64,000 nt of DNA. Source: Candidatus Saccharimonas sp. GTDB lineage: Bacteria; Patescibacteriota; Saccharimonadia; Saccharimonadales; Saccharimonadaceae. Both the position numbers and the translations under genes were made by a program. Location of the stretch: the NCBI GenBank assembly GCA_022736555.1, contig DZCW01000002.1, positions 25,070 to 89,069 on the forward strand. The letters are read 5' to 3'. This document shows positions 1 through 64,000 of the stretch, piece by piece. Numbering within the stretch: position 1 is the stretch's first letter; each line of letters begins with the position of its first letter. The notes below the pieces were generated by a model that saw only the letters and a program-made list of their open reading frames with translations, was not told where the DNA came from and searched no databases.

Positions 1-142
1 GCCGGAAAAAGGTCTACCGAAAATATTGATAGAGCCTGCGCCCAACCATTTTTTTATTAAGTCGATTTTATCGGTATCGTTCATTAGCCTGAGTATAGCT
101 AAACTGACGATTAACGGCAAGCTAACGGCAACGATCAAACCG

Positions 143-169
143 CTGGCACTCGTTGACATGGAGTGCTAG
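143..169 (+). promoter_or_regulatory. CIRCE operator (HrcA site) embedded in the hrcA promoter
   Basis: CTGGCACTC-N9-GAGTGCTAG inverted repeat, close to the CIRCE consensus TTAGCACTC-N9-GAGTGCTAA. The N9 spacer carries TTGACA (153-158). TATAAT lies at 177-182 and the ATG at 189. Confidence 0.8.
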
Positions 170-188
170 GCCAAGATATAATACTGGT

Positions 189-899
189 ATGACAGAACGT
201 CAGATTCAGATTTTGGCCGCCATTATCGAGCAGCATGCCGAGATAGCAGCTCCGATTGGTAGTGTTATGCTGGCCAAGCTTTTTAACGTTTCTAGCGCCA
301 CGATTCGTAGTGAAATGGCTAGGTTAGAGGAAATGGGTTTAATCGCTCAGCCTCATACTAGTGCTGGACGAATCCCAACCGATACTGGTTACCGTTTTTA
401 CGTCAACATGTTGAATAATATACCTGATAGCAACCTACTCCCTGAATTCGATCGCAGTGCGAGAGCGATTGAAGCCAGAGTTAATACTCACAGTAGTCAT
501 GCCGACAGGGCAATACGTAGCGCTGTTGATAGTTTAGTAGAACTAACTCATAATTTAGGCATAGCCACAATTGGTGACGAACTCTATATGAGTGGTATTG
601 GTAATTTGTTTTCTCAGCCCGAATTTGCCAGGGCAAATCATGCTCAATCGTTAGCTAGGTTACTAGATAATCTAGAGCCTTGGCTACGTGAGGCTGCGCC
701 AAACGAGCCATTGAATGTTTACATTGGGGCTGAAAACCCAATCGGTAAAACTAGCGGAGTCAGTCTAATTATTAGTCGTTTCCGTTCACCGTATAGTGAC
801 CGTAGCTATATTGGCGTTTTGGGCTCAACTAGACAAAGCTACGCCAAGGTAATGAAATTAGTGAAACACACAGGTGCGATGTTAGAGGAAATTTTATAA
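189..899 (+). CDS. hrcA: Heat-inducible transcription repressor HrcA (short form, 236 aa)
   Basis: N-terminal wHTH ...ATIRSEMARLEEMGLIAQPHTSAGRIPTDTGYRFYV. It sits upstream of grpE and has a CIRCE in front. The track start at 153 (TTG) lies inside the -35/CIRCE, so the ATG at 189 is preferred. Confidence 0.85.
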   Translation: MTERQIQILAAIIEQHAEIAAPIGSVMLAKLFNVSSATIRSEMARLEEMGLIAQPHTSAGRIPTDTGYRFYVNMLNNIPDSNLLPEFDRSARAIEARVNTHSSHADRAIRSAVDSLVELTHNLGIATIGDELYMSGIGNLFSQPEFARANHAQSLARLLDNLEPWLREAAPNEPLNVYIGAENPIGKTSGVSLIISRFRSPYSDRSYIGVLGSTRQSYAKVMKLVKHTGAMLEEIL

Positions 900-1171
900 T
901 GTCGGATAAGATGAAATTAGGTTTAAAACTTGGAGTTGCGGTAGTATTCTTTTTAGTTGGTTCTAATTTGGTAATATCTAGTTTTTATAAAGAAAGTCTT
1001 AATGCCTTTGGTTTAGTTGTGGGAGTTATTATGTTACTCATTACATACCCTCTTTGCTATTATTTTTATGCGAGGTATAAATCTAATTACCGAACATTAT
1101 CGGACGAAGAAATACTAAATCAAGCTAAAATTGGGTCAAAGTCACTAGGAGAATTAAATGACAAAAAGTAA
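899..1171 (+). CDS. Small two-TM membrane protein, unknown function
   Basis: 90-aa ORF with two hydrophobic helices. It has a TAATG overlap with the hrcA stop and a 14-nt overlap with the grpE start, which suggests translational coupling. Confidence 0.5.
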   Translation: MSDKMKLGLKLGVAVVFFLVGSNLVISSFYKESLNAFGLVVGVIMLLITYPLCYYFYARYKSNYRTLSDEEILNQAKIGSKSLGELNDKK

Positions 1172-1622
1172 AAAACAATTAGAACTGGAGCAGCAGGCTG
1201 TTGATTTAACGGCTGACTTACAACGCACGAGGGCTGATTTCGAAAATTATCGCAAACGTGTTGAGGCCGAGAAAATTATGTCTCGTGATGCTGGACGGAC
1301 GAGTGCTATTCTGAAGCTCTTGCCGGTTATCGATAACATAGAGCGGGCGATAACTTATGTCCCAGAAGATTTAAAGGACAATAAATGGGCGCAAAGTGTG
1401 ATTAGCCTTACTAAAAATCTCGAGAAATCACTCGAGGATTTGAATGTGAAGCGCATTGATGCTAAACCGGGAACTATATTTAACCCAGATCTACACGAAG
1501 CAATCCAATTAGATGAAGATGCCGAAGGTGATCAGGAAATCATTGCCGAGGAAATGCAAGCCGGCTATATATTAGATGGCCACGTAGCTCGTCATGCTAT
1601 GGTAAGAGTTACACGTCAATAG
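1158..1622 (+). CDS. grpE: Nucleotide exchange factor GrpE
   Basis: LQRTRADFENYRKRVEAEK and LLPVIDNIERA motifs typical of GrpE. Confidence 0.9.
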   Translation: MTKSKKQLELEQQAVDLTADLQRTRADFENYRKRVEAEKIMSRDAGRTSAILKLLPVIDNIERAITYVPEDLKDNKWAQSVISLTKNLEKSLEDLNVKRIDAKPGTIFNPDLHEAIQLDEDAEGDQEIIAEEMQAGYILDGHVARHAMVRVTRQ

Positions 1623-1696
1623 TGTGTTAAAATTAATAAATAATACTATAAATAGTAAATAAAAAGTATAAAGTATTTATTTAACGGAGAAATAAT

Positions 1697-2890
1697 ATGA
1701 CAGAGCAGTCATTGATACTTGTTGTCAATCCAGGAAGCACGAGCCGAAAATATGCCCTTTTTGCTGGTGGTGATAAATTAGCCAGTGTTAATTTTGAATT
1801 TGTGGATAATAAAGTTTTTTGTAAAGTCAGTTACGCTGATGGGCAACAGTCCAAGGATTATGATGATGCTGACTTGAGCGGCGTATCACGTTACGTTTTG
1901 CCACTATTACACGAATTTAAAGTAATCAACGAAAATGACAATATTGACGTTATTGGTATCAGGTTAGTTGCACCTAGTAAAATATTTGCCAAAGACGAAC
2001 TAGTTACTGACGAAATCGAACTAGCTCTCGAAGCAGTCGAGCAACGTGCTCCATTGCACGTTAAAACGGTCATGCAGGAAGTTAAACATCTAAGGGATTA
2101 TTTAGTCGGTACTCCGATTGTTATAATTTCCGACAGTGCATTTCATGCTTCGAAACCAGATTACGCTTGGCAATATGGCATCGACCTTGAATTAGCCGAG
2201 AGGATTGATGTCAAACGTTATGGTTATCACGGCATATCAGTTGGTTCGGTTGTGCGATATTTGGATGATCACAAGATATTATCACCAAAAACACTCGTTT
2301 GCCATTTAGGTGGTGGCTGCAGTATTACTGCTTTGAAAAACGGCAAGAGTATTGATAACACTATGGGATATACGCCGCTAGAAGGTGTTATGATGGCCTC
2401 ACGAAGTGGTAATATTGATGTCTCGGCGGCTTTGGCTATCAAACGAGAACTAAAATTATCCGATGATGATCTAGAAAAGTATTTAAATAAACAGAGCGGT
2501 TTACTGGGTGTCAGTGGCAGTTCTAGCGATATTAGACAATTAATAGCCAGCGAAGAACAGGGTGATGATAGGGCAAGGTTAGCATTGAGTCTGTTTGTGT
2601 ATCGAATCCAACAGGCGATAGGTCAGATGGCCGCTAGCCTAGGTGGTGCTGATTGTCTAATTTTTACAGCAACAGTTGGGGAGCGTTCTAGTATTATACG
2701 TAGCCGCATCCTAGAAAAACTTGATTATTTGGGATTTGTCTATGATCAGGATGTAAACAACAATACATTCGAGCCAACCGAAGCGGCTAATATAGCAGTA
2801 GCCTCCAGCAAGCCTGTGTTTGTTATTTCAACCGATGAAGCCGCTGAAATCGCCCGTCGTGCTGAACAATATATGGTCGACCATAATTAA
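1697..2890 (+). CDS. ackA: Acetate kinase
   Basis: LVVNPGSTSRKYALF N-terminus and HLGGGCSITALKNGKSIDNTMGYTPLEGVMMASRSGNID core. GGAG RBS upstream. Confidence 0.9.
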   Translation: MTEQSLILVVNPGSTSRKYALFAGGDKLASVNFEFVDNKVFCKVSYADGQQSKDYDDADLSGVSRYVLPLLHEFKVINENDNIDVIGIRLVAPSKIFAKDELVTDEIELALEAVEQRAPLHVKTVMQEVKHLRDYLVGTPIVIISDSAFHASKPDYAWQYGIDLELAERIDVKRYGYHGISVGSVVRYLDDHKILSPKTLVCHLGGGCSITALKNGKSIDNTMGYTPLEGVMMASRSGNIDVSAALAIKRELKLSDDDLEKYLNKQSGLLGVSGSSSDIRQLIASEEQGDDRARLALSLFVYRIQQAIGQMAASLGGADCLIFTATVGERSSIIRSRILEKLDYLGFVYDQDVNNNTFEPTEAANIAVASSKPVFVISTDEAAEIARRAEQYMVDHN

Positions 2891-2923
2891 AAATCACAAT
2901 CACCTCTTGTGTTAAATTTATTA

Positions 2924-2950
2924 TTAGCACTCTTGACATGAGAGTGCTAA
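2924..2950 (+). promoter_or_regulatory. Consensus CIRCE operator inside the dnaK promoter
   Basis: Exact TTAGCACTC-N9-GAGTGCTAA. The spacer contains TTGACA (2933-2938). TATAAT lies at 2957-2962 (18-nt spacer). Confidence 0.9.
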
Positions 2951-2969
2951 TTTATTTATAATGAATATA

Positions 2970-2996
2970 TTGGCAATCTACATACTAGAGTGCTAA
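2970..2996 (+). promoter_or_regulatory. Second, degenerate CIRCE-like operator downstream of the dnaK -10
   Basis: TTGGCAATC-N9-GAGTGCTAA. The right half is perfect and the left half matches 7/9. Confidence 0.45.
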
Positions 2997-3035
2997 AATT
3001 ATAAGTAATATAGATAAAAATTATAGGAGATATAA

Positions 3036-4922
3036 ATGGGTAAAATTATCGGAATCGACCTAGGTACCACGAATAGCGCCGTAGCTTATATGGTTGCTGG
3101 CAAGCCGGAAGTCATTGCAAACGCCGAAGGTAATCGCACAACACCTAGTGTTGTGGCTATTAACAAAAAAGGCGAGCGTCTAGTCGGCCAAGTGGCTGGT
3201 CGTCAGCGTGTTACTAATGCCAGTAATACGATTTATGGCGTAAAGCGCCTAATCGGTCGTAAGTTTAGCGATCAAGAAATCCAAAAAGACATTGATATTA
3301 TGCCATACGAAATCGTTAAAAAAGGCGATGGTGTAGCAGTTAAAATGGATGGTAAGGATTACTCACCAGAAGAAGTATCGGCTATGATTCTGTCAAAGCT
3401 AAAAGCCGATGCCGAAGCATTTCTTGGCGAAAAGGTAACTGAAGCGGTTATCACTGTCCCCGCCTACTTTAATGATTCTCAGCGCCAAGCAACTAAAGAT
3501 GCTGGTAAAATTGCTGGTCTAGAAGTAAAGCGCATCATTAATGAGCCAACCGCTGCTGCCCTAGCCTATGGCCTGGATAGTAAAAAAGAAGAAAAAATTG
3601 TTGTCTTTGATCTAGGTGGTGGTACATTTGACGTGTCCGTTCTAGAACTAGGTGATGGTGTTTTCGAAGTTAAATCAACCAACGGTGATACTCACCTCGG
3701 CGGTGAAGACTTTGATAATCGTATTGTTAATCACTTCTTGGACGTGTTTAAAAACAACGAAGGTATCGATCTAAAAGGCGATAAAGCAGCTATGCAGCGC
3801 CTCAAGGACGAAGCTGAAAAGGCTAAAAAAGAGCTTTCTTCAACTAACGAAACCGAAATTAATCTACCATTTCTAACAGCTGATGCCGAAGGTCCAAAAC
3901 ACTTCGAATATAAATTGACTCGATCAAAACTCGAGGAATTGGTTTCAGATTTAATTGATCGTGTAGCTGAACCTGTAGAAAAGGCACTTAAGGATGCCGG
4001 CCTAAAGGCTAGCGAGATTGATGAAATTGTATTGGTTGGTGGTATGACTCGTATGCCAGCAGTTGTTGAAAAAGTTAAATCAATTTTTGGCAAAGATCCA
4101 CTCAAAGGCGTGAACCCAGATGAAGTCGTAGCAATTGGTGCTGCTGTTCAGGGCGGTGTTCTGGCTGGTGATGTCAAAGATGTTCTATTGTTAGACGTGA
4201 CTCCCCTTTCATTGGGTATTGAAACTATGGGCGGCGTTGCAACTAAGTTAATCGAACGTAACACGACCGTCCCAACTTCGAAATCAGAAGTATTTAGTAC
4301 TGCTGCTGATAGTCAACCACAGGTTGAAATTCATGTAACCCAAGGTGAACGTGAACTAGCGGCTGATAACAAATCGCTAGGTAGATTTACGCTAGACGGT
4401 ATTGCTCCGGCTCCTCGTGGCGTGCCACAGATCGAAGTTACCTTTAATATTGATGCCAACGGTATCCTGAATGTAACAGCCAAGGATAAGGGTACTGGCA
4501 AAGAGCAAAGTATCACTATCTCGAATAGCGGCAACCTCAGTAAAGACGATATCGCCAAGGCACAAAAAGAAGCCGAAATGCATGCCGATGAGGACAAGAA
4601 AAAGCGTGAAGCGATTGATGCTCGTAACGGTCTAGAAAGTGCAATTTATCAGGCCGAGAAAATGCCAGATGAATTCAAAGACAAGATTAGTGACGAGGAT
4701 AAAAAAATCATCACCGATGCGGTTGCCGAAGCCAAGAAACATCAGTCAAGTAATGATGTTGAGGAATTAACCGCAGCAGGCAAAGCATTGAATGATGCAA
4801 TTATGCTAATCGGTGCCAAGATGTATGAAACTAAGTCCAAGGAATCTACACCAGACGACGAAGTTAAAAAAGACAGCGAACCAGTAGAAGGTGAAGTTGT
4901 CGACGACAAAGATAAAAAATAA
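3036..4922 (+). CDS. dnaK: Chaperone DnaK (Hsp70)
   Basis: [19 protein letters not shown] and [10 protein letters not shown] signatures. AGGAG RBS. Confidence 0.97.
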
Positions 4923-4956
4923 TAGCAAATTGTAACTAGAATTGCTTTTTAAAAAA

Positions 4957-4986
4957 AGATCGCCCTTAATACGGCGGTCTTTTTTC
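4957..4986 (+). terminator. Rho-independent terminator after dnaK
   Basis: AGATCGCC / GGCGGTCT stem (one G-U pair) followed by TTTTT. Confidence 0.6.
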
Positions 4987-5104
4987 ATTAATATAGCTAT
5001 TTTGATAATTATAGTATATAATATTGATTACTACACAGGTGGTGTTGTGTTGCACCTCATTACATCTTTGGCTTGACCCAATCCAAATTCTAGAAAAGGA
5101 GAGG

Positions 5105-5692
5105 ATGACCATGGCTTCGTTTATGCAGGAACTAAAGAAGGACTGGAAGGTGTCTCCTAACTTACTAACGGAGGTACGATTGATTTTTAGTCTTGCTCCC
5201 AGTTTGTTAATAATTGGTCTGGTTATACCGAATTCACCTTATCGTTTAGTAGTGGCTGCTGTAGTTTTCGCTATTGTTGCAGCTACGGATTTGCTCGACG
5301 GATGGTGGGCTAGAAAATTTAATATGGTAACCAGACTAGGTACTATATTAGATCCAGTTGTTGACAAGTTTCTAGTCGGCTTTACTCTCATTGCTTTGTC
5401 TGTCATTGACCCATGTGTAATATTTCCGACGGTAATTATACTGATCCGTGAGATTTACGTGGCGATTATGCAGGCTCATGCCAGAAAACTTAATCATGAC
5501 GTCAGTGTCATAACTAGCGGTAAAATTAAAATGGTCGCTCAATGTGTGGCTATTGCCCTATTGATACTACCGACATTTTATGACTGGCAAATGCAGATAA
5601 CCTGGCTAATTGTTGGTGTTGCTGTTAATTTAACTATCACATCTGGGTTGGACTATCGCAGGGTATTTGCAGAAGCAAAAAAGAGTAAGTAA
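5105..5692 (+). CDS. pgsA: CDP-alcohol phosphatidyltransferase (PgsA-like)
   Basis: DLLDGWWARKFNMVTRLGTILDPVVDK matches D-G-x2-A-R-x8-G-x3-D-x3-D. The ATG at 5105 follows AAAGGAGAGG, so the track start at 5024 is probably too long. Confidence 0.75.
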   Translation: MTMASFMQELKKDWKVSPNLLTEVRLIFSLAPSLLIIGLVIPNSPYRLVVAAVVFAIVAATDLLDGWWARKFNMVTRLGTILDPVVDKFLVGFTLIALSVIDPCVIFPTVIILIREIYVAIMQAHARKLNHDVSVITSGKIKMVAQCVAIALLILPTFYDWQMQITWLIVGVAVNLTITSGLDYRRVFAEAKKSK

Positions 5693-5699
5693 TGAGAAA

Positions 5700-5730
5700 G
5701 CGGCCGTGGCGTAATGCCCGGTCGCATTTT
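5700..5730 (+). terminator. Hairpin plus T-run after pgsA
   Basis: GCGGCCG ... CGGTCGC stem followed by ATTTT. Confidence 0.45.
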
Positions 5731-5749
5731 AATTTATGGATATTGACGG

Positions 5750-5776
5750 CTAGCACTCTTGCAATAAGAGTGCTAA
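5750..5776 (+). promoter_or_regulatory. CIRCE operator inside the dnaJ promoter
   Basis: CTAGCACTC-N9-GAGTGCTAA. The spacer contains TTGCAA (5759-5764). TACAAT lies at 5782-5787 and the ATG at 5796. Confidence 0.85.
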
Positions 5777-5795
5777 TTTATTACAATATTAACAG

Positions 5796-6890
5796 ATGAC
5801 AAAACGTGATTATTATGATGTCTTGGGTGTTGGCAAAAATGCCTCGGACGATGAAATTAAAAAAGCCTACCGCAAGGCCGCTGTTAAATATCATCCCGAC
5901 AAAGAGGGTGGCGATGAGACTAAGTTCAAAGAGGTTAGCGAGGCTTACGAAGTCTTAAAAGACGGTTCGAAACGTCAACGCTACGATCAATTCGGTCATG
6001 CTGGAGTCGGTGGTAATAGTGGTTCTGGTGCTGCCGGTAATCCTTTTGGCGGTTTTAACGGCCAGGATATTCATTTCGATTTTGGTAATGGCGGTTTTGG
6101 TGATATTTTTAATCAATTCTTTGGCGGTGCTGGCGGTAACAGACAGGGCCCAAGGCGGGGGCGTGATGTCGAAGTAACTTTGCAATTATCATTCGAAGAA
6201 GCTGTCTTTGGTGTAGAGGAAAAAATTAAACTAGAAATGGATGACGAATGTTCGCATTGTCATGGCACCACTGTCGAGCCAGGTTACGAAATGGTGACTT
6301 GTCCAACCTGTAAGGGTGCTGGTCAAGTTAATCGAGTTATGAACACGATATTTGGGCCTATCCAACAAGCGACAACTTGTGAAACCTGTGGTGGTCGTGG
6401 CAAGGTTCCAGAGAAAACCTGTACTGTTTGTCGTGGTAAGGGCGTAGAGCGCCGCGAGCGTTCGATTAGCCTAAAAGTCCCAGCTGGTATTGATGACGGG
6501 GCGACAATTCGTCTACGTGAGTATGGCGAGGCTACTAGCAATGGTCAAAAAGGTGATTTATATGTCAACATCAAGGTCAAAGCTCACAAGAAATTCACGC
6601 GTGAAGGCGATATTATTCTATCTGAACAACATATAGGTATGATTGATGCCGTGTTAGGCACTGAAATAGACATCGAGACAGTTGACGGCAAGGTCCGTAT
6701 GAAGATTCCGGCCGGTACTCAGTCTGGTACTGACTTTAAACTATCAAATCACGGTGTGCCGCACATGAAAAGCGATCGTCGTGGACCGCATATCGTTAAC
6801 ATGATTGTCGATACGCCAATTAAAATATCAAAACACCAACGTGAACTACTCGAAGAATTCAGAGACGGCAAAAAACACGGTATATTCTAG
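5796..6890 (+). CDS. dnaJ: Co-chaperone DnaJ
   Basis: J-domain with HPD (KYHPDKE), a G/F-rich linker, and four CxxCxGxG zinc-finger repeats. Confidence 0.95.
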
Positions 6891-6894
6891 GTCT

Positions 6895-8268
6895 TTACGA
6901 TTCTAATTCAGTTAGGTCTTGGTCTGTAATACCCAATTGCTCTAGTATCCATAAATGTCTAGAATTAGTTGGGTCATATTTACCGACATTAAAGCGCAAC
7001 ATTTCTTCGGGGTTATTGCGAACCACATCCCAAATGCCTATATTGCCATTTCGATAAACGATATCTTTGGTAAAACATACCCCTGGCGTTTTACAGTCGG
7101 TACCTCGAAAAGTGCGAATCGAATGGTTCCAGGCTGATGTTTGAGCTTTTTCGTGGGCTTCGAGCAGATCTTTTTTTGATTTAAGATTCTTGAATAGATA
7201 ATATTTTTCTAATACGGTATAAACTTGTCTGAAATCGCGTGGTTGCCCATCAAGGCCTAGTGACAAACCTATGGCTAGTAGTCCATCTATTCCGCGGAAA
7301 TCGTCCATCTTGTTTGCTAGTGCTTGTTCGCGCATAGTAGCAATACCTTCTTCGCCAGCTTCGTATCTATCTAGCCCTAAGCCTAATAATTTTAAACTGC
7401 TTCTCTCGCCGTTTGTACGTCTGGCTACGTGAGTGCCGATCTCGTGTACTATCAAACCAGCTAATTTAGCCCGTGTTACTGTGCGGCTTTGGGGAATATT
7501 AACCTGCATCTGTTCTTGGTCGACACTAACGGCAGTTTTACTAGATTTTTCATCTATTTCGACTCTCCAGCTATTGTCACCGGTGCGACTGAGAGCTGTC
7601 TCGAAAGCTTCTTGTATCTGGCTGGCATCTAATTTGGTTGCTTCGGATGGTATATCTATTAGATCGCCTAACTCTTTTTCGGTTTGCTTATGGGCAAATC
7701 CAATAGTTTCCGCGTTCGGTAGTTCCGGGATCTCGGGCTGATCCATAACTGGTAGTGACTGTAGTAAATCTATGGCTGCTCGGCTAGTATCTGAATTGTC
7801 TGAGCCTGTAAATTGGTTGGCCTCGGATATTATTGAATTAACGGTGTAGGCGAAAACATCAGTTGATGGTTTACCATATATAAACTCCGAATATCGCTTA
7901 AATCGGCGCATGTCATTTGCGGCCGTCGATTTTAACATCCTGATTTCAGCGATTTTTTCATTTAACCGCCAACGGTAAGCCTGTCTAACTACTTCGTTTT
8001 GCTCATTTGAAATAATGTCTTGTTTCATAGATAGCAGAGCTGACTCTGTTTTATCTATCATTTCTGGGTTGATATCTGGATAATCTAATTGGGGGTTGGA
8101 TATTTCACCAGCTAAAAATTGACGTTTTTGTTCATTTCTGAAATCACGATCACCACTTAGGTATTCATATGCCTGTAGTGAGCCATTTTCCAAAAAAGCC
8201 CCGTATAAATGCTCGTCGTAAGCTGGTTGTTCGTTTATTTGATCTGTTGGTTTTATTGTTTCTGACAT
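6895..8268 (-). CDS. DUF1704 / MATCAP-like (QEGLA-motif) putative metallocarboxypeptidase
   Basis: HExxH (VHEIGTHVARR) followed by YEAGEEGIATMREQ (QEGLA-like). Transcribed divergently from the rimB/rimK pair. The ATG at 8268 is preferred because the track TTG start at 8301 lies in a TTGACA -35. Confidence 0.6.
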   Translation of the reverse strand: MSETIKPTDQINEQPAYDEHLYGAFLENGSLQAYEYLSGDRDFRNEQKRQFLAGEISNPQLDYPDINPEMIDKTESALLSMKQDIISNEQNEVVRQAYRWRLNEKIAEIRMLKSTAANDMRRFKRYSEFIYGKPSTDVFAYTVNSIISEANQFTGSDNSDTSRAAIDLLQSLPVMDQPEIPELPNAETIGFAHKQTEKELGDLIDIPSEATKLDASQIQEAFETALSRTGDNSWRVEIDEKSSKTAVSVDQEQMQVNIPQSRTVTRAKLAGLIVHEIGTHVARRTNGERSSLKLLGLGLDRYEAGEEGIATMREQALANKMDDFRGIDGLLAIGLSLGLDGQPRDFRQVYTVLEKYYLFKNLKSKKDLLEAHEKAQTSAWNHSIRTFRGTDCKTPGVCFTKDIVYRNGNIGIWDVVRNNPEEMLRFNVGKYDPTNSRHLWILEQLGITDQDLTELES

Positions 8269-8272
8269 AACA

Positions 8273-8301
8273 TTAATATAATAACACAATATCTTTGTCA
8301 A
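8273..8301 (-). promoter_or_regulatory. Putative sigma-70-type promoter of the MATCAP-like gene
   Basis: Minus strand reads TTGACA (8301-8296), a 17-nt spacer, TATTAA (8278-8273), then 4 nt and the ATG at 8268. Confidence 0.45.
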
Positions 8302-8372
8302 TTAAAACTATTGACTAAATTGACAAAAAGTTATAATATACTACAGATAATATTTACCTTAAGGTGGACGAT

Positions 8373-8831
8373 ATGAATAGTTACAAAGAAATATTCGGAA
8401 TCTTTGAACACGTTAGCATCCCTGAGCTTGCTATCGATAATGTACTAGCCAAAATAGATACCGGTGCTTATTCTGGTGCCTTGCACTGCTCAAAAATCAA
8501 AGAGGTTATTAGGTCTGATGGTAAAAAGGTCCTACGGTTTACGCCATCAGAAAACCATACTAACAAGATCGAGATTACAAAATACGCAAAATCAAACGTT
8601 CGTAGTTCGACGGGTCATCGCGTTAAACGCTATCTATTTGACACGAATATTGTTATAAAAGGTGTAGTATATCCAATACGAATCGGTTTGTCCGACAGGT
8701 CGGATATGAATCATGAAATATTAATTGGCCGCCGATTTTTAAGAGAAAATAATATCATTGTCGATGTACGAATTAACCAAGAATTTGACACCGATGGGGA
8801 GAAAAAAAATGAAGATAGCAATCTTATCTAA
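8373..8831 (+). CDS. RimB-like retropepsin-fold protease (COG4067, 'ATP-dependent zinc protease' family)
   Basis: AKIDTGAYSGALH (D-T-G-A) and ILIGRRFL motifs. Overlaps rimK by 23 nt. AAGGTGG RBS before the ATG at 8373. Confidence 0.6.
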   Translation: MNSYKEIFGIFEHVSIPELAIDNVLAKIDTGAYSGALHCSKIKEVIRSDGKKVLRFTPSENHTNKIEITKYAKSNVRSSTGHRVKRYLFDTNIVIKGVVYPIRIGLSDRSDMNHEILIGRRFLRENNIIVDVRINQEFDTDGEKKNEDSNLI

Positions 8832-9720
8832 TGGTACCGGTAATTATTCAACTAAGCGCCTCAAAGAGGAAGCTATTTTACGTGGTCATGACGTAAAAGT
8901 CATAAAATACAAAGAATGTTACGCTTCGATCGAGCAAAGTAATCCAACTGTCAGTTATAGGGGTAGTGATCTTAGCAAATTTGATGCAATCATCCCCCGT
9001 ATCGCTTCTAGTATGACTAAATACGGCACGGCGATTGTTCGTCAGTTAGAAATGCAAGGAGTTTATACAGTTTCTAGTTCGATCGCTATTAGCCGTTCTC
9101 GCGATAAAATGCGTAGCTTGCAATTATTAGCTAAATCCGGGATTGGTATCCCAAAAACCGTAGTTTCTCGTAATACTACTGATATTGACGATCTTCTCAA
9201 CCAGTTAGGTGATATGCCTGTGATTATTAAATTGGCTCGTGGCACTCATGGTAATGGTGTAGTCTTGGCTGAAACTAAAAAGGCCGCTAAATCAGTACTT
9301 CAGGCTTTTTATCTAACTAATGATGATGGAACGAATATTCTACTACAGGAATTTATCAAGGAATCAGCCGGGACTGATATCCGTGCCTTTGTAGTTGGCA
9401 GCAGGGTTGTCGCTAGTATGAAACGGCAAAGTTTAGACGATGATTTTCGTTCAAACCTACATAAAGGCGGTGAAGGCACAACTATAAAATTAACTGAAGA
9501 GGAAAAAAAGATTGCCATTAAGGCCGCCAAAGCTATGGGGCTTAATGTTGCCGGTGTTGATCTAATGCGCAGTAGCCGTGGACCATTGATTCTAGAGGTA
9601 AATGCTAGTCCTGGATTTGGTATTGAAAAGGTTACCGGACGTAATGTTGCGGCTGAAATTATCGAATATGTCGAGATGAATGCCAAACGCCGCAATAAAA
9701 AAGACAAAGTCGGCGCATAG
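8809..9720 (+). CDS. rimK: RimK-family ATP-grasp alpha-L-glutamate ligase
   Basis: MKIAILS... start, PVIIKLARGTHGNGVVLAE, DIRAFVVG and VAGVDLMRSSRGPLILEVNASPG ATP-grasp motifs. GGGGAG RBS before the ATG at 8809. Confidence 0.85.
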   Translation: MKIAILSNGTGNYSTKRLKEEAILRGHDVKVIKYKECYASIEQSNPTVSYRGSDLSKFDAIIPRIASSMTKYGTAIVRQLEMQGVYTVSSSIAISRSRDKMRSLQLLAKSGIGIPKTVVSRNTTDIDDLLNQLGDMPVIIKLARGTHGNGVVLAETKKAAKSVLQAFYLTNDDGTNILLQEFIKESAGTDIRAFVVGSRVVASMKRQSLDDDFRSNLHKGGEGTTIKLTEEEKKIAIKAAKAMGLNVAGVDLMRSSRGPLILEVNASPGFGIEKVTGRNVAAEIIEYVEMNAKRRNKKDKVGA

Positions 9721-9749
9721 TATAGTTTTATATTATTGATATATACTAT

Positions 9750-10235
9750 ATGTATATGAATACAAAAAGGAATATTGGTACGCCACTAATAGTGTCTTGT
9801 ATTGTGTTGGGCGTGTTGGCAACATTTATGTTTGTAATACCCACCATCTTTAAGCTATCTACTAATTTGCAGCTTGGCGATGGTGCGTTTAAAGCCCAAA
9901 TGGCCTTAAAAAGTAGCGATAGGGACAAGGGGTTATTGGGTACCTCTGGGTTAGACCCAGACCAGGCTTTTTTGTTGGCATTTCCTACCGAAGACAAATG
10001 GGGTGTTTGGCCTAAGAGCACGACATTCTCGATTGATATCGTTTGGTTGAATAAGGATAAAAAAGTCATTTATATAGCCAAAAATATCTCGCCTGGTAAT
10101 TTGACTTCCGCGGTGATTAAACCGAAAACTCCAGCAAAATATATAATTGAATTTCCAGCCGGTACTGTTGATAGTGAATCTATAGATATCAACCAGACGG
10201 CGGTTTTCCAAATTAATACAGACGAAATAAAGTAA
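9750..10235 (+). CDS. DUF192-family protein with N-terminal TM anchor
   Basis: DKGLLG...AFLLAFP...FSIDIVWLNKDKKVIYI...P pattern typical of DUF192 (COG1430). Confidence 0.55.
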   Translation: MYMNTKRNIGTPLIVSCIVLGVLATFMFVIPTIFKLSTNLQLGDGAFKAQMALKSSDRDKGLLGTSGLDPDQAFLLAFPTEDKWGVWPKSTTFSIDIVWLNKDKKVIYIAKNISPGNLTSAVIKPKTPAKYIIEFPAGTVDSESIDINQTAVFQINTDEIK

Positions 10236-10236
10236 T

Positions 10237-10713
10237 ATGGATGTTTTTATAGTTTATATAGTTGTTGCTGCGGTGTTATTTATCGGATCGTTCATGGCCA
10301 AACGAAGGTTTGGTTTATTGGGGCTAGCGATAGCTGCAGGCTCTATACTGAGTGGAATATGGAGTTATGGGGTAGAACTGATGGTCGGTGGCGTAGGCCT
10401 CCCATCTGGGCCATTAACAACGGCCGTGGTTCAATCGACAATTATCATATTACCAGCCGGCGTTTTGCTATTTCATGGATATACCTATAAAACATTATTC
10501 GGCAGAGTAATTGGTGCAGGATTATTTGCCATACTAGCGACGGCTTTTCTAATTGAACCACTAGGGCATGTATTGATGCCTCACGGTTTAGGCGCTAATA
10601 TTTATAGTTGGCTAGTTGATAACCGCGATATGATTATCGGTGTTGGTTTGACTTTGGCTGTGCTCGATTTATTCACCACAAAGCCAATTCAACTAGCTGA
10701 CAAAAAGCGCTAA
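10237..10713 (+). CDS. Polytopic membrane protein, unknown function
   Basis: 158 aa with 4-5 hydrophobic helices. Starts 2 nt after the previous stop. Confidence 0.5.
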   Translation: MDVFIVYIVVAAVLFIGSFMAKRRFGLLGLAIAAGSILSGIWSYGVELMVGGVGLPSGPLTTAVVQSTIIILPAGVLLFHGYTYKTLFGRVIGAGLFAILATAFLIEPLGHVLMPHGLGANIYSWLVDNRDMIIGVGLTLAVLDLFTTKPIQLADKKR

Positions 10714-10755
10714 CATTGACAGATCACCTATAAAAATGGTACATTTTTTAGATAT

Positions 10756-10832
10756 GAGGTCATAGCTCAGCTGGTTAGAGCACCTGCCTTTTAAGCAGGG
10801 TGTCGTGAGTTCAAGTCTCACTGGCCTCACCA
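10756..10832 (+). tRNA. tRNA-Lys(UUU)
   Basis: Hand-folded cloverleaf with acceptor GAGGTCA/TGGCCTC and anticodon loop CTTTTAA. CCA is encoded. Confidence 0.95.
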
Positions 10833-10873
10833 AATTAAAATACCTATCGACCGATAGGTATTTTAATTTGGTG
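10828..10873 (+). terminator. Long hairpin terminator that includes the tRNA-Lys 3' CACCA
   Basis: CACCAAATTAAAATACCTAT ... ATAGGTATTTTAATTTGGTG, a perfect stem of 20 bp or more, followed by TTTTT. Confidence 0.7.
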
Positions 10874-10922
10874 TTTTTATTTTATTGACAGCCATTTTTA
10901 AGCTTTTTGTTATAATAATTTT

Positions 10923-12377
10923 ATGAATCTGTGGGTGTTGAGGCGTAAAGTCCATACCTCGTGGCTAATTGCTATTGGTTGCGGCGGAATATTCATTGGA
11001 GTACTTCTGTCGCAATATATTAGTTGGCCATTTATGCCGTCGATCTTTATTTTTGTATTATCACTTTTGCTAGTAGTATTGGCATTAAAGATGAGATGTA
11101 TTTATATAATACCCTTGTTGGTGATTGGTGGGATATTATTTGGATTATGGCGCGGATCAATGTCTCAGGTTGGGTTGGTGCAATTTAGACTATTTTATAA
11201 CACAACAGTATCGGTTGTTGGTAATGTCAAAGACGATGTCGACACTAATTCTACTAATCAGATAGTTATTAGGCTCGATAGTTTAGTGATTAATGATAAA
11301 CCATTGTCTGGAACTTTATGGGTGACATCAAGTAATGCCTATATTAAAAGAGGTGATGAATTATTGTTGCGGGGTGTTTTAAAAGAGGGGTTTGGTAACT
11401 TTTCGGGTGTTATCTATCGTGCCAGCATCGATCAAATTATTCATCCACAACCCGGTGATATAGCTCGTGTTGTACGTGATTGGTTCGCTGATAGTGTGCG
11501 CCGGGCAGTGCCCGATCCAGAATCTAGCCTCGGGATTGGTTATTTAGTTGGGCAACGTCGGGCCTTGCCCGCCGACTTAGCCTTAGCCTTGCAGATAGCG
11601 GGGCTTACCCATGTGGTGGTTGCTAGTGGTTATAATTTGACGATTTTGGTTCGTCTAGCGAGGCGGCTATTCGTTAAAGTTTCTAAATACCTATCGCTAT
11701 TATCGGCAACGACTATGATCGTGGTGTTTGTGGCAGTTACCGGTGTTAGCCCTAGCATGTCGCGAGCTGGGTTAGTGGCGCTACTTAGTTTGTTGGCCTG
11801 GTATTATGGCCGTCGGTTTCATCCGATTGTATTGCTGATGATTGCCGTTGCTGTGACTGTTATCGTGAACCCAAGTTATGCTTGGGGTGATTTAGGTTGG
11901 CAGTTGTCATTCTCGGCTTTTGCCGGCGTTATGATATTGGCGCCCTTATTACAGCGATACTTATTTGGTGATAAAAAACCAGGGACTATTCAGCAGATTT
12001 TAGGGGAGACTATATCAGCACAAATTGTCACAGCGCCGATATTAATAATGGCATTTGGTCAATTATCGAATGTAGCTATTGTTGCTAATTTATTAGTTTT
12101 GCCTTTAGTACCACTGGCGATGCTTTTGACGTTTATAGCTGGAATAGGTGGTTTGATATTACCGACATTTGCCACTGTTGTAGGGTTGCCGGCTACGTGG
12201 TTATTAGGCTATATGGTTAACGTGACGGAGTATCTCTCTAGCTTACCTTGGGCAACCAGTAAGATTCAATTTTCATGGTGGATGGAGGCTGGGTGCTATG
12301 TAATTATTGCTGCTATATGTTTATATCTTTGGCGAGTTACAAAGTACAATTTAAGGGAGGTTAATTTAGTTGAGTAA
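10923..12377 (+). CDS. comEC: ComEC/Rec2-family DNA-uptake channel (membrane core only)
   Basis: N-terminal OB/DUF4131-like segment followed by a polytopic competence domain (GLTHVVVASGYNLTIL, SMSRAGL). No C-terminal metallo-beta-lactamase domain fits in 484 aa. Confidence 0.75.
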   Translation: MNLWVLRRKVHTSWLIAIGCGGIFIGVLLSQYISWPFMPSIFIFVLSLLLVVLALKMRCIYIIPLLVIGGILFGLWRGSMSQVGLVQFRLFYNTTVSVVGNVKDDVDTNSTNQIVIRLDSLVINDKPLSGTLWVTSSNAYIKRGDELLLRGVLKEGFGNFSGVIYRASIDQIIHPQPGDIARVVRDWFADSVRRAVPDPESSLGIGYLVGQRRALPADLALALQIAGLTHVVVASGYNLTILVRLARRLFVKVSKYLSLLSATTMIVVFVAVTGVSPSMSRAGLVALLSLLAWYYGRRFHPIVLLMIAVAVTVIVNPSYAWGDLGWQLSFSAFAGVMILAPLLQRYLFGDKKPGTIQQILGETISAQIVTAPILIMAFGQLSNVAIVANLLVLPLVPLAMLLTFIAGIGGLILPTFATVVGLPATWLLGYMVNVTEYLSSLPWATSKIQFSWWMEAGCYVIIAAICLYLWRVTKYNLREVNLVE

Positions 12378-12422
12378 TCTGTTATAATAGTGAAAATACC
12401 ATATTGAACATTGGAGGCTTAT

Positions 12423-13148
12423 ATGTCTGGACATAGTAAATGGTCCACTATCAAACGCGAAAAAGGTGCCAAGGATGCCAAGCGCGGTGCTGTTTTCACG
12501 AAAATCGGTAATCAAATTGCAGTCGCTGCTCGTGGCGGTATTGATCCTTTTATGAACTCGACACTTGCTATGGCTATAGAAAAAGCCAAACAGGCTAATA
12601 TGCCAGCGGCTAATATCCAAAGGGCGATTGACCGTGTTTCTGACAAGAATGCTGCTGTATTAGAAGAGACCGCCTATGAAGGTATGGGGCCTGGCGGTGT
12701 TGGTATTATTATCGAGACAGCAACCGATAATAAGAATCGGACCTTTCCGGAGGTTAAATTTGCGTTGACTAAAAATGGCGGTCGAATTGCTGATGCTGGT
12801 AGTGTCGCATTCCAATTTACGCGCAAGGGTGTTATTCGAGTATCCGAGACGGGTGAGGATGCCCTGCTAACTGTTCTCGATGCAGGGGCCGAGGATGCTA
12901 TCGAGGAAGATGGTGAATTAACTGTTTATACTGAACAAAAGGATCTAGCTAAAGTCAGAACTGCGATCATAGCTGCCGGATTAAAGGTGACCGCTGCTGA
13001 ATTACAGTATGTGCCTAATCATCTAGTGGACGTAAGTGACCTAGAGACTGCCCAAAAAACGATCAAGCTACTCGACGCTTTGGATGATTTAGATGATGTC
13101 GTGAATGTTCATAGTAACGCTGACATTACTGCTGATTTACCTGAATAA
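12423..13148 (+). CDS. yebC: YebC/PmpR-family transcriptional regulator
   Basis: MSGHSKWSTIKREKGAKDAKRG N-terminus. GGAGG RBS. Confidence 0.9.
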   Translation: MSGHSKWSTIKREKGAKDAKRGAVFTKIGNQIAVAARGGIDPFMNSTLAMAIEKAKQANMPAANIQRAIDRVSDKNAAVLEETAYEGMGPGGVGIIIETATDNKNRTFPEVKFALTKNGGRIADAGSVAFQFTRKGVIRVSETGEDALLTVLDAGAEDAIEEDGELTVYTEQKDLAKVRTAIIAAGLKVTAAELQYVPNHLVDVSDLETAQKTIKLLDALDDLDDVVNVHSNADITADLPE

Positions 13149-13193
13149 TATTTATAACTTGTAATTAGCTTAAGGGCGACATATTATATTAAT

Positions 13194-14681
13194 ATGCGTA
13201 AGCTGTATACCTGGTCTTTATTAGCTGGTATCGTCTTTATTTTATCTTTATTCAACACCCCCGTTTATGCTAGTAGTGACAGCGTAGTGATTAGTCAAGT
13301 TCGGATGGGATATTCGCCGTACAATAGTGATGAACTCGTAGAGATATATAATAATAGCAATAGTGATATCGAAGTGACCAATTGGTGCTTACGCTATGCT
13401 AAGGGTGACCTAAGTAACCTCGCCAATCCGATGGATGGGTTTAGCAATTTAATTTGTTTTATTCCAGAAAATGTTAGCTACCATATATTTTTACCAGCTC
13501 ATGAAATGGCTTTGGCGGTTTCTAATGAATTATTTGAATCTGTACCTAATTTTGGTGGAGATCTAGTATTTAGGACGCCTCTAGCTAACTCATCTGGCCA
13601 TGTTGATTTGGTTGATAGCGGTGGGGTTGAAATTGATCGGCTAGGATGGGGCACGGCTTCGGTCCCAGAAGGCTTAGCTCAAGCCAAAGTCCCAGATTCT
13701 GGTATGGCTTTGCAGCGAAAGTCGATTAGCCCGAACACGCTTCAAGACACTGACGAAAATAATAATGATTTTGAATCAGTTCCATTTAGAAGTATTTATG
13801 ACTATGGTTTCATATATGAGGTTCAGGACGTCTGTTCGAATTTAGCTGGTCTTCAATCTATTATACCGCTTGGTTACGCAGTTGATACTCATGGCGACTG
13901 CCAGGTTGATTGGTGCTCTAATATTATTGGCATACAGCAAATTATGCCTGATGATATGGAATTGGATGACAGTGGTGATTGTGTGGCGCACGACGAATGT
14001 TCTAATCTACTGGATATTCAAACTGATATCCCCAGTGGTTTCATTCGTGGAGACAATGATAGCTGTGCATTTAACTTGCTCCCGTTACAAGTCACTGAAT
14101 TATTACCGAATGCCGTCGGGAGCGATGATGGTAATGAGTTTATCGAAATATATAACCCCAACGACAGCGATATAAATTTGTTATATTTCTTTTTATATAT
14201 AGGCTCGGATTATACCCATTTTTATAGTTTTCCGGTTGGATCACATATCGGTGCTGGCCAATATCTAGCTTTCTCGAATGACGATATTAAGTTCACACTG
14301 GTGAATACGACCAGTAGTGTGCGACTGAGGGCAATCGATGGCGTGCTTTCTGATACGCTAGCTTATGATAGCCCTAAAGATGGCATAGCCTGGGCTTTAA
14401 TAGATGGTGTCTGGCAATATACTAATCAGCCGACACCTGGCGGCATAAACTTAAAGTCATTATTAAGTGAAGATGATGCTGTGGTGGAGAAAAATCTTGA
14501 GTCTTGTGGGCCTAATCAATATCGCAATCCAGATACGAACCGTTGTCGTTTAATTGCAACATCTAGTTCAGAGCTTACGCCATGCAAAGATGGGCAATAT
14601 CGTAGCGAAGAAACTAATCGATGCCGCAGTATTGCATCAGATGTAAATATATTAGTCCCATGCGCCGAAGGTGAAGAGTGA
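13194..14681 (+). CDS. Secreted surface protein with two lamin-tail domains (LTD), ending at an in-frame TGA
   Basis: Signal peptide ...FNTPVYA|SS. Two LTD-like blocks (ELVEIYNNSNSDIEVTNW; NEFIEIYNPNDSDINL). CSN(L/I)xG(L/I)Q repeats in the middle. The frame continues open after the TGA at 14679-14681. Confidence 0.8.
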   Translation: MRKLYTWSLLAGIVFILSLFNTPVYASSDSVVISQVRMGYSPYNSDELVEIYNNSNSDIEVTNWCLRYAKGDLSNLANPMDGFSNLICFIPENVSYHIFLPAHEMALAVSNELFESVPNFGGDLVFRTPLANSSGHVDLVDSGGVEIDRLGWGTASVPEGLAQAKVPDSGMALQRKSISPNTLQDTDENNNDFESVPFRSIYDYGFIYEVQDVCSNLAGLQSIIPLGYAVDTHGDCQVDWCSNIIGIQQIMPDDMELDDSGDCVAHDECSNLLDIQTDIPSGFIRGDNDSCAFNLLPLQVTELLPNAVGSDDGNEFIEIYNPNDSDINLLYFFLYIGSDYTHFYSFPVGSHIGAGQYLAFSNDDIKFTLVNTTSSVRLRAIDGVLSDTLAYDSPKDGIAWALIDGVWQYTNQPTPGGINLKSLLSEDDAVVEKNLESCGPNQYRNPDTNRCRLIATSSSELTPCKDGQYRSEETNRCRSIASDVNILVPCAEGEE

Positions 14682-14828
14682 AATCCTGGTACAAATCGTT
14701 GCAGGTCAATCACGGCCGTGTTAGGTGCTAGTGATTTAGTACCGTGTAAAACAGGCCAGGAACGTAATCCTGATACAAATCGCTGCCGAAATATAGTTGG
14801 TGCTATGCCCAAGGCCGATTATGCGCCC
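14505..14828 (+). repeat. Four tandem Cys-bracketed modules C-x3-Q-x-R-N-P-D-T-N-R-C-R
   Basis: CGPNQYRNPDTNRCR / CKDGQYRSEETNRCR / CAEGEE*NPGTNRCR / CKTGQERNPDTNRCR. The TGA occupies the conserved Arg position of module 3. Confidence 0.8.
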
Positions 14829-14981
14829 AAGCAGACCGCTAGTAATTCTAATAATTATATTATCTGGCTCTCGTTAGCGGTTGTTGGTATGGTGGCGGTA
14901 GGTTACGGTATTTGGGAATGGCGCCAGGAAATAAATAATGGTAGGCTAAAACTGCTTTCATTCCTGAAACACCGTAAATAA
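14682..14981 (+). CDS. In-frame continuation of the LTD protein: last repeat modules plus C-terminal TM anchor
   Basis: Same frame as 13194..14681. Contains YIIWLSLAVVGMVAVGYGIWEW (TM) followed by a basic tail. The track calls it from the GTG at 14718. Confidence 0.55.
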   Translation, partial: NPGTNRCRSITAVLGASDLVPCKTGQERNPDTNRCRNIVGAMPKADYAPKQTASNSNNYIIWLSLAVVGMVAVGYGIWEWRQEINNGRLKLLSFLKHRK

Positions 14982-14996
14982 CCTATACTAAGTGAT

Positions 14997-15470
14997 ATGA
15001 GAATTATCGGCATTGATCCAGGGACTGGCATATTGGGGTTTGGGGTTATTGATGCAACTCCTGGGAAAATGAAGCTAGTTGACGCTGGGGTTATAAAAAC
15101 ACCAGCGCACACACCAATCGAGATTCGTTTAGAAGATATTTTTGACAGTTTGACTGATATTATTGCCGAAACTAAACCACAGATTATGTCGATTGAGAAG
15201 CTTTTCTTTGCTCAAAATGTGACAACGGCTATGAGCGTTTCTCACGCCAGAGGAGTGGCGATGCTTGCAGGTCAAAAAGGTAAATTGGCAATTACCGAAT
15301 ATACCCCGCTACAGATTAAGCAAACAGTTACGGGTTACGGTCGGGCTAGTAAAAAGCAGGTTCAAGAAATGGTGCGAATCCAATTAGGGTTACTAAAAAT
15401 ACCGGAACCCGACGATTGTGCCGATGCTTTGGCGGCGGCGATTACCCATTATCTGATGACTCGAGTATAA
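14997..15470 (+). CDS. ruvC: Holliday junction resolvase RuvC
   Basis: MRIIGIDPGTGILGFGVID start and a C-terminal DDCADALAAAI. Confidence 0.9.
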   Translation: MRIIGIDPGTGILGFGVIDATPGKMKLVDAGVIKTPAHTPIEIRLEDIFDSLTDIIAETKPQIMSIEKLFFAQNVTTAMSVSHARGVAMLAGQKGKLAITEYTPLQIKQTVTGYGRASKKQVQEMVRIQLGLLKIPEPDDCADALAAAITHYLMTRV

Positions 15471-15477
15471 TATATCT

Positions 15478-16059
15478 ATGATTGCGCATGTTTTTGGGAT
15501 AGTGGTTGAAAAGTTCGGTTCGTCGATTATTGTCGACGTTCATGGTGTTGGCTATGAAGTGCAAGTTGCGGCTAGTGATTTCGATGCAACTCTACTGGAT
15601 TCAAGTGTAAAATTCTATACTTATCATCATATTCGCGAGCAGTCACAGGAATTATTCGGTTTTTCTAGCCTAATGGCTAAAAAATTATTTGAACTATTAA
15701 TTACAGTTCAGGGCGTCGGTCCCAAAGCGGCTCTATCTATCCTGTCGCTCAGTGACAGTGAGACGGTACGCAATGCTATCGCTAATAGCGATTCAGTGTT
15801 TATTACCAAGGCATCTGGTGTTGGCAAAAAAACCGCCGAACGTGTTGTGATTGATTTATCCGATAAGGTCGGTCATGCTGTACGTGCTAGTTCTAGCGGC
15901 ATTGGAGACATTAGGGTTGCTTCGATTAGCGACGAAGCCCTAGAGGCCTTGATGGCGCTTGGGTATAACCTAAATGATGCCACAAAGGCACTCGAGGGTG
16001 TGTCGAATGAACTATCAACTGCCGAACGTGTTACCCAAGCATTACGAGGTAAACCATAA
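15478..16059 (+). CDS. ruvA: Holliday junction branch migration protein RuvA
   Basis: OB domain plus the HhH pair ([26 protein letters not shown]). Confidence 0.9.
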
Positions 16060-17078
16060 TGGCTATCGAAAGAATAATTGATGCTGGTATTCACGATGAC
16101 GATATTGATGAAAAACGCATTGATGTAAGTTTACGACCGAAATCATTCAATGAGTATATTGGTCAGGATCGTTTGAAAAATAACCTAAAGTTAGCAATCG
16201 ATGCGGCTAAAAAACGCAATGAGCCAATCGACCACGTGTTACTATATGGGCCTCCTGGACTTGGTAAAACTACTATGGCGACTGTCATTGCTAATGAAAT
16301 GGGGGCTAATATTCGAGTAACTGCTGGCCCGACGATTGAGCGAGCGGGTGATTTAGCTAGCATTCTAACCAACTTAGCGGATGGCGATATTCTGTTTATT
16401 GACGAGATACATCGTTTAGGGCGAACCGTCGAAGAAGTCCTGTATAGTGCCATGGAGGATTTTAAACTAGACATTATGATCGGCAAGGGCCCAGCAGCAC
16501 GCAGCGTGCGTTTGGATTTACCTAGGTTCACAGTTATTGGGGCGACGACACGGACAGGCGCACTAACTGCGCCACTTAGGGATCGTTTTGGTATCATCCA
16601 TCGTTTGGAGTTCTATACGCCAAACGAAGTTTCGCGAATTATCGAGAGAGCCTCGAATATATTGGATAGTAAAATTGATCCAAAAGCTGCCGCTATATTG
16701 TCGACCAGGGCTCGCCTGACTCCGCGTATTGCTAATCGCCTGCTAAAACGTGTGCGCGATTATGCCGACGTAAATGGTGATGGCATTATCGATGTCCCTA
16801 CGACTAATTCGGCCTTGGCGCTACTCGAGATTGATGAATTAGGGCTGGATCCAGGGGATCGTAATTTATTAACTAGTATTATCGATAACTACGGGTCTAA
16901 TCCAGTCGGTTTGAACACTATAGCGGCATTGACTGGTGATGAAGCGACGACTATCGAAGATTTCTATGAACCATACTTGCTACAAATTGGTTTTATTGAA
17001 CGCACGCCGCGTGGTCGTCGTGTCACTGCCAAGGCTTTTAAGCACATTGGCAGACAATTCGAAGGTAATAAAAACTAA
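16059..17078 (+). CDS. ruvB: Holliday junction helicase RuvB
   Basis: [12 protein letters not shown] Walker [11 protein letters not shown] Walker B, ATGA-type junction with ruvA. Confidence 0.95.
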
Positions 17079-17100
17079 TAAAGGTTGATATAATAAACCC

Positions 17101-17844
17101 ATGAACAATCAAAAACCAGAAACAAATTCCTTGGATTACGATAAACCCGTAGCTTACGATGTTGACGGTAGGCCATTATACGCGCATCCTTATGAGCCAG
17201 ATCCTCAATCTAAAATAGTACACGTGGCGCGACCGATTACACCAGAAAAACCAATTATTAGCGAAGATGTTAAATTAAAACACGAACGATCGAAACAGAT
17301 GTTTCCAGATCTTAACTTGAGCGAAGGTGAATACGTTATTAGTTTTGTCCGTCGCCATCCGATTGGTCTGGTTAGTCCTATTATGGTAGGTGTTGTATTA
17401 ATATTTATTACTTTAGTATTAATGTTCAACTTTAGTTCGATTATTGGTTCGCTTCAAATGACAAGTAAACCGATAGATTCTTCGGCGATTATTCTGCCAT
17501 CGATCGCTTTTATTCTTCTAGTATTAGTCGGTATGTATATCGTCTACACGGTTTATCGTAATAATCGATTTTTCTTGACGAATGAAAGTGTGATCCAGGA
17601 GATCCAGAATAGTATATTTTCCAAGCATGAACAAACGGTAAGTTTGATTAATATCGAGGATGCTAGTTTTACCAAGGTTGGTATTGTTCAACAACTTCTT
17701 GATTATGGTTCAATCAGACTTAGTACCGAAGGTGATGAGACGACTTATCGTTTTTTGTACGTATCAAATCCAAAAAAGCATATAGCTATATTAAATAATG
17801 CCATTGAGGCATTTAAAAATGGCAGACCAATCAACGAAGATTAG
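17101..17844 (+). CDS. Membrane protein with bacterial PH (YdbT/bPH_2-like) domain
   Basis: Two TM helices followed by ...FFLTNESVIQ...IRLSTEGDETTYRFLYVSNPKK, resembling the bPH_2 fold pattern. Confidence 0.5.
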   Translation: MNNQKPETNSLDYDKPVAYDVDGRPLYAHPYEPDPQSKIVHVARPITPEKPIISEDVKLKHERSKQMFPDLNLSEGEYVISFVRRHPIGLVSPIMVGVVLIFITLVLMFNFSSIIGSLQMTSKPIDSSAIILPSIAFILLVLVGMYIVYTVYRNNRFFLTNESVIQEIQNSIFSKHEQTVSLINIEDASFTKVGIVQQLLDYGSIRLSTEGDETTYRFLYVSNPKKHIAILNNAIEAFKNGRPINED

Positions 17845-17847
17845 TTG

Positions 17848-18243
17848 TTATTTATTCTTACTAGTTTTAATGTAGTCGGTTTCGTCTGTTAGGATGGCCC
17901 TTAGGGTGTAACTCTTGCATTTATTATCGGCACAGTTGGTAGGCGAATAAGCATAGGCACTGCCTATTGAACCTAATTTAATGCCACTCGGATCAGTGAA
18001 TAGATTAGGATCAACTGATTTTAGATTATCGCTGCTAATCGTTTGAGGATAATATTGGTTGGTAGGATAGAATACTTCTTCTAGGCCGTAATACATGGCG
18101 TTTATGGATGTCTTTTTAACATCATCCTGAGCAACAACTTCGATATTATGTTTTTGGACGAAGAATATGATACTAGCAACGCTAAGTAAGGCTACAATAA
18201 AGACCAACTCGATAACCGTAAACCCATTTGAACGTTTTGTCAT
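17848..18243 (-). CDS. Type IV pilin-like protein (prepilin)
   Basis: MTKRSNG|FTVIELV class III signal peptide with Glu at +5. Confidence 0.8.
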   Translation of the reverse strand: MTKRSNGFTVIELVFIVALLSVASIIFFVQKHNIEVVAQDDVKKTSINAMYYGLEEVFYPTNQYYPQTISSDNLKSVDPNLFTDPSGIKLGSIGSAYAYSPTNCADNKCKSYTLRAILTDETDYIKTSKNK

Positions 18244-18315
18244 TTCAAGTATATTATAATAGCAAATTACAGGCTGTACAAGTATAATTAGTAGAGAACG
18301 AAAGAAGGGGAGTAT

Positions 18316-19347
18316 ATGACAGCTAAGAAAACCGAAAAGGCAGAAATGGGCGAAAAGCCAATAGCTATCGAGGGAAAACTGAAAGCTTTGGGGTTAGCTC
18401 AGGATCAAATCAACAAACAATTTGGTGATGGTGCAATTCGTCGTTTAGGCGATACTAAAACTGTAGATATAGAATTAACTAGTAGTGGATCGTTATCATT
18501 AGATTTAGCCTTAGGTGGCGGTTACCCAAGGGGTAGGATTATTGAAATTTATGGTCCAGAATCATCTGGAAAAACTACATTAGCGCTTCATGCTATTGCT
18601 GAAATTCAGAAAAATGGCGGAACGGCTGCTTTTATCGATGCTGAACATGCGCTAGACCCATCATATGCACGTAAACTAGGTGTTGATGTTGATAATTTAT
18701 TAGTTTCGCAGCCAGATAATGGCGAACAGGCATTAGACATTGCTGAGACCTTGGTGCGATCAAATGCGGTAGATGTTGTCGTAGTCGACTCGGTAGCTGC
18801 ATTAGTGCCACAGGCTGAAATTGATGGCGACATGGGCGATAGCCACATGGGTTTGCAAGCTAGATTGATGAGTCAGGCTTTACGTAAACTTACTGGTATT
18901 ATCAATAAGAGTAAAACCACAGTTATATTCATTAATCAGATCCGTATGAAAATCGGCGTTATGTTCGGTAATCCCGAGACTACCACTGGCGGTAATGCCT
19001 TGAAATTTTACGCATCAATCCGGTTGGATATTCGACGAACTGGTCAGATCAAGTCCGGTGAGGACATAATGGGCAATCGTACAAAGGTGAAAGTTGTCAA
19101 AAACAAAATTGCTCCACCATTTAGGGTTGCTGAATTCGATATTATGTATAACGAAGGCATCAGTAAAACCGGTGACGTCCTAGACCTGGCAGTGCAACAT
19201 GGTATTGTTGGCAAGGCTGGTGCTTGGTTTGACTATAATGAATCTAAAATCGGGCAAGGTCGCGAGGCTAGCAAGGATTTCCTAAAAGAAAATCCCGAAG
19301 TTCTAGCCGAGATCGATGCCAAAGTTCGCGCCAAGGTTAATGAATAG
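18316..19347 (+). CDS. recA: Recombinase RecA
   Basis: [13 protein letters not shown] Walker A and VVVDSVAAL. Canonical length. Confidence 0.97.
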
Positions 19348-19360
19348 GATATTGTAATTA

Positions 19361-19933
19361 ATGGATCGGGCGATTATTGTTCACGGGCTATTCCCAGAAA
19401 AATATTTCTATATTACTGGGTCAGATAGCCCAAGCAATGCGCACTGGCTGCCGTGGTTGCAACAGCAATTATGCAGACAGGACGTCCTAGCGCAAACACC
19501 CGAGATGCCACGCCCATTTGCGCCTGATTACAATGATTGGAAGGGTGAATTGGAATTACTAAAACCAGACGAAAATACTATTTTGGTTGGGCATAGTTGT
19601 GGTGGTGGTTTTTTGATTCGTTGGCTGAGCGATAATCCTCAGATCAAAGTCCGTAAGGTTGTTCTAGTTGCTCCTTGGTTAGACATCGAGAAAACGCGTA
19701 GTCCCCTGTTTGACTTTAAGCTTAGATCAGATATTGCCGATCAAAGCAAATATGGCATTGATATCCTCTATTCAACTGATGATTTGATGCCGATAAAGAC
19801 AACTATGGAATATTTACATCAAACCCTAGAAAATATACGCTATCACGAGTTTATTGATTATGGCCATTTCACTTTGGAAAGTATGCATACCCGAGAATTC
19901 CCAGAGTTATTGCAAATTTGCTTAGGTAATTAG
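19361..19933 (+). CDS. YdeN/RBBP9-like alpha/beta serine hydrolase
   Basis: GHSCGG nucleophile elbow, later D and H (YGHFT). About 190 aa, typical of this small hydrolase family. Confidence 0.55.
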   Translation: MDRAIIVHGLFPEKYFYITGSDSPSNAHWLPWLQQQLCRQDVLAQTPEMPRPFAPDYNDWKGELELLKPDENTILVGHSCGGGFLIRWLSDNPQIKVRKVVLVAPWLDIEKTRSPLFDFKLRSDIADQSKYGIDILYSTDDLMPIKTTMEYLHQTLENIRYHEFIDYGHFTLESMHTREFPELLQICLGN

Positions 19934-19934
19934 C

Positions 19935-20570
19935 ATGAAAATTACGAGCATAACTCCTGGTCAAAGAAATAAAAATCGTGTGAACATATCAGTCGATGGT
20001 GTTTATCGATTTAGTTTAGATGTTTACCAGTTAGTAGATCTAAAAATCAGAATCGATCAGGACTATAGTGAATCGGAACTCGTCGCTTTAGAGCAAGAAA
20101 GCCAATTTGGCAAAGCTTATGGGCGGGCGTTGGAATATTGCTTGATGCGGCCACATAGCGTACGCGAAATTAAGGATTATTTATATCGTAAAACCAGATC
20201 AAAACTTGATCAAACTGGCAGAACTAAGCCGGGGATCACACCAGAAACAGCAACGCGCGTTCTGAATCGTTTAGTCGAAAAAGGCTATATTGATGATTAT
20301 AAATTTGCGAACTATTGGATAGAAAATCGATCAATGACCAAAGGGGCTAGCAGGCGTAAATTAACCGCCGAACTAAAGTCTAAGGGTGTTAGCTCGGACA
20401 TCATTAATCAATCACTAGATAGCACGAAGCGTAATGATAGTGATGAGATCCAAAAAATAATTGCTAAAAAAAAGGCGCATTATCCAGACGAGCAAAAGCT
20501 TATGCGATATTTAGCGGGCCAAGGCTTTGGCTATGATGTCATTAAACGCGCGCTAGCTAATACCGACTAG
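19935..20570 (+). CDS. recX: Regulatory protein RecX
   Basis: Three-helix-repeat architecture and KGYIDDYKFANYWIENR motif. Lies close to recA. Confidence 0.75.
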   Translation: MKITSITPGQRNKNRVNISVDGVYRFSLDVYQLVDLKIRIDQDYSESELVALEQESQFGKAYGRALEYCLMRPHSVREIKDYLYRKTRSKLDQTGRTKPGITPETATRVLNRLVEKGYIDDYKFANYWIENRSMTKGASRRKLTAELKSKGVSSDIINQSLDSTKRNDSDEIQKIIAKKKAHYPDEQKLMRYLAGQGFGYDVIKRALANTD

Positions 20571-21149
20571 CTATATTTCGGCATTATCTGTCTGAGGAGT
20601 GTTTGATGATCGGAATGGGTTTAAATATGCCATTTTAGGTGCATCCTTGATTGGCTCAAGTTTTTTTGCAGTGTTTCGGACGGTTATTGTAGTGTCATTA
20701 ATTTCTATGATCTGTGATCGATGCACGAGTAGACTGGTTTCGGTTAAGCTTCGCATAACGCTGCGGGCGACATTCAATTGTTGGATCACGAAATCACTTG
20801 AATCTACTGTATAGTCGCTGACTTTACCTAATTTATGTTTGCTTTCATCAACTACGCTCAGGCCAAGCAATTTAAAGCCTAGATCATAAATCTTTTGGAT
20901 TGCTACGACATCTTTGACACCTATAAATTCATCATTACTATCGATAATCATTCCTATATCGCTGAGTTCGCGAACATCGGCGATACGGATGAATGAAGGT
21001 CGTTCAGATAATAATGGTCCGTCAACTTCGTAGGCTACGATCATCAGATTACTTGGATCAATAATTGGAGTTTTAGTCACCGCCAACTTAGTGCCGGTTT
21101 GTAAACCCATTATTGATGTATTGATTAATCTGGACCCTAGTATGAGCAT
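20571..21149 (-). CDS. Tandem PRC-barrel domain protein, last gene of the pilus operon
   Basis: Two PRC-barrel-like blocks: IMGLQTGTKLAVTKTPIIDPSNLMIVAYEV and LLGLSVVDESKHKLGKVSDYTVDSSDFVIQQLNV. Confidence 0.5.
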   Translation of the reverse strand: MLILGSRLINTSIMGLQTGTKLAVTKTPIIDPSNLMIVAYEVDGPLLSERPSFIRIADVRELSDIGMIIDSNDEFIGVKDVVAIQKIYDLGFKLLGLSVVDESKHKLGKVSDYTVDSSDFVIQQLNVARSVMRSLTETSLLVHRSQIIEINDTTITVRNTAKKLEPIKDAPKMAYLNPFRSSNTPQTDNAEI

Positions 21150-21185
21150 GATGTTATTATAATTGTTTTCTGGTATTGTTACTAA

Positions 21186-21458
21186 TTATTCGGCGAATGG
21201 ATTTATTCTACCGGATGGTGTGGATTGATATTTTACATTTTTGTTACTGGTTTGCATTTTACCTAAGCTGCTAATAGTTGTCTGATCAAAGGTCGCCTTG
21301 CTATCAGGGCTATCGCTGTATGGTTGTATTAATATATTACCGAGAATAGTTACGCATAGAATTAGACCACTGGTAATTATGATTATAAAAAATACTACAC
21401 TGAACTTTCTTAGGCTCTTTTTCATAAATAATAGTGGGGTCGTTAGGTTGTTAATCAT
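21186..21458 (-). CDS. Small single-TM protein in the pilus operon
   Basis: 90 aa with one TM (FSVVFFIIIITSGLILCVTILG). Its position is analogous to PilP-type accessory genes. Confidence 0.4.
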   Translation of the reverse strand: MINNLTTPLLFMKKSLRKFSVVFFIIIITSGLILCVTILGNILIQPYSDSPDSKATFDQTTISSLGKMQTSNKNVKYQSTPSGRINPFAE

Positions 21459-21461
21459 GAT

Positions 21462-22028
21462 TTATTTTGTATAAACCTCCAGTATTATTGGGTCGACCTT
21501 GACTAGGCTATTAGAACTTGGGTCGCGACTGATAGTTATATTAGTTGGCTGTATCTTTGGCAGGTTAGTATCTATGGCTTTTAGGAATTTAATGAAATTA
21601 GTGAATGGTATACTTTTGCTGAATGTTATCGAAATAAACTTTGGCTGTATATTATTAATAGGGGCTAGGCTTTTTAGATTAGATGTCGGTGTTTCGACTA
21701 CGGCGTAGGTGATGCCTATACCAGTGCTGGCGGCATATTTATTCAGGTCGTTTATTATTTTTGTTGGAAAATCATGGCTTGATAATGTTATGGCGTTGGC
21801 TTTGTCGGCAGATATCTTGTAGGTGCTGATGTCATTTTGGAGTTTTGTTAGACTTTGCGAGCTGATTACGTTAGAAACTGATCTTAACGAAGCGTTCGGT
21901 TGATTTGCAAAATCTTTTAGATAGTTTTGCATAAAATAGAATCCACCGATTACGGTAAGTGTTGTTAGAAAAACTACAGTAGCCAGTACTACTCGTATTG
22001 TGGTCGCTTCGGTATAGTTTGTTTTCAT
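21462..22028 (-). CDS. PilO-like pilus assembly protein
   Basis: Bitopic protein with an N-terminal TM followed by a periplasm-side domain. ATGA overlap with the upstream pilN-like gene. Confidence 0.5.
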   Translation of the reverse strand: MKTNYTEATTIRVVLATVVFLTTLTVIGGFYFMQNYLKDFANQPNASLRSVSNVISSQSLTKLQNDISTYKISADKANAITLSSHDFPTKIINDLNKYAASTGIGITYAVVETPTSNLKSLAPINNIQPKFISITFSKSIPFTNFIKFLKAIDTNLPKIQPTNITISRDPSSNSLVKVDPIILEVYTK

Positions 22029-22540
22029 TTTAGCGACCTTATTGTTAGACTAATATCGACTTTTATAGGGTATCTGGGCACGGTGTTGGAGTCGGATGTT
22101 ATGGATTGTAGATTGTAATTTGAGAATTGGGCTATTTTTTGTAAGTTTCGCTTTAGTAGTGGCACGCTGTCTTCGTCACTGGCATGGAGTTGTATGTCTA
22201 TTGGGGAATCTAGAGTGGCGTTGCTAAAAGAAAGTTTATCTAATATCATCCCTGTTGGCAGTGCCGATGCAAAATTGGTGATTATGTCGCTGTATGACAC
22301 TTGTTGGTCTATAACACTCTGGGCTGTCGTAAGGCTAGTTTGCATGGTGTTAGCTCGCTGCATAATAGTTGCAGTAGTTGGGCTAGACTTTTCATTCGAT
22401 ATTATAAAGTACGCTGCCGTACAAATTACGATTAAATATATAACCGCACAACCTAGACTTATTATGATTTTGAGTAAAAACACATTAGTACGTGCGGCGC
22501 GAATTTGTTGTTTGGTTTCATCTGGCAATAGATTTATCAT
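22025..22540 (-). CDS. PilN-like fimbrial assembly protein
   Basis: MINLLPDE... conserved PilN N-terminus (INLLP) followed by a TM. ATGA overlap with the pilM stop. Confidence 0.6.
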   Translation of the reverse strand: MINLLPDETKQQIRAARTNVFLLKIIISLGCAVIYLIVICTAAYFIISNEKSSPTTATIMQRANTMQTSLTTAQSVIDQQVSYSDIITNFASALPTGMILDKLSFSNATLDSPIDIQLHASDEDSVPLLKRNLQKIAQFSNYNLQSITSDSNTVPRYPIKVDISLTIRSLK

Positions 22541-23601
22541 TCCCAAATACTCCCAGGTCTTACGCTGGCAAGCCCAGCAACGGCTATGTATCTAGATCGT
22601 AGTTGTTTAGTTGGTTCTGGCAGTTTACCGAAATCGAGTTTTCGCCATGGGCTAGCGACACGAGCGGGCATAATCAATTCATTAGTGAAATATTCGCCAA
22701 TACCAGGTACATTGCTACCGCTGCCTACAATTAATAGTTGTTCCAATTTACGATCATCGCTTATTCGTTCATTATAATAACGGATTACTTTGCGTGTTTC
22801 GGCAATAATTTGTTGTAAGCTGGGTTCGATTGAGTTTTTGATCTTTTGTTGGCGAGGTCCAGCGCTAAGCCCGTCCAATACTTTTAACTGGTAGGCATTT
22901 TCTAGGGTGATAGACAATTTACTAGCTATGTCTAACGTAAAGGTGTTACCACCGACCGCCAGTTCGCCAGTTACCCTAATCGCATCATTATCTAATATTG
23001 CGATATCAGTGCTAGCTGGCCCAATATCTACAATTACACTAGGTAGTTGTCCATATTCGGTGTTAGTTATCAGGCGAGCGACAGCGCTCATGCTAGGTTC
23101 TATCATGCAGACGGTTAGACCGGCATTTTCGGCGGCTAAGACACATTTATCCACTAATGTTCGAGCGACAGCGCTCATTAAAACAGTGACTTCTTTTTTG
23201 TTGCGTTCTACGATTCGGTAATCAATATAGAGGGTTGATGCTGGGATGGGTATGTATTGATCGGCTTCTAACTCTACTGCATCTTTTAAGTTTTTCTTGA
23301 TTTTAACCGGTAGGTTGAATGTCCTAGAATAGCTACGTGACGTGGGAATGCCAATAACAACATGGTCGCTCGGTAGTGACCCGATTATATTATCCTTGAT
23401 AAGCAATTGGATATTGTCAGCTAAATAAGTACTATTGCCCTCGAGTGACTCTTTGACTTTTATGGGGTCTAGGTCGATTGAGCCATAACCAAGTACGAGC
23501 CATCGTTTTATGTCGATAGCCATAATTTTAATACCAGTACTGCTGATATCAAGACCGATAATTGGTTTGTCTGTGTGAAATAACTTTGTCATAATGCCCA
23601 C
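22537..23601 (-). CDS. pilM: Type IV pilus assembly protein PilM (actin-like ATPase fold)
   Basis: IGLDISSTGIKIMAI and VDIGPASTDIAIL phosphate motifs. An alternative ATG lies at 23592. Confidence 0.8.
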   Translation of the reverse strand: MGIMTKLFHTDKPIIGLDISSTGIKIMAIDIKRWLVLGYGSIDLDPIKVKESLEGNSTYLADNIQLLIKDNIIGSLPSDHVVIGIPTSRSYSRTFNLPVKIKKNLKDAVELEADQYIPIPASTLYIDYRIVERNKKEVTVLMSAVARTLVDKCVLAAENAGLTVCMIEPSMSAVARLITNTEYGQLPSVIVDIGPASTDIAILDNDAIRVTGELAVGGNTFTLDIASKLSITLENAYQLKVLDGLSAGPRQQKIKNSIEPSLQQIIAETRKVIRYYNERISDDRKLEQLLIVGSGSNVPGIGEYFTNELIMPARVASPWRKLDFGKLPEPTKQLRSRYIAVAGLASVRPGSIWE

Positions 23602-23648
23602 TGTAATACCGATAATATTATAGCATGAGCTTATTGGGGTGTATATGT

Positions 23649-24878
23649 TTATGATTGGACGTTTTGAGCTAAGCCGGCGATTGGCATCATGACACTAACG
23701 GCTATTAATCCGACCATGGAGCCCATAATTACTATCATGACTGGTTCAATAATTGAACTGATACCTGCGATTGCTGTGTCGACTTCTTCTTCATAAAAAT
23801 CAGCCACTTTGACCAGAACTTTGTCGGTTTGTCCGGTTTCTTCGCCAACCGATAACATTTGTGAAACTATCGGAGGGAATAGAGGATTGGCGGCAATCAC
23901 CGAAGATAGAGTTTTACCATTTTTGACTTCTGCCTCTGCATCCACCAGGGCTTTTTCGTAGACGGTATTACCAACGGCACGCGAAGTCACGTCAATAGCC
24001 TCGAGCACTGCAACGCCTGCTTCGGTTAACGCCGAAAATGTGCGAGCAAAATGAGCTATCGCGACTTTTACTATTATTTTATTGATCAGCGGTGTTTTTA
24101 ATATTATGGTGTGAAATAATAATTTACCTTTTTTGGTTTTTATGTAGAGTAAGATTCCGTAGATACTGGCAAAAGCTACTATCAGTATTATGTACCAGTA
24201 ACTAATTATAAAGTGGCTAATGGCGAGCATGGCTACTGTTATAGCTGGAAGCTTGGCATCAGCACCACCTAAATCAGTAGTTATTTTACCTATTTGTGGA
24301 ATGATAAAAATCATAAGTCCAAAAAAAGCTAGGATAGTTATAAATAATAGAACGATTGGGTAGGCCATGGCGCTTTTAATTTTTTTACGTATTGCCATGC
24401 TTTTTTCTTGTTGTACGGCTAGCCTCTTTAATATTTCATCGATTATTCCAGCCGTTTCACCAGCCTTGACCATATTTATGTAAACGTCGTTAAAGGTTTC
24501 GGGGTGTTTGCCGAGGGCATTACCTAGCATTTCACCAGCTTCAACGTCACGTATGACATCATTAAGTATCCTTTGCATCGCTGGGCTGTCGGTCATATTA
24601 GTAGATAGGGCACTCAGGGCACGTAAAAGTGGGACACCGGCGCCAATCATAGCGCTGAGCTGGCGGGTAAACATCACTAATTGATCGGATTTTACTTTGC
24701 CAACGCCCAATATCCCCCCAAATTTAGTGGCGGTTTTCGGTTTACCCTCTCTAACACTAACTGGTCGGAGGCCTTGTTTGCCTAGGGCACTTATGGCGCT
24801 ACTGCGATCAGGCTGGTCGATCGTGCCATTTACTGGTGAGTCTTTTCCATCAATAGCAACGTAGGTGAATATTGGCAT
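23649..24878 (-). CDS. pilC: Type IV pilus platform protein PilC (GspF family)
   Basis: Duplicated T2SS-F domains with three TM segments (FTRQLSAMIGAGVPLLRAL; FARTFSALTEAGVAVLEAI). Confidence 0.9.
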   Translation of the reverse strand: MPIFTYVAIDGKDSPVNGTIDQPDRSSAISALGKQGLRPVSVREGKPKTATKFGGILGVGKVKSDQLVMFTRQLSAMIGAGVPLLRALSALSTNMTDSPAMQRILNDVIRDVEAGEMLGNALGKHPETFNDVYINMVKAGETAGIIDEILKRLAVQQEKSMAIRKKIKSAMAYPIVLLFITILAFFGLMIFIIPQIGKITTDLGGADAKLPAITVAMLAISHFIISYWYIILIVAFASIYGILLYIKTKKGKLLFHTIILKTPLINKIIVKVAIAHFARTFSALTEAGVAVLEAIDVTSRAVGNTVYEKALVDAEAEVKNGKTLSSVIAANPLFPPIVSQMLSVGEETGQTDKVLVKVADFYEEEVDTAIAGISSIIEPVMIVIMGSMVGLIAVSVMMPIAGLAQNVQS

Positions 24879-24880
24879 AG

Positions 24881-26692
24881 TTATTCCTTGGTTACTCGGA
24901 TAACCTCTTCGATGGTTGTTTCACCACGAAGAGCTTTGATAATTCCGTCAATCTGCATTCGTAACATACCCTCACTAATACCTTGGTCTTGGATTTGATT
25001 GCTCGAGGCATTTGACATTATGAGTTTTTGAACGGCGACTGAATTGTCTAGGACCTCATAGATGCCGATACGCCCTCTGTAGCCGCTTAGTGCGCTGTCT
25101 TCGTTATCGTCGGGATTATTGCGCCATAGAACATTAATACCGTGTTCGTCGGTACTAAGTGGAGTGTCGGCACCGATACCTTCGGCTGCGGCCTTTTTTT
25201 CGAGTTCGTGTATGAAACTAAAATCTTGATCTGGCTTGAGGCCGATCATACTCATAACCATTTGTTTCTCGGCCTCGGTTGGTTGATAACTCTGCCTGGT
25301 TTCATGGTGTAATTTGCGAACCAAGCGCTGTCCAACTACGACTCTGATAGTACTAGCAATTAAGAATGGTTCAATACCCATATCTAGTAGCCGCGGTAGG
25401 CAAGTTGAGGCATCATTAGTATGTAGAGTGCTAAGCACTAGATGCCCTGTTAATGCGGCCTGCACGCCTAGGTCAGCGGTTTCACCATCGCGGATCTCGC
25501 CGACCATGATAATGTTTGGGTCTTGGCGAAGTAGTGCTCTGAGCCCATTCGCAAAGGTTAAGCCAGCTTTTGGATTAGTTTGAGTTTGGTTAACACCTGG
25601 TATTTTATATTCAACTGGGTCTTCGACGGTAGAAATATTAACGCCTGGAGTATTTAAAATAGTCAGGATACTAAATAAACTGGTCGATTTACCGCTACCG
25701 GTTGGTCCAGTCACTAGAATCATCCCGTTAGCCTCGGTCATAGCCGCATTAATAGTTGCTAGGGGTTGTCCCCAATAACCTAATGATTCTAGCGAAACGG
25801 CTTGATTAGATTCATCCAGAATACGCATGACGATCTTTTCACCGTCAGTAACCGGCAGCGTGCTTACGCGCAAAGCATATTGTTTGCCGCCAACTTTAAT
25901 TTTAAAACGTCCGTCTTGTGGCACGCGGCGTTCATCAATTTTGAGGTTACTGAGGATTTTAACGCGGCTAACTAGTGCCATCAAGACATTACGAGGTAGG
26001 CGGTTTACTTCCTTTAACATGCCGTCTATTCGATAGCGTATTTGGACATAACCCTCGCGTGGTTCGATATGGATATCGCTAGCATGGGATCGAATAGCAG
26101 ATTCTAGTAGTAGATTTATTGTCTGAGCTATTGGTGAGTCTTCGGATATTTCTTGTTCTGATATGGTATCGTCATAGATTTCGTTACCGTCGCTATCGTC
26201 GTCATCTGTTTTGTCGGCACGTTGAATATTAATAACTTCATTTAATTCTTGGTTAACATCTCCGCGGTAGACCTCTAGGCTAGTGATTATATTATCGCGT
26301 GGTGCAATGTACACCTTGGTATTAGTTCCAATTTGTTTCTCAATAAAATTAACAGCCTGAACGTCATCAGGGTCATCCATGGCCAAGTGGTTGGTGCCAT
26401 CTTTGTCGATCTTGAATAACACGGCATTATATTGTCGGGCTATCCGTTCGGGTATCTTTTTAATTATATTCTGAGGTATAGTGCGGGGGTTTAACTCAAT
26501 ATATGGTATTTGAGCGTATTCCGAGAATGCCTTGGCCAGAGTTTTGTCAGTGATGAGTTCATTCTGAAAGGCTAAGGCTTGGAGTGACCGCTTTGAACTA
26601 GCCGCCTCTGTTCTTAGGGCGCCGGCCTGCTCTTTAGTGACTACGCCACTATGTACGAGCAAATTTTCCATTGTAACATCTGAAACGCGCAT
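24881..26692 (-). CDS. pilB: Type IV pilus extension ATPase PilB (GspE family)
   Basis: VTGPTGSGKSTSL Walker A, IMVGEIRD Asp box and LVLSTLHTND His box, with a GSPII-type N-domain. Confidence 0.9.
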   Translation of the reverse strand: MRVSDVTMENLLVHSGVVTKEQAGALRTEAASSKRSLQALAFQNELITDKTLAKAFSEYAQIPYIELNPRTIPQNIIKKIPERIARQYNAVLFKIDKDGTNHLAMDDPDDVQAVNFIEKQIGTNTKVYIAPRDNIITSLEVYRGDVNQELNEVINIQRADKTDDDDSDGNEIYDDTISEQEISEDSPIAQTINLLLESAIRSHASDIHIEPREGYVQIRYRIDGMLKEVNRLPRNVLMALVSRVKILSNLKIDERRVPQDGRFKIKVGGKQYALRVSTLPVTDGEKIVMRILDESNQAVSLESLGYWGQPLATINAAMTEANGMILVTGPTGSGKSTSLFSILTILNTPGVNISTVEDPVEYKIPGVNQTQTNPKAGLTFANGLRALLRQDPNIIMVGEIRDGETADLGVQAALTGHLVLSTLHTNDASTCLPRLLDMGIEPFLIASTIRVVVGQRLVRKLHHETRQSYQPTEAEKQMVMSMIGLKPDQDFSFIHELEKKAAAEGIGADTPLSTDEHGINVLWRNNPDDNEDSALSGYRGRIGIYEVLDNSVAVQKLIMSNASSNQIQDQGISEGMLRMQIDGIIKALRGETTIEEVIRVTKE

Positions 26693-26754
26693 ACTGCTTG
26701 TGCTCTATTGTAGTCGACGAGATAAAAAAACGCTAGGTGTTATAATAGATAACA

Positions 26755-27213
26755 ATGCTCAAAGAGATAAACAGCGAAAACGAGATGAAAGATTTTGGCC
26801 GATTGATCGGTTCTTTGCTGCGCGGCAGTGAAATTATCGAATTAGTGGGTGATGTTGGTGTAGGAAAAACAACATTAGTCAAAGGTATTGCGATTGGTTT
26901 AGGAATTGATGAATATGTTCAGAGTCCAAGTTTTACGATCAACCGTGTCTATAGAGGCCGAGACGGTCTAATTCTATCTCATTATGATTTCTACCGATTA
27001 AATAATGCTGGGATCATGACAAATGAATTGCAGGAAACGATTAGCGATCCCAAGACAATTACGATCATCGAATGGGGTGAGATAGTTAATGGGGTATTGC
27101 CAACTGATCGTTTGTCGATTCATATAATATCGCCGACCGAAACCTCGAGGCAAATTGTCGTTACCTCGGATGGTGGTAATAGCCGCAAGATAGCAGACGG
27201 ACTAAATTTATGA
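26755..27213 (+). CDS. tsaE: tRNA t6A ATPase TsaE
   Basis: LVGDVGVGKTTLVKG P-loop and HYDFYRL motif. The TGA stop sits in an ATGA overlap with tsaB. Confidence 0.8.
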   Translation: MLKEINSENEMKDFGRLIGSLLRGSEIIELVGDVGVGKTTLVKGIAIGLGIDEYVQSPSFTINRVYRGRDGLILSHYDFYRLNNAGIMTNELQETISDPKTITIIEWGEIVNGVLPTDRLSIHIISPTETSRQIVVTSDGGNSRKIADGLNL

Positions 27214-27596
27214 TTTTACTATTAGACACTAGTACGGCAATTTGTAGATTAACTTTCATTGATGGTGGATTATATTGGCACAATGAATGGCAGGCCGATC
27301 GAGATTTAGCTAAGGGCCTACTAGGTTATCTAGATGAGAAACTCAAGGATAATGGTAAAAAATGGACAGACGTTATGGCACTCGGTGTATTTGAAGGCCC
27401 TGGTAGTTTTACGGGTCTAAGAATCGGAATAGCTGTCATGAATACTATTGCTTATGCTCAGAACATCCCGATTGTGGGTGGGCGTGGTGAAAATTGGCAG
27501 GACGATATTATTGCTAAATTACACACTGGTGCAGATGAAAAAATCGTTTTGCCGTTTTATGGCAGTGAAGCAAATATTACAATACCTAAAAAATAA
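27210..27596 (+). CDS. tsaB: TsaB-like t6A protein (short, 128 aa)
   Basis: ILLLDTST... and GPGSFTGLRIG motifs. Lacks the usual C-terminal half. Confidence 0.7.
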   Translation: MILLLDTSTAICRLTFIDGGLYWHNEWQADRDLAKGLLGYLDEKLKDNGKKWTDVMALGVFEGPGSFTGLRIGIAVMNTIAYAQNIPIVGGRGENWQDDIIAKLHTGADEKIVLPFYGSEANITIPKK

Positions 27597-27754
27597 CTTG
27601 CGCCTATGGTCTAATAAAGGCTATTATAATATATAGTCCATTAGGACTCTGAATATTTTTTGAAACCGACGCCAAAGGCCGATTGAATTTTTATACAAGC
27701 TTTTTAAACTAGTAATAACATATAGATAAAAGCCCGGCGAGGAAAGGAACCACT

Positions 27755-29245
27755 ATGATAGAGGGAATTATTGCCGTAATTATTGGGGCATTTGCTGGAG
27801 TATCCGGCACTTTCGTGTACGAAAAACGCCGTCAAAACAGCGGTAAAATAAAGTCCGAAAAGGAGCTAGCCGCGGCTAAAACCAAAGCCACCGACATTAT
27901 ATTAAAAGCCAAAGACGAAGTTATAAAACTCGAAAACGAACGACGTCACGAATGGAAGAAAACCGATGATAGATTGGCTGAACGTGAAACTACGCTCGAT
28001 CGCAAGATTGACGAACTAGATAAACGTTCCGAGAAACTACGCGCCGAAGAGCGAAATGTCGAAGATCTCAAAGACGAGATTCGTGAGATTCGCGTTAAAC
28101 AACAAGAGAAATTAGAAAAGGTCGCTAAACTTACTAAGTCTGATGCTGCTGAAAAATTAATGCAGATGACTGAGCGTGATATCAAACAAGACATGGTAGG
28201 TCTAATCAATAAGCTGCAGAATGATGCCAAAGAAGATGCCGAAGAAATAGCCCAGACTATATTAGTTACGGCTATGGAACGAATGTCATCTGAGGTTACG
28301 GCTGAACGTACCGTCACAGCTATTAAATTACCAGATGACGAGATGAAGGGGCGTATTATCGGCAAAGAAGGTCGTAATATCCAGTCATTGCAGCGCGCCA
28401 CCGGTGTTGACATTCTAGTTGATGATACGCCTGGTATGATCGTGCTCAGCTCATTTGATCCCGTTCGTCGTCAAGTTGCTCGTATGAGTTTGGAAATGTT
28501 GATGAAGGATGGTCGTATCCATCCAGGACGAATCGAAGAGGTTGTTGCCAAGGCCGAACAAGAAATCAACAAAGAGATAAATCGTGCCGGCGAAGATGCC
28601 GCCCGTGAAGTCGGTGTTGTTGGTATCCCAAAGGAAATGTTACGTCTACTAGGCGAACTTAAATTCCGTACTAGCTATGGTCAAAATGTATTAATGCATA
28701 GTGTCGAAATGGCACACATGGCTGGACTAATTGCCGAGGAGATTGGGGCAGATGTACGCGTTACTAAAATTGCCACATTACTACACGATACTGGCAAAGC
28801 CGTTACTCACAAGATGGAAGGTAAGCATCATCATATCGCCGCTGAATTAGCTCGTAAATACGGTGTATCTGAGGATATTGCCCACGCTATCGAGGCTCAT
28901 CATGATGATGTAGAAGCTACAACACCAGAGGCATTGATCGTTCGTGTATGTGATGGGCTATCGACAGCTCGTCCAGGTGCTCGTAACATCAGCGCCGAAA
29001 ACTTCGTAGAGCGTATGCGTGATTTAGAAAATATCGCCCTTGGTTTTAAAGGTATCGACAAGGCCTATGCCATTAGTGCTGGTCGTGAAGTCCGTGTGAT
29101 TGTCAGTCCAAAGGATATTGATGATTTGAGCGCGATTAAACTGGCCCGTGATATCGCCGTAAAGATCGAGAGTACTATGCAGTATCCAGGTACTATCAAG
29201 GTAAATGTTATCCGCGAGACACGTGCTGTCGAATTCGCTAAGTAA
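27755..29245 (+). CDS. rny: Ribonuclease Y
   Basis: N-terminal TM, coiled coil, KH (IIGKEGRNIQSL) and HD (LLHDTGKA) domains. Confidence 0.9.
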   Translation: MIEGIIAVIIGAFAGVSGTFVYEKRRQNSGKIKSEKELAAAKTKATDIILKAKDEVIKLENERRHEWKKTDDRLAERETTLDRKIDELDKRSEKLRAEERNVEDLKDEIREIRVKQQEKLEKVAKLTKSDAAEKLMQMTERDIKQDMVGLINKLQNDAKEDAEEIAQTILVTAMERMSSEVTAERTVTAIKLPDDEMKGRIIGKEGRNIQSLQRATGVDILVDDTPGMIVLSSFDPVRRQVARMSLEMLMKDGRIHPGRIEEVVAKAEQEINKEINRAGEDAAREVGVVGIPKEMLRLLGELKFRTSYGQNVLMHSVEMAHMAGLIAEEIGADVRVTKIATLLHDTGKAVTHKMEGKHHHIAAELARKYGVSEDIAHAIEAHHDDVEATTPEALIVRVCDGLSTARPGARNISAENFVERMRDLENIALGFKGIDKAYAISAGREVRVIVSPKDIDDLSAIKLARDIAVKIESTMQYPGTIKVNVIRETRAVEFAK

Positions 29246-29269
29246 CCTAGATAATACTCGTAAAACTAG

Positions 29270-29308
29270 ATAGTCATTTACTGTAATTTTCAGTAAATGA
29301 CTATTTTA
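29270..29308 (+). terminator. Rho-independent terminator after rny
   Basis: ATAGTCATTTACTG / CAGTAAATGACTAT, a 14-bp perfect stem followed by TTTT. Confidence 0.75.
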
Positions 29309-29363
29309 TATGTTACGCCATACTGCTTTTAATATTAAAACTTATGCTTTATGATAGATATCA

Positions 29364-30311
29364 ATGACTAAATCCGAAATTCGCAAAGACTATTTCAAGG
29401 ACGAGTATATTATTTTTGCCCCTAGTCGTTCCGAGAGGCCGCAGACTATCGAAAATCCTGCGGTTGTTGAGACTACTGAAAACTGTCACTTTTGTCCGCA
29501 TAGTTTTCATGGCGAGACTATAACCTATCAGGATGATGGTTATGGCGATGATTGGGAAGTGATTTCGATAGTTAACAAATTTGCAGCATTAACACCAGAC
29601 AACGACAGTGCCTACGGCCAGGCCGAAGTGATCGTTGAAACGCGAAAACACGGCATGGATATAAATGATTTTTCAGTTGACCATATCGTCCGAGTTTTTA
29701 ACGCCTATATTGATAGATTTACGAATCTAAAAAACATGGACGGGATCAAACATGTCATCGTGTTTAAAAACGAAGGTGGTAAAGCAGGTGCCTCGATAGC
29801 ACATACACACTCCCAGGTTATTGCTTTGCCCATATTACCGCCTAAAGTCGAAGCTGAAGCTATGGCTTATAATAAATATTACCTCGAACACGCCATCTGC
29901 CCATATTGTGACATTATAAAATTAGAAACCGACAAGCCTAGGGTTATATGGGAAGATGAAAATCTATTTGTATTGGCACCTTATGCTAGCAACTCGCCAT
30001 ACGGAGCCTGGTTCATTCCTAAGCGCCATATTCGATTGATATCCGAACTTACTCGTAGCGAAAAAGAATCGTTTGCGATTGCCATGAAGATTGTCTTAGG
30101 AAAATTGGATGAGATTGGTGTGTCGTATAATTACTTTGTCGAAAATGCTATTAATCGCGAAGACTATCATATGCATATAAAACTAGCGCCACGTCCAAAT
30201 GTTTGGGCCGGTCTAGAGCTAGGTACTGGCGTAATCATAAATTCTATTTTACCGGAACATGCCGCGGAAATTTATCGTGGGGAGACCAAGGCTAAAACAA
30301 TTAGGTTTTAG
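29364..30311 (+). CDS. GalT-like HIT-superfamily nucleotidyltransferase/phosphorylase
   Basis: CHFCPHS zinc knuckle and AHTHSQ (H-x-H-x-Q) active-site motif. Confidence 0.7.
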   Translation: MTKSEIRKDYFKDEYIIFAPSRSERPQTIENPAVVETTENCHFCPHSFHGETITYQDDGYGDDWEVISIVNKFAALTPDNDSAYGQAEVIVETRKHGMDINDFSVDHIVRVFNAYIDRFTNLKNMDGIKHVIVFKNEGGKAGASIAHTHSQVIALPILPPKVEAEAMAYNKYYLEHAICPYCDIIKLETDKPRVIWEDENLFVLAPYASNSPYGAWFIPKRHIRLISELTRSEKESFAIAMKIVLGKLDEIGVSYNYFVENAINREDYHMHIKLAPRPNVWAGLELGTGVIINSILPEHAAEIYRGETKAKTIRF

Positions 30312-30327
30312 TGGTAGAATAGCTAGC

Positions 30328-32840
30328 ATGAGCAGTGGGCAACTAGAGGGACTTTCGTCGAGAGAGGTTAAAGCTAAACAAAAAAGGTTTGGCTATAATG
30401 AACTCCCTAACCAATCCAAAAAGAACGTTCTAAAGATAGTCTTTGGGCTATTAACCGAGCCAATGATATTTTTGCTGATGGCAACCGTCAGTATTTATTT
30501 CGTTTTAGGTGATAAAAATGAGGCTTTTTTGCTGCTTATATCATTTATCGGTATTATTTCGATCGGACTTTACCAGGAATTGAAAACCGAGAAAACACTG
30601 CAGGCCCTGAAAAATCTATCTAGCCCTATATCTGATGTCATAAGGGATGGCAAGCGAGTAACCATTAATGGTCGCGAAATTGTAGTTGGCGATATCATAA
30701 TACTTAGCTACTTAGCGAAGGTAGCCGTGTGCCAGCTGATGCTAGACTAATTTCAGCGGATAATTTTAGGGTTGATGAATCATTATTAACTGGCGAATCT
30801 GAACTGGTTGAAAAGCGAGTGCGAAACGTAACTAGCCCAAATGACAATTTATTGTTTTCAGGCACGCTAATCGTCAAAGGTCACGGTATTGCCGAGGTAA
30901 CTAGTATTAGCGTTAAGACTGAAATTGGCAAAATAGGTACTTCACTAAAATCAATTGGCGTAGAAAAAACATTGTTGCAAAAGGAAGTTAATTGAGTTGT
31001 TGGTTTTGTGGCTATTTTGGCGATTGGTGCATCGCTACTGTTGACTTTGGTGTATTGGATCGGTCGGGGAGACCTAATTCGAGGGCTTTTGGCTGGCTTA
31101 ACACTAGCGATTGCTATTCTGCCAGAGGAATTCCCAGTTGTTCTAATGATATTTTTAACTTTGGGCGCTTGGAGACTAGCTAAAAGTAATGTTTTAACTC
31201 GTAAAGCTCATACTATCGAGACTTTAGGAAGCACGACGGTTTTATGTGTCGACAAAACTGGTACTCTAACTGAAAACCAAATGCGTATAGAGAGTGTAAT
31301 TAACGCCAAGGGGTCTATTTATAATGATAGTTTTGTTGATGTAGCGGAAATAATAGAATATGGAGTTTTGGCTTCACAAAAGAACCCTTACGATCCGATG
31401 GAAGAAGCTTTTATACTGGCTGGCAAGCAAGTTTTTGGAAATATCGACAAAGTATATAACAACCAGGAGATCGTCAGAGAATACCCCGTAGAAGACGGCT
31501 GCCTGTCGGTTGCACAGGTCTGGGGATATAACGATAAACCCGAGGAAGTCGCCTTAAAAGGGGCGCCAGAGACCGTCTTTGAACTCTGTCATATTCATAA
31601 ATCTCAACGCATCAAACTCGAACGCGAAGTTAAGGGTTTGGCCGAACGTGGGTTGAGGGTGCTCGCGATAGCCCGTGGATCGATCGGCAAAGGGGAATTG
31701 CCAGACGATCGTCATGATTTTGATTTCGAGTTTTTAGGTTTAGTTGGTTTAGCTGATCCAGTTCGCAAAGAAGTACCTGCGGCGGTAAAAATATGTGAAG
31801 AAGCTGGCATCAGGGTGATTATGATAACTGGCGATTATTTAGAAATGGCTATTAATATAGCTAAACAGGCTGGTATAGCGAATCGTGGAGCCATCACTGG
31901 ATTAGAGTTTGAGCAGATGTCTAAATCGGATAGGGCCAACACCATTAAGTCCGTGTCGGTGTTTAGTCGTGTTAATCCATCCCATAAATTATTGATAGTA
32001 AATGCCCTAAAAGAGTCCGGTGAAGTAGTGGCTATGACGGGTGATGGGGTTAACGATGCACCCGCATTAAAGTCGGCGCACGTCGGTATTGCGATGGGTG
32101 GCAGGGGTACGGATGTTGCTCGAGAAGCGGCCAGTATAGTGCTGCTGGACGATAATTTTACTTCAATCGTTCATGGTGTTCGTCTAGGGCGCAAGATTTA
32201 TGATAATTTGCGCAAGGCCATGTCATATATTATTTCAGTCCATATTCCTATTGCCCTATTGTCGCTTTTGCCCGTGCTATTTAAATGGCCAATAGTTTTG
32301 ATACCAGCCCATATTGTGTTTTTAGAATTTGTGATTGACCCAAGTTGCACGATTATTTTCGAGAATGAAAAAGAAAGTCATAACATCATGAGCCGTCCAC
32401 CGCGTAAACTATCTGAGCCAATCTTTAGCAAAAGGATGGTCGTAAGTAGTATTCTGCAGGGCTTATTAGTAGCGATAATCGTCGTAGTTGCTTTTAGGGT
32501 ATTATTAGATATAGGCTGGAGCCCAGATAAAGCTCGCGGTATGACGTTTCTAATACTAGTCATTGCTAATATCTTCCTGATATTAGGTATCTCCGGTAAA
32601 CAGGCTATAGCAAATATTATTCATCGTGAGAATAAAGCCATGATAATAGTTCTATTAGTAACATCCATATCGCTAGTCTTGGTGTTCAATGTGGTGTTTT
32701 TGCGAGAGCTATTCCATTTCGAGCCATTAACTTTTAACGAAGCATCAATAGGAGTGTTGGTAGGCGCTTTGTCGATATTCGGTATTATGCCGCTTAAATA
32801 TTTGATAAATAGGGTGGCTTCTAGGGGTTTAGCGAAGTAG
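30328..32840 (+). pseudogene. Cation-transporting P-type ATPase (type II-like), disrupted
   Basis: Three track ORFs (30259-30750, 30729-30995, 31008-32840) jointly carry TGES, DKTGTLT, TGDGVNDAP and 10 TMs. A frameshift is caused by the 8-bp duplication at 30701-30716, and an in-frame TGA lies at 30993-30995. Confidence 0.85.
30701..30716 (+). repeat. 8-bp perfect tandem duplication TACTTAGC TACTTAGC causing the frameshift
   Basis: Removing one copy restores [36 protein letters not shown], the canonical A-domain sequence. Confidence 0.9.
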
Positions 32841-32871
32841 CATATTATTACGATAGTTCTTATATAACGCT

Positions 32872-32990
32872 AAAGGACTCAGTCACGATAAAATTCATTC
32901 TGAATTTTTCGCGACCCCGCCTCAGTCGGTGACGTTCGTCATCCGGCTTCCGGCCTTGCGAACTGCCGTCGGGCAGTTCTCACCTTCGAC
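32872..32990 (-). other. tRNA-Pro T-arm copy split by a 100-nt GC-rich hairpin-rich insert (candidate structured RNA or att-site scar)
   Basis: 32872-32881 is identical to 33088-33097, and 32982-32990 is identical to 33099-33107 (the tRNA-Pro T-arm). The 100 nt between them contain several stem-loops, e.g. GAACTGCC-GTCG-GGCAGTTC at 32960-32979. The core is about two-thirds G+C by hand count. Confidence 0.3.
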
Positions 32991-33036
32991 TTTTTTTGCT
33001 TTGCAAAAAAGTCGAAGATTCAGGCTTGTCAGCTCT

Positions 33037-33080
33037 ACCAAATAAAAAACCTGACATGAATGCCGGATTTTTTATTTGGT
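33037..33080 (-). terminator. Hairpin directly after tRNA-Pro that includes its ACCA end
   Basis: ACCAAATAAAAAA ... TTTTTTATTTGGT, a 13-bp stem with an 18-nt loop. Confidence 0.55.
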
Positions 33081-33152
33081 CGGGGTGAAAGGACTCAAAC
33101 CTTCGACCTCACGGTCCCAAACCGCGCGCGCTATCAACTGCGCCACACCCCG
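33077..33152 (-). tRNA. tRNA-Pro(UGG)
   Basis: Acceptor CGGGGTG/CACCCCG and anticodon loop TTTGGGA. CCA is encoded. D-loop AGTTGATA and T-loop TTTGAGT imply A19:U56 in place of the usual G19:C56. Confidence 0.9.
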
Positions 33153-33263
33153 ATGGTGTTACCTGGCAGATTATAGCGTATTTTTAACACGATTTCTAGT
33201 GGTGATGGCTAAAATGTCACTTGTCGATCAGGTTAAGGCGGGTTAATATAGAGGTAATTAACT

Positions 33264-34832
33264 ATGTTGAAAAAACTATTCAAGTCTAAACATACTTTTC
33301 TGGGCGTGCAGATTGCCGATTGGATTTTAGTCGCAGCGGCTATTTTTGTGTTTTTTATTGTGACTCTTTGGACGATAACTAAATCATCAATTTGGTTTGA
33401 CGAAGCCTTCGGCGCTTATATAATCCATTTCAATTTTATTGATATTGCGCGTTATACTGCGACTGATGTTCATCCGCCACTTTATTATTGGCTGCTAAAA
33501 CTATGGAGTATGTTGTTTGGCAATACTGAATTAGCGCTTCGTTCAATGAGTGTTTTATTTGGCGGGGTATCGATTGTGCTTGGCTATTTACTGACCAACC
33601 GATTGTTTGGCAAAAAAGCAGCCAGAATTAGCCTGGTGTTTATGATGATTTCACCAATGTTCATACGCTATGGCCAAGAGGCTAGAATGTACACATTAGT
33701 AACCACCATAGCGTTAGCGGCCACTTACGTACTAACATTTGCGATTAATACTAAAAAACGCTTGCCATGGATAATCTACGGCATATTAGTGGGCTTAGGT
33801 ATGTGGACTCATTATTTCTCGGCAATAGTCTGGATCGCTCATTGGATATGGCGAGCCGATAATGTTCGTCGTACTACCAGTAAAGGTAAGTTTGTCAAAA
33901 CTTTCTTTTCTAAACAATGGATTATGACTCATATTGTAGCGATTATCGTGTTTATTCCTTGGTTGCCATTTTGTATTTATCAATTGTCGGTAGTGCAAGC
34001 TTTTGGATTTTGGATACCACCAGTAACACCAGACACGATGATAAATTTCATGACTAATGTAATTTATTACAAAGACGTCGTTGATGTTAATGGCTGGCTG
34101 GCTGCGGCTTTTTTAATTGTTGTTTTAGCGCTTGGTATGTTAGCCTTTCGTGTATACAGATCACAAAATCAAGCTGAACGTCAGTCGTACCGTCTAATTA
34201 TGACCTTGGCATTTATTCCTATGCTATTATTATTTGCGCTATCGATGCCACCGCTGCGTTCATCGTTTATTGATCGTTATCTAATAACTTCGACGGTAGG
34301 TATAGCTTTGTTTATAGGCGTTACTCTGGCGTTAGGTTATAAATTTATAAAACCTAAATGGCGTGTTGTCGTGACAGTATTTATAGCCGGGTTGATGCTA
34401 ATTGGTGTCGCGAGTGTTTGGCAGTTAGGTAACTACAACAAAAACACGCATAGCTCGAATAACACTAGACAAATCATCGAAGCTGTTACTAAAAAGGCTG
34501 GTAATAAACAGCCGATAATCGCCGCCACACCATGGTTGTTTTACGAAGCGGTATTTTATTCAACTAGTAATCATCCAGTTTATTTCATCGAGCCGTCAGA
34601 ATATAAGTTTGGCTCGTTGGATATGTTGAAATATAACGATCAATACAAAATTAAGAGTATATCATCCTTTACTAAACAAAATTCGATTGTCTGGTATGTT
34701 GGTTATTCTAGCGCTGGCACATTAGAATCACCATATTCGAATTGGGAACCGCTACAAGAGGTGTTGGTTAATGATTCTATCAGTGGCAAACCTGCCTATA
34801 AAGCAATTCAATATCAGACAGCTGATAATTAA
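33264..34832 (+). CDS. ArnT/PMT-like (GT39/GT83-type) membrane glycosyltransferase
   Basis: Polytopic protein with an early FDEAF...DVHPPLYYWLLKLW loop motif typical of dolichyl/undecaprenyl-phosphate-sugar transferases. Confidence 0.65.
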   Translation: MLKKLFKSKHTFLGVQIADWILVAAAIFVFFIVTLWTITKSSIWFDEAFGAYIIHFNFIDIARYTATDVHPPLYYWLLKLWSMLFGNTELALRSMSVLFGGVSIVLGYLLTNRLFGKKAARISLVFMMISPMFIRYGQEARMYTLVTTIALAATYVLTFAINTKKRLPWIIYGILVGLGMWTHYFSAIVWIAHWIWRADNVRRTTSKGKFVKTFFSKQWIMTHIVAIIVFIPWLPFCIYQLSVVQAFGFWIPPVTPDTMINFMTNVIYYKDVVDVNGWLAAAFLIVVLALGMLAFRVYRSQNQAERQSYRLIMTLAFIPMLLLFALSMPPLRSSFIDRYLITSTVGIALFIGVTLALGYKFIKPKWRVVVTVFIAGLMLIGVASVWQLGNYNKNTHSSNNTRQIIEAVTKKAGNKQPIIAATPWLFYEAVFYSTSNHPVYFIEPSEYKFGSLDMLKYNDQYKIKSISSFTKQNSIVWYVGYSSAGTLESPYSNWEPLQEVLVNDSISGKPAYKAIQYQTADN

Positions 34833-34867
34833 TACTTCGTCACAGGAAAATCCAGATCGGAGACAGT

Positions 34868-36010
34868 ATGTTGCAAACTAATTATAATCCTCTATCATAC
34901 GTCGAGATTTCTAAGTCTAGATTATTGAGTAATATCGAAAATATCAGATCTTATATTAGCCCGAACACTGAATTGGCTGCCGTAGTAAAAGGGAATGCCT
35001 ATGGTCACGGGCAAAATGAAGTGGCGGCTATCATCGATGATTACGTTGACTATTTTCAGGTAGATGATTTATGTGAACTGCGCTCTTTGAAGAATATCGT
35101 GTCAAAACCGATATTAGTTTTGGGATATATTGCCAGGTCTGAGGTCAAAGAGGCTATTGAATCGAACGCTATTGTTGCAATATATGACAATGAAAGGTTG
35201 AGATTAATCGACCAGATCGCTGGCGAATTAAATATAAAAGCCAAGGTGCATATCAAGATCGATGCCTGCTTGGGTCGGCAGGGTCTATTAATAACTGATA
35301 TTCCTAATTTCATAGGTGAATGCAAAAAATGTGAAAATATTGGCTTTGATGGTATTTATTCTCATTTTGCTAATATCGAAGACACTGATAATCCTAGCCA
35401 TACCCAGGCTCAAATCATGGAATTCAAGAGTGCCGTAGAATTATTCAAAAATGCTGGCTTTGATAACTTAAAAACTCACATATCTGCAACATCCGGTATT
35501 TTAGTTTATGACAAAAACCTTAATGAAAATAATATCGTTAGGTTGGGGATTGGCCTTTATGGTTTGTGGCCGTCGGAAAATCTAAAAAATAATTATCTAA
35601 ATGAGTTGAAGTTAGAACCAGTGATGCGATGGATAACGCACATTGCTCAAGTAAAAGTTCTACCAGCTAATCACACGATTGGTTATGGCCTGACTTATGT
35701 AACCGATAAACCAACTAAAATTGCCGTGATACCTCAGGGTTATAGTGACGGTTATGATCGGGGTTTATCGAATTGCGGTGAAGTGTTAATTCGTGGTGTG
35801 AGATGTAAGGTTCTAGGTAGGGTTGCTATGAATATGTTCGTTGTTGATGTGTCGAAATTAGACCAAGTTGCAGTCGAGGATGAAGTGGTTCTGTTGGGTT
35901 GGCAGGGTGGCGAATCTATAACGGCCGAAGAATTAGCTTTTAAATTAGATACGATAAATTACGAAATAACAACTCGCATTTCTGCACTTTTGCCGCGTAT
36001 CATAGCGTAA
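34868..36010 (+). CDS. alr: Alanine racemase
   Basis: AVVKGNAYGHG PLP-lysine motif and a C-terminal beta domain with INYEITT. Confidence 0.9.
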   Translation: MLQTNYNPLSYVEISKSRLLSNIENIRSYISPNTELAAVVKGNAYGHGQNEVAAIIDDYVDYFQVDDLCELRSLKNIVSKPILVLGYIARSEVKEAIESNAIVAIYDNERLRLIDQIAGELNIKAKVHIKIDACLGRQGLLITDIPNFIGECKKCENIGFDGIYSHFANIEDTDNPSHTQAQIMEFKSAVELFKNAGFDNLKTHISATSGILVYDKNLNENNIVRLGIGLYGLWPSENLKNNYLNELKLEPVMRWITHIAQVKVLPANHTIGYGLTYVTDKPTKIAVIPQGYSDGYDRGLSNCGEVLIRGVRCKVLGRVAMNMFVVDVSKLDQVAVEDEVVLLGWQGGESITAEELAFKLDTINYEITTRISALLPRIIA

Positions 36011-36011
36011 A

Positions 36012-36734
36012 TTATCTAGGTAGTTTCAGGGCAACTTTACGTGCCAGCCTGGTAAGGCCATCATCAATATTGTTAGACACAACTTCGTTATACCTATTTT
36101 TAACGGCTTGTTCAATTAAGAAATCTGCAATATCTGGATTTTTAGGTAACAACGAACCATGTAAATAGCTGCCGATAACGTTTTTGTATCTAGCGCCTTC
36201 ACTAACATCTACTGCATTATTGCCAGCACCTAATCGAACACGCCCTAATGTCTGCACGCCGTTACCTAGGAACGTCTGGCCGCTATGGTTTTCGTAGCCT
36301 ACAATATCGCCGAATTGTTCACTGTGCGTGATAATGTTACCAATTAAGCGTTCGGACTTGCCGTAAGTTTCGATATCCAATAAACCTATTCCCTTAATAA
36401 TTTCGCCGTCAGCAGTTTTAAAAAACTTGCCGAATAATTGATAAAGTCCGCAAATCATCAGCATCGGTACGTTGTTGTCGGCTAACTCGCGTAGTTTTGG
36501 GCCGATTTTCTGTAGGTCAGATTTGATTTTATCCTGTCCGCTATCTTGGCCACCACCACCGACAATAATATCAACATCAGATGGGAATTGATCGCCCTGA
36601 TTGTATTCGATAACTTCTGGAGTATAGCCGCACCATTCTAGACGACACTTTAAACACAGCACGTTGCCACGATCGCCATAAATGTTCATATCATTCGAAT
36701 ATAAATGTAAAATCGTGATAGTTTTATCGCTCAT
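36012..36734 (-). CDS. gatD: Lipid II isoglutaminyl synthase, glutaminase subunit GatD
   Basis: CobQ-type GATase with MLMICGLYQLFG (nucleophile Cys) and YENHSG. 4-nt overlap with murT. Confidence 0.8.
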   Translation of the reverse strand: MSDKTITILHLYSNDMNIYGDRGNVLCLKCRLEWCGYTPEVIEYNQGDQFPSDVDIIVGGGGQDSGQDKIKSDLQKIGPKLRELADNNVPMLMICGLYQLFGKFFKTADGEIIKGIGLLDIETYGKSERLIGNIITHSEQFGDIVGYENHSGQTFLGNGVQTLGRVRLGAGNNAVDVSEGARYKNVIGSYLHGSLLPKNPDIADFLIEQAVKNRYNEVVSNNIDDGLTRLARKVALKLPR

Positions 36735-38002
36735 TTTATAACCTCGACATCTGTGATTTTAGATAATGATCGGCGCAGGGTTAGCATTGCGGTATAAGTA
36801 CAATAAATTCGTTTTGGTTTGTCTGGATTATTTGATATGAAATGTTTTAGAGCTTTCTTTAGATCTAAATCGGTACTAGTTACTGGCACGTTATCATACT
36901 TTAATCGCAGGGATATATCGTATGCTCGACTACCAGATACCTGCTCGACACCGTTCGCCATAAGGCTAGTAAAATCTACATCCCATAACCATGACATATC
37001 GCGCCCATCAGCGTAATTGTCATTAATGGCTATCATTGTCGCGTATTTTATTGGATCGAACGATTTCAGACCAAGTTGAAAACCAGATGGATTTTTGACG
37101 AGGACTAGTTCTAGTGGGTGTCCGTCTACGATTAGTTTTTCGCCTCGACCAAAAGCTGGTTTGGTTTGCGATAAGGCTTTTATAAGTTTAGATTGGTTGG
37201 TTTTTTCACCGATTATTGCCCTGACGAGCGTTAATGCTGCTGCGGCGTTGAAAATATTATAAACACCACTTAACTTTAGGTTAGTGTTTATTTTTTGATT
37301 ATCAATTATGAATGTAGCGGAATTATCGGTGAACTCCGATAAAATTACATCGGCATCGATAGTTGCGTGCTGGTCTGATGAGTGATTATGCAGATTATCG
37401 TCGCTAGGGAATACGGATGAGAGCTTTTTCTCTAATCCAAAGAATTTAACTTTTTGTTTTTCTAACGATTTACTAATATCGGCAATTCTAGGGTCTTCGC
37501 GATTTAAGACGACCGTGTTGGTTGTGGATATCGCAATATGTCGTAGTAGGTTAGTGGTGTAATCGATCTCGCCAAAACGATCCAGCTGATCGCGCATAAC
37601 ATTTAATATTAAACTAAATCTAGGTGGTATTTTATCTACGAAATGTACCGCGTGGGCTTCGTCCAGCTCGAGTACGGCGATGTCGGCATGCAAATGACCT
37701 TTGATGTCGATGTCGCCCAGCAGGGCAGCTGCAACGCCTCTGGTGAAATTACTACCAGTACGGTTAGTAAAAACCCTTAATCCTTGGCTCTCCAGTAACT
37801 CGACAACCATTTTAGTTGTGGTGGTCTTGCCGTTTGTGCCGCTAATAACTACTATCCCTAGTGGTAGGGTTGATAATGTGTTTTTTATAAAATCATGATC
37901 AATACGTTCTACTACTAGACCTGGCAGTGCCGATCCGCCGCCGCGTAATTTGGCGACATTCCTGACCATTTTACCCAGGATTGTGACGAGTGGTTTTGAC
38001 AT
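36731..38002 (-). CDS. murT: Lipid II isoglutaminyl synthase, Mur-ligase subunit MurT
   Basis: ISGTNGKTTTTKM P-loop, Mur ligase middle domain, and a C-terminal DUF1727-like segment (DGRDMSWLWDVDF). Confidence 0.85.
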   Translation of the reverse strand: MSKPLVTILGKMVRNVAKLRGGGSALPGLVVERIDHDFIKNTLSTLPLGIVVISGTNGKTTTTKMVVELLESQGLRVFTNRTGSNFTRGVAAALLGDIDIKGHLHADIAVLELDEAHAVHFVDKIPPRFSLILNVMRDQLDRFGEIDYTTNLLRHIAISTTNTVVLNREDPRIADISKSLEKQKVKFFGLEKKLSSVFPSDDNLHNHSSDQHATIDADVILSEFTDNSATFIIDNQKINTNLKLSGVYNIFNAAAALTLVRAIIGEKTNQSKLIKALSQTKPAFGRGEKLIVDGHPLELVLVKNPSGFQLGLKSFDPIKYATMIAINDNYADGRDMSWLWDVDFTSLMANGVEQVSGSRAYDISLRLKYDNVPVTSTDLDLKKALKHFISNNPDKPKRIYCTYTAMLTLRRSLSKITDVEVIK

Positions 38003-38038
38003 ATGGTCTATTATAACCGAAGCGGTTATAATAGTGAT

Positions 38039-38425
38039 ATGTTTTTAGTGGGCATCTTGTCTTGGTGGTATGGTGACGGTTTTACTAGCCGATTGCGAAT
38101 AATAAAAGAAAGGCTAGTTAGCTGTGTCGATTTTTTCTCGATAAAACTATTACTATCGACATTATTTGCGCCATTCAGACAAATCTCGGCCGGTAGCGTG
38201 TCTGGCCCCATAGGCGATCAAATACATGCTTTTTTCGATAGGCTGATATCGCGTTTTATAGGTATGTTCGTGCGGCTATTTATGATCGTGGCTGGTTTGT
38301 TTGCGATACTAGCACAAGCACTGTTCGGAATTATTCTGTTGTTATCTTGGATAATTATGCCGTTTTTGCCAGTTGTCGGTCTGATTATGATGATAATTGG
38401 CTGGGTACCGCAATGGATGATCTAA
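38039..38425 (+). CDS. Small membrane protein, overlaps the start of the Clp-like gene
   Basis: ILSWWYGDGF N-terminus and two C-terminal TMs. The track start at 38003 abuts the murT start codon, so the ATG at 38039 after a TATAAT-like box is preferred. Confidence 0.45.
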   Translation: MFLVGILSWWYGDGFTSRLRIIKERLVSCVDFFSIKLLLSTLFAPFRQISAGSVSGPIGDQIHAFFDRLISRFIGMFVRLFMIVAGLFAILAQALFGIILLLSWIIMPFLPVVGLIMMIIGWVPQWMI

Positions 38426-40845
38426 AGTTTAACTACAATAGCAGCCGTAGCCAAAAGGCTCGAATTGGTGCTTGGTTTGGCCAATTACAGTTGATATTTT
38501 TGTCGTTTTTAACATTTCTATTATTAGTTCTTGGTGTTGCTGTTGTCGTCTTTGGAGTTTCGTTAGGCTGGGTGCTAATAGGATTTTCAGTAATACCAGC
38601 TATGATTATTGAGTGGTATAGGTGTGAACTATGCCATTTGGCGATCACTAAAGACACTAGCTCAATTGACGGTATCTTGTCTGGTTCGGTTTTAGGTAAA
38701 TTATCCAAACAACCAACACCTGGTGAACTAGCCGCAATTATCAGTCAGTTGCCAGGTGGGCAGTTTATGGCGATTAGATTTGGGATTGGTCCTGGGTTTT
38801 TGCGAGAGTTAACGTCAGGTAATAGTTTTGATATTCAGTCCGTATGGCAAGAAGCTCTAGTCCTACGCAGCCAAATTGGCAGCAAAAATATCTCGGCTGC
38901 TATATTGGCAGTCGCACTTATACGTTGTAATAATAACTACAAAACACTACTTAGCCATTTACAATTAGATTTAGATGATTTGATCTGTGGGGTGCAGTGG
39001 TATGACTACTTGCGAAGTGTGATCGACCAACATAAAACCCCTAAACGAACTGGTGGTTTGGCTAGGGATTGGTCATTTGGTTGGACTCCAATATTGGATC
39101 GTTTTGCGATTAATATTAGCCAACAGGTTGAGGTTGGTGATTCATCGCTCGCGAAACGCACTACGCATACTGAATTAATTGATCAACTACTTAATATATT
39201 TAGTAAAAATGGCCGCCAAAATGCGCTTTTGGTTGGTGGTCCGGGTGTGGGTAAAACCGAAATCGTTCATGCTTTTGCTGGCAGACTGTTGGATGCGGCG
39301 GGCGATATACCAGACAACCTTAGGTTTCGTCAAATCTTTATTCTAGATTCGGCGGCGTTAATTGCAGCAGCACCTAATCGTGGTGAGATTGAACAGTTGG
39401 TGTCACGAGTCTTGAACGAAGCGTATAGCGCCAAAAATATAATCATCTGTTTAGATAATGCGCAGTTATTCTTTGAGAGTGGCATAGGTTCGGTTGATAT
39501 AACTAATATCCTTGCACCGATTTTAGGTGCCGGGAATCTACGTATGATTTTAACAATGGATGAGCAAAAGTTCTTGCAAATTAGCCGCCGTAATCCAGAA
39601 ATAGCTAATTTATTAAATAAAATTATGATACCAGAACCTAGTCGCGAAGAAACGATCGGGATTATGCAATATCAGTCGATTATGCTGGAGTTCCAAAACC
39701 GCGTGACCTATATGTATCAGTCGCTAGTCGAAGCTTACCGATTAGGCGGTCGATATGTGCATGATTTAGTTATGCCAGGGCAAGCTCTGAAATTATTAGA
39801 ATCAGCTGCGCAATACGCAACTGATGGTTTAGTTACGGCCGAATCGGTTCGTCAGGCAGTTGAAAAAACCGTGGGCGTAAAAATTAGCGTAGCGACAGAT
39901 AGTGTGGAGCGCGAGAAACTGCTAAATCTAGAAGACTTAATCCATGAGCGTATGATTAACCAAAAACGAGCCGTTAGTGTCGTTAGTGATGCCCTCAGGC
40001 GGGCTAGATCTGGTGTGCGTAACCAGAATCGACCCATCGGCACATTCCTATTTCTAGGCCCGACTGGTGTTGGCAAAACGGAATTATCCAAAGCCTTAGC
40101 TGATATATATTTTGGAGGTGAGAATCAAATCATACGCCTAGATATGAATGAGTACGCCAATAGCGGCGATATGCAACGTTTGATTGCTGACGGTGCCGAT
40201 AATCCAAATAGCCTTACGGCTAGTGTTATGAAGCAACCGTTTAGCGTAATATTGCTAGATGAAATTGAAAAAGCTCATCCCGATGTTATATCGACATTAC
40301 TACAAATGCTGGACGAGGGGATTATGCGAGATATTAAAAACCGCGAGGTGAGTTTTCGCGATGCGATCATTATCGCTACTAGTAATGCTGGTGCCGATAT
40401 AATTCGTGAATATATTGATCGAGGCTATGACGTTGAGCAGTTTGAGGATAAATTTGTCGACGAGCTAATCAGTAGCAATCAATTTCGCCCCGAATTTTTA
40501 AATCGTTTTGATGAAATCGTAATGTTTAAACCACTGAATGAGAATGAATTGTTACAAGTGGTTGATCTGATGCTAGCGGATGTTAATAAAACCATGTCGT
40601 TACAAAAAATTAGTATTGATGTCGACATCGAAGCTAAAAAATATCTGGTTAGTGCTGGTTACGACCCTCGTCTGGGGGCTAGACCGATGCGCCGAGTTAT
40701 TCAACGAGCGGTCGAAAACACCGTTGCTAAACAGATGCTATCGGGCGCCGTTAACCCTGGCGATACAATTAAGATATCGCTAGATCAAGTAAAGCAATTG
40801 ATTGACTCGAAAAATACTGCTCAACGAATGGTCGATGGTAAATAG
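38413..40845 (+). CDS. Membrane-anchored two-ring Clp/Hsp100-family AAA+ ATPase
   Basis: Two N-terminal TM helices, then LVGGPGVGKTE (Walker A1), IICLDNAQ (D-N in place of D-E in Walker B1), FLGPTGVGKTEL (Walker A2) and VILLDEIEKAH (Walker B2). No long M-domain and no IGF/L loop seen. Confidence 0.8.
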   Translation: MDDLKFNYNSSRSQKARIGAWFGQLQLIFLSFLTFLLLVLGVAVVVFGVSLGWVLIGFSVIPAMIIEWYRCELCHLAITKDTSSIDGILSGSVLGKLSKQPTPGELAAIISQLPGGQFMAIRFGIGPGFLRELTSGNSFDIQSVWQEALVLRSQIGSKNISAAILAVALIRCNNNYKTLLSHLQLDLDDLICGVQWYDYLRSVIDQHKTPKRTGGLARDWSFGWTPILDRFAINISQQVEVGDSSLAKRTTHTELIDQLLNIFSKNGRQNALLVGGPGVGKTEIVHAFAGRLLDAAGDIPDNLRFRQIFILDSAALIAAAPNRGEIEQLVSRVLNEAYSAKNIIICLDNAQLFFESGIGSVDITNILAPILGAGNLRMILTMDEQKFLQISRRNPEIANLLNKIMIPEPSREETIGIMQYQSIMLEFQNRVTYMYQSLVEAYRLGGRYVHDLVMPGQALKLLESAAQYATDGLVTAESVRQAVEKTVGVKISVATDSVEREKLLNLEDLIHERMINQKRAVSVVSDALRRARSGVRNQNRPIGTFLFLGPTGVGKTELSKALADIYFGGENQIIRLDMNEYANSGDMQRLIADGADNPNSLTASVMKQPFSVILLDEIEKAHPDVISTLLQMLDEGIMRDIKNREVSFRDAIIIATSNAGADIIREYIDRGYDVEQFEDKFVDELISSNQFRPEFLNRFDEIVMFKPLNENELLQVVDLMLADVNKTMSLQKISIDVDIEAKKYLVSAGYDPRLGARPMRRVIQRAVENTVAKQMLSGAVNPGDTIKISLDQVKQLIDSKNTAQRMVDGK

Positions 40846-41610
40846 TTAGGGTCTAAGTGTACCTGCAAATACCTGCCAAGCAAGTAGTGATTTGGCGACT
40901 AGACTTAGAATAATGTAGGCTCGTTCGCCGTATATATAATCTTTCCATGGTCCGATTTTTTTGTACTGCAAGACCATATTGATTGCGAAACAGTTAAAGA
41001 ATACAAAGATCGATACGAATATCCAATAAACGAAAGTTGGGGCGGCGCTACCATTTGCGGCACCTAGCCACATATAAAAGGCGATTACTAGCCATGGAAT
41101 TAGACCAGATAAACTGCCGATCCAAAAACTTAACCAACTAGTTTTCTTGGTTGTTTGATTGTGGACTTCCATAACCAATCCCATCAAATTCATGATAGCG
41201 GTCAGTACGAATATCATGGCGAGGCTGGCTAGATCATAAATACCAACTAGTAATGATATAGCTACCATCATTATGCTGGCAGATATCGAATATTCAATCC
41301 AGCGGGCTTTGTTGATGCCGAGTGATAAATTGCGATTATATTTTTTGTTATAAATAGTAGCAATAATCAGATGAGCGGCCGCGCATAGAAAGAAAAATAT
41401 TGCGATTAACATCGGTAACGATAAATCAAACAAGAGTTTAGTTGTCGGCTCCAGACTCTGCGAACTGGCATTAAAAGTTAGATAATTACCGCTAATAGGT
41501 AATGTGAACGCCTTGCTGAGGATTAATATTATTACTCCCTGTGCTAAATGCAAAAAACCCATCGTTAGATTAAATTTGCGTAAACTAGTTGTTGTAATTT
41601 TGTTTGTCAT
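40846..41610 (-). CDS. Heliorhodopsin
   Basis: 7-TM, 254 aa. Carries LRKFNLTMGFLHLAQG, AAAHLII, RWIEYSISASIMMV (counter-ion Glu position), and GERAYIILSLVAKSLLAWQVFAGTL (Schiff-base Lys in TM7). These match the heliorhodopsin 48C12/TaHeR pattern recalled from the literature. Confidence 0.85.
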   Translation of the reverse strand: MTNKITTTSLRKFNLTMGFLHLAQGVIILILSKAFTLPISGNYLTFNASSQSLEPTTKLLFDLSLPMLIAIFFFLCAAAHLIIATIYNKKYNRNLSLGINKARWIEYSISASIMMVAISLLVGIYDLASLAMIFVLTAIMNLMGLVMEVHNQTTKKTSWLSFWIGSLSGLIPWLVIAFYMWLGAANGSAAPTFVYWIFVSIFVFFNCFAINMVLQYKKIGPWKDYIYGERAYIILSLVAKSLLAWQVFAGTLRP

Positions 41611-41713
41611 AGTCGGATTATAACATAAGCGCTAAATAATTTTGAATATTTTAGATACTTAACCTCTGTAATGTGTTATGATTGGACGGAATATAAAACG
41701 ATTGGAGTAAATA

Positions 41714-41791
41714 ATGGCTAAGCACAAGAATTGGCATGGTGCAAATCGTAAGCGCCTTCTCAAGAAAAAACTACTAGCAAAACAGCGATAA
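41714..41791 (+). CDS. Candidate 25-aa highly basic micro-protein
   Basis: MAKHKNWHGANRKRLLKKKLLAKQR, with GGAG 7 nt upstream and a strong hairpin immediately downstream. Not in the ORF track because of its size. Confidence 0.35.
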   Translation: MAKHKNWHGANRKRLLKKKLLAKQR

Positions 41792-41813
41792 GCTGAATTG
41801 ATAAAATCATATC

Positions 41814-41855
41814 AAAATAAAATAAGCCATCCGTAGAGTTGGCTTATTTTATTTT
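41814..41855. terminator. Bidirectional hairpin between the micro-ORF and tRNA-Arg
   Basis: AAAATAAAATAAGCCA / TGGCTTATTTTATTTT, a 16-bp stem abutting the tRNA 3' end. Confidence 0.65.
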
Positions 41856-41930
41856 GGTACCCCGGGTTGGAATTGAACCAACGACCTTAGGCTTAGAAGT
41901 CCTCTGCTCTATCCACTGAGCTACCGGGGC
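41855..41930 (-). tRNA. tRNA-Arg(UCU) with a weak anticodon stem
   Basis: Good acceptor, D and T arms and anticodon loop CTTCTAA. The anticodon stem GAGGA/GCCTA has only 3 Watson-Crick pairs, flanked by G-A and A-G. CCA is encoded. Confidence 0.8.
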
Positions 41931-41975
41931 GTGATTGGATACTTATCGTGTACGTTTACCTTGGGTAGATTTTAT

Positions 41976-41991
41976 CTCAGTGGATAGAGCA
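41976..41991 (+). repeat. Inverted 16-nt copy of the tRNA-Arg(UCU) D-arm segment
   Basis: CTCAGTGGATAGAGCA is the reverse complement of 41905-41920. Confidence 0.85.
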
Positions 41992-42018
41992 AGCTTATTT
42001 TTTATTCGCTTCGCTTGG

Positions 42019-42036
42019 CACTGAGCTACCGGGGCG
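42019..42036 (-). repeat. Direct 18-nt copy of the tRNA-Arg(UCU) 5' end
   Basis: CACTGAGCTACCGGGGCG is identical to 41914-41931. Confidence 0.85.
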
Positions 42037-42130
42037 AATGCAACTTAATTGCATACTGGCTATTATAGCAAATTTAGTCGTATCTTTGTCTGATGATTAA
42101 AGAGTATAATATTAGACATAAGGGGGATTT

Positions 42131-42544
42131 ATGAAGATAGTTGATAATGGACCAGCACCGATAGTAGTTGACATAGAAACGGCTACGATTGAGAATGAAA
42201 ATTATAGGACAACTATGTGGACGGGCAAGAATTTGCAAATCACTCTAATGTCGATCGACACGGGTCATGACATTGGGCTAGAAGTCCATGATACTCATGA
42301 CCAATTTCTACGTATTGAACAAGGTCGGGCAAAGATCTCAATGGGCCCTGACAAGGATAAATTAGAAACTTGGCAGGCTGGTCCTAACTACGCCGTAGTA
42401 GTACCGGCTGGTACGTGGCATAACCTGATAAGTACCGGCGATGTGCCATTAAAAGTCTACTCAATTTACGCACCGCCACAGCACCCGCACGGCACAGTTC
42501 ATGTAACCAAAAAAGAGGCTGATGCCGCCGAAGCGGACGAATAA
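42131..42544 (+). CDS. Cupin-domain protein
   Basis: GLEVHDTHDQFLRIEQG fits G-x5-H-x-H-x3,4-E-x6-G, and PAGTWHN is the second cupin motif. GGGGG RBS. Confidence 0.7.
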   Translation: MKIVDNGPAPIVVDIETATIENENYRTTMWTGKNLQITLMSIDTGHDIGLEVHDTHDQFLRIEQGRAKISMGPDKDKLETWQAGPNYAVVVPAGTWHNLISTGDVPLKVYSIYAPPQHPHGTVHVTKKEADAAEADE

Positions 42545-42624
42545 GTTAATATATAAAATTAAAACAACCCCAGCTCCAAAAAATGGAACTGGGGTTTGTA
42601 GATTAATAGACGAGATGGAATATG

Positions 42625-43329
42625 CTAATACGGGGTGCTGGTGAGGTCGAAACCATCCAATGCGAAATCGACTATCGGGTTAAAAAACCTTCGTAAATCT
42701 GTTTCGGGTAGGTCGGCTATTCTACGACGATTATCTGGCGTTGAATAACATTCAACACTAAACTCGTTGCCTCGGTGTAGTACTGTAATAGCTTCTTCTC
42801 GGCGTAATAAAACTTCCATGGTAATACCTGGATCGATATCTGGTTTGTGATCAAATAAATGTTCACCTTTGGAATACCTTAGATCACGATAATGTTTGTC
42901 GCTGATACCTTTACCCTTTATAAGGGTTGTACCTGGGAATGTTCTATAAACAGCCTCAACGTAATCTTGATCGCCTTGGGGCAGATATAAACCCTCGAAT
43001 CTACCTTGAGGTTGACCATGGTTTTTTGTAAACACACACAGTGCCTTTTTGGAGTTGGTTTTGTTCTGCGGTTTAATTCTCAATTCGTAGTCATATGCTA
43101 GGAATGGTTCGGCGTATAATATTGTGGCATAACCATACTTTATCATTTCCGTGCGTTGCCTTTGGCTTAGTGTAACGGGTATGAAATTTTGTTCACAATC
43201 GATACCTTCTTGGCCGATGATAATTGCCGGAAATGTAGTTTCGGTGCCATCGTATCGGTCCATTAGGGTGATGTTTTTAGCGATCGCGCCTGTTTTTATC
43301 ACTCCATTTTCAATAGTAAAGACTTTCAT
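42625..43329 (-). CDS. Hypothetical soluble protein (234 aa), no recognisable motif
   Basis: Long ORF with a GGAGGAA RBS before the ATG. No TM segment and no family motif recognised by eye. Confidence 0.6.
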   Translation of the reverse strand: MKVFTIENGVIKTGAIAKNITLMDRYDGTETTFPAIIIGQEGIDCEQNFIPVTLSQRQRTEMIKYGYATILYAEPFLAYDYELRIKPQNKTNSKKALCVFTKNHGQPQGRFEGLYLPQGDQDYVEAVYRTFPGTTLIKGKGISDKHYRDLRYSKGEHLFDHKPDIDPGITMEVLLRREEAITVLHRGNEFSVECYSTPDNRRRIADLPETDLRRFFNPIVDFALDGFDLTSTPY

Positions 43330-43610
43330 TGTTATTCCTCCATTTGAGCCGTAGGTTTGTATTTATCGCTTTTGCAATAACCTATGGCTATGTAAATGAT
43401 TGGATATAGAATAGGGCTCTGACGATTTGGGTGATTTGTCTCTCGTCTTGTTAATTTACGAGTTAGATTTTAGTGATAGCTCACTGATTTACAGTAGCGA
43501 TACCGCTAACTCTAACTAATTAAATAATACCACTTTATACTTAATATGTCAATTATCGTTTAATACATAAAAAACAAAACCATATCAATCAAGATACGGT
43601 TTTTACACTT

Positions 43611-43685
43611 TGGTGCGGGCGGCGAGAATCGAACTCGCATCGCTTGCTTGGAAGGCAGGCATATTAGCCATTATACGACGCCCGC
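43611..43685 (-). tRNA. tRNA-Gly(UCC)
   Basis: Acceptor GCGGGCG/CGCCCGC and anticodon loop CTTCCAA. CCA is encoded. A hairpin (AAAACCGTATC/GATATGGTTTT) lies downstream. Confidence 0.9.
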
Positions 43686-43756
43686 GTGCTAGCTCATTAT
43701 AACATATTTTCATATCGATCTTTATCTGTTACAATAACTAACGTTCACCTATATAT

Positions 43757-43834
43757 GGCGGATGTAGCTCATCTGGTTAGAGCGTCGGGTTGTGGTTCCG
43801 AAGGTAGTGGGTTCAATCCCCATCATTCGCCCCA
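43757..43834 (+). tRNA. tRNA-His(GUG) with encoded G-1
   Basis: An extra 5' G pairs with C73. Anticodon loop TTGTGGT. CCA is encoded. Confidence 0.95.
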
Positions 43835-43875
43835 AATATTAAAGATGGTATTTATACCATCTTTAATATTTGGGG
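43830..43875 (+). terminator. 21-bp perfect hairpin that includes the tRNA-His CCCCA tail
   Basis: CCCCAAATATTAAAGATGGTA-TTTA-TACCATCTTTAATATTTGGGG. Confidence 0.75.
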
Positions 43876-43907
43876 TGTACGGTTGGATAGAACCCACGAA
43901 GTAGTGG

Positions 43908-44288
43908 GTGAGAACTGGTATACTAGTTATAGTTATGGATTTAAATAAATATATCGTTAGTGATAATACAGGCAAGCCGTTTCATAGTAGCGGAATTGCC
44001 AGAATTAACAGAGGCGATAGGTTGGGCGTAGATACTAATGTATCATTTAATCAACGGCAACAAATCAACGGCAATCGACAATTAATTAATGATTATCACA
44101 GTTCTGTAATAGGTAATACTCGTAGTGTTTTGGCCGCCAGGCCAGTTAGCCCGGAAGCGATAGATAGTCGTTTAAGGGTGCCAGCTAGACAGCCAATCCA
44201 AAATCCTCGTAATACTACGCAGGGTATAACTATACCGCCACGTAGTTTTAACGAGCCTAATGCCAGAGGCTATAACCCTTACTCCTAG
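43908..44288 (+). CDS. Hypothetical small Arg/Asn/Gln-rich protein
   Basis: 126-aa ORF from a GTG start (an alternative ATG lies at 43935). No motif recognised. Its stop overlaps the murA stop in CTAG. Confidence 0.4.
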   Translation: MRTGILVIVMDLNKYIVSDNTGKPFHSSGIARINRGDRLGVDTNVSFNQRQQINGNRQLINDYHSSVIGNTRSVLAARPVSPEAIDSRLRVPARQPIQNPRNTTQGITIPPRSFNEPNARGYNPYS

Positions 44289-45814
44289 ATCTCGCGGAAT
44301 GTTTCAATATCAGCGCCTAAAGTATTTAGACGATTAGCGAAATCTTCATACCCACGGTTTATCGAATAAACATTTCGTAGTATCGAATGACCAGGTGCGG
44401 CCAGCATCGCTAGCATTATAACAACAGATGGGCGTAGGGCTGGAGGTGTTACTATATCGGCCGGTTTCCATTTGGTTGGTCCGGTAATATAAACACGATG
44501 TGGGTCGACTAGCTCGATATTAGCGTTCAATTTACTAAGTTCGGTGAAATAAATAGCTCGGTTTTCGTATGACCAGTCGTGAACCATGGTTCGGCCATTA
44601 GCCACAGTGGCAATCAATCCTAGGAAGGGCAAGTTGTCCATATTTACGCCCGGGAATGGCATACTGTGTAATTTGTCCTTGGGCGCATTTAGCTTTGAAT
44701 GGAGCACGGTGATGTCTACTAGGCGCGTTTCATTATTACGAGCCTTATATTCGTCGCTTATATTATATTGCAAACCCATGCTACTGAGGATGGATAATTC
44801 TATTTCGATGAATTCAATCGGCGCACGTTTGACGGTAATTTCAGAATTAGTGACTATACCGGCTGCGATTAAGCTCATGGCCTCGATCGGGTCTTCGCTA
44901 ATATAATATTCGACATTTTTATTAATACTACGAACACCACGGATGACTAGGGTGGTTGTTCCAATACCATCGATCTTGACACCTAATTTTTGTAAATAAA
45001 AACACAAATCTTGAACCATGTAATTTGGACTGGCATTACGGATAGTAATTGTGCCGTCGTAAAGGGCAGCGGCCATTAGAACATTTTCGGTAGCGGTATC
45101 GCTACGTTCAGTTAGTAATATGGTATGGTCGACGGTTTTTTTGGTGACAGTAGCGTTATAATACTCTGATTTGGTCTCGATACTTAAACCGAACGGTGCC
45201 AAACCAGCTAGATGGGGTTCGACAGTTCTAACGCCCAGGTTACACCCGCCAGCGAACGGTAATTTAAATTCTCGGTACTGGTGTAATAGAGGGCCAAGCA
45301 GCATGATGATCGTTCGTGTGCGTTTAGCTGAATCGATATTCATATCGTTCAGTTTTAATCTGGCTGGCGGGATAATTTCTAGATCGTTTTTATCATTTAA
45401 CCAGCGAATTTTAACGCCAATACTCTGCAGGACTTCGATAATTCGATTAACCTCTTCGATCCTAGCGACACGTCGTAGGGTTGTTGTGCCGTGGTTCAAT
45501 AAGCTAGCACAAAGTAGTCCAACCGCAGCATTTTTGCTGGTTTTTACTTCGATTTCACCGGATAGTTTTTTGCCACCATTAATACGAAAGTCGATTTTAC
45601 CTGATTGGTTCAAACTAACAAGTTCACTTGACAAAACGTCGCTAATACGGGCCAGCATCTCAAGGCTGATATTTTGTCCACCTTTTTCAATACGATTTAT
45701 AGCACTTTGGCTAGTGCTAAGCGCTTCGGCTAGCTGGGCCTGAGTTAGCCCACGTGATTGTCTGTTCTCTTGAATTAATGTACCGATTTTAACTTTGTAA
45801 TCATCATTCGTCAT
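44285..45814 (-). CDS. murA: XRE-type HTH domain fused to UDP-N-acetylglucosamine 1-carboxyvinyltransferase (MurA)
   Basis: Residues 1-65 read IQENRQSRGLTQAQLAEALSTSQSAINRIEKGGQNISLEMLARI (HTH_3-like). The MurA body follows from KIDFRINGGKKLSGEIEVKTSKNAA, with the active-site loop FAGGCNLGVRTVEPH. No internal start codon at the junction. Confidence 0.85.
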   Translation of the reverse strand: MTNDDYKVKIGTLIQENRQSRGLTQAQLAEALSTSQSAINRIEKGGQNISLEMLARISDVLSSELVSLNQSGKIDFRINGGKKLSGEIEVKTSKNAAVGLLCASLLNHGTTTLRRVARIEEVNRIIEVLQSIGVKIRWLNDKNDLEIIPPARLKLNDMNIDSAKRTRTIIMLLGPLLHQYREFKLPFAGGCNLGVRTVEPHLAGLAPFGLSIETKSEYYNATVTKKTVDHTILLTERSDTATENVLMAAALYDGTITIRNASPNYMVQDLCFYLQKLGVKIDGIGTTTLVIRGVRSINKNVEYYISEDPIEAMSLIAAGIVTNSEITVKRAPIEFIEIELSILSSMGLQYNISDEYKARNNETRLVDITVLHSKLNAPKDKLHSMPFPGVNMDNLPFLGLIATVANGRTMVHDWSYENRAIYFTELSKLNANIELVDPHRVYITGPTKWKPADIVTPPALRPSVVIMLAMLAAPGHSILRNVYSINRGYEDFANRLNTLGADIETFREI

Positions 45815-45949
45815 CTCTCGATCCTATATCATCCATGATATAAAGTCAATAAATAACATAACCTTATTTAGATGTTGAATTTACTATATAAAGCGTTTGG
45901 TTCTTCGACTGGTGTATAATTAATACAAATTATTAAGGGGGTATTAGCT

Positions 45950-47227
45950 ATGAAGGATGAGAAAATAGCAGTGCTAATTGCTAGCGAAGAAGCTAGGCAG
46001 CGTGACGGTCTAGAATTGATACCTAGTGAAAATTATGTCAGTCGAGATGTTTTGACAGCGCTAGGTAGTGTTTTTACTAATAAATATTCCGAAGGATACC
46101 CCGGAAAGCGTTATTATGGTGGCCAAGATTACACCGATCAGGTAGAACAACTGGCAATCGATCGTGCTAAGCAATTATTTGGAGCTGATCATGCTAATGT
46201 CCAACCACATTCTGGAGCACCAGCTAATGAAGCAGTTTATCATGCATGGCTAGAACCCGGTGACACTGTTCTGGCGATGGATTTGGGCCATGGTGGTCAT
46301 TTGACCCATGGAGCGCCGGTAACTCGCAGTGCTCATTTATATAACTTCATACGTTATAAAATGAAGGACGTCGCGACTGGTGAAATCGATTATGACGAAT
46401 TGCGCGCCTTAGCTCTAAAACATAAACCAAAAATTGTTTTGGCTGGATTTAGTGCTTATCCTAGAGAATTAGATTATGCCAAGTTTGCTGCAATCGGCAA
46501 TGAAGTCGGAGCGCTGCTGATGGCTGATATGGCACATATCGCTGGATTGATTGCTGCCGGAGTGGTCAAGAACCCGTTCGATTATGGGTTTCATGTCATA
46601 ACTACGACTACACATAAAACTTTGCGCGGGCCACGTGGCGGTATGATTTTGTCGAAGGGCATCGTCAGTAACCCATTAAAAGCTCCTGAAAAAACACTCG
46701 AGAATATCCCAACTTTGATTGATCGAGCGGTCTTTCCTGGCACCCAAGGTGGTCCACATATGCATTCAATTGCAGCCAAGGCGGTTGCTTTTTACGAAGC
46801 CTTGCAGCCCGAGTTTAAGCAATATGCTCAGCAGATCCTGGACAACACTTCCACTTTGGCTGACGAATTAAAAAAGCGCGGTTTTCAGCTAGTGACGGGT
46901 GGGACTAGTAACCACCTGATATTAGTCGATATCTATAAGAGTTTTGGAGTTGATGGCAAGGTGGCTCAAACCACTCTGGATGCGGTTGGGTTGAATGTTA
47001 ATGCCAACGCTATGCCTGATGACACTTTACCTCCATTTAGGCCTGGTGGTATCAGATTAGGTACCCCAGCTATAACGACCCGAGGTTTTAAGACCAAGGA
47101 TATGGAGCAGATTGCCGAATGGATGAAACTAGCCATCGATAATCGCGATAATCCTAAGGAATTAGCTAAACTCAGAGAACAGGTTATTGCAATCGCCAGA
47201 CAATTTCCACTACCTAGCGATAAATAG
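45950..47227 (+). CDS. glyA: Serine hydroxymethyltransferase
   Basis: TTTTHKTLRGPRGG PLP-lysine motif. Full length. Confidence 0.95.
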   Translation: MKDEKIAVLIASEEARQRDGLELIPSENYVSRDVLTALGSVFTNKYSEGYPGKRYYGGQDYTDQVEQLAIDRAKQLFGADHANVQPHSGAPANEAVYHAWLEPGDTVLAMDLGHGGHLTHGAPVTRSAHLYNFIRYKMKDVATGEIDYDELRALALKHKPKIVLAGFSAYPRELDYAKFAAIGNEVGALLMADMAHIAGLIAAGVVKNPFDYGFHVITTTTHKTLRGPRGGMILSKGIVSNPLKAPEKTLENIPTLIDRAVFPGTQGGPHMHSIAAKAVAFYEALQPEFKQYAQQILDNTSTLADELKKRGFQLVTGGTSNHLILVDIYKSFGVDGKVAQTTLDAVGLNVNANAMPDDTLPPFRPGGIRLGTPAITTRGFKTKDMEQIAEWMKLAIDNRDNPKELAKLREQVIAIARQFPLPSDK

Positions 47228-47243
47228 GTTGTTGCACTAGTTA

Positions 47244-47276
47244 GTAAAATACCCACTCAACGAGTGGGTATTTTAC
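47244..47276 (+). terminator. Hairpin after glyA
   Basis: GTAAAATACCCACTC-AAC-GAGTGGGTATTTTAC, a 15-bp stem. Confidence 0.55.
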
Positions 47277-47322
47277 TGAGAGTTGTTATATTTAGGCCGT
47301 GCGTTCTAATAAGAATAAAATC

Positions 47323-47353
47323 AAAATACCGCCATTGCTGGCGGTATTTTTTT
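47323..47353. terminator. Bidirectional terminator between glyA and the pilin gene
   Basis: AAAATACCGCCA-TTGC-TGGCGGTATTTT flanked by A/T runs. Confidence 0.75.
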
Positions 47354-47368
47354 ATCTAAGGTTTAAGA

Positions 47369-47896
47369 CTAGCTAGCTGGAGCTGCGAAGTCTGATGATG
47401 AACTTGCTGTACCTACGTATACGTAGTTAGTCGATTGCAAGCCTGTAGAGAAGTCGTAGTAAGTGATCCTACCGCCGGTTGGGCTAGTACATGTTGGAGA
47501 ACAGGTCCAGGTAACTGTGCTTGGGAAGTTAGCTGAAGTGATTGTTGTACCCCATAGTGTTGCAACTGAAACTGGAGCGCCAGTGAATGCGCCAGCCGTT
47601 CCACCTATGCCTGGTACGACAAACATATTTGATGGTAATTTAGTCGTTAAGCCAGCGTCGGAAAATGTAGCTGCAGTTGGAGGATATGATCCGTTATCTG
47701 CATTATATATATCAGCAACGTTTCGTGCGCTCTGAGCGTTAGTCTGTGCTTGAGTGGTCTTTGCACGGGCCGTTACGCCTGTGTATGAGATTATCGTGAT
47801 AGCTGCCAAGATGCCGATAACGACAATAACAACCAAAAGTTCAACGATCGTGAAACCGCTATCCTTTTTTATGCCTTTAATATCTTTTGAGATCAT
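47369..47896 (-). CDS. Type IV pilin (probable major pilin)
   Basis: ...KKDSG|FTIVELLVVIVVIGILAAI with Glu+5. Strong AGGGGG RBS, its own terminator, and a Thr/Ser/Gly-rich C-terminal half with Cys pairs. Confidence 0.85.
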   Translation of the reverse strand: MISKDIKGIKKDSGFTIVELLVVIVVIGILAAITIISYTGVTARAKTTQAQTNAQSARNVADIYNADNGSYPPTAATFSDAGLTTKLPSNMFVVPGIGGTAGAFTGAPVSVATLWGTTITSANFPSTVTWTCSPTCTSPTGGRITYYDFSTGLQSTNYVYVGTASSSSDFAAPAS

Positions 47897-47998
47897 TTAT
47901 TTGCCCCCTATTTTTTTGATTATAATTACAATATACTATAACGTTTATGTTAACACAATCATATTAAAATAGATATTTACTTTTAGACTCTATTTATT

Positions 47999-48826
47999 CT
48001 ATTCATTTAATGCACTGACACGGATTGTGCCAGTCTGAGTCACATCGTGTCCGGCAATAGTATTAGTGGCGGTTATTGTTACTCCTATAGTACTAATAGC
48101 CTGTAGTGTAGTCTGACGATCACTGTCGGACTTAGTATTATCGCTAGATACAGAATCTGCTGTAGTTGACGATGGACTACTATAATAACTAATATTAAAA
48201 CCACTCGAACCCACGCCATCAACTAGGCGAACATCCTGAGCTTTGCAAAATACTCCAGATATGCCAGGGTAACAACTGGGGCGCTGCCATGGTACGCTAC
48301 AACCTGCCGTAGCGTAATTAGCGGGTGCAACCACGCGCCGCCATAGGGTATTATCTTTTACAAAATATACGATGTTCAGAGTTATGGGTTGGTTTAAGTT
48401 AACTAAATTACTACCACACGGGTTGGGACCATTGCTGTATATAATATTTCTAGTTGAAGTGATTGGGTTACTGGTTGTCGCATAGGTATTCAGGATCAAC
48501 ATTGTGCCAGTTGTCGTACTAACGTTATGAAAGTTCGAAGTGCCGTCGTTATTATATCCCTGAGGTGATGTTAATGATACGCTATTGGTTGCCAGATAAT
48601 TACTACTAGATTTTACGTCTTCCTCGATGCGATTTAGGGCATCTTGGATATTGTAAACAAGGGCGTTAGCGCCACGGCTAACTAATACTCCACCGGTTAT
48701 ATAAACAATTACATTTATGAAAATGCCTATCGCGAGGATAATGATTGGCATTACAACCAGCATTTCAACTAATGTGAAACCTCTTTTTGTGTCGATTCCT
48801 GAATTATAGTGTGACGTATGTCGCAT
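47999..48826 (-). CDS. Pilin-like protein (minor pilin candidate)
   Basis: ...TKRG|FTLVEMLVV prepilin motif. 23-nt overlap with the upstream gene. Confidence 0.75.
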   Translation of the reverse strand: MRHTSHYNSGIDTKRGFTLVEMLVVMPIIILAIGIFINVIVYITGGVLVSRGANALVYNIQDALNRIEEDVKSSSNYLATNSVSLTSPQGYNNDGTSNFHNVSTTTGTMLILNTYATTSNPITSTRNIIYSNGPNPCGSNLVNLNQPITLNIVYFVKDNTLWRRVVAPANYATAGCSVPWQRPSCYPGISGVFCKAQDVRLVDGVGSSGFNISYYSSPSSTTADSVSSDNTKSDSDRQTTLQAISTIGVTITATNTIAGHDVTQTGTIRVSALNE

Positions 48827-49187
48827 TGGTGACTACCTGCTGAGGTGTATTATATTTAACCGTTGCGGTGACTTTAGATATAGAATTAGTTGAACTATAT
48901 GGGCAGGTTATTGCTACGGTCACGGTGGCATTCGATATATTGAGCACGGTTATGGGCTGGTCTGATAAAGGGGTTTGAACTACGCATGGGTTGGTGGCGG
49001 TTGATTTGTAACGCTGTAAGTAATCGTAAGCTACGTTACTAGCGTTAGCTTTGGCACGCGTTTCGCCACTATCTTTGACTACTATTGTATATAGTTGATA
49101 GCCAGCAACTAGAAAGATAGCGGCAATGAATAGTGTGACTAGTAATTCGACTGTAGTAAAACCTGATTGGTATGAGTTTTTTTTCAT
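48804..49187 (-). CDS. Pilin-like protein (minor pilin candidate)
   Basis: MKKNSYQSG|FTTVELLV prepilin motif. 4-nt overlap with the upstream gene. Confidence 0.75.
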   Translation of the reverse strand: MKKNSYQSGFTTVELLVTLFIAAIFLVAGYQLYTIVVKDSGETRAKANASNVAYDYLQRYKSTATNPCVVQTPLSDQPITVLNISNATVTVAITCPYSSTNSISKVTATVKYNTPQQVVTNATYVTL

Positions 49188-49711
49188 TGATTTTTACTCG
49201 TTGTTGTATGGATAGTGTTATCAGACTCAGTTGTATAATACAGATTAAATTTACGGCATTCTTGGGAATCCTGAGTGCACAAGGTTCCATCGCCCTGGAT
49301 TGGTTGATAAATATATTGATTAATATTTGGTGACGGAATATTGGTGTTGCTAGCTGATATAAAAGTTTGGGTTGGATCCGTTATGCCAGGTGCGATCAAT
49401 GATTGGGCCTTTATGTCGCGTAGAAACTGTTTCATAGATAAAGATGTGGCAGTGAGGGTTGTTGGTGGGTAATCGCCAGTAGCCGCGGAACTGTCGGTAC
49501 CCGAAGTATAGTAAGTTTCTAGCTGTGTTGCGATAGATTCTATGTCGGCTTTACGTTCGGCATCTCGAGCGCCGATCTGTGATCCACGCAGGTTTATAAC
49601 CCCCAAGGTTAACAGCATACCCATAATCACTATGACGATAAGCAGTTCCACTATAGTAAACCCACGACGATTCATACCTATAATCATAAGCGTATAAGGG
49701 TTAAACCGCAA
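49184..49711 (-). CDS. Pilin-like protein (minor pilin candidate)
   Basis: ...MNRRG|FTIVELLIV prepilin motif. Confidence 0.75.
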   Translation of the reverse strand: MRFNPYTLMIIGMNRRGFTIVELLIVIVIMGMLLTLGVINLRGSQIGARDAERKADIESIATQLETYYTSGTDSSAATGDYPPTTLTATSLSMKQFLRDIKAQSLIAPGITDPTQTFISASNTNIPSPNINQYIYQPIQGDGTLCTQDSQECRKFNLYYTTESDNTIHTTTSKNQ

Positions 49712-49715
49712 GTTT

Positions 49716-50735
49716 CTATATTTCTAATGGCTCTTGTTGTATCTGTACTTGAAAAGTATCGTGGACGGTTTTGATTATCTCGTCGCGAGCTTTTGCTAGA
49801 TCGTTATACGATTTCGCCGATTCGTTCACTAGGACTAGAGCGTTTTTATCATAGATACGTATGCCGTGTATAAGTTTGCCTTTTAATCCAGCGTGTTCGA
49901 TTAGCCAACCGCTAGGTATTTTGTAACTTCCATCATTCATTTCAAAAACTGGTATGTCGTTGTCAATTGCGCGTAGCCCATCCATTTGTTGTTTTCCAAC
50001 TACGGCATTCTTGAAAAATGAGCCAGTATTAGGCAAGATGATGGGGTCGGGGAGTTTATTCTTCCTGATCTCGATTATGGCATCACGGATTGTTTTTACA
50101 TCGAATGCCGTTATATTATGCTTGTCTAGATAATTTTGCAGTGCGCTGTAAAATGGTGGTTCTGGCTGTTTTTTTGATAATTTTAGTGTGATATCAGTAA
50201 TAATATATCGTCCAGTTGAAACGCCTCGAAAAATACTGTATCTGTATGTGAATTCGCAGTCGGTGTTTGTTAATTCTACAAAAGTTTTTGTCTTAGTGTC
50301 ATAGGCGGTCAATGATTGCATAGTGTCGGCGATTTCTTGGCCATAAGCACCGACATTTTGAACTGGAGTGGCACCAGCTGTGCCCGGTATGGCTGACATA
50401 GCTTCGATACCGCTAAGTTTCATATTTATGGTGCGTTCAACGACTGAATCCCAATTCTCACCAGCGCCGATCTTTATAGTTGTGTAATTTACATCATCAT
50501 CTATAACTTCGAAGCCTGGGATATGAATATGGACTATAATTCCATTAAATCCCTCGTCCCTAGCAATAATATTGCTACCACCACCTAACACGAATATAGG
50601 TAGTTTCTGTGACGAAGCGCTATTGCAGGCCTCAACGACATCGTCCTTGGTATAAACTTCTGCGATAAAACTAGCATTACCACCGAGTTTCATAGTAGTA
50701 AGATCTTTGAGTGAAATATTTGTTAGGGTTTTCAT
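49716..50735 (-). CDS. murB: UDP-N-acetylenolpyruvoylglucosamine reductase MurB
   Basis: FAD-binding N-domain (LGGGSNII) and a MurB C-terminal domain (AGWLIE-like SGWLIEHAGLKG). Confidence 0.9.
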   Translation of the reverse strand: MKTLTNISLKDLTTMKLGGNASFIAEVYTKDDVVEACNSASSQKLPIFVLGGGSNIIARDEGFNGIIVHIHIPGFEVIDDDVNYTTIKIGAGENWDSVVERTINMKLSGIEAMSAIPGTAGATPVQNVGAYGQEIADTMQSLTAYDTKTKTFVELTNTDCEFTYRYSIFRGVSTGRYIITDITLKLSKKQPEPPFYSALQNYLDKHNITAFDVKTIRDAIIEIRKNKLPDPIILPNTGSFFKNAVVGKQQMDGLRAIDNDIPVFEMNDGSYKIPSGWLIEHAGLKGKLIHGIRIYDKNALVLVNESAKSYNDLAKARDEIIKTVHDTFQVQIQQEPLEI

Positions 50736-50805
50736 GATATTGATATTATAGCCTATATTACCAAATAGCTAGATTAGAACATGCTGCGTATGTTACAATC
50801 CAGCT

Positions 50806-51153
50806 ATGGCGTATAAGAGTATAGAAGATCAACGTGCAGCAAGTAAGCGACATTATATAGCTAATAAGTGTCTATATATGGAGAGAAATAAAAAATACAG
50901 AAAATCTATCCAAAATTTTATTAAAGATATCAAAGAAAACACCCCTTGTGTTGACTGTCTAGTAAAATACCCGTACTATGTAATGGACTTTGATCATATA
51001 TGCGACAAAGAATTTAATGTAAATTTTCTATCATCCACTGGGCGTATCGGTGCTTTGAAAAAGGAGATAGAAAAATGCGAAATTGTTTGTTCTAATTGTC
51101 ATCGTCGTAGAACGTATGAACGTTCTTTATGCACCCGTAGCTCAGCGGATTAG
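50806..51153 (+). CDS. Small HNH endonuclease
   Basis: CVDC...FDHICDK...N...CSNCHRRRT (CxxC...DH...N...CxxCH). AT-rich. The last 8 codons lie inside the downstream tRNA gene. Confidence 0.7.
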   Translation: MAYKSIEDQRAASKRHYIANKCLYMERNKKYRKSIQNFIKDIKENTPCVDCLVKYPYYVMDFDHICDKEFNVNFLSSTGRIGALKKEIEKCEIVCSNCHRRRTYERSLCTRSSAD

Positions 51154-51207
51154 AGCATCTGTCTTCGGAACAGAGGGTCGGCGGTTCGAATCCGTCCGGG
51201 TGTACCA
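51131..51207 (+). tRNA. tRNA-Arg(UCG)
   Basis: Acceptor GCACCCG/CGGGTGT and anticodon loop CTTCGGA. CCA is encoded. Confidence 0.95.
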
Positions 51208-51275
51208 AGTATAGACATAATAAAGAGACTTCTTAGGGAGTCTTTTTTAGTTGACTAACAGTTTTGAGTTGTGAT

Positions 51276-51301
51276 AACATATCAACAATGATTGATATGT
51301 T
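51276..51301. promoter_or_regulatory. Perfect 10-bp inverted repeat (candidate operator) upstream of the glutaredoxin-like gene
   Basis: AACATATCAA-N6-TTGATATGTT. A TTGACT lies at 51251-51256 just upstream. Confidence 0.3.
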
Positions 51302-51402
51302 GAAAGCTATTGCGGAGGAAAATCGTTTTCATATTATTAGTAGGCCTAGGAATTATATTCACAGGTTACTTGTTCAATATATTAATAAGATAAGGAGTAA
51401 AT

Positions 51403-51657
51403 ATGAAAATAACAGTTTATAGTACAAAAACGTGTGTATATTGCATCATGCTAAAGCGTTGGTTGGATGAAAAGAAAATTGATTACACGGCATATAATGT
51501 TGACGAGAATCCCATTGCCGCACAAAACATGGTTAGGCTTAGCGGCCAAATGGGCGTGCCATTCAGTACGGTAGAACGTGATGATGGTAAGGTGGTGAAT
51601 ATATCTGGATTTGATAGAATGAAGTTTAACGAGGCTTTGGGCATAAAGAACTTTTAA
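51403..51657 (+). CDS. NrdH/glutaredoxin-like small redoxin
   Basis: MKITVYSTKTCVYC (CxxC) and GVPFS motif. 84 aa. AAGGAG RBS. Confidence 0.7.
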   Translation: MKITVYSTKTCVYCIMLKRWLDEKKIDYTAYNVDENPIAAQNMVRLSGQMGVPFSTVERDDGKVVNISGFDRMKFNEALGIKNF

Positions 51658-51745
51658 GTTAATGGGCCTACGATTTAATTAGCAATAGGTTTGATTGAAG
51701 TGTTGCGCCAACAGAGGTGATGGTGTACAATCAGTTTCTGTAAAT

Positions 51746-51822
51746 GGGCCAGTAGCTCAGCTGGTTAGAGCGTCTGCCTCTTAAGTAGAATGTCATGGGT
51801 TCAAGTCCCATCTGGCCCTCCA
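51746..51822 (+). tRNA. tRNA-Lys(CUU)
   Basis: Acceptor GGGCCAG/CTGGCCC and anticodon loop CTCTTAA. CCA is encoded. Confidence 0.95.
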
Positions 51823-51863
51823 AATAATAAAGTCCTATCTACGGTAGGACTTTATTATTTGGA
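51819..51863 (+). terminator. 19-bp perfect hairpin that includes the tRNA-Lys(CUU) TCCA tail
   Basis: TCCAAATAATAAAGTCCTA-TCTACGG-TAGGACTTTATTATTTGGA. Confidence 0.75.
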
Positions 51864-51899
51864 CTGTTGCGGGTGATAACTTAATATATAATCTAGCTT

Positions 51900-52514
51900 A
51901 TGGACAAAATTGATTATAAAAAGAAATTAATTGAATTTTACGCAGCGAAAATAAATAAACCGGTTACGATAACTGTGCCTAAGATGAATTATATTATGGT
52001 CGATGGTCATGGTGATCCCAATACCTCGCAAGATTACATTGATGCGATACAGGCGCTATATCCGGTGGCCTACGGTATAAAATTCTTTTGTAAAAAGGAG
52101 CTGGATGTCGATTTTGGAGTTATGCCGCTCGAAGGTTTGTGGTGGATGAAAGATATGGATAGTTTTAGTGCAGATAAAAAAGATGATTGGCTATGGACAG
52201 CTATGATTATGCAGCCGGATATCGTTAGCAAAGACATTTTCGAGAAAATCGTCAAACAAGTTACTGGAAAAAAGAATCCAAAATCCATAAGTAAAATTCG
52301 TTTTTCATCTTATGACGAAGGCCGATCTGCCCAAGTAATGTATGTCGGGCCATATGCCGATGAAGGCCCTACGATTCAGAATCTTCATTCATACATAAAA
52401 GAGCAGGGCGGAACGCTAAACTCTAACAATAAACATCACCACGAAATATATTTCAGCGATCCACGTAGAACCGCTCCGGATAAATTAAAAACTATCATTC
52501 GCCAGCCTTATTAA
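51900..52514 (+). CDS. GyrI-like small-molecule-binding domain protein
   Basis: Size and pattern (MNYIMVDGHGDP..., GLWW..., HHEIYFSDPRRT) are typical of the GyrI-like/SOUL family. Confidence 0.6.
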   Translation: MDKIDYKKKLIEFYAAKINKPVTITVPKMNYIMVDGHGDPNTSQDYIDAIQALYPVAYGIKFFCKKELDVDFGVMPLEGLWWMKDMDSFSADKKDDWLWTAMIMQPDIVSKDIFEKIVKQVTGKKNPKSISKIRFSSYDEGRSAQVMYVGPYADEGPTIQNLHSYIKEQGGTLNSNNKHHHEIYFSDPRRTAPDKLKTIIRQPY

Positions 52515-52587
52515 CTGATAGGCCATTGTGCCGCTATGTGGATTAAGATATGATTATGCTTAATAAGTTATTAAATAGGAGAATCCT

Positions 52588-53100
52588 GTGAAATCACGTA
52601 ATCCATTAGCTGTGTTAATATTACCGTTTATTACTTTTGGTCTTTATAGTTTATATTGGCAGGTCATCACCAAGGGTGAAATGAATCGTTTAGGAGCTAA
52701 AATTCCAACAGCATGGTTGATAGTTATTCCATTCGTTAACATTTACTGGCTATGGAAATATTCAGAGGGTGTCGAACAAATTACTGATGGCAAAACTACC
52801 GCTCCTGTAGCTTTTATGTTAGAAATGTTACTGAGCGTTATTGGTATGGTTATACTGCAGATTGAATTTAACAAAGTCGGTGGTGCGGCTATAGAATTAT
52901 CAGTTGCCAGTACTAACGTCGCGACAACGACACCTAGCACGACAAATCAAGTTGAAAGCCAAAATCAATTCACTGCGTTCAACCCAACTGCCGAATCGAC
53001 TTTTACGCCATCAGCTCCGATTGAGGACATCCCATCGATGCCAGCGTTAGCGACTTCATCGGACGACGGTCAATCTACGCCTGAAATATCTAACTTATAG
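52588..53100 (+). CDS. DUF4234-like membrane protein with Thr/Ser/Pro-rich tail
   Basis: LYSLYWQV...EMN and IYWLWKY motifs in short TM hairpins. Low-complexity C-terminus. Confidence 0.4.
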   Translation: MKSRNPLAVLILPFITFGLYSLYWQVITKGEMNRLGAKIPTAWLIVIPFVNIYWLWKYSEGVEQITDGKTTAPVAFMLEMLLSVIGMVILQIEFNKVGGAAIELSVASTNVATTTPSTTNQVESQNQFTAFNPTAESTFTPSAPIEDIPSMPALATSSDDGQSTPEISNL

Positions 53101-53213
53101 ATTATTTATGACGCAAATGCCCAGATAAGGATTACGGTTTTTGTCTGGGTATTAAATTTAGCATCGTAACATCAAAGGTGATATTATTGAATCCAGATTA
53201 ATGAATAAAATAT

Positions 53214-54821
53214 GTGTGGATAAAGGCTAGAAATCTAATTTATATGACTACAAATAAGCAATTAAATACTAACGGTCATCAGTTATGGGCTAGACTGGCA
53301 GCGATCAAGGCAGAGAAGGCTAAAAAGGCCGATGAGCCTACCGGTAGGTTGATCAATGTTGCTGGTGTTGGGCGCATGGTCTCGACGGCGTATGAGCAGC
53401 TTCGTAACGCAGCCGAATATGCCCAGGATCACCTGTTGGCGCAAAATGCAATTCGTCGTTTTTTTGTGCGTAATCTATTTTTACAGAATACTACTCTAGT
53501 CGACAAGACGATTGCCGAAGAATTGGTCATCGAGCTAACTCAGTCCGGTTATATAAAAAATAACACACAACCGATTGAGGTAATTGATAGGTTGGGTGAA
53601 ATTATACAGCGGCACTACGGTAATTATCGAAGGTTAAAAGCTTCTGGTGTGATCGAAAAGACCGCTCAGGGCTGGACACTCGACCTATTATCTATCGAGA
53701 GTGAAAAGATATTATTCGAAGATGAAATTCAGAGCGCGTACGTTCAATTTGCGTACAGACACTATCAGACTGTATTACATAAAAAATCATTCATATTTAA
53801 TGCAAATGACGAGGCGAATTTCGAAGCTAGTATATACATGGCGGTCCATCGCTCGTTATTTAAATCCGACATAACGGTTGTTCGGGCTGATATGCAGCAA
53901 CTATATAATATGTCTGACGAAAATATTAATGATTATGCCAATTTCCATAAAAATATTGATGAAATATTTTCTTCGGATATGACTAACAAGATAGCTCGTT
54001 ATATCAATAAATACGGTGCGCCGCTGAGGGTCCTACGTAGCATGGTTCAGAATAACGATCGGGTTAGTGAACTGTTGCCCGAGAGTGACAAATTTGAGCA
54101 TGCTTATTTTACGCAAATCAAAGAGGAATATAGGTCATCGAAAGCTAAATTGAACAAAGGTTTAGCAAAAAGTATCGTGTTCCTATTAATAACTAAAACC
54201 CTCATCGGTGTAGCTATTGAGGTCCCATTTGATATTGCAACTACCGGTATGGTATTGGTACTGCCATTGGCGGTGAATCTACTTACGCCAGTTGTCTATT
54301 TAATTATATTAAGGCTTGGTTTTAAATTACCAGGTGACACCAATAGTAAGGCTATGCAAGTTTATATAAACGATACGCTATATGGTGAGCATAACCAAGT
54401 GGATTTATACCCTGCGGTCAAAGACAAGAGCTATCCTATTGGCTTTACGATTGCCTATGCTTTGATGTTTATTGTTATATTTGGTTTTGTGTCTAATCTG
54501 CTAGCTAGATTAGGCTTCACTATTGTCCAAGGCTTGATATTCTTTGTATTCCTAGCGTTCGCTAGTTTCTTGGGCCTCAGATTACTAAGAATCGTCCAGG
54601 ATTTGGAACTAGTCGCAACTAGGCTGGGGACTATTTCTACGATTCGAGAGTTTCTGTTTATGCCGTTTACTTTCCTAGGTAAATGGCTGTCTGATAAATA
54701 TCAAAAAATTAATATAGTTGCATTGATCTTAGATACATTAATCGAGCTTCCTCTTAAGACCGTCCTACGTCTAGTTAGACAATGGACTGGTTTCATCGAC
54801 GAGAAAAAAGAAGAGATCTAA
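53214..54821 (+). CDS. Hypothetical protein: soluble helical domain of about 320 aa plus a C-terminal polytopic membrane domain
   Basis: Long ORF with no family motif recognised. An alternative ATG lies at 53244. Confidence 0.5.
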   Translation: MWIKARNLIYMTTNKQLNTNGHQLWARLAAIKAEKAKKADEPTGRLINVAGVGRMVSTAYEQLRNAAEYAQDHLLAQNAIRRFFVRNLFLQNTTLVDKTIAEELVIELTQSGYIKNNTQPIEVIDRLGEIIQRHYGNYRRLKASGVIEKTAQGWTLDLLSIESEKILFEDEIQSAYVQFAYRHYQTVLHKKSFIFNANDEANFEASIYMAVHRSLFKSDITVVRADMQQLYNMSDENINDYANFHKNIDEIFSSDMTNKIARYINKYGAPLRVLRSMVQNNDRVSELLPESDKFEHAYFTQIKEEYRSSKAKLNKGLAKSIVFLLITKTLIGVAIEVPFDIATTGMVLVLPLAVNLLTPVVYLIILRLGFKLPGDTNSKAMQVYINDTLYGEHNQVDLYPAVKDKSYPIGFTIAYALMFIVIFGFVSNLLARLGFTIVQGLIFFVFLAFASFLGLRLLRIVQDLELVATRLGTISTIREFLFMPFTFLGKWLSDKYQKINIVALILDTLIELPLKTVLRLVRQWTGFIDEKKEEI

Positions 54822-54823
54822 TT

Positions 54824-54860
54824 AATAATACCAATTCGAGATTGTCGAATTGGTATTATT
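54824..54860. terminator. Bidirectional terminator between convergent genes
   Basis: AATAATACCAATTCG-AGATTGT-CGAATTGGTATTATT, a 15-bp perfect stem. Confidence 0.75.
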
Positions 54861-54890
54861 GGTAGTCTATATACTCGGTAGCTGCGCTAT

Positions 54891-57287
54891 TCATGCATCA
54901 ATTACGGATTGAGTGAACTTGACATCGTCAGTAGCCGTCAAATCACTGTTCCAAGTCCAAGCGTTAATCTCGGGCATGTCGGCGCCGTGAGCTTTGGCAA
55001 ACTCGGTGTTGTCGGTAATCTTTTTTTGATATTTCATTATTATATCGCGAGCTGTTTCCTCAGGAATTCTACCAGCTGCGGACAGTTTTTCGAAAATCGC
55101 AATGAGCAAATGGTAACGACTAGTTAGATTGCGAGCTTGCATATCAAATGGCGTTGTCGTACTGCCGTGTTCGATATAACCGCGGACGTCGAAACGTCGT
55201 GGGTCGACCGAGTAATTGAATAGGATTGCTTTGATAGTCTCGGGATAGCCATGGAAGTTGACTATTACTGGTTTGTCACTAGTAAAGTGGTTATTAAACT
55301 CTTGATCGCTAATGTGATTACCGCTACGACCAATACCGTGCCCATGTCGGCCACTGGATAGCGAACTGATATTCACAAAGCGCAATCGTGCATCTGGCCA
55401 TTCTTTTTTGGTTAGGTCAATAGCAGCCAGGGCTTCTTTGGTTGGGTAGTCACCAATACCGGTCAGAACAACATCTGGGTTTTGGTCGCTGGCGAAGTCC
55501 CAAGTTGCAATACAATTCTCGACTTGTTCGCGGGCTAACTCTGCAGTTAACCAGCGTGGTTCAAGGGTTTTACCGGCACAAACGACGTTTATTTTCCTAG
55601 TTGATTGCAACATATTTTCCATCACAGCTAATGTTGTGTTGGCATCGGCAGGGAAGAATACGTTGGCAAAGTCACCCTGTCGTCGCAAAACATCGTCAAT
55701 AAATCCAGGGTTTTGGTGGCTAAAGCCATTGTGGTCTTGGCGCCAACCAGAACTGGTCAAGATATAGTTTAATGATGGGAATGCCCCATGCCACTCATAA
55801 TGGTCCATGTGTCGCAGGAATTTAGCGTATTGGTCAACCATGCTACAGATTACTTGGATAAAGGCTTCGTAGCTAGCAAATATAGCGTGTCGCCCGGTCA
55901 GGACGTAACCTTGCATTAAGCCTTGCATATTATGTTCGCTCAACATCTCCATGACACGACCATCGGGTGTAATATCGATATCCCATGGTTCATGTGGCCA
56001 TACCCAGGCACGCGAGGTGGCACCAAAGATAGCATCGAGCTTATTGGAATATGTTTCATCTGGTGACATGAATCGGAAATTTTTATGGTTAGCGTTTAGC
56101 CTAAATACTTCTTTTAGATATAAGCCAGTACGTATCATGCTGCTGGAACCAATCGTGCCTGGAATGTCGGCATCCTCGGTGAAATCTTTGATATCGGGCA
56201 AAATTAATGGTTTATAGACAGCATTCCCGCCGCGAGCATGAGAAGTCATACCTATACGTTGATCGCCAGTTGGTATTATTGCCTTAACGAAATCGCCAAA
56301 ACCCGTTTCGCGGTCAAATAATTCATTAAATTTGTATGATTTCAACCAATCTTCCAACATTTTCAATTGTTCTGGATTTGTCTTGGCATCCGTCAGGACA
56401 ACTTGGTGCGACAAACAGTTACCTTCGATTTTCTTGCCGTCTAATTCTTTGACACCAGTCCAGCCCTTAAGTGTACGCATGATAATCATTGGCATACGAG
56501 GTGCTACGATGTTTTCTTCGGACTTTTTAATGCTCCAAATCATCTGATGAGCCCATTCCAAAGCATCTTCCATTTGTTGGTCTAGATTATCGCCGCTGAC
56601 TAGGCGTGGTTCATAACCGTAACCCCAGAATAACGCTTTTAATTCATCATCACTCATTCGTCCAAAGACGGTTGGTGCGGAAATCTTGTAACCATTTAAA
56701 TGCAAGATAGGTAGTACGGTACCGTTGGTTTTTGGATTAACTAATTTATTAATATGCCACGCACTAGCTGCTGGACCGGTTTCGGCTTCGCCATCACCAA
56801 CCAAACAAGCGACGATCATATTGGGATTATCTAGGGCAGCACCATAAGAAGTCGATAGGGAATAGCCTAACTCGCCACCCTCAAGGATAACGCCAGGTGT
56901 GCCTGGGTTGCTGTGGCTAGGGAATCCATAAGGCCAACTGAAGTTTCGACAAATATATTCAACACCCTCGTAAGTATGAGTAGCTTGAGGGTAAAATTCA
57001 CCCAAAGTACCCTCTAAAAACAGGTTAGCTTGTAATGCAGGGAAAGCGTGGCCTGGCCCTAATACGAACATCATTTCTTGACCGTATTTTTTGACAAGTT
57101 TATTTAAATGAGAATAGATTAAATTAACGCCCGGGCCTGATCCCCAGTGACCGAGTAATCGAGGTTTTATATCGTCAGCTGTTAGCGGTCGCTCGAGCAG
57201 GAAGTTATCCTGTAGGAAAATTTGTGCAGCTGTTAAATAATTTGTGGCTCGCCTAAAACGTTCAAAATCTAATATATCTTCATTCAT
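54891..57287 (-). CDS. xfp: Xylulose-5-phosphate/fructose-6-phosphate phosphoketolase
   Basis: 798 aa with EGGELGYSLS and GDGEAETGP ThDP motifs. Confidence 0.95.
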   Translation of the reverse strand: MNEDILDFERFRRATNYLTAAQIFLQDNFLLERPLTADDIKPRLLGHWGSGPGVNLIYSHLNKLVKKYGQEMMFVLGPGHAFPALQANLFLEGTLGEFYPQATHTYEGVEYICRNFSWPYGFPSHSNPGTPGVILEGGELGYSLSTSYGAALDNPNMIVACLVGDGEAETGPAASAWHINKLVNPKTNGTVLPILHLNGYKISAPTVFGRMSDDELKALFWGYGYEPRLVSGDNLDQQMEDALEWAHQMIWSIKKSEENIVAPRMPMIIMRTLKGWTGVKELDGKKIEGNCLSHQVVLTDAKTNPEQLKMLEDWLKSYKFNELFDRETGFGDFVKAIIPTGDQRIGMTSHARGGNAVYKPLILPDIKDFTEDADIPGTIGSSSMIRTGLYLKEVFRLNANHKNFRFMSPDETYSNKLDAIFGATSRAWVWPHEPWDIDITPDGRVMEMLSEHNMQGLMQGYVLTGRHAIFASYEAFIQVICSMVDQYAKFLRHMDHYEWHGAFPSLNYILTSSGWRQDHNGFSHQNPGFIDDVLRRQGDFANVFFPADANTTLAVMENMLQSTRKINVVCAGKTLEPRWLTAELAREQVENCIATWDFASDQNPDVVLTGIGDYPTKEALAAIDLTKKEWPDARLRFVNISSLSSGRHGHGIGRSGNHISDQEFNNHFTSDKPVIVNFHGYPETIKAILFNYSVDPRRFDVRGYIEHGSTTTPFDMQARNLTSRYHLLIAIFEKLSAAGRIPEETARDIIMKYQKKITDNTEFAKAHGADMPEINAWTWNSDLTATDDVKFTQSVIDA

Positions 57288-57370
57288 ACTTATGCTTATT
57301 GTATAGGAGTAGATATCATTTGTAAAACCGTTATTTTACTGATAGGCCATTATCTGTTAAGCTGGTGATT

Positions 57371-58201
57371 ATGAAAATTTTAAACGGATCAGAATTATCT
57401 GGTTATATCAAGGAACGCCAAGCCAGACAGGTTAGGGCTCTTCGTCAGTCATGGCACGTGATTCCACGACTAGCGATTGTGCGTACCGGTGATAATCCAG
57501 TGATTGATACTTATATCCGTTTAAAAAATATCTATGGTAGTGATATAGGTGTTGAAGTGGATGTTTACACTCCGTCAGATACTGAGTTATTGAATCAAAT
57601 CGAATCACTTAACCGTGATAATAATGCCCACGGAATTATTATTCAATTACCACTATCCGATAATTCCCAGACGGATGCTGCAGTAAGTGCTGTTAACCCT
57701 GCAAAGGACGTCGATGGGTTGGGCGGTAATTCGGTATTTACACCAGCAACGGCTATGGCGATTGACTGGTTATTGGCGGGCTATAATGTAGCACTTTTTG
57801 AAAAAAAGATCGTGATCGTAGGTAATGGCCGTCTAGTTGGTGCACCGCTATCTAAATTATGGAAAAGTTCGGGGTTAGATGTTGTGGTGTGCGATAGCAA
57901 GACATTAGATTTGACAGGGGCACTAAAAGAGGCCGATATAATAGTCACTGCTACCGGTGTTCCAGGCATAGTCAAAAGTGACATGATTCATTCAGGAGCA
58001 GTCGTGGTTGATGCTGGGACTGCCTCGGAATACGGTAAAATCGTAGGTGATTTGGCAGCTGATGTTCGTGAACGTCAAGATCTGACGATCACTCCTCTAA
58101 AAGGCGGCGTTGGGCCGTTAACGGTTGCGGCGCTATTCGATAATGTTATAAATGCTGCTCGAAAAATAGCTGACGAAAACGGTCAACAAGATATTCGTTA
58201 G
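57371..58201 (+). CDS. folD: Bifunctional methylene-THF dehydrogenase/methenyl-THF cyclohydrolase FolD
   Basis: MKILNGSELSGYIKE..., GIIIQLPL, VVGNGRLVGAPL and TPLKGGVGPLT motifs. Confidence 0.9.
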   Translation: MKILNGSELSGYIKERQARQVRALRQSWHVIPRLAIVRTGDNPVIDTYIRLKNIYGSDIGVEVDVYTPSDTELLNQIESLNRDNNAHGIIIQLPLSDNSQTDAAVSAVNPAKDVDGLGGNSVFTPATAMAIDWLLAGYNVALFEKKIVIVGNGRLVGAPLSKLWKSSGLDVVVCDSKTLDLTGALKEADIIVTATGVPGIVKSDMIHSGAVVVDAGTASEYGKIVGDLAADVRERQDLTITPLKGGVGPLTVAALFDNVINAARKIADENGQQDIR

Positions 58202-58208
58202 TTATTTT

Positions 58209-58580
58209 CTAAGTAATATTTAAGGCTTTTTTAACTTGTTCTAGAACCTGATTTGGTGTTAGGTTGGCTTTGACGATGTAGCTATGGATGTTTAGGGCTT
58301 TTAGTTCTTTTGGTGATTCTTCTTCGCCAAGGTTAGTTAAAATAATGACCGGGACACTTTTACCCCAGTCATTTTTGCGTATAATTTCGAGTGCTTCAGT
58401 GCCGTTCATTTCTGGCATCTGTAGATCGAGTAGTATTATGTCAGGCGAGAAGGCTTCGACCAATTCCACACCACGTTTACCGTTGTCTGCTATCTGTACG
58501 TCAAAGCCGGCGGCCTCGAATTTCATGCGATACATTTGACTAATTACTGAGTCGTCTTCGATAATAGCTATCTTTGTCAT
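58209..58580 (-). CDS. Stand-alone response-regulator receiver domain (CheY-like)
   Basis: IIEDD acidic pocket, phospho-acceptor D in ILLDLQMPEMNG, and the conserved T and K (LTN...KA). Confidence 0.8.
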   Translation of the reverse strand: MTKIAIIEDDSVISQMYRMKFEAAGFDVQIADNGKRGVELVEAFSPDIILLDLQMPEMNGTEALEIIRKNDWGKSVPVIILTNLGEEESPKELKALNIHSYIVKANLTPNQVLEQVKKALNIT

Positions 58581-58664
58581 ACTTTGATGGTATAATAAAC
58601 CTCAATTAATTACCATAGAAGTTGTATTAATTAGATTTTAACTTAACGATTAGATGAGGCAAGA

Positions 58665-59690
58665 ATGTCAAACACGAATCTAAAAGAAAAATTAATTGAA
58701 CTTAGTGAATTGGTCGATCCTGTGATTAAGCAGTTGCTTACGCAGGATGTTGAAAGGATGAACGCTGATCTAGCTTTTTACCAATGTAGTGTTGGTGGTA
58801 AAAAGATTAGGCCGGCGCTAGTTATCTTGAGCGGACAGGTGTTTGGTGGTGATGTCAAAGATTTAGTTTATCCGGCTGCCTCAGCCGAGATACTCCACAA
58901 CTCAACCTTAATTATCGATGACATTATAGATCATTCAGAATTTAGGCGAGATGAGCCGACTTGTTGGAACAAATTCGGAACGTCAATTGCGGAATGTAAT
59001 TCTTTTACATATGTCGCATCTGTTTTTGCTGGTTTGACGCATGTCAATAATAGTTCAAAATTAGTTGACCTATATAGCACTACATTGAAAATAATTGTTG
59101 ATGGTGAAATCAAAGACATATTATTTGAACGTTCTGGCCGAGAAGATGAAAAATATGTCGTCGAGCATAGGTATAAAAACATTACCAAAGACGATTATTT
59201 TGAAATGATCAGTAAAAAAACAGCGATATTATTGCAGACATGTTGCCAGGCCGGTGCTATATGTGCCGATGCTAGTCACGAGCAGGTTGAATTAATCGGT
59301 AATTTTGGTTTTGATTTGGGTATGGCTTTCCAGATACGAGATGACATATTAGACATATTTGGTGATGAAAAAGAGTTTGGTAAAAAAATCGGTAAGGACA
59401 TCATAGAAAAAAAGATGGGTAATTTTGTTATCCTATCGGCAATTGACCAACTTGATGAAAAAGGTAAAGGTACGCTACGTAATATACTAGAATCTTCTAA
59501 CGAAGTTTCGGATGAAGATATTGCAACCGTAACGTCGTTAATCGAGACGACTAACGCTAAAAAAGATGCCGAAGATGTTGCTAATTTATATATTCAGGAT
59601 GCTTCATGGTTATTGGCCAAGTTACCACAAAACGAGTATAGTGAGCAACTTGGAGCGATCGCAAAATATATTGTCGATAGAGAAAAATAA
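58665..59690 (+). CDS. trans-Polyprenyl diphosphate synthase (chain length unresolved)
   Basis: FARM LIIDDIIDH and SARM FQIRDDILD. Residues -4/-5 before the FARM are Thr/Ser, not aromatic. Confidence 0.85.
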   Translation: MSNTNLKEKLIELSELVDPVIKQLLTQDVERMNADLAFYQCSVGGKKIRPALVILSGQVFGGDVKDLVYPAASAEILHNSTLIIDDIIDHSEFRRDEPTCWNKFGTSIAECNSFTYVASVFAGLTHVNNSSKLVDLYSTTLKIIVDGEIKDILFERSGREDEKYVVEHRYKNITKDDYFEMISKKTAILLQTCCQAGAICADASHEQVELIGNFGFDLGMAFQIRDDILDIFGDEKEFGKKIGKDIIEKKMGNFVILSAIDQLDEKGKGTLRNILESSNEVSDEDIATVTSLIETTNAKKDAEDVANLYIQDASWLLAKLPQNEYSEQLGAIAKYIVDREK

Positions 59691-60218
59691 ATGGCAGAAG
59701 TAGTATTAGTTGATAATCAAGATAATGAAGTCGGTACAAAAGACAAGATCCAGGCGCACTTAGGCGAAGGTGATCTTCATCGTGCATTTACGGTATTAGT
59801 GTTTAATGAAAAAGGTGAAACCTTGGTCGCTCAGAGAAGCGCTGATAAAATGTTATGGCCTTCGTTTTGGGATAATACCTGTGCTAGCCATCCATTGCCA
59901 GGCGAAGGTTATGTCGAGGCGGGTGAGCGCAGACTAATGGAAGAATTAGGCTTTACTTGTGATCTAGCTGTGGTTGACTGTTTTCAATACAAAGAGCGAT
60001 TTGGGGATGTGGGTTCGGAAAATGAGCTATGTACAACACTAACAGGCGATTATAATGGGGAAGTTCAGCCCGTAGCTAGCGAAGTTTCGGACTATAAATG
60101 GATGGGTATTGGCGAATTGAAAAGCGACATGATCAAAAACCCAGATATATACACAATATGGTTTAAAATAGCGCTGGACAGGCTGATCGAGCAAGGCAAA
60201 ATAATACAGAAGGACTAG
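59691..60218 (+). CDS. idi: Isopentenyl-diphosphate delta-isomerase, type 1 (Nudix fold)
   Basis: LHRAFTVLVFN, WDNTCASHP (catalytic Cys) and RRLMEELG. Starts on the nucleotide after the synthase stop. Confidence 0.85.
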   Translation: MAEVVLVDNQDNEVGTKDKIQAHLGEGDLHRAFTVLVFNEKGETLVAQRSADKMLWPSFWDNTCASHPLPGEGYVEAGERRLMEELGFTCDLAVVDCFQYKERFGDVGSENELCTTLTGDYNGEVQPVASEVSDYKWMGIGELKSDMIKNPDIYTIWFKIALDRLIEQGKIIQKD

Positions 60219-60220
60219 TC

Positions 60221-60667
60221 ATGATTATAAAAAATAAGACTTTGGAATATAAAACAAAAGGCGAGTATGAATTCGAGGATATAACCGAAGCGGTTTTTGA
60301 ATTCGTAAAAGATTCAGGTATTAAGAATGGTTTAGTCAATGTTCAGACATTACATACGACTGCGGCTGTGATCGTCAACGAAAATGAGCCACTTCTAATC
60401 GAAGATATGAAAAACAATTTTCGTGAGATTGCCAAGAAAGATATTTATTATGGCCATAACGATTTCGAGGTCAGAACCGTAAATATGTGCGGTCTGGATG
60501 AATGTAAAAATGGGCATTCCCATTGTTTGTCGGCTTATTTGCCAGTAAGCGTTACGTTGAATATTATTGATGACAAAGTCTCTTTTGGTGAATGGCAGAG
60601 GATATTTTTTATTGAATTAGATCATTCTCGCACTAGAAAAGTTCAGATTCAAGTATTAGGGGAGTAA
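60221..60667 (+). CDS. YjbQ/UPF0047-family protein
   Basis: LHTTAAVIVNENEP and GHSH motifs typical of the YjbQ family. Confidence 0.75.
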   Translation: MIIKNKTLEYKTKGEYEFEDITEAVFEFVKDSGIKNGLVNVQTLHTTAAVIVNENEPLLIEDMKNNFREIAKKDIYYGHNDFEVRTVNMCGLDECKNGHSHCLSAYLPVSVTLNIIDDKVSFGEWQRIFFIELDHSRTRKVQIQVLGE

Positions 60668-60679
60668 TTACAATTACCG

Positions 60680-61057
60680 ATGGATTTCGTTAATCAGATA
60701 ATCAAACTTGTTATGGATTTCGCGGCTAAGTCCGAGGCGACTTATCATGTTAATCCTTGGATTTTCTGTGTTTTATTTTTTGGCAGTGCGCTACCACTTT
60801 ATTATGGTTATTATCGAATCGGTCGATCGGTTATCAAGATCGAAGAAGGTAAGATTACTAGAAAACACCTAAATAAAAAAGAATTGAAAATTGGTGTAAT
60901 GATATCTTCGGCGGCCTGGATATTACCATATTCGTACGTGTTAATATTCGGTAAGCTGCCTATGGATATAATTTTGATTTTTATAGCTATAGTTTTTGTG
61001 TTGGGCTTGTTTTTTGTTAAAACATTAATTAGTAAAATTTCTACAATAATTAAATAA
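60680..61057 (+). CDS. Small membrane protein, unknown function
   Basis: 125 aa with 3-4 hydrophobic helices. Same strand and tightly spaced after yjbQ. Confidence 0.45.
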   Translation: MDFVNQIIKLVMDFAAKSEATYHVNPWIFCVLFFGSALPLYYGYYRIGRSVIKIEEGKITRKHLNKKELKIGVMISSAAWILPYSYVLIFGKLPMDIILIFIAIVFVLGLFFVKTLISKISTIIK

Positions 61058-61080
61058 TGTTATAAACTATACTATTTAAT

Positions 61081-62028
61081 ATGATGTATACATATCTACT
61101 TCAAAAAGACGTTAGTGATTACTCTTGGAATGTTGCGCATCTTTATGAGCACTCTTTTTGCCATGCTTTTTTTGATCATATGTCGCAACACGATATTGAT
61201 TTCGGGGTGTATGGCTTTTTAAATGCAGAAACATTCGAACATACTATCTTTATTTATGCTGGTTTTTATAATAAAAATATTGCTGATTTATTCGAAATAT
61301 TTTTTAAAGTCAATAATATACCAGAAAACTTTATCGATAAATCTTTGTCTGAAATTGGTATTGAAGATAACTTAACATATGTAGTGGCTGACCCTATTAA
61401 ATTGCGCGAACAGTTTCGTGCTATCAATCAAACGGCCTGGGTCGACGTAAGTTCATTAGAGGCCGGTCGCTACTTTAGGAATAGGCCATCCATAATATCG
61501 CCTTTAATTGCTAAACGTTCGTCTATGCAATATCGTGATATTGTTATTTATTACTATATTGAAAACGGTACGATAGACGAAAATATATTAATGTTGCGCT
61601 GGAGCGTAATACTGGATGATATTATTAGAACGCATCTAAATAATAATTTGGCATGTTATTCAATTTATTCATCGCCAGTTTATGCTATAAAAGATAATAC
61701 AATCGGCCGCACTCAAATAGTCCGATTCTCGAGAAGCGCTAAAATTAAAGACATAAAAGATAAAGTAGAAAATATAGTAAAGACATTTGATATTAAGAAA
61801 AATTTCCTATACATAAATGATCATTTTGTTGAATACGATAATAAACTGACTTGGCGTGATGATCCAATTATGTATTATAAACATACGGATATTATTACTA
61901 GTAATTCTTACGTAGCTTCTCTTGCTACGATAGATAATTTGTTAAATCTTATGGATAAGACTAAAATATCTGTTCAAAGTTATTCACAACCTTCTTTTGA
62001 CTATCTGCAGAAGCGGCTAAATAAATAG
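61081..62028 (+). CDS. Hypothetical protein with an M16-like inverted zinc motif (HxxEH)
   Basis: NVAHLYEHSFCH near the N-terminus resembles the pitrilysin-family G-x-A-H-x-x-E-H-x-x-F. Very AT-rich. 315 aa, roughly one M16 half-domain. Confidence 0.4.
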   Translation: MMYTYLLQKDVSDYSWNVAHLYEHSFCHAFFDHMSQHDIDFGVYGFLNAETFEHTIFIYAGFYNKNIADLFEIFFKVNNIPENFIDKSLSEIGIEDNLTYVVADPIKLREQFRAINQTAWVDVSSLEAGRYFRNRPSIISPLIAKRSSMQYRDIVIYYYIENGTIDENILMLRWSVILDDIIRTHLNNNLACYSIYSSPVYAIKDNTIGRTQIVRFSRSAKIKDIKDKVENIVKTFDIKKNFLYINDHFVEYDNKLTWRDDPIMYYKHTDIITSNSYVASLATIDNLLNLMDKTKISVQSYSQPSFDYLQKRLNK

Positions 62029-62072
62029 CCCATGTGAATATCATTAAGAATTAAGAATGGTGCTGTTTTTAG

Positions 62073-62492
62073 CTACTGAATATTAGCTAAAACATATGAT
62101 TTAAGTGCGGGTGTGCACTGTTCGATATCAATAGATTTTAGGTCTACCCAAAACACTTCGGGCGTTTCTTCTGATGTCGCAGGAATTTCATTACCCGTCA
62201 CGGAACATTTAAAAAATAGATATAATTTTGCTTTATCTTTAGCAATAGAACTCGATTCTAGCCAGCTATCTACTAAAATATCAACATCAGTCTCCTCTTT
62301 AAGTTCGCGGATCAGGGCTGCTTCGATGGTATCTTGTATGAGACCACTGTTCTCTTCAACTTCAACCGTCCCACCAGGTATAGCTAGCATACCGGGAAAT
62401 GTCTCTTCATCGTCTGCGCGACGGATAACTAGAAGCTCGTTCTTGGAATTAAATACAAACCCGCTGACAATAACCTTAAACTGATTGATCAT
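62073..62492 (-). CDS. Nudix hydrolase
   Basis: Nudix box GGTVEVEENSGLIQDTIEAALIRELKEETDV. Confidence 0.8.
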   Translation of the reverse strand: MINQFKVIVSGFVFNSKNELLVIRRADDEETFPGMLAIPGGTVEVEENSGLIQDTIEAALIRELKEETDVDILVDSWLESSSIAKDKAKLYLFFKCSVTGNEIPATSEETPEVFWVDLKSIDIEQCTPALKSYVLANIQ

Positions 62493-63201
62493 CGATTAAT
62501 ATATCCTTTCGATTTAATATGTTTCGCTTAATTATAGCATCTATGACGATTTTCTCGATTGACCTAGGGTCCTGAGCGCCATTAATACTAATAAGATTAT
62601 CATTTCGTTTACTTAAGACCTCAAAGGCCTCTTCGTAATATCCGTTCGAACTAAGAATATTATTATGGCGAAACTCATATTTTGGATCGTTAATATTAAG
62701 CCGATTTATTAGTGTGTCTATTGGTGTATTTAGATATATCGTTAGATCAGGCTCGAGTGAATATATAGCATTCGTTTCAAGTGAATCACCTTCGATATTT
62801 CGATACATGTTATTAAATTTTGGTTCTAAACCCTCTTTTAATGTCATCTGAGCACGGCTAATATGGAAGCGATCAAACAATATGACCGCCTCTGGATCTG
62901 ATGATATATTTGTGCGTTTTATAGCAGCTTCCGCTAAAAGTCTACGGGCCCCAATTCGCCAAGCATCAAATTCATTTTCAAAGCCTTTGGTGTAAGTTCT
63001 AAAGTTATTCCACCATTCCGATTCTGGGTCACAGCCATAGCTATTTGTTCCTGGGCGAGAACCATCCCCCCTGAGTACGTGTGGGTGTAGCCCGTTTCGT
63101 AGAAGATTCGACTCTAGTAATTCAATCTGGGTATTCTTGCCGGAGCGATGGTTACCGTCAAATGCGATTATAGGGATGTGTTCTAGTGTCTGATTTATAG
63201 T
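62476..63201 (-). CDS. dTMP-kinase-like P-loop kinase: open frame with no canonical start before the P-loop
   Basis: My manual translation upstream of the track ORF gives ...IIAFDGNHRSGKNTQIELLE...LRGDGSRPGT...FDRFHISRAQ (TMPK-like P-loop, DR(Y/F) and lid). No ATG/GTG/TTG lies between the upstream stop (63202-63204) and the TTG at 62880. Confidence 0.5.
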   Translation of the reverse strand, partial: TINQTLEHIPIIAFDGNHRSGKNTQIELLESNLLRNGLHPHVLRGDGSRPGTNSYGCDPESEWWNNFRTYTKGFENEFDAWRIGARRLLAEAAIKRTNISSDPEAVILFDRFHISRAQMTLKEGLEPKFNNMYRNIEGDSLETNAIYSLEPDLTIYLNTPIDTLINRLNINDPKYEFRHNNILSSNGYYEEAFEVLSKRNDNLISINGAQDPRSIEKIVIDAIIKRNILNRKDILIDDQSV

Positions 63202-64000
63202 TTAAAATTTCCCGATACTTGCTCATTAGTACTAATACTTTCTGCGATACCAGCCAATAGGATGTTAGTACGAATATGCGATTTAATACCAGATCCCGAT
63301 GGTATATCATTAAGAAAATCGTCGACAAGTTGGTAACGAGCATTTTCATTTTGACCGACTGTAATACTTTTAGACTTTTCGATATCTTGAAGCCTGACTA
63401 ATTCATATGTTTTACCACCGATCAAGTCGCTGTTTCTATAAATATGGATATCAAAATGTTCCAATCCACCAGTGTCGTGTGGGTTAATCGTTTGTTTGCC
63501 TTTAACTTCGGTCGATTGGTATGAGTGGACTTGGATATTTATTAAAGGCCCAATCTGGATATTTACGCGCTCATGGCGCAAACGCCCGTTCCCTTTATAT
63601 GTGTCTTTTTTAGCCACACCCCAAGCACGACGCGAGAAACCTGTGTGTAGAAGATTCATAGATACTGTAGTAGTAACGCGGCAGTCTTTTTTTAATTGGA
63701 TTAATGAGTAGCTATCTATTTCGCCAAAAACATTGTCTGGAAATATATATCGGTTATCGATATTAAACATCTTTTTATAGAATTTATCTGGTATCTGTGC
63801 TTTGAAATCATTAATACTATTTTTATACGAGAACAGCTCGAATTGATCATAGTCTAATGTATCAGTGAGATAGCTAAGTAGATCGACGAAATGATAACCA
63901 GAATGGAGTAGCTTACCATAACCGAAAGCATAGGGATGGTTTGTGAGGTTTGGTATTTCATCTGGAAAATCCCAACGTCCATCTGAGTGATAGATGTCAA
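63195..64000 (-). CDS. Partial ORF running off the window, Gfo/Idh/MocA-like C-terminal domain (tentative)
   Basis: My manual extension shows the frame is open to position 64000. GYGKLLHSGYHFVDLLSYL and ...RVTTTVSMN...RVNIQIGPLINIQVH resemble the oxidoreductase C-domain pattern. Confidence 0.35.
   Translation of the reverse strand, partial: DIYHSDGRWDFPDEIPNLTNHPYAFGYGKLLHSGYHFVDLLSYLTDTLDYDQFELFSYKNSINDFKAQIPDKFYKKMFNIDNRYIFPDNVFGEIDSYSLIQLKKDCRVTTTVSMNLLHTGFSRRAWGVAKKDTYKGNGRLRHERVNIQIGPLINIQVHSYQSTEVKGKQTINPHDTGGLEHFDIHIYRNSDLIGGKTYELVRLQDIEKSKSITVGQNENARYQLVDDFLNDIPSGSGIKSHIRTNILLAGIAESISTNEQVSGNFKL

Follow-up and report, generated by a model that had tools for sequence, protein, structure and literature searches.

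An XRE-type helix-turn-helix domain fused to MurA in Saccharibacteria, with a candidate operator in its own promoter

In the window analysed here, a stretch of 64,000 nucleotides from a Candidatus Saccharimonas sp. (GenBank assembly GCA_022736555.1, contig DZCW01000002.1), the murA gene encodes an XRE/Cro-C1 type helix-turn-helix (HTH) domain, a short linker and a MurA domain in one reading frame, with glyA as its divergent neighbour (Table 1). A preliminary description of this DNA had read the gene as one uninterrupted open reading frame (ORF) of 509 residues, in which an HTH_3/XRE module precedes a complete MurA with the catalytic Cys loop, and it was accurate in every detail that we checked. 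The frame starts at an ATG and contains no internal stop; the Pfam profile HTH_3 (PF01381) matches residues 14-62 (E = 2.7e-13, 50.2 bits against a gathering cut-off of 23) and the Pfam profile EPSP_synthase matches residues 79-496 (E = 4e-49). The junction had been described as free of a Met, a ribosome-binding site and a stop. No Met occurs at the junction from M53 up to about residue 157, a nearby TTG codon (Leu68) is not accompanied by a Shine-Dalgarno sequence, and the frame stays open throughout. The divergent gene named as glyA was confirmed by its profile score as one for serine hydroxymethyltransferase.

An AlphaFold2 model of HTH-MurA built on 35 sequences (mean pLDDT 87.7) places four helices in the XRE head, at residues 3-20, 25-31, 36-43 and 51-61, and predicts that the linker between the head and the MurA body is flexible. 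The ORF, the profiles and the model agree that a catalytic domain and a DNA-binding domain reside on one polypeptide.

Table 1. Features of the murA locus, in window coordinates
Feature	Position	Strand	Basis or remark
HTH-MurA gene, the genome's only MurA	44285..45814	-	509 codons plus stop; ATG start; internal stops 0
XRE/Cro-C1 type HTH domain, residues 1-62	45629..45814	-	Pfam HTH_3 and predicted helices
Recognition helix TSQSAINRIE, residues 34-43	45686..45715	-	
Flexible linker (predicted), residues 63-73, about 10 residues	45596..45628	-	pLDDT below 50 (residues 63-71); lowest conservation of all segments
MurA (UDP-GlcNAc 1-carboxyvinyltransferase) domain, residues 74-509 (436 residues)	44288..45595	-	
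Codon of Cys191, the counterpart of E. coli MurA Cys115, which forms the PEP adduct and is the target of fosfomycin	45242..45244	-	
-10 box TAGGAT, putative murA promoter	45821..45826	-	consensus scan; ends 6 nt before ATG
Candidate operator TATATCA-TGGA-TGATATA (N4 form TATATCA-N4-TGATATA)	45825..45842	.	perfect 18-bp palindrome
-35 box TTGACT, putative murA promoter	45844..45849	-	consensus scan
glyA (serine hydroxymethyltransferase), divergent neighbour of murA	45950..47227	+	profile score 562 bits; context only

The gene is a genuine single-frame fusion, as the preliminary description had held, and the same architecture of about 509 residues recurs within the genus, within the order and in Actinomycetota. 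Among the protein clusters listed (at least 120, with 82-98% identity, drawn from NCBI, JGI, ENA and Logan assemblies), all are 506-530 residues long and carry both Pfam domains, the N-terminal region being recognized by the HTH_3 profile in every one of them as in the window protein. Beyond the window's own genome, the frame could be aligned without interruption from residue 1-10 to about residue 505-509 in 23 of 24 genomes of the genus and in 14 of 16 further genomes of the order. In the remaining ones the assembly is fragmentary or a contig end interrupts the gene, and every adequately assembled genome of the genus and order has the fusion. Two 'HTH-only' genes (genomes G036 and G226) were considered as cases in which MurA was lost and the head kept, and rejected, as both are truncated where the retrieved sequence stops or close to that point, which we take for a contig end.

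The preliminary description had pointed to the distribution of the fusion across Patescibacteria, and the fused gene indeed extends to several other lineages of this phylum. A scan of species-representative genomes also retrieved it, at 61-66% identity, from many actinomycetes, including Streptomyces, Kitasatospora, Actinacidiphila, Knoellia, Aeromicrobium, Brachybacterium, Actinopolymorpha, Nonomuraea, Longispora and several uncultured Actinomycetota. The fused gene is the only MurA-level match in Knoellia subterranea, K. sinensis and Aeromicrobium massiliense; a canonical MurA accompanies it in Streptomyces (S. rimosus, S. azureus and S. polygonati), Kitasatospora, Brachybacterium and others.

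The MurA half scores 340.7 bits with the NCBIfam MurA subfamily profile NF006873 (residues 76-506), above the cut-off of 297, and 320.7 bits with the stricter MurA equivalog profile TIGR01072, below the cut-off of 392.7. Alignments to 5u4h and 3r38 place K94, C191, R196, D393, R419 and R461 at the catalytic positions Lys22, Cys115, Arg120, Asp305, Arg371 and Arg397 of MurA (E. coli numbering), and all six residues are invariant in both protein alignments (A1 and A2). The modelled body is a two-domain inside-out alpha/beta barrel, which Foldseek matches to solved MurA structures with target-normalised TM-scores of 0.86-0.92 (E ~1e-38). HTH-MurA is the single PF00275 gene in this genome (692 kb in 9 contigs, 96.6% complete), and the fused gene is also the sole MurA in other Saccharibacteria. 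The same genome encodes MurB (window positions 49716-50735, minus strand) and four Mur ligases, so the fused protein, as the sole MurA, presumably must supply the MurA activity of the pathway. MurA is usually monomeric, a point against a dimeric HTH-MurA. Residues specific to the fused proteins were considered as a mark of a docking or dimer surface, and this candidate was rejected, as none of the MurA-domain columns was found to separate fused from unfused proteins.

The HTH head is conserved to the same degree as the enzyme. In a first set of sequences the mean identity to the window protein is 59% for the HTH, 58% for the MurA domain and 28% for the linker, and in a second set these values are 72%, 69% and 56%, respectively. 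Within the recognition helix, S35, Q36, S37, A38, R41, I42 and E43 are invariant across Patescibacteria and Actinomycetota, T34 is nearly so, and position 39 is either I or V. Three of these residues, Q36, S37 and R41, fall on what we take to be the base-contacting positions 28, 29 and 33 of the 434 repressor. Because the head is as well conserved as the MurA domain and its recognition helix is invariant, the alignments indicate that the HTH is under selection for DNA reading. Its closest solved relatives, HipB, C.AhdI, C.BclI, ClgR, CylR2 and SinR, are dimeric operator-binding XRE proteins.

Autoregulation had been proposed at the murA/glyA intergenic region (45815-45949), together with a search of this region for palindromes. 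Direct reading, a script and a DNA pattern search located a perfect 18-bp palindrome there, TATATCATGGATGATATA, which forms a perfect 8-2-8 repeat and has 11 bp between the centres of its half-sites. On the murA coding strand, the DNA upstream of the gene is TTGACT-T-TATATCATGGATGATATA-GGAT-CGAGAG-ATG, so that the palindrome fills the 17-nt spacer between the -35 and -10 boxes and shares its final two bases with the start of the -10 box. From the short distance between the -10 box and the start codon, we infer that the murA transcript is probably leaderless or nearly so. The likely -10 box of glyA lies about 75 nt away from the palindrome.

The exact palindrome is present in one copy in the 692-kb genome, where a base-composition estimate gives an expectation of about 0.01, and the whole genome holds one copy with one mismatch. 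Eleven copies have two mismatches; all of them lie within coding DNA, and control patterns and sites of other spacing are just as frequent. The idea of a wider regulon was rejected for this genome on these grounds, one conserved site on contig C3 being the exception. There are 204 half-sites in the genome, and the left arm at exactly 4-nt spacing is found at murA only. The right half-site, TGATATA(A/T)T, looks like an extended -10 element that other promoters in these genomes also have; it could in part be conserved as a promoter element, leaving only the left arm and the symmetry as operator-specific features. The four bases at the centre of the site differ freely from one species to another, which would be expected of bases that the protein does not contact.

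The occurrence of the site was compared between fused and unfused genes of the same MurA subclade. The first set comprised 42 fused genes from Patescibacteria (48-100% identity) and 24 unfused ones (43-57% identity), and a site with at most two mismatches lies within 150 nt upstream of 35 of the fused genes and 1 of the unfused genes, compared with 11 of 2100 shuffles. When Actinomycetota were added and one degenerate position was allowed per half-site, such a site was found at 73 of 83 fused genes, the other 10 having no recognisable site within 150 nt upstream, and at 1 of 23 unfused genes; as the motif had been derived from fused loci, the comparison is tilted in their favour. A tree inferred from MurA-domain sequences only has at least 10 changes between the fused and the unfused state. 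Of 9-10 phylogenetically independent pairs of a fused and an unfused gene, 6.8 show the operator differing in the same direction as the fusion, 0.5 in the opposite direction and 1.7 no difference (median sign-test p = 0.03). Within the window's genus, a site with at most one mismatch is present in 23 of 26 genomes. All 14 exact sites belong to this genus; 13 of them adjoin a murA of known coordinates and the remaining one is in genome G534. Taken together, these counts support the view that the palindrome tracks the HTH in both phyla and, with the position of the palindrome in the murA promoter spacer, they lend support to the proposed autoregulation. A split form of the system, with a separate HTH gene beside an unfused murA, was rejected: an XRE-like ORF lies upstream at 1 of 24 loci (L048), and it encodes a longer, different protein.

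At most Actinomycetota loci the site reads TATCTCA-N4-TGAGATA; it ends 10-11 nt ahead of the start codon and is embedded in DNA with a GC content of 65-74%. An AT-rich 18-bp palindrome at a fixed position in DNA of about 70% GC is hard to explain by base composition or by a generic promoter. The half-sites differ between the phyla, being TATATCA in Patescibacteria and TATCTCA in Actinomycetota, yet residues 34-43 are identical in both. The differences between the HTH domains of the two phyla lie in helix 1, at residues 9, 15, 16 and 20. Co-variation of the recognition helix with the half-site was also considered and yielded no convincing case, the helix being the same in both phyla.

In the unrooted tree of MurA domains, all Actinomycetota copies fall into a single clade (SH-aLRT 100), which is placed inside the Saccharimonadales radiation, either next to the Saccharimonadaceae sequences or among them. 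A topology with a Saccharimonadaceae-type clade that excludes Actinomycetota was not rejected by an AU test (p = 0.75), and both 'nested inside' and 'sister to' Saccharimonadaceae appear compatible with this result. Actinomycetota is the phylum that contains the known hosts of Saccharibacteria. A single Actinomycetota clade in this position suggests, as the simplest reading, that the whole module of enzyme, repressor head and operator passed once, anciently, between Saccharibacteria and their host phylum, in a direction that depends on the root.

Altogether, we consider it likely that HTH-MurA is a bifunctional protein, both an enzyme and an autorepressor of its own promoter. Its C-terminal 436 residues would act as MurA and be the only enolpyruvyl transferase that supplies peptidoglycan synthesis, and its N-terminal 62 residues would serve as a 434-repressor/Cro-type HTH, tethered by about 10 flexible linker residues. 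A pair of HTH heads, probably those of a dimer, would bind the two half-sites of TATATCA-N4-TGATATA, whose centres are separated by about one helical turn (11 bp). As the site fills the spacer of a sigma-70-type promoter and reaches two bases into the -10 box, the bound protein should exclude RNA polymerase. Accumulation of HTH-MurA would then fill the operator and its own transcription would fall, a simple negative feedback that would set the level of the first committed cell-wall enzyme. DNA binding, dimerisation and repression as the direction of regulation are what we infer in this reading.

MurA moves from an open to a closed state upon binding of UDP-GlcNAc and PEP, and it forms a tight 'dormant' complex with UDP-MurNAc. 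It is conceivable, if rather doubtful, that HTH-MurA is a ligand-gated trigger enzyme in which the ligand state gates DNA binding; the sequence itself lends no support to this version. The open-to-closed movement, or the complex with UDP-MurNAc, might alter how the two HTH heads are presented, and promoter occupancy would then report the pool of cell-wall precursors beyond the amount of enzyme.

The palindrome might instead belong to the promoter as such or be bound by another regulator, with the HTH serving another purpose, for example in unspecific nucleoid tethering or in protein-protein contact. Extended -10 elements resembling TGATATAAT do occur at other promoters, such as upstream of glyA in relatives, and both the abundance of half-sites in the genome (204) and the lack of a clear site at 10 of 83 fused genes fit such a reading. 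However, the left arm at the exact 4-nt spacing is unique to murA in the genome, the site is missing upstream of 22 of the 23 unfused orthologues, an AT-rich palindrome is kept in Actinomycetota DNA of about 70% GC and the base-contacting HTH positions are invariant, all of which makes this explanation unlikely. If HTH-MurA does bind the palindrome, it could in principle activate its own promoter rather than repress it, as some XRE-family proteins do, including the controller C proteins and ClgR, both among the closest solved relatives of the head. A site inside the -35/-10 spacer that overlaps the -10 box has the classical geometry of steric repression, though, and the spacer has the optimal length of 17 nt behind a good -35 box. 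XRE-family activators, by comparison, have their sites adjacent to the -35 box or upstream of it, and we consider activation quite improbable.

The enzymatic role could be questioned as well. A MurA-like part that is an inactive ligand sensor, as in BzdR, would leave a protein that is only a transcription factor, and the score below the TIGR01072 equivalog cut-off (320.7 against 392.7) as well as the presence of a canonical MurA beside the fused gene in Streptomyces and several other actinomycetes would agree with it. We regard this as very improbable, given that the fused protein is the sole MurA here, in other Saccharibacteria, in Knoellia and in Aeromicrobium, with the rest of the pathway present, that every catalytic residue is retained and that the score exceeds the NF006873 cut-off. 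An assembly or frameshift artefact joining two genes can practically be dismissed, because the continuous frame of about 509 residues is conserved in all protein clusters listed (at least 120; NCBI, JGI, ENA and Logan) and also in the genomes of Actinomycetota isolates; this exclusion is based on conservation, not on reads.

If the preferred reading of an enzyme that represses its own gene is true, a MurA with its own repressor head and operator is a transcriptional feedback loop built into the enzyme. The small genomes of Saccharibacteria appear to carry few regulators, and the fused form is the standard MurA across this group; it is also present in several other Patescibacteria lineages and many Actinomycetota. 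Public records name the fused Saccharibacteria protein plain 'MurA', and its DNA-binding half is invisible to their users. The HTH-MurA system is conserved, widespread, unannotated and readily testable: the module is present in cultured, non-pathogenic actinomycetes, either as the sole MurA (Knoellia and Aeromicrobium) or as a second copy (Streptomyces), and Nanosynbacter-type Saccharibacteria, which can be grown in co-culture, also have the fused gene.

Streptomyces MurA2 (SCO5998) has been treated simply as a second MurA, and an HTH is not mentioned in either of the two papers concerned (PMC12161575, PMC8346170). Our full-text literature searches did not retrieve a description of an HTH-MurA fusion. 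Canonical MurA is controlled by UDP-MurNAc feedback inhibition, by ClpCP/ReoM-dependent proteolysis in Firmicutes and by CwlM activation in mycobacteria. To our knowledge, all described controls of MurA are post-translational and act through separate partners or ligands, and none involves DNA binding by MurA itself; whereas these controls act after translation, that of HTH-MurA would be transcriptional.

The HTH fold is shared with phage 434 repressor and Cro, HipB, C.AhdI, ClgR, SinR and CylR2. The pattern T-S-Q-S-A-I-x-R-I-E-x-G of HTH-MurA parallels what we take to be the 434 repressor sequence, T-T-Q-Q-S-I-E-Q-L-E-N-G, and the candidate site resembles the operators of 434 and other XRE proteins in being a palindrome with freely varying central bases. 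These dimers form through small C-terminal or intrinsic interfaces and have no enzyme attached, whereas HTH-MurA carries one. In its domain order HTH-MurA is similar to BzdR of Azoarcus sp. CIB (XRE HTH, linker and shikimate-kinase-like domain), as both have an HTH_3 domain and a short linker in front of an enzyme-derived domain. The BzdR profile PRK08154 matches HTH-MurA at residues 3-69 only (E = 2.5e-7, 30.2 bits against a cut-off of 204); the match covers the HTH alone and the shikimate-kinase-like part is missing from it. The C-terminal domain of BzdR is a ligand sensor and not a pathway enzyme, whereas the body of HTH-MurA is the only MurA of the cell and a pathway enzyme.

In logic, HTH-MurA is like the 'trigger enzymes' BirA (the Escherichia coli biotin protein ligase and bio-operon repressor), PutA and NadR, in which an active enzyme is likewise combined with its own N-terminal DNA-binding domain. 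The DNA-binding domains themselves differ, with a winged HTH in BirA, a ribbon-helix-helix in PutA and an XRE/Cro-type HTH in HTH-MurA. BirA and PutA are known to bind DNA in a way that is governed by their catalytic or ligand state, and for HTH-MurA such a dependence is hypothetical. Enzymes of the BirA type act on palindromic operators overlapping promoters of their pathway's genes, and the computed candidate site in the murA promoter would correspond to such an operator. Unlike BirA and PutA, HTH-MurA has MurA as its enzyme and its own gene as its only clear putative target. On this comparison, HTH-MurA is best read as BirA-like in logic.

The HTH-MurA module, together with the candidate operator, is carried by many Actinomycetota (loci L114-L153; genomes G535, G537 and G539), and the HTH-MurA copies of this phylum form one clade that adjoins the Saccharimonadaceae copies. 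In two species of Knoellia and in Aeromicrobium massiliense, HTH-MurA is the sole MurA-level gene. Taken together, these sequence relationships suggest an ancient transfer of the module between epibiont and host phyla, accompanied by displacement of the canonical MurA. Among unfused murA genes, that of locus L055 (G315:C10) is the only one with an operator-like site upstream; this site, TATCTCATTTAAGATATA, is flanked by TTGACA and TATAAT, lies 37 nt ahead of the GTG start and may be a remnant that outlasted a recent loss of the HTH. Some Saccharimonadales genomes also contain tandem operator-like palindromes, two per place and 33-42 bp apart.

Besides the murA operator, the window's own genome contains a single intergenic near-match, on contig C3, which is kept at the orthologous position in another species of the same genus. 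In both genomes the 4-nt spacer of this second site is identical to that of the same genome's murA operator (TCCA and TCTA). The site is bordered by a gene for a GT2-like membrane glycosyltransferase on one side and by tRNA-Val(GAC) on the other, and it shows promoter-like geometry (TTACAC, 18 nt, TATAAC) directed at the antisense strand of the tRNA. It also precedes, by ~17 nt, the -35 box of a divergent 44-aa ORF, for which no Pfam match was found. Elsewhere on C3, a weak T-box-like match is seen just upstream of thrS (37.5 bits versus a gathering score of 93; E 7e-6).

Features at the murA 3' end, on contig C3 and in relatives
Feature	Position	Strand	Remark
Convergent 126-aa ORF	window 43908-44288	+	shares palindromic CTAG end with murA
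Second operator-like site, TACATCA-N4-TGATATA	C3:21142-21159 (L044 2143-2160)		own genome, outside window
Orthologous second site	G011:C55:13858-13875 (L177 2059-2076)		second species of genus
Conserved 44-aa ORF	L044 1953-2087	-	apparently leaderless; divergent from second site
T-box-like match	L044 2402-2534	+	upstream of thrS
Tandem operator-like pairs	G446:C32:17381/17423; G503:C56:3156/3198; G480:C9:315/348

At the 3' end of murA, the stop codon overlaps that of the convergent 126-aa ORF at 44285-44288. This ORF had no NCBIfam match; it is probably a real gene, since its C-terminal ...NPY(S/A) is conserved among other genomes of the genus. On the opposite side, the divergent glyA starts only ~72-80 nt from the murA start in several relatives (L006, L007 and L009; compare window 45843-45949). 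There, glyA has its own extended -10 element of the TGATATAAT type; the operator half-site thus resembles the strong -10 element that is common in these genomes.

What the first reader, a model, noticed from the sequence alone, without database searches (positions are those of the whole stretch)
62073..64000. Oxidoreductase-like, dTMP-kinase-like and Nudix operon in which the kinase P-loop has no start codon and is one nucleotide out of frame with the upstream ORF
Reading the minus strand by hand, the frame of the track ORF 62476-62880 stays open upstream to 63201. There it encodes a complete P-loop N-terminus: ...IIAFDGNHRSGKNTQ...LRGDGSRPGT...FDRF.... This 107-codon stretch contains no ATG, GTG or TTG, and the track 'Met' at 62880 is a TTG Leu.

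The upstream ORF runs off the window at 64000 and has tentative Gfo/Idh/MocA-like C-domain features. It ends at TAA 63195-63197 in the adjacent frame, within GGAAATTTTAAACTATAA. Inserting a single A in the AAA run (plus-strand TTT, 63201-63203) would fuse the two as ...SGNFKTINQTLEHIPIIAFDG.... Classical -1 slippage on A-AAT-TTT runs straight into a TAA, so programmed frameshifting looks unlikely.

Three options remain: a homopolymer sequencing error hiding a fusion enzyme, a fresh pseudogene, or non-canonical initiation. The kinase overlaps the Nudix gene by 17 nt. The three genes therefore look like one nucleotide or nucleotide-sugar processing unit of unknown role in an AT-rich, possibly acquired, segment.
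Basis: partly seen in the sequence, partly recalled or inferred. Interest (0 to 1): 0.6.

Follow-up and report, generated by a model that had tools for sequence, protein, structure and literature searches.

The report
Kinase gene that lost its ATG
A nucleotide-kinase-like gene in an uncultured Saccharibacteria genome lost its start codon through one G-to-A change inside the usual four-base "ATGA" stop/start overlap with the gene before it, so this is an ordinary young start-codon loss and not a frameshift or a hidden fusion enzyme.

Summary
On the minus strand the kinase frame is open from 63201 to 62476. It encodes a complete P-loop N-terminus and has no ATG, GTG or TTG for 107 codons. The upstream Gfo/Idh/MocA-like gene stops at TAA 63197-63195, one base out of register.

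In 10 distinct orthologous loci the two genes share a 4-nt overlap, ATGA or GTGA. There the kinase start overlaps the upstream TGA stop. The window reads ATAA at exactly that aligned spot. One G>A at 63196 (C>T on the plus strand) kept the stop (TGA>TAA) and turned ATG into ATA.

A relative about 93% identical, found in another metagenome, still has ATGA. The change is therefore derived and recent. Two public runs at about 15x depth and a JGI assembly carry the window sequence without indels, so it is not a homopolymer error.

None of 65 kinase clusters or about 180 oxidoreductase homologues is a fusion.

The kinase is most likely a nascent pseudogene or a strongly under-translated gene, relying on leaky AUA re-initiation.

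The three-gene cassette of sugar-dehydrogenase-like, NMP-kinase-like and Nudix genes is conserved in Saccharibacteria and Parcubacteria. It is uncharacterised.

The parts
63195..64000 (-). 3' part (267 codons plus TAA) of a 451-aa Gfo/Idh/MocA-like NAD(P) oxidoreductase gene. The remaining 550 nt lie beyond the window end (L005:7943-9298 = P0025).
   Evidence: PF01408 27 bits against a cut-off of 24. AlphaFold2 pLDDT 92.8. Best Foldseek matches are sugar C-OH dehydrogenases and NAD-dependent glycosidases: 8qc5, 9m3d, 6ktj and GFOR, with TM 0.6-0.79.
63195..63198 (-). ATAA junction: upstream stop TAA (63197-63195) overlapping the former kinase start, now ATA (63198-63196). Orthologues have ATGA or GTGA here.
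   Evidence: Junction listing of 11 loci and L008 and L014. Protein alignment A1 places the orthologues' Met on this Ile.
63196..63196 (-). The derived base: A on the minus strand (T on plus). The ancestral state is G (C on plus).
   Evidence: A contig of run X5 (about 93% identical over 63132-63307) reads C on the plus strand at 63196. Runs X1 and X2 read T at word depths 15.5 and 13.6.
62476..63198 (-). Kinase-like ORF, 240 codons from ATA plus TAA. It has a thymidylate-kinase fold and an adenylate-kinase-type P-loop, and it has no canonical start.
   Evidence: AlphaFold2 pLDDT 86.5. Foldseek best matches are thymidylate kinases, 4s35/2pbr, TMt 0.78-0.80.
63127..63156 (-). P-loop GNHRSGKNTQ. 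The family consensus is GNHRxGKGTQ, and the window has Asn where all 20 aligned orthologues have Gly.
63210..63213 (-). Weak Shine-Dalgarno-like GGGA, 12-15 nt upstream of ATA. Orthologues have GGTGAT, AGGAGA or AGGAAA at the same place.
   Evidence: junction contexts.
62878..62880 (-). TTG taken as the start by gene callers, giving a 134-aa product. It is really the invariant Leu of the LFDR motif, so that product would lack the P-loop.
   Evidence: The truncated calls are P0005 (134 aa) and P0164 (123 aa).
62073..62492 (-). Nudix hydrolase gene, 139 aa, ATG start, overlapping the kinase 3' end by 17 nt.
   Evidence: PF00293 61 bits. RE-x2-EE is conserved in all 11 aligned orthologues, and no residue that is invariant or nearly invariant in the others is changed in the window copy.

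Best explanation
**Shown.** The Gfo-like gene and the kinase gene are separate genes. Ancestrally they were joined by a 4-nt ATGA overlap, in which the kinase ATG overlaps the upstream TGA. This layout gives translational coupling by termination-reinitiation. In the window's lineage a single G>A transition at 63196 changed ATGA to ATAA. The upstream gene still terminates (TGA>TAA), but the kinase start became ATA. The kinase frame closes one codon upstream (TAA 63204-63202). The next canonical start, TTG 62880, lies after the P-loop. No canonical route to a full-length kinase remains.

**Inferred.** Ribosomes terminating at UAA can reinitiate on the overlapping near-cognate AUA only rarely. 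In E. coli reporters such codons give about 0.1-3% of AUG. The kinase is therefore made at trace level or not at all. The gene is a very young pseudogene or a severe hypomorph. The flanking oxidoreductase and Nudix genes stay intact. My split is about 0.6 for effectively lost or hypomorphic by drift and about 0.25 for an AUA start that still gives useful expression. The confidence of 0.85 given for this explanation refers to the shown part, the point substitution in an ATGA overlap.

**Cassette function (inferred, low confidence).** An NAD(P)-dependent dehydrogenase acting on a sugar or ribose hydroxyl, an NMP-kinase-like phosphotransferase and a Nudix pyrophosphatase work together on one nucleotide or nucleotide-sugar metabolite.
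For: - **Start position.** Alignment A1 puts the Met of 20 orthologues at or within a few residues of the window's Ile (ATA). The closest examples are MNQV in P0002 and MNQY in P0003, against INQT in the window.
- **Junctions in orthologues.** Of the listed loci, 9 have ATGA and 2 have GTGA at the aligned junction, and the window has ATAA. L008 also has ATGA. Four more distant loci have other short overlaps or a spacer, all with ATG.
- **Close relative.** A relative about 93% identical (run X5) reads ATGA. In the conserved kinase core, its listed differences from the window are all synonymous.
- **Sequence is real.** Contigs of runs X1 and X2, at word depths 15.5 and 13.6, are identical to the window over 62400-64000 with no variants or indels. 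The Logan contig L005 and the JGI contig L006 hold the same junction.
- **No fusions.** Among 65 kinase clusters the longest is 263 aa. Among the 120 listed of 183 oxidoreductase hits the longest is 468 aa.
- **Genome uses normal starts.** 67 of the 69 long open frames reach a canonical start within 50 codons. The two exceptions are the kinase and the upstream ORF cut by the window end.
- **Mutation direction fits.** TGA is the rarest stop in the window (8 of 69), which fits GC>AT drift.
- **AUA initiation level.** AUA initiates at about 0.1-3% of AUG in E. coli (bioRxiv 10.1101/063800). ATGA overlaps mediate termination-reinitiation (PMC6728339).
- **Cassette can decay piecemeal.** In L014 the oxidoreductase gene is 5'-truncated while the kinase and Nudix genes remain.
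Against: - The 240-codon ORF has no stop or frameshift.
- It keeps all 45 invariant residues of the family.
- It shows no faster protein evolution than its neighbours. Distance to the outgroup L004 is 0.42 for the window and 0.44 for L001, and the kinase/oxidoreductase divergence ratio is about 1.9, as in other pairs. This fits either a very recent loss or continued selection on an AUA-initiated gene.
- An SD-like GGGA remains upstream.
- Only assembled contigs could be examined, not raw reads, so a minority ATG allele in the population cannot be excluded.
- X1 and X2 may not be independent samples.
Confidence: 0.85

Rival explanations
1. Functional non-canonical start: AUA in the AUAA overlap is used as a real initiation codon through termination-reinitiation by ribosomes finishing the oxidoreductase gene. 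The kinase is still made at a lower but selected level.
For: The ORF is intact with all family-invariant residues and no rate acceleration. An SD-like GGGA is retained, similar to AGGAAA in L015. Near-cognate AUA does initiate measurably in E. coli. Post-termination ribosomes are already positioned on the overlap.
Against: None of the 14 distinct orthologous junctions, nor the 93% relative, uses ATA. The genome otherwise uses canonical starts. The expected yield is at most a few percent of AUG. The window copy alone also carries Asn for the otherwise invariant P-loop Gly, which hints at relaxed constraint.
Confidence: 0.25
2. Sequencing or assembly artefact, or a minor allele: the true or majority sequence is ATGA and the gene is normal.
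For: Only contigs, not reads, could be inspected, and contigs drop minority variants. X1 and X2 gave contigs with identical coordinates for this stretch and may derive from related or identical samples.
Against: Two runs at about 15x word depth and a separate JGI assembly agree base for base. A consensus substitution error at that depth is very unlikely. The site is not in a homopolymer, and no indel is seen.
Confidence: 0.05
3. Hidden fusion or programmed frameshift, the reader's first option: the oxidoreductase and kinase are made as one polypeptide after a homopolymer correction or ribosomal or transcriptional slippage.
For: An A-AAT-TTT heptamer and short A/T runs lie just upstream of the stop.
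Against: The -1 frame reads TAA immediately after the heptamer. The A/T runs are only 3-4 nt long. All orthologues encode two separate proteins with their own ATG or GTG. No fused homologue exists in 5.8 billion proteins. No indel is seen in the assemblies.
Confidence: 0.01

Closest known systems
ATGA stop/start overlaps with translational coupling by termination-reinitiation (Huber et al. 2019, PMC6728339)
   Same: Orthologues of this gene pair have exactly this 4-nt overlap, preceded by an intragenic SD-like motif.
   Different: In the window the start half of the overlap is mutated (ATAA). Only the stop function is canonical.
Start-codon-loss pseudogenes and hypomorphs; near-cognate starts such as AUU of infC (own knowledge) and AUA/AUC/AUU/CUG at 0.1-3% of AUG (Hecht et al., bioRxiv 10.1101/063800)
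   Same: A single transition at the third base of ATG gives a near-cognate ATA.
   Different: infC's AUU is conserved and regulatory. Here ATA is unique to one lineage and is absent from a 93% identical relative.
Thymidylate kinase / adenylate kinase (NMP kinase fold)
   Same: The predicted fold superposes on thymidylate kinases, TMt up to 0.80. The Pfam Thymidylate_kin hit is above the gathering score. The GKGTQ P-loop is of the adenylate/UMP-CMP kinase type (own knowledge).
   Different: Identity to solved TMPKs is only about 20%. The score against the dTMP-kinase equivalog TIGR00041 is 29.7, far below its cut-off of 83. The family has its own invariant motifs (DGNHR, LRGDGSRPG, DPKYEFR). 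It is a rare CPR family of 65 clusters, always next to a Gfo-like gene and, wherever the contig extends far enough, a Nudix gene.
Gfo/Idh/MocA sugar dehydrogenases (GFOR, scyllo-inositol dehydrogenase, DgpA C-glycoside 3-oxidase, NAD-dependent glycoside hydrolases)
   Same: Two-domain fold, N-terminal Rossmann GxGxxA, a DKP variant of the EKP motif, and a conserved His/Asp cluster HSGYHFVD.
   Different: It is about 100 aa longer than the solved homologues and only 11-16% identical to them. No Pfam C-domain model matches, and the substrate is unknown.

Membership tests
ATGA-type overlapping gene pair (termination-reinitiation coupling) | [quoted passage not shown] | tested here: not met
   The window has ATAA: the stop is present and the start codon is ATA. 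Ten distinct orthologous loci and the X5 relative meet it.
ATGA-type overlapping gene pair (termination-reinitiation coupling) | Translation of the downstream gene depends on translation of the upstream gene | not testable with these tools
   Needs reporter fusions with an upstream premature stop.
Programmed -1 ribosomal frameshift / fusion protein | Slippery heptamer followed by an open -1 frame that continues into the downstream domain | tested here: not met
   After A-AAT-TTT the -1 frame reads TAA 63204-63202. No fused homologues exist.
dTMP kinase (Tmk, TIGR00041 / PF02223) | Score above the curated family cut-offs | tested here: inconclusive
   PF02223 scores 33.3 bits against a cut-off of 27, but only the C-terminal third aligns. 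The TIGR00041 equivalog scores 29.7 against a cut-off of 83.25, so it is not met.
dTMP kinase (Tmk, TIGR00041 / PF02223) | NMP-kinase fold with P-loop, NMP-binding region and LID | tested here: met
   AlphaFold2 pLDDT 86.5. The top 50 Foldseek matches are thymidylate kinases or adenylate kinase 5.
dTMP kinase (Tmk, TIGR00041 / PF02223) | Phosphorylates dTMP | not testable with these tools
   Needs an enzyme assay. The distinct conserved motifs and the fixed operon partners argue for a different substrate (inference).
Gfo/Idh/MocA oxidoreductases | N-terminal NAD(P)-binding Rossmann domain (PF01408) | tested here: met
   Full-length P0025 (L005:7943-9298) scores 27 bits against a cut-off of 24. 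Orthologues score 30-32 bits. This domain lies outside the window.
Gfo/Idh/MocA oxidoreductases | C-terminal alpha/beta domain with an open sheet, and the family's overall two-domain fold | tested here: met
   Foldseek E 1e-17 to 1e-14 and TM 0.6-0.79 to 8qc5, 9m3d, 6ktj, 1ofg and 2glx. No Pfam C-domain model hits.
Gfo/Idh/MocA oxidoreductases | EKP motif and catalytic His/Asp | tested here: inconclusive
   DKP (D118 K119 P120) is nearly invariant, and H216, H220 and D223 are conserved. Equivalence to the catalytic residues is inferred from motif position only.
Nudix hydrolases | PF00293 above cut-off and Nudix-box glutamates RE-x2-EE | tested here: met
   61.2 bits against a cut-off of 21.1. 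R62, E63, E66 and E67 are invariant in 11 orthologues. The G-to-RE spacing is longer than the canonical Gx5Ex7RE (read from the sequence).

The most novel reading that the evidence does not exclude
AUA is a working initiation codon here. Ribosomes terminating on the overlapping UAA reinitiate on AUA, so the mutation acts as a natural 'dimmer' that retunes the kinase to oxidoreductase ratio in a CPR bacterium. The affected cassette is an uncharacterised nucleotide or nucleotide-sugar processing module. It combines a Gfo-like dehydrogenase, an NMP-kinase-like protein and a Nudix hydrolase, and it is shared by Saccharibacteria and Parcubacteria.
Probability: 0.2. Interest if true: 0.45.

Novelty: new member of a known kind. 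Interest (0 to 1): 0.25.

Why it matters
- **Annotation.** Automatic gene callers split this locus into a 123-134-aa 'hypothetical protein' that lacks its P-loop. The correct description is a kinase gene whose ATG became ATA. A one-base offset between adjacent ORFs should be checked first against the ATGA overlap before a frameshift or fusion is invoked.
- **Biology.** This is a dated example of how AT-biased mutation can silence the downstream partner of an overlapping pair while sparing the upstream stop. An ATGA-bearing relative at about 93% identity provides the dating.
- **Wider lead.** The conserved and rare three-gene cassette in CPR bacteria has no known function. These organisms depend on nucleotide salvage, so the cassette may be worth biochemical study.

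Tried and rejected
- **Homopolymer error or fusion.** Rejected by contig lay-down, orthologue architecture and homologue lengths.
- **-1 slippage.** Rejected because TAA lies in the -1 frame.
- **Genome-wide odd start codons or an altered genetic code.** Rejected. All other long ORFs start canonically and all three stop codons are used.
- **Known anti-phage defence system.** PADLOC gave nothing for the kinase or the oxidoreductase, and only a generic Nudix hit to PDC-S07.
- **Relaxed-selection test.** Neither protein divergence ratios nor the distance to an outgroup showed any acceleration. Counting unique deviations gave only 2. One of them, N53, is shared with the ATGA-bearing X5 relative, so it predates the start loss.
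- **Collection scans for more orthologues.** These gave little: 1 locus in genome contigs and 5 in metagenome contigs.
- **Literature.** A search for the cassette found nothing relevant.
- **Second kinase copy in the window.** None found.
- **Promoter and terminator scan.** Nothing above shuffled expectation, and no terminator inside the cassette.
Full report
**1. The observation**

Read on the minus strand, 62073-64000 holds three co-directional reading frames.
- The first runs off the window at 64000 and ends ...GGA AAT TTT AAA CTA TAA, with TAA at 63197-63195.
- The second is open from 63201 to TAA 62478-62476. The codon just upstream of it is TAA 63204-63202. It translates as TINQTLEHIPIIAFDGNHRSGKNTQ...LRGDGSRPGT...LFDRF..., with no ATG, GTG or TTG for 107 codons. 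The first such codon is TTG 62880.
- The third is an ATG-initiated 139-aa gene at 62492-62073. It overlaps the second by 17 nt.

A mechanical survey of the 69 long open frames in the window shows this is an outlier. Apart from the ORF cut by the window edge, no other frame has more than 50 start-less codons, and most have fewer than 15.

**2. What the three genes are**

- **Middle ORF.** It hits Pfam Thymidylate_kin at 33 bits (cut-off 27) but falls far short of the dTMP-kinase equivalog model, 29.7 against 83. An AlphaFold2 model built on 21 sequences (pLDDT 86.5) superposes on thymidylate kinases, TM up to 0.80 normalised on the target. The P-loop consensus GNHRxGKGTQ is of the adenylate/UMP-CMP-kinase type (own knowledge).
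- **Downstream gene.** It is a Nudix hydrolase (61 bits) with RE-x2-EE conserved.
- **Upstream gene.** Its in-window part has no Pfam hit. The same contig found in public assemblies (L005 and L006, identical over the junction) gives the full 451-aa protein. That protein hits GFO_IDH_MocA at 27 bits (cut-off 24). Its model (pLDDT 92.8) matches the whole two-domain fold of sugar-hydroxyl dehydrogenases: NAD-dependent glycoside hydrolase 8qc5, DgpA1 9m3d, scyllo-inositol dehydrogenase 6ktj and GFOR.

**3. Why there is no start codon**

A search of 5.8 billion proteins found 24 kinase homologues (65 with a profile). All are stand-alone proteins of 161-263 aa. In the alignment their Met falls on the window's Ile codon ATA 63198-63196. 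The closest orthologues read MNQV (P0002), MNQY (P0003) and MSQF (P0001), against (T)INQT in the window.

I fetched the DNA of the orthologous loci.
- In every one the Gfo-like gene, the kinase and, wherever the contig extends far enough, the Nudix gene lie in the same order.
- In the 11 loci listed, the first two genes overlap by four bases: ATGA in nine and GTGA in two. L008 adds another ATGA.
- The window has ATAA at the aligned position.
- Four more distant loci have a 1-nt spacer or 8-14-nt overlaps, always with ATG.

The 'one nucleotide out of frame' relation is thus simply the register of an ATGA overlap. The lesion is a single G>A transition at 63196 (C>T on the plus strand). It leaves the upstream stop intact (TGA>TAA) and converts ATG to ATA.

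**4. Is the base real, and how old is the change?**

- Logan contigs from two public runs cover 62400-64000 with zero differences and zero indels: X1, a soil metagenome of 2012, at word depth 15.5, and X2, a biofilm metagenome of 2014, at 13.6.
- A JGI assembly agrees.
- The site is not in a homopolymer.
- A third run, X5 (a mine-drainage metagenome), holds short contigs of a close relative. Its piece over 63132-63307 differs at 13 of 176 positions and reads C on the plus strand at 63196, which is ATGA with a TGA stop.

ATG is therefore ancestral, and the loss is younger than a divergence of about 5-7% at the nucleotide level. In the conserved kinase core, the listed differences between the two strains are all synonymous (R43, C56). 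The amino-acid changes lie in the variable N- and C-terminal tails.

I could not inspect raw reads, so a minority ATG allele cannot be excluded. X1 and X2 may also be related samples.

**5. Consequence (inference)**

With the frame closed one codon upstream, and the next canonical start lying after the P-loop in the invariant LFDR motif, a full-length kinase can only come from initiation at near-cognate AUA. In orthologues the ATGA layout, with its SD-like GGTGAT, AGGAGA or AGGAAA about 10-15 nt upstream, is the classical arrangement for termination-reinitiation coupling (PMC6728339). The window keeps a weaker GGGA. In E. coli reporters AUA initiates at roughly 0.1-3% of AUG (bioRxiv 10.1101/063800).

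I therefore expect trace or no kinase. The gene is a nascent pseudogene or a severe hypomorph.

Points in favour of loss or relaxation:
- ATA is unique among 14 distinct orthologous junctions plus the close relative.
- The genome otherwise uses canonical starts.
- The window copy alone has Asn for the otherwise invariant Gly after the P-loop Lys.
- The cassette can decay piecemeal elsewhere. L014 has a 5'-truncated oxidoreductase gene.

Points in favour of retained function:
- The ORF is intact.
- All 45 invariant residues are kept.
- There is no excess divergence relative to the neighbouring genes or to an outgroup.

The second unique deviation, N53, is shared with the ATGA-bearing relative. 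It is therefore older than the start loss and does not count as decay.

**6. Rejected alternatives**

- **Homopolymer error hiding a fusion.** No indels in the assemblies. No fused homologue of either protein. All orthologues are two genes.
- **Programmed -1 frameshift.** The -1 frame hits TAA immediately, and the A/T runs are too short for transcriptional slippage (own knowledge).
- **Unusual genetic code or general use of odd starts.** Not supported.
- **Known defence system.** Not supported.

**7. The cassette**

The order Gfo-like, kinase, Nudix is conserved in every Saccharibacteria locus that extends far enough, although the flanks differ. They include EF-G/EF-Tu, conjugation (type IV secretion-like) PrgI/TraC-like genes, toxin-domain genes and a UbiA gene. 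This points to a functional module that relocates.

A Parcubacteria contig has four tandem paralogues of the oxidoreductase, a kinase of the same family (hhalign probability 99.9) and two Nudix genes. It again lies next to a UbiA gene.

In Stigmatella a homologous oxidoreductase is joined by a 4-nt overlap to a 753-aa protein. That protein carries a 2OG-Fe(II) oxygenase domain, a genuine adenylate-kinase domain and an APH domain. Its kinase is not orthologous to this family.

The recurring pairing of this oxidoreductase with an NMP-kinase-fold protein, plus Nudix in CPR bacteria, suggests joint action on a nucleotide or nucleotide-sugar. The substrate is unknown, and I found no literature on it.

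**8. Verdict**

The mechanism is an ordinary start-codon point mutation in an ATGA overlap. This is a new instance of a known kind of event, and interest is low to moderate. It lies mainly in the clean dating of the loss and in the uncharacterised, rare CPR cassette.

Noticed in passing
L014:2393-3004: In another Saccharibacteria contig the Gfo-like gene is 5'-truncated. Only residues 249-451 of P0025 are matched, and a 111-aa ORF is called. The GTGA-overlapping kinase and the Nudix gene stay intact. Neighbours carry CdiA_C and VbhA domains.
   Followed up: partly
L021:732-8404: A Parcubacteria contig has four tandem ~460-aa paralogues of the Gfo-like gene, then a 232-aa kinase of the same family and two Nudix genes. 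A UbiA prenyltransferase gene lies divergently upstream.
   Followed up: partly
L005:6056-7791 (just beyond window end 64000): The window's own contig also has a UbiA gene (L005:6907-7791) lying divergently upstream of the Gfo-like gene, plus a SAM methyltransferase gene (L005:6056-6910) beside it. This is the same UbiA position as in the Parcubacteria contig L021, which hints at a link between the cassette and a prenyl-phosphate pathway.
   Followed up: no
L020:2743-6401: In Stigmatella sp. a homologue of the Gfo-like protein is preceded, with a 4-nt overlap, by a 753-aa fusion of a 2OG-Fe(II) oxygenase, an adenylate kinase (PF00406, 76 bits) and an APH phosphotransferase. The kinase here is non-orthologous, but the pairing is the same.
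   Followed up: partly
window 63133-63135 (minus strand): The P-loop reads GKNTQ where all 20 aligned orthologues have GKGTQ. GGN>AAT needs two G>A changes. Whether the ATGA-bearing X5 relative shares it is unknown, because the codon lies at the very end of its contig.
   Followed up: partly
window 61081-62028 (+): A 315-aa ORF convergent with the Nudix gene has no Pfam hit. It lies in the most AT-rich part of the neighbourhood (GC about 0.32).
   Followed up: no
window 59691-60218 and 58665-59690 (+): A second Nudix-fold gene sits next to a polyprenyl synthase gene. The Nudix protein in this report gave only weak, below-cut-off hits to the IPP-isomerase models. This second gene looks like a type-1 IPP isomerase, separate from the cassette.
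   Followed up: no
window, whole: Stop-codon usage in 69 long ORFs is TAA 36, TAG 25, TGA 8. Overall GC is 0.407.
   Followed up: yes
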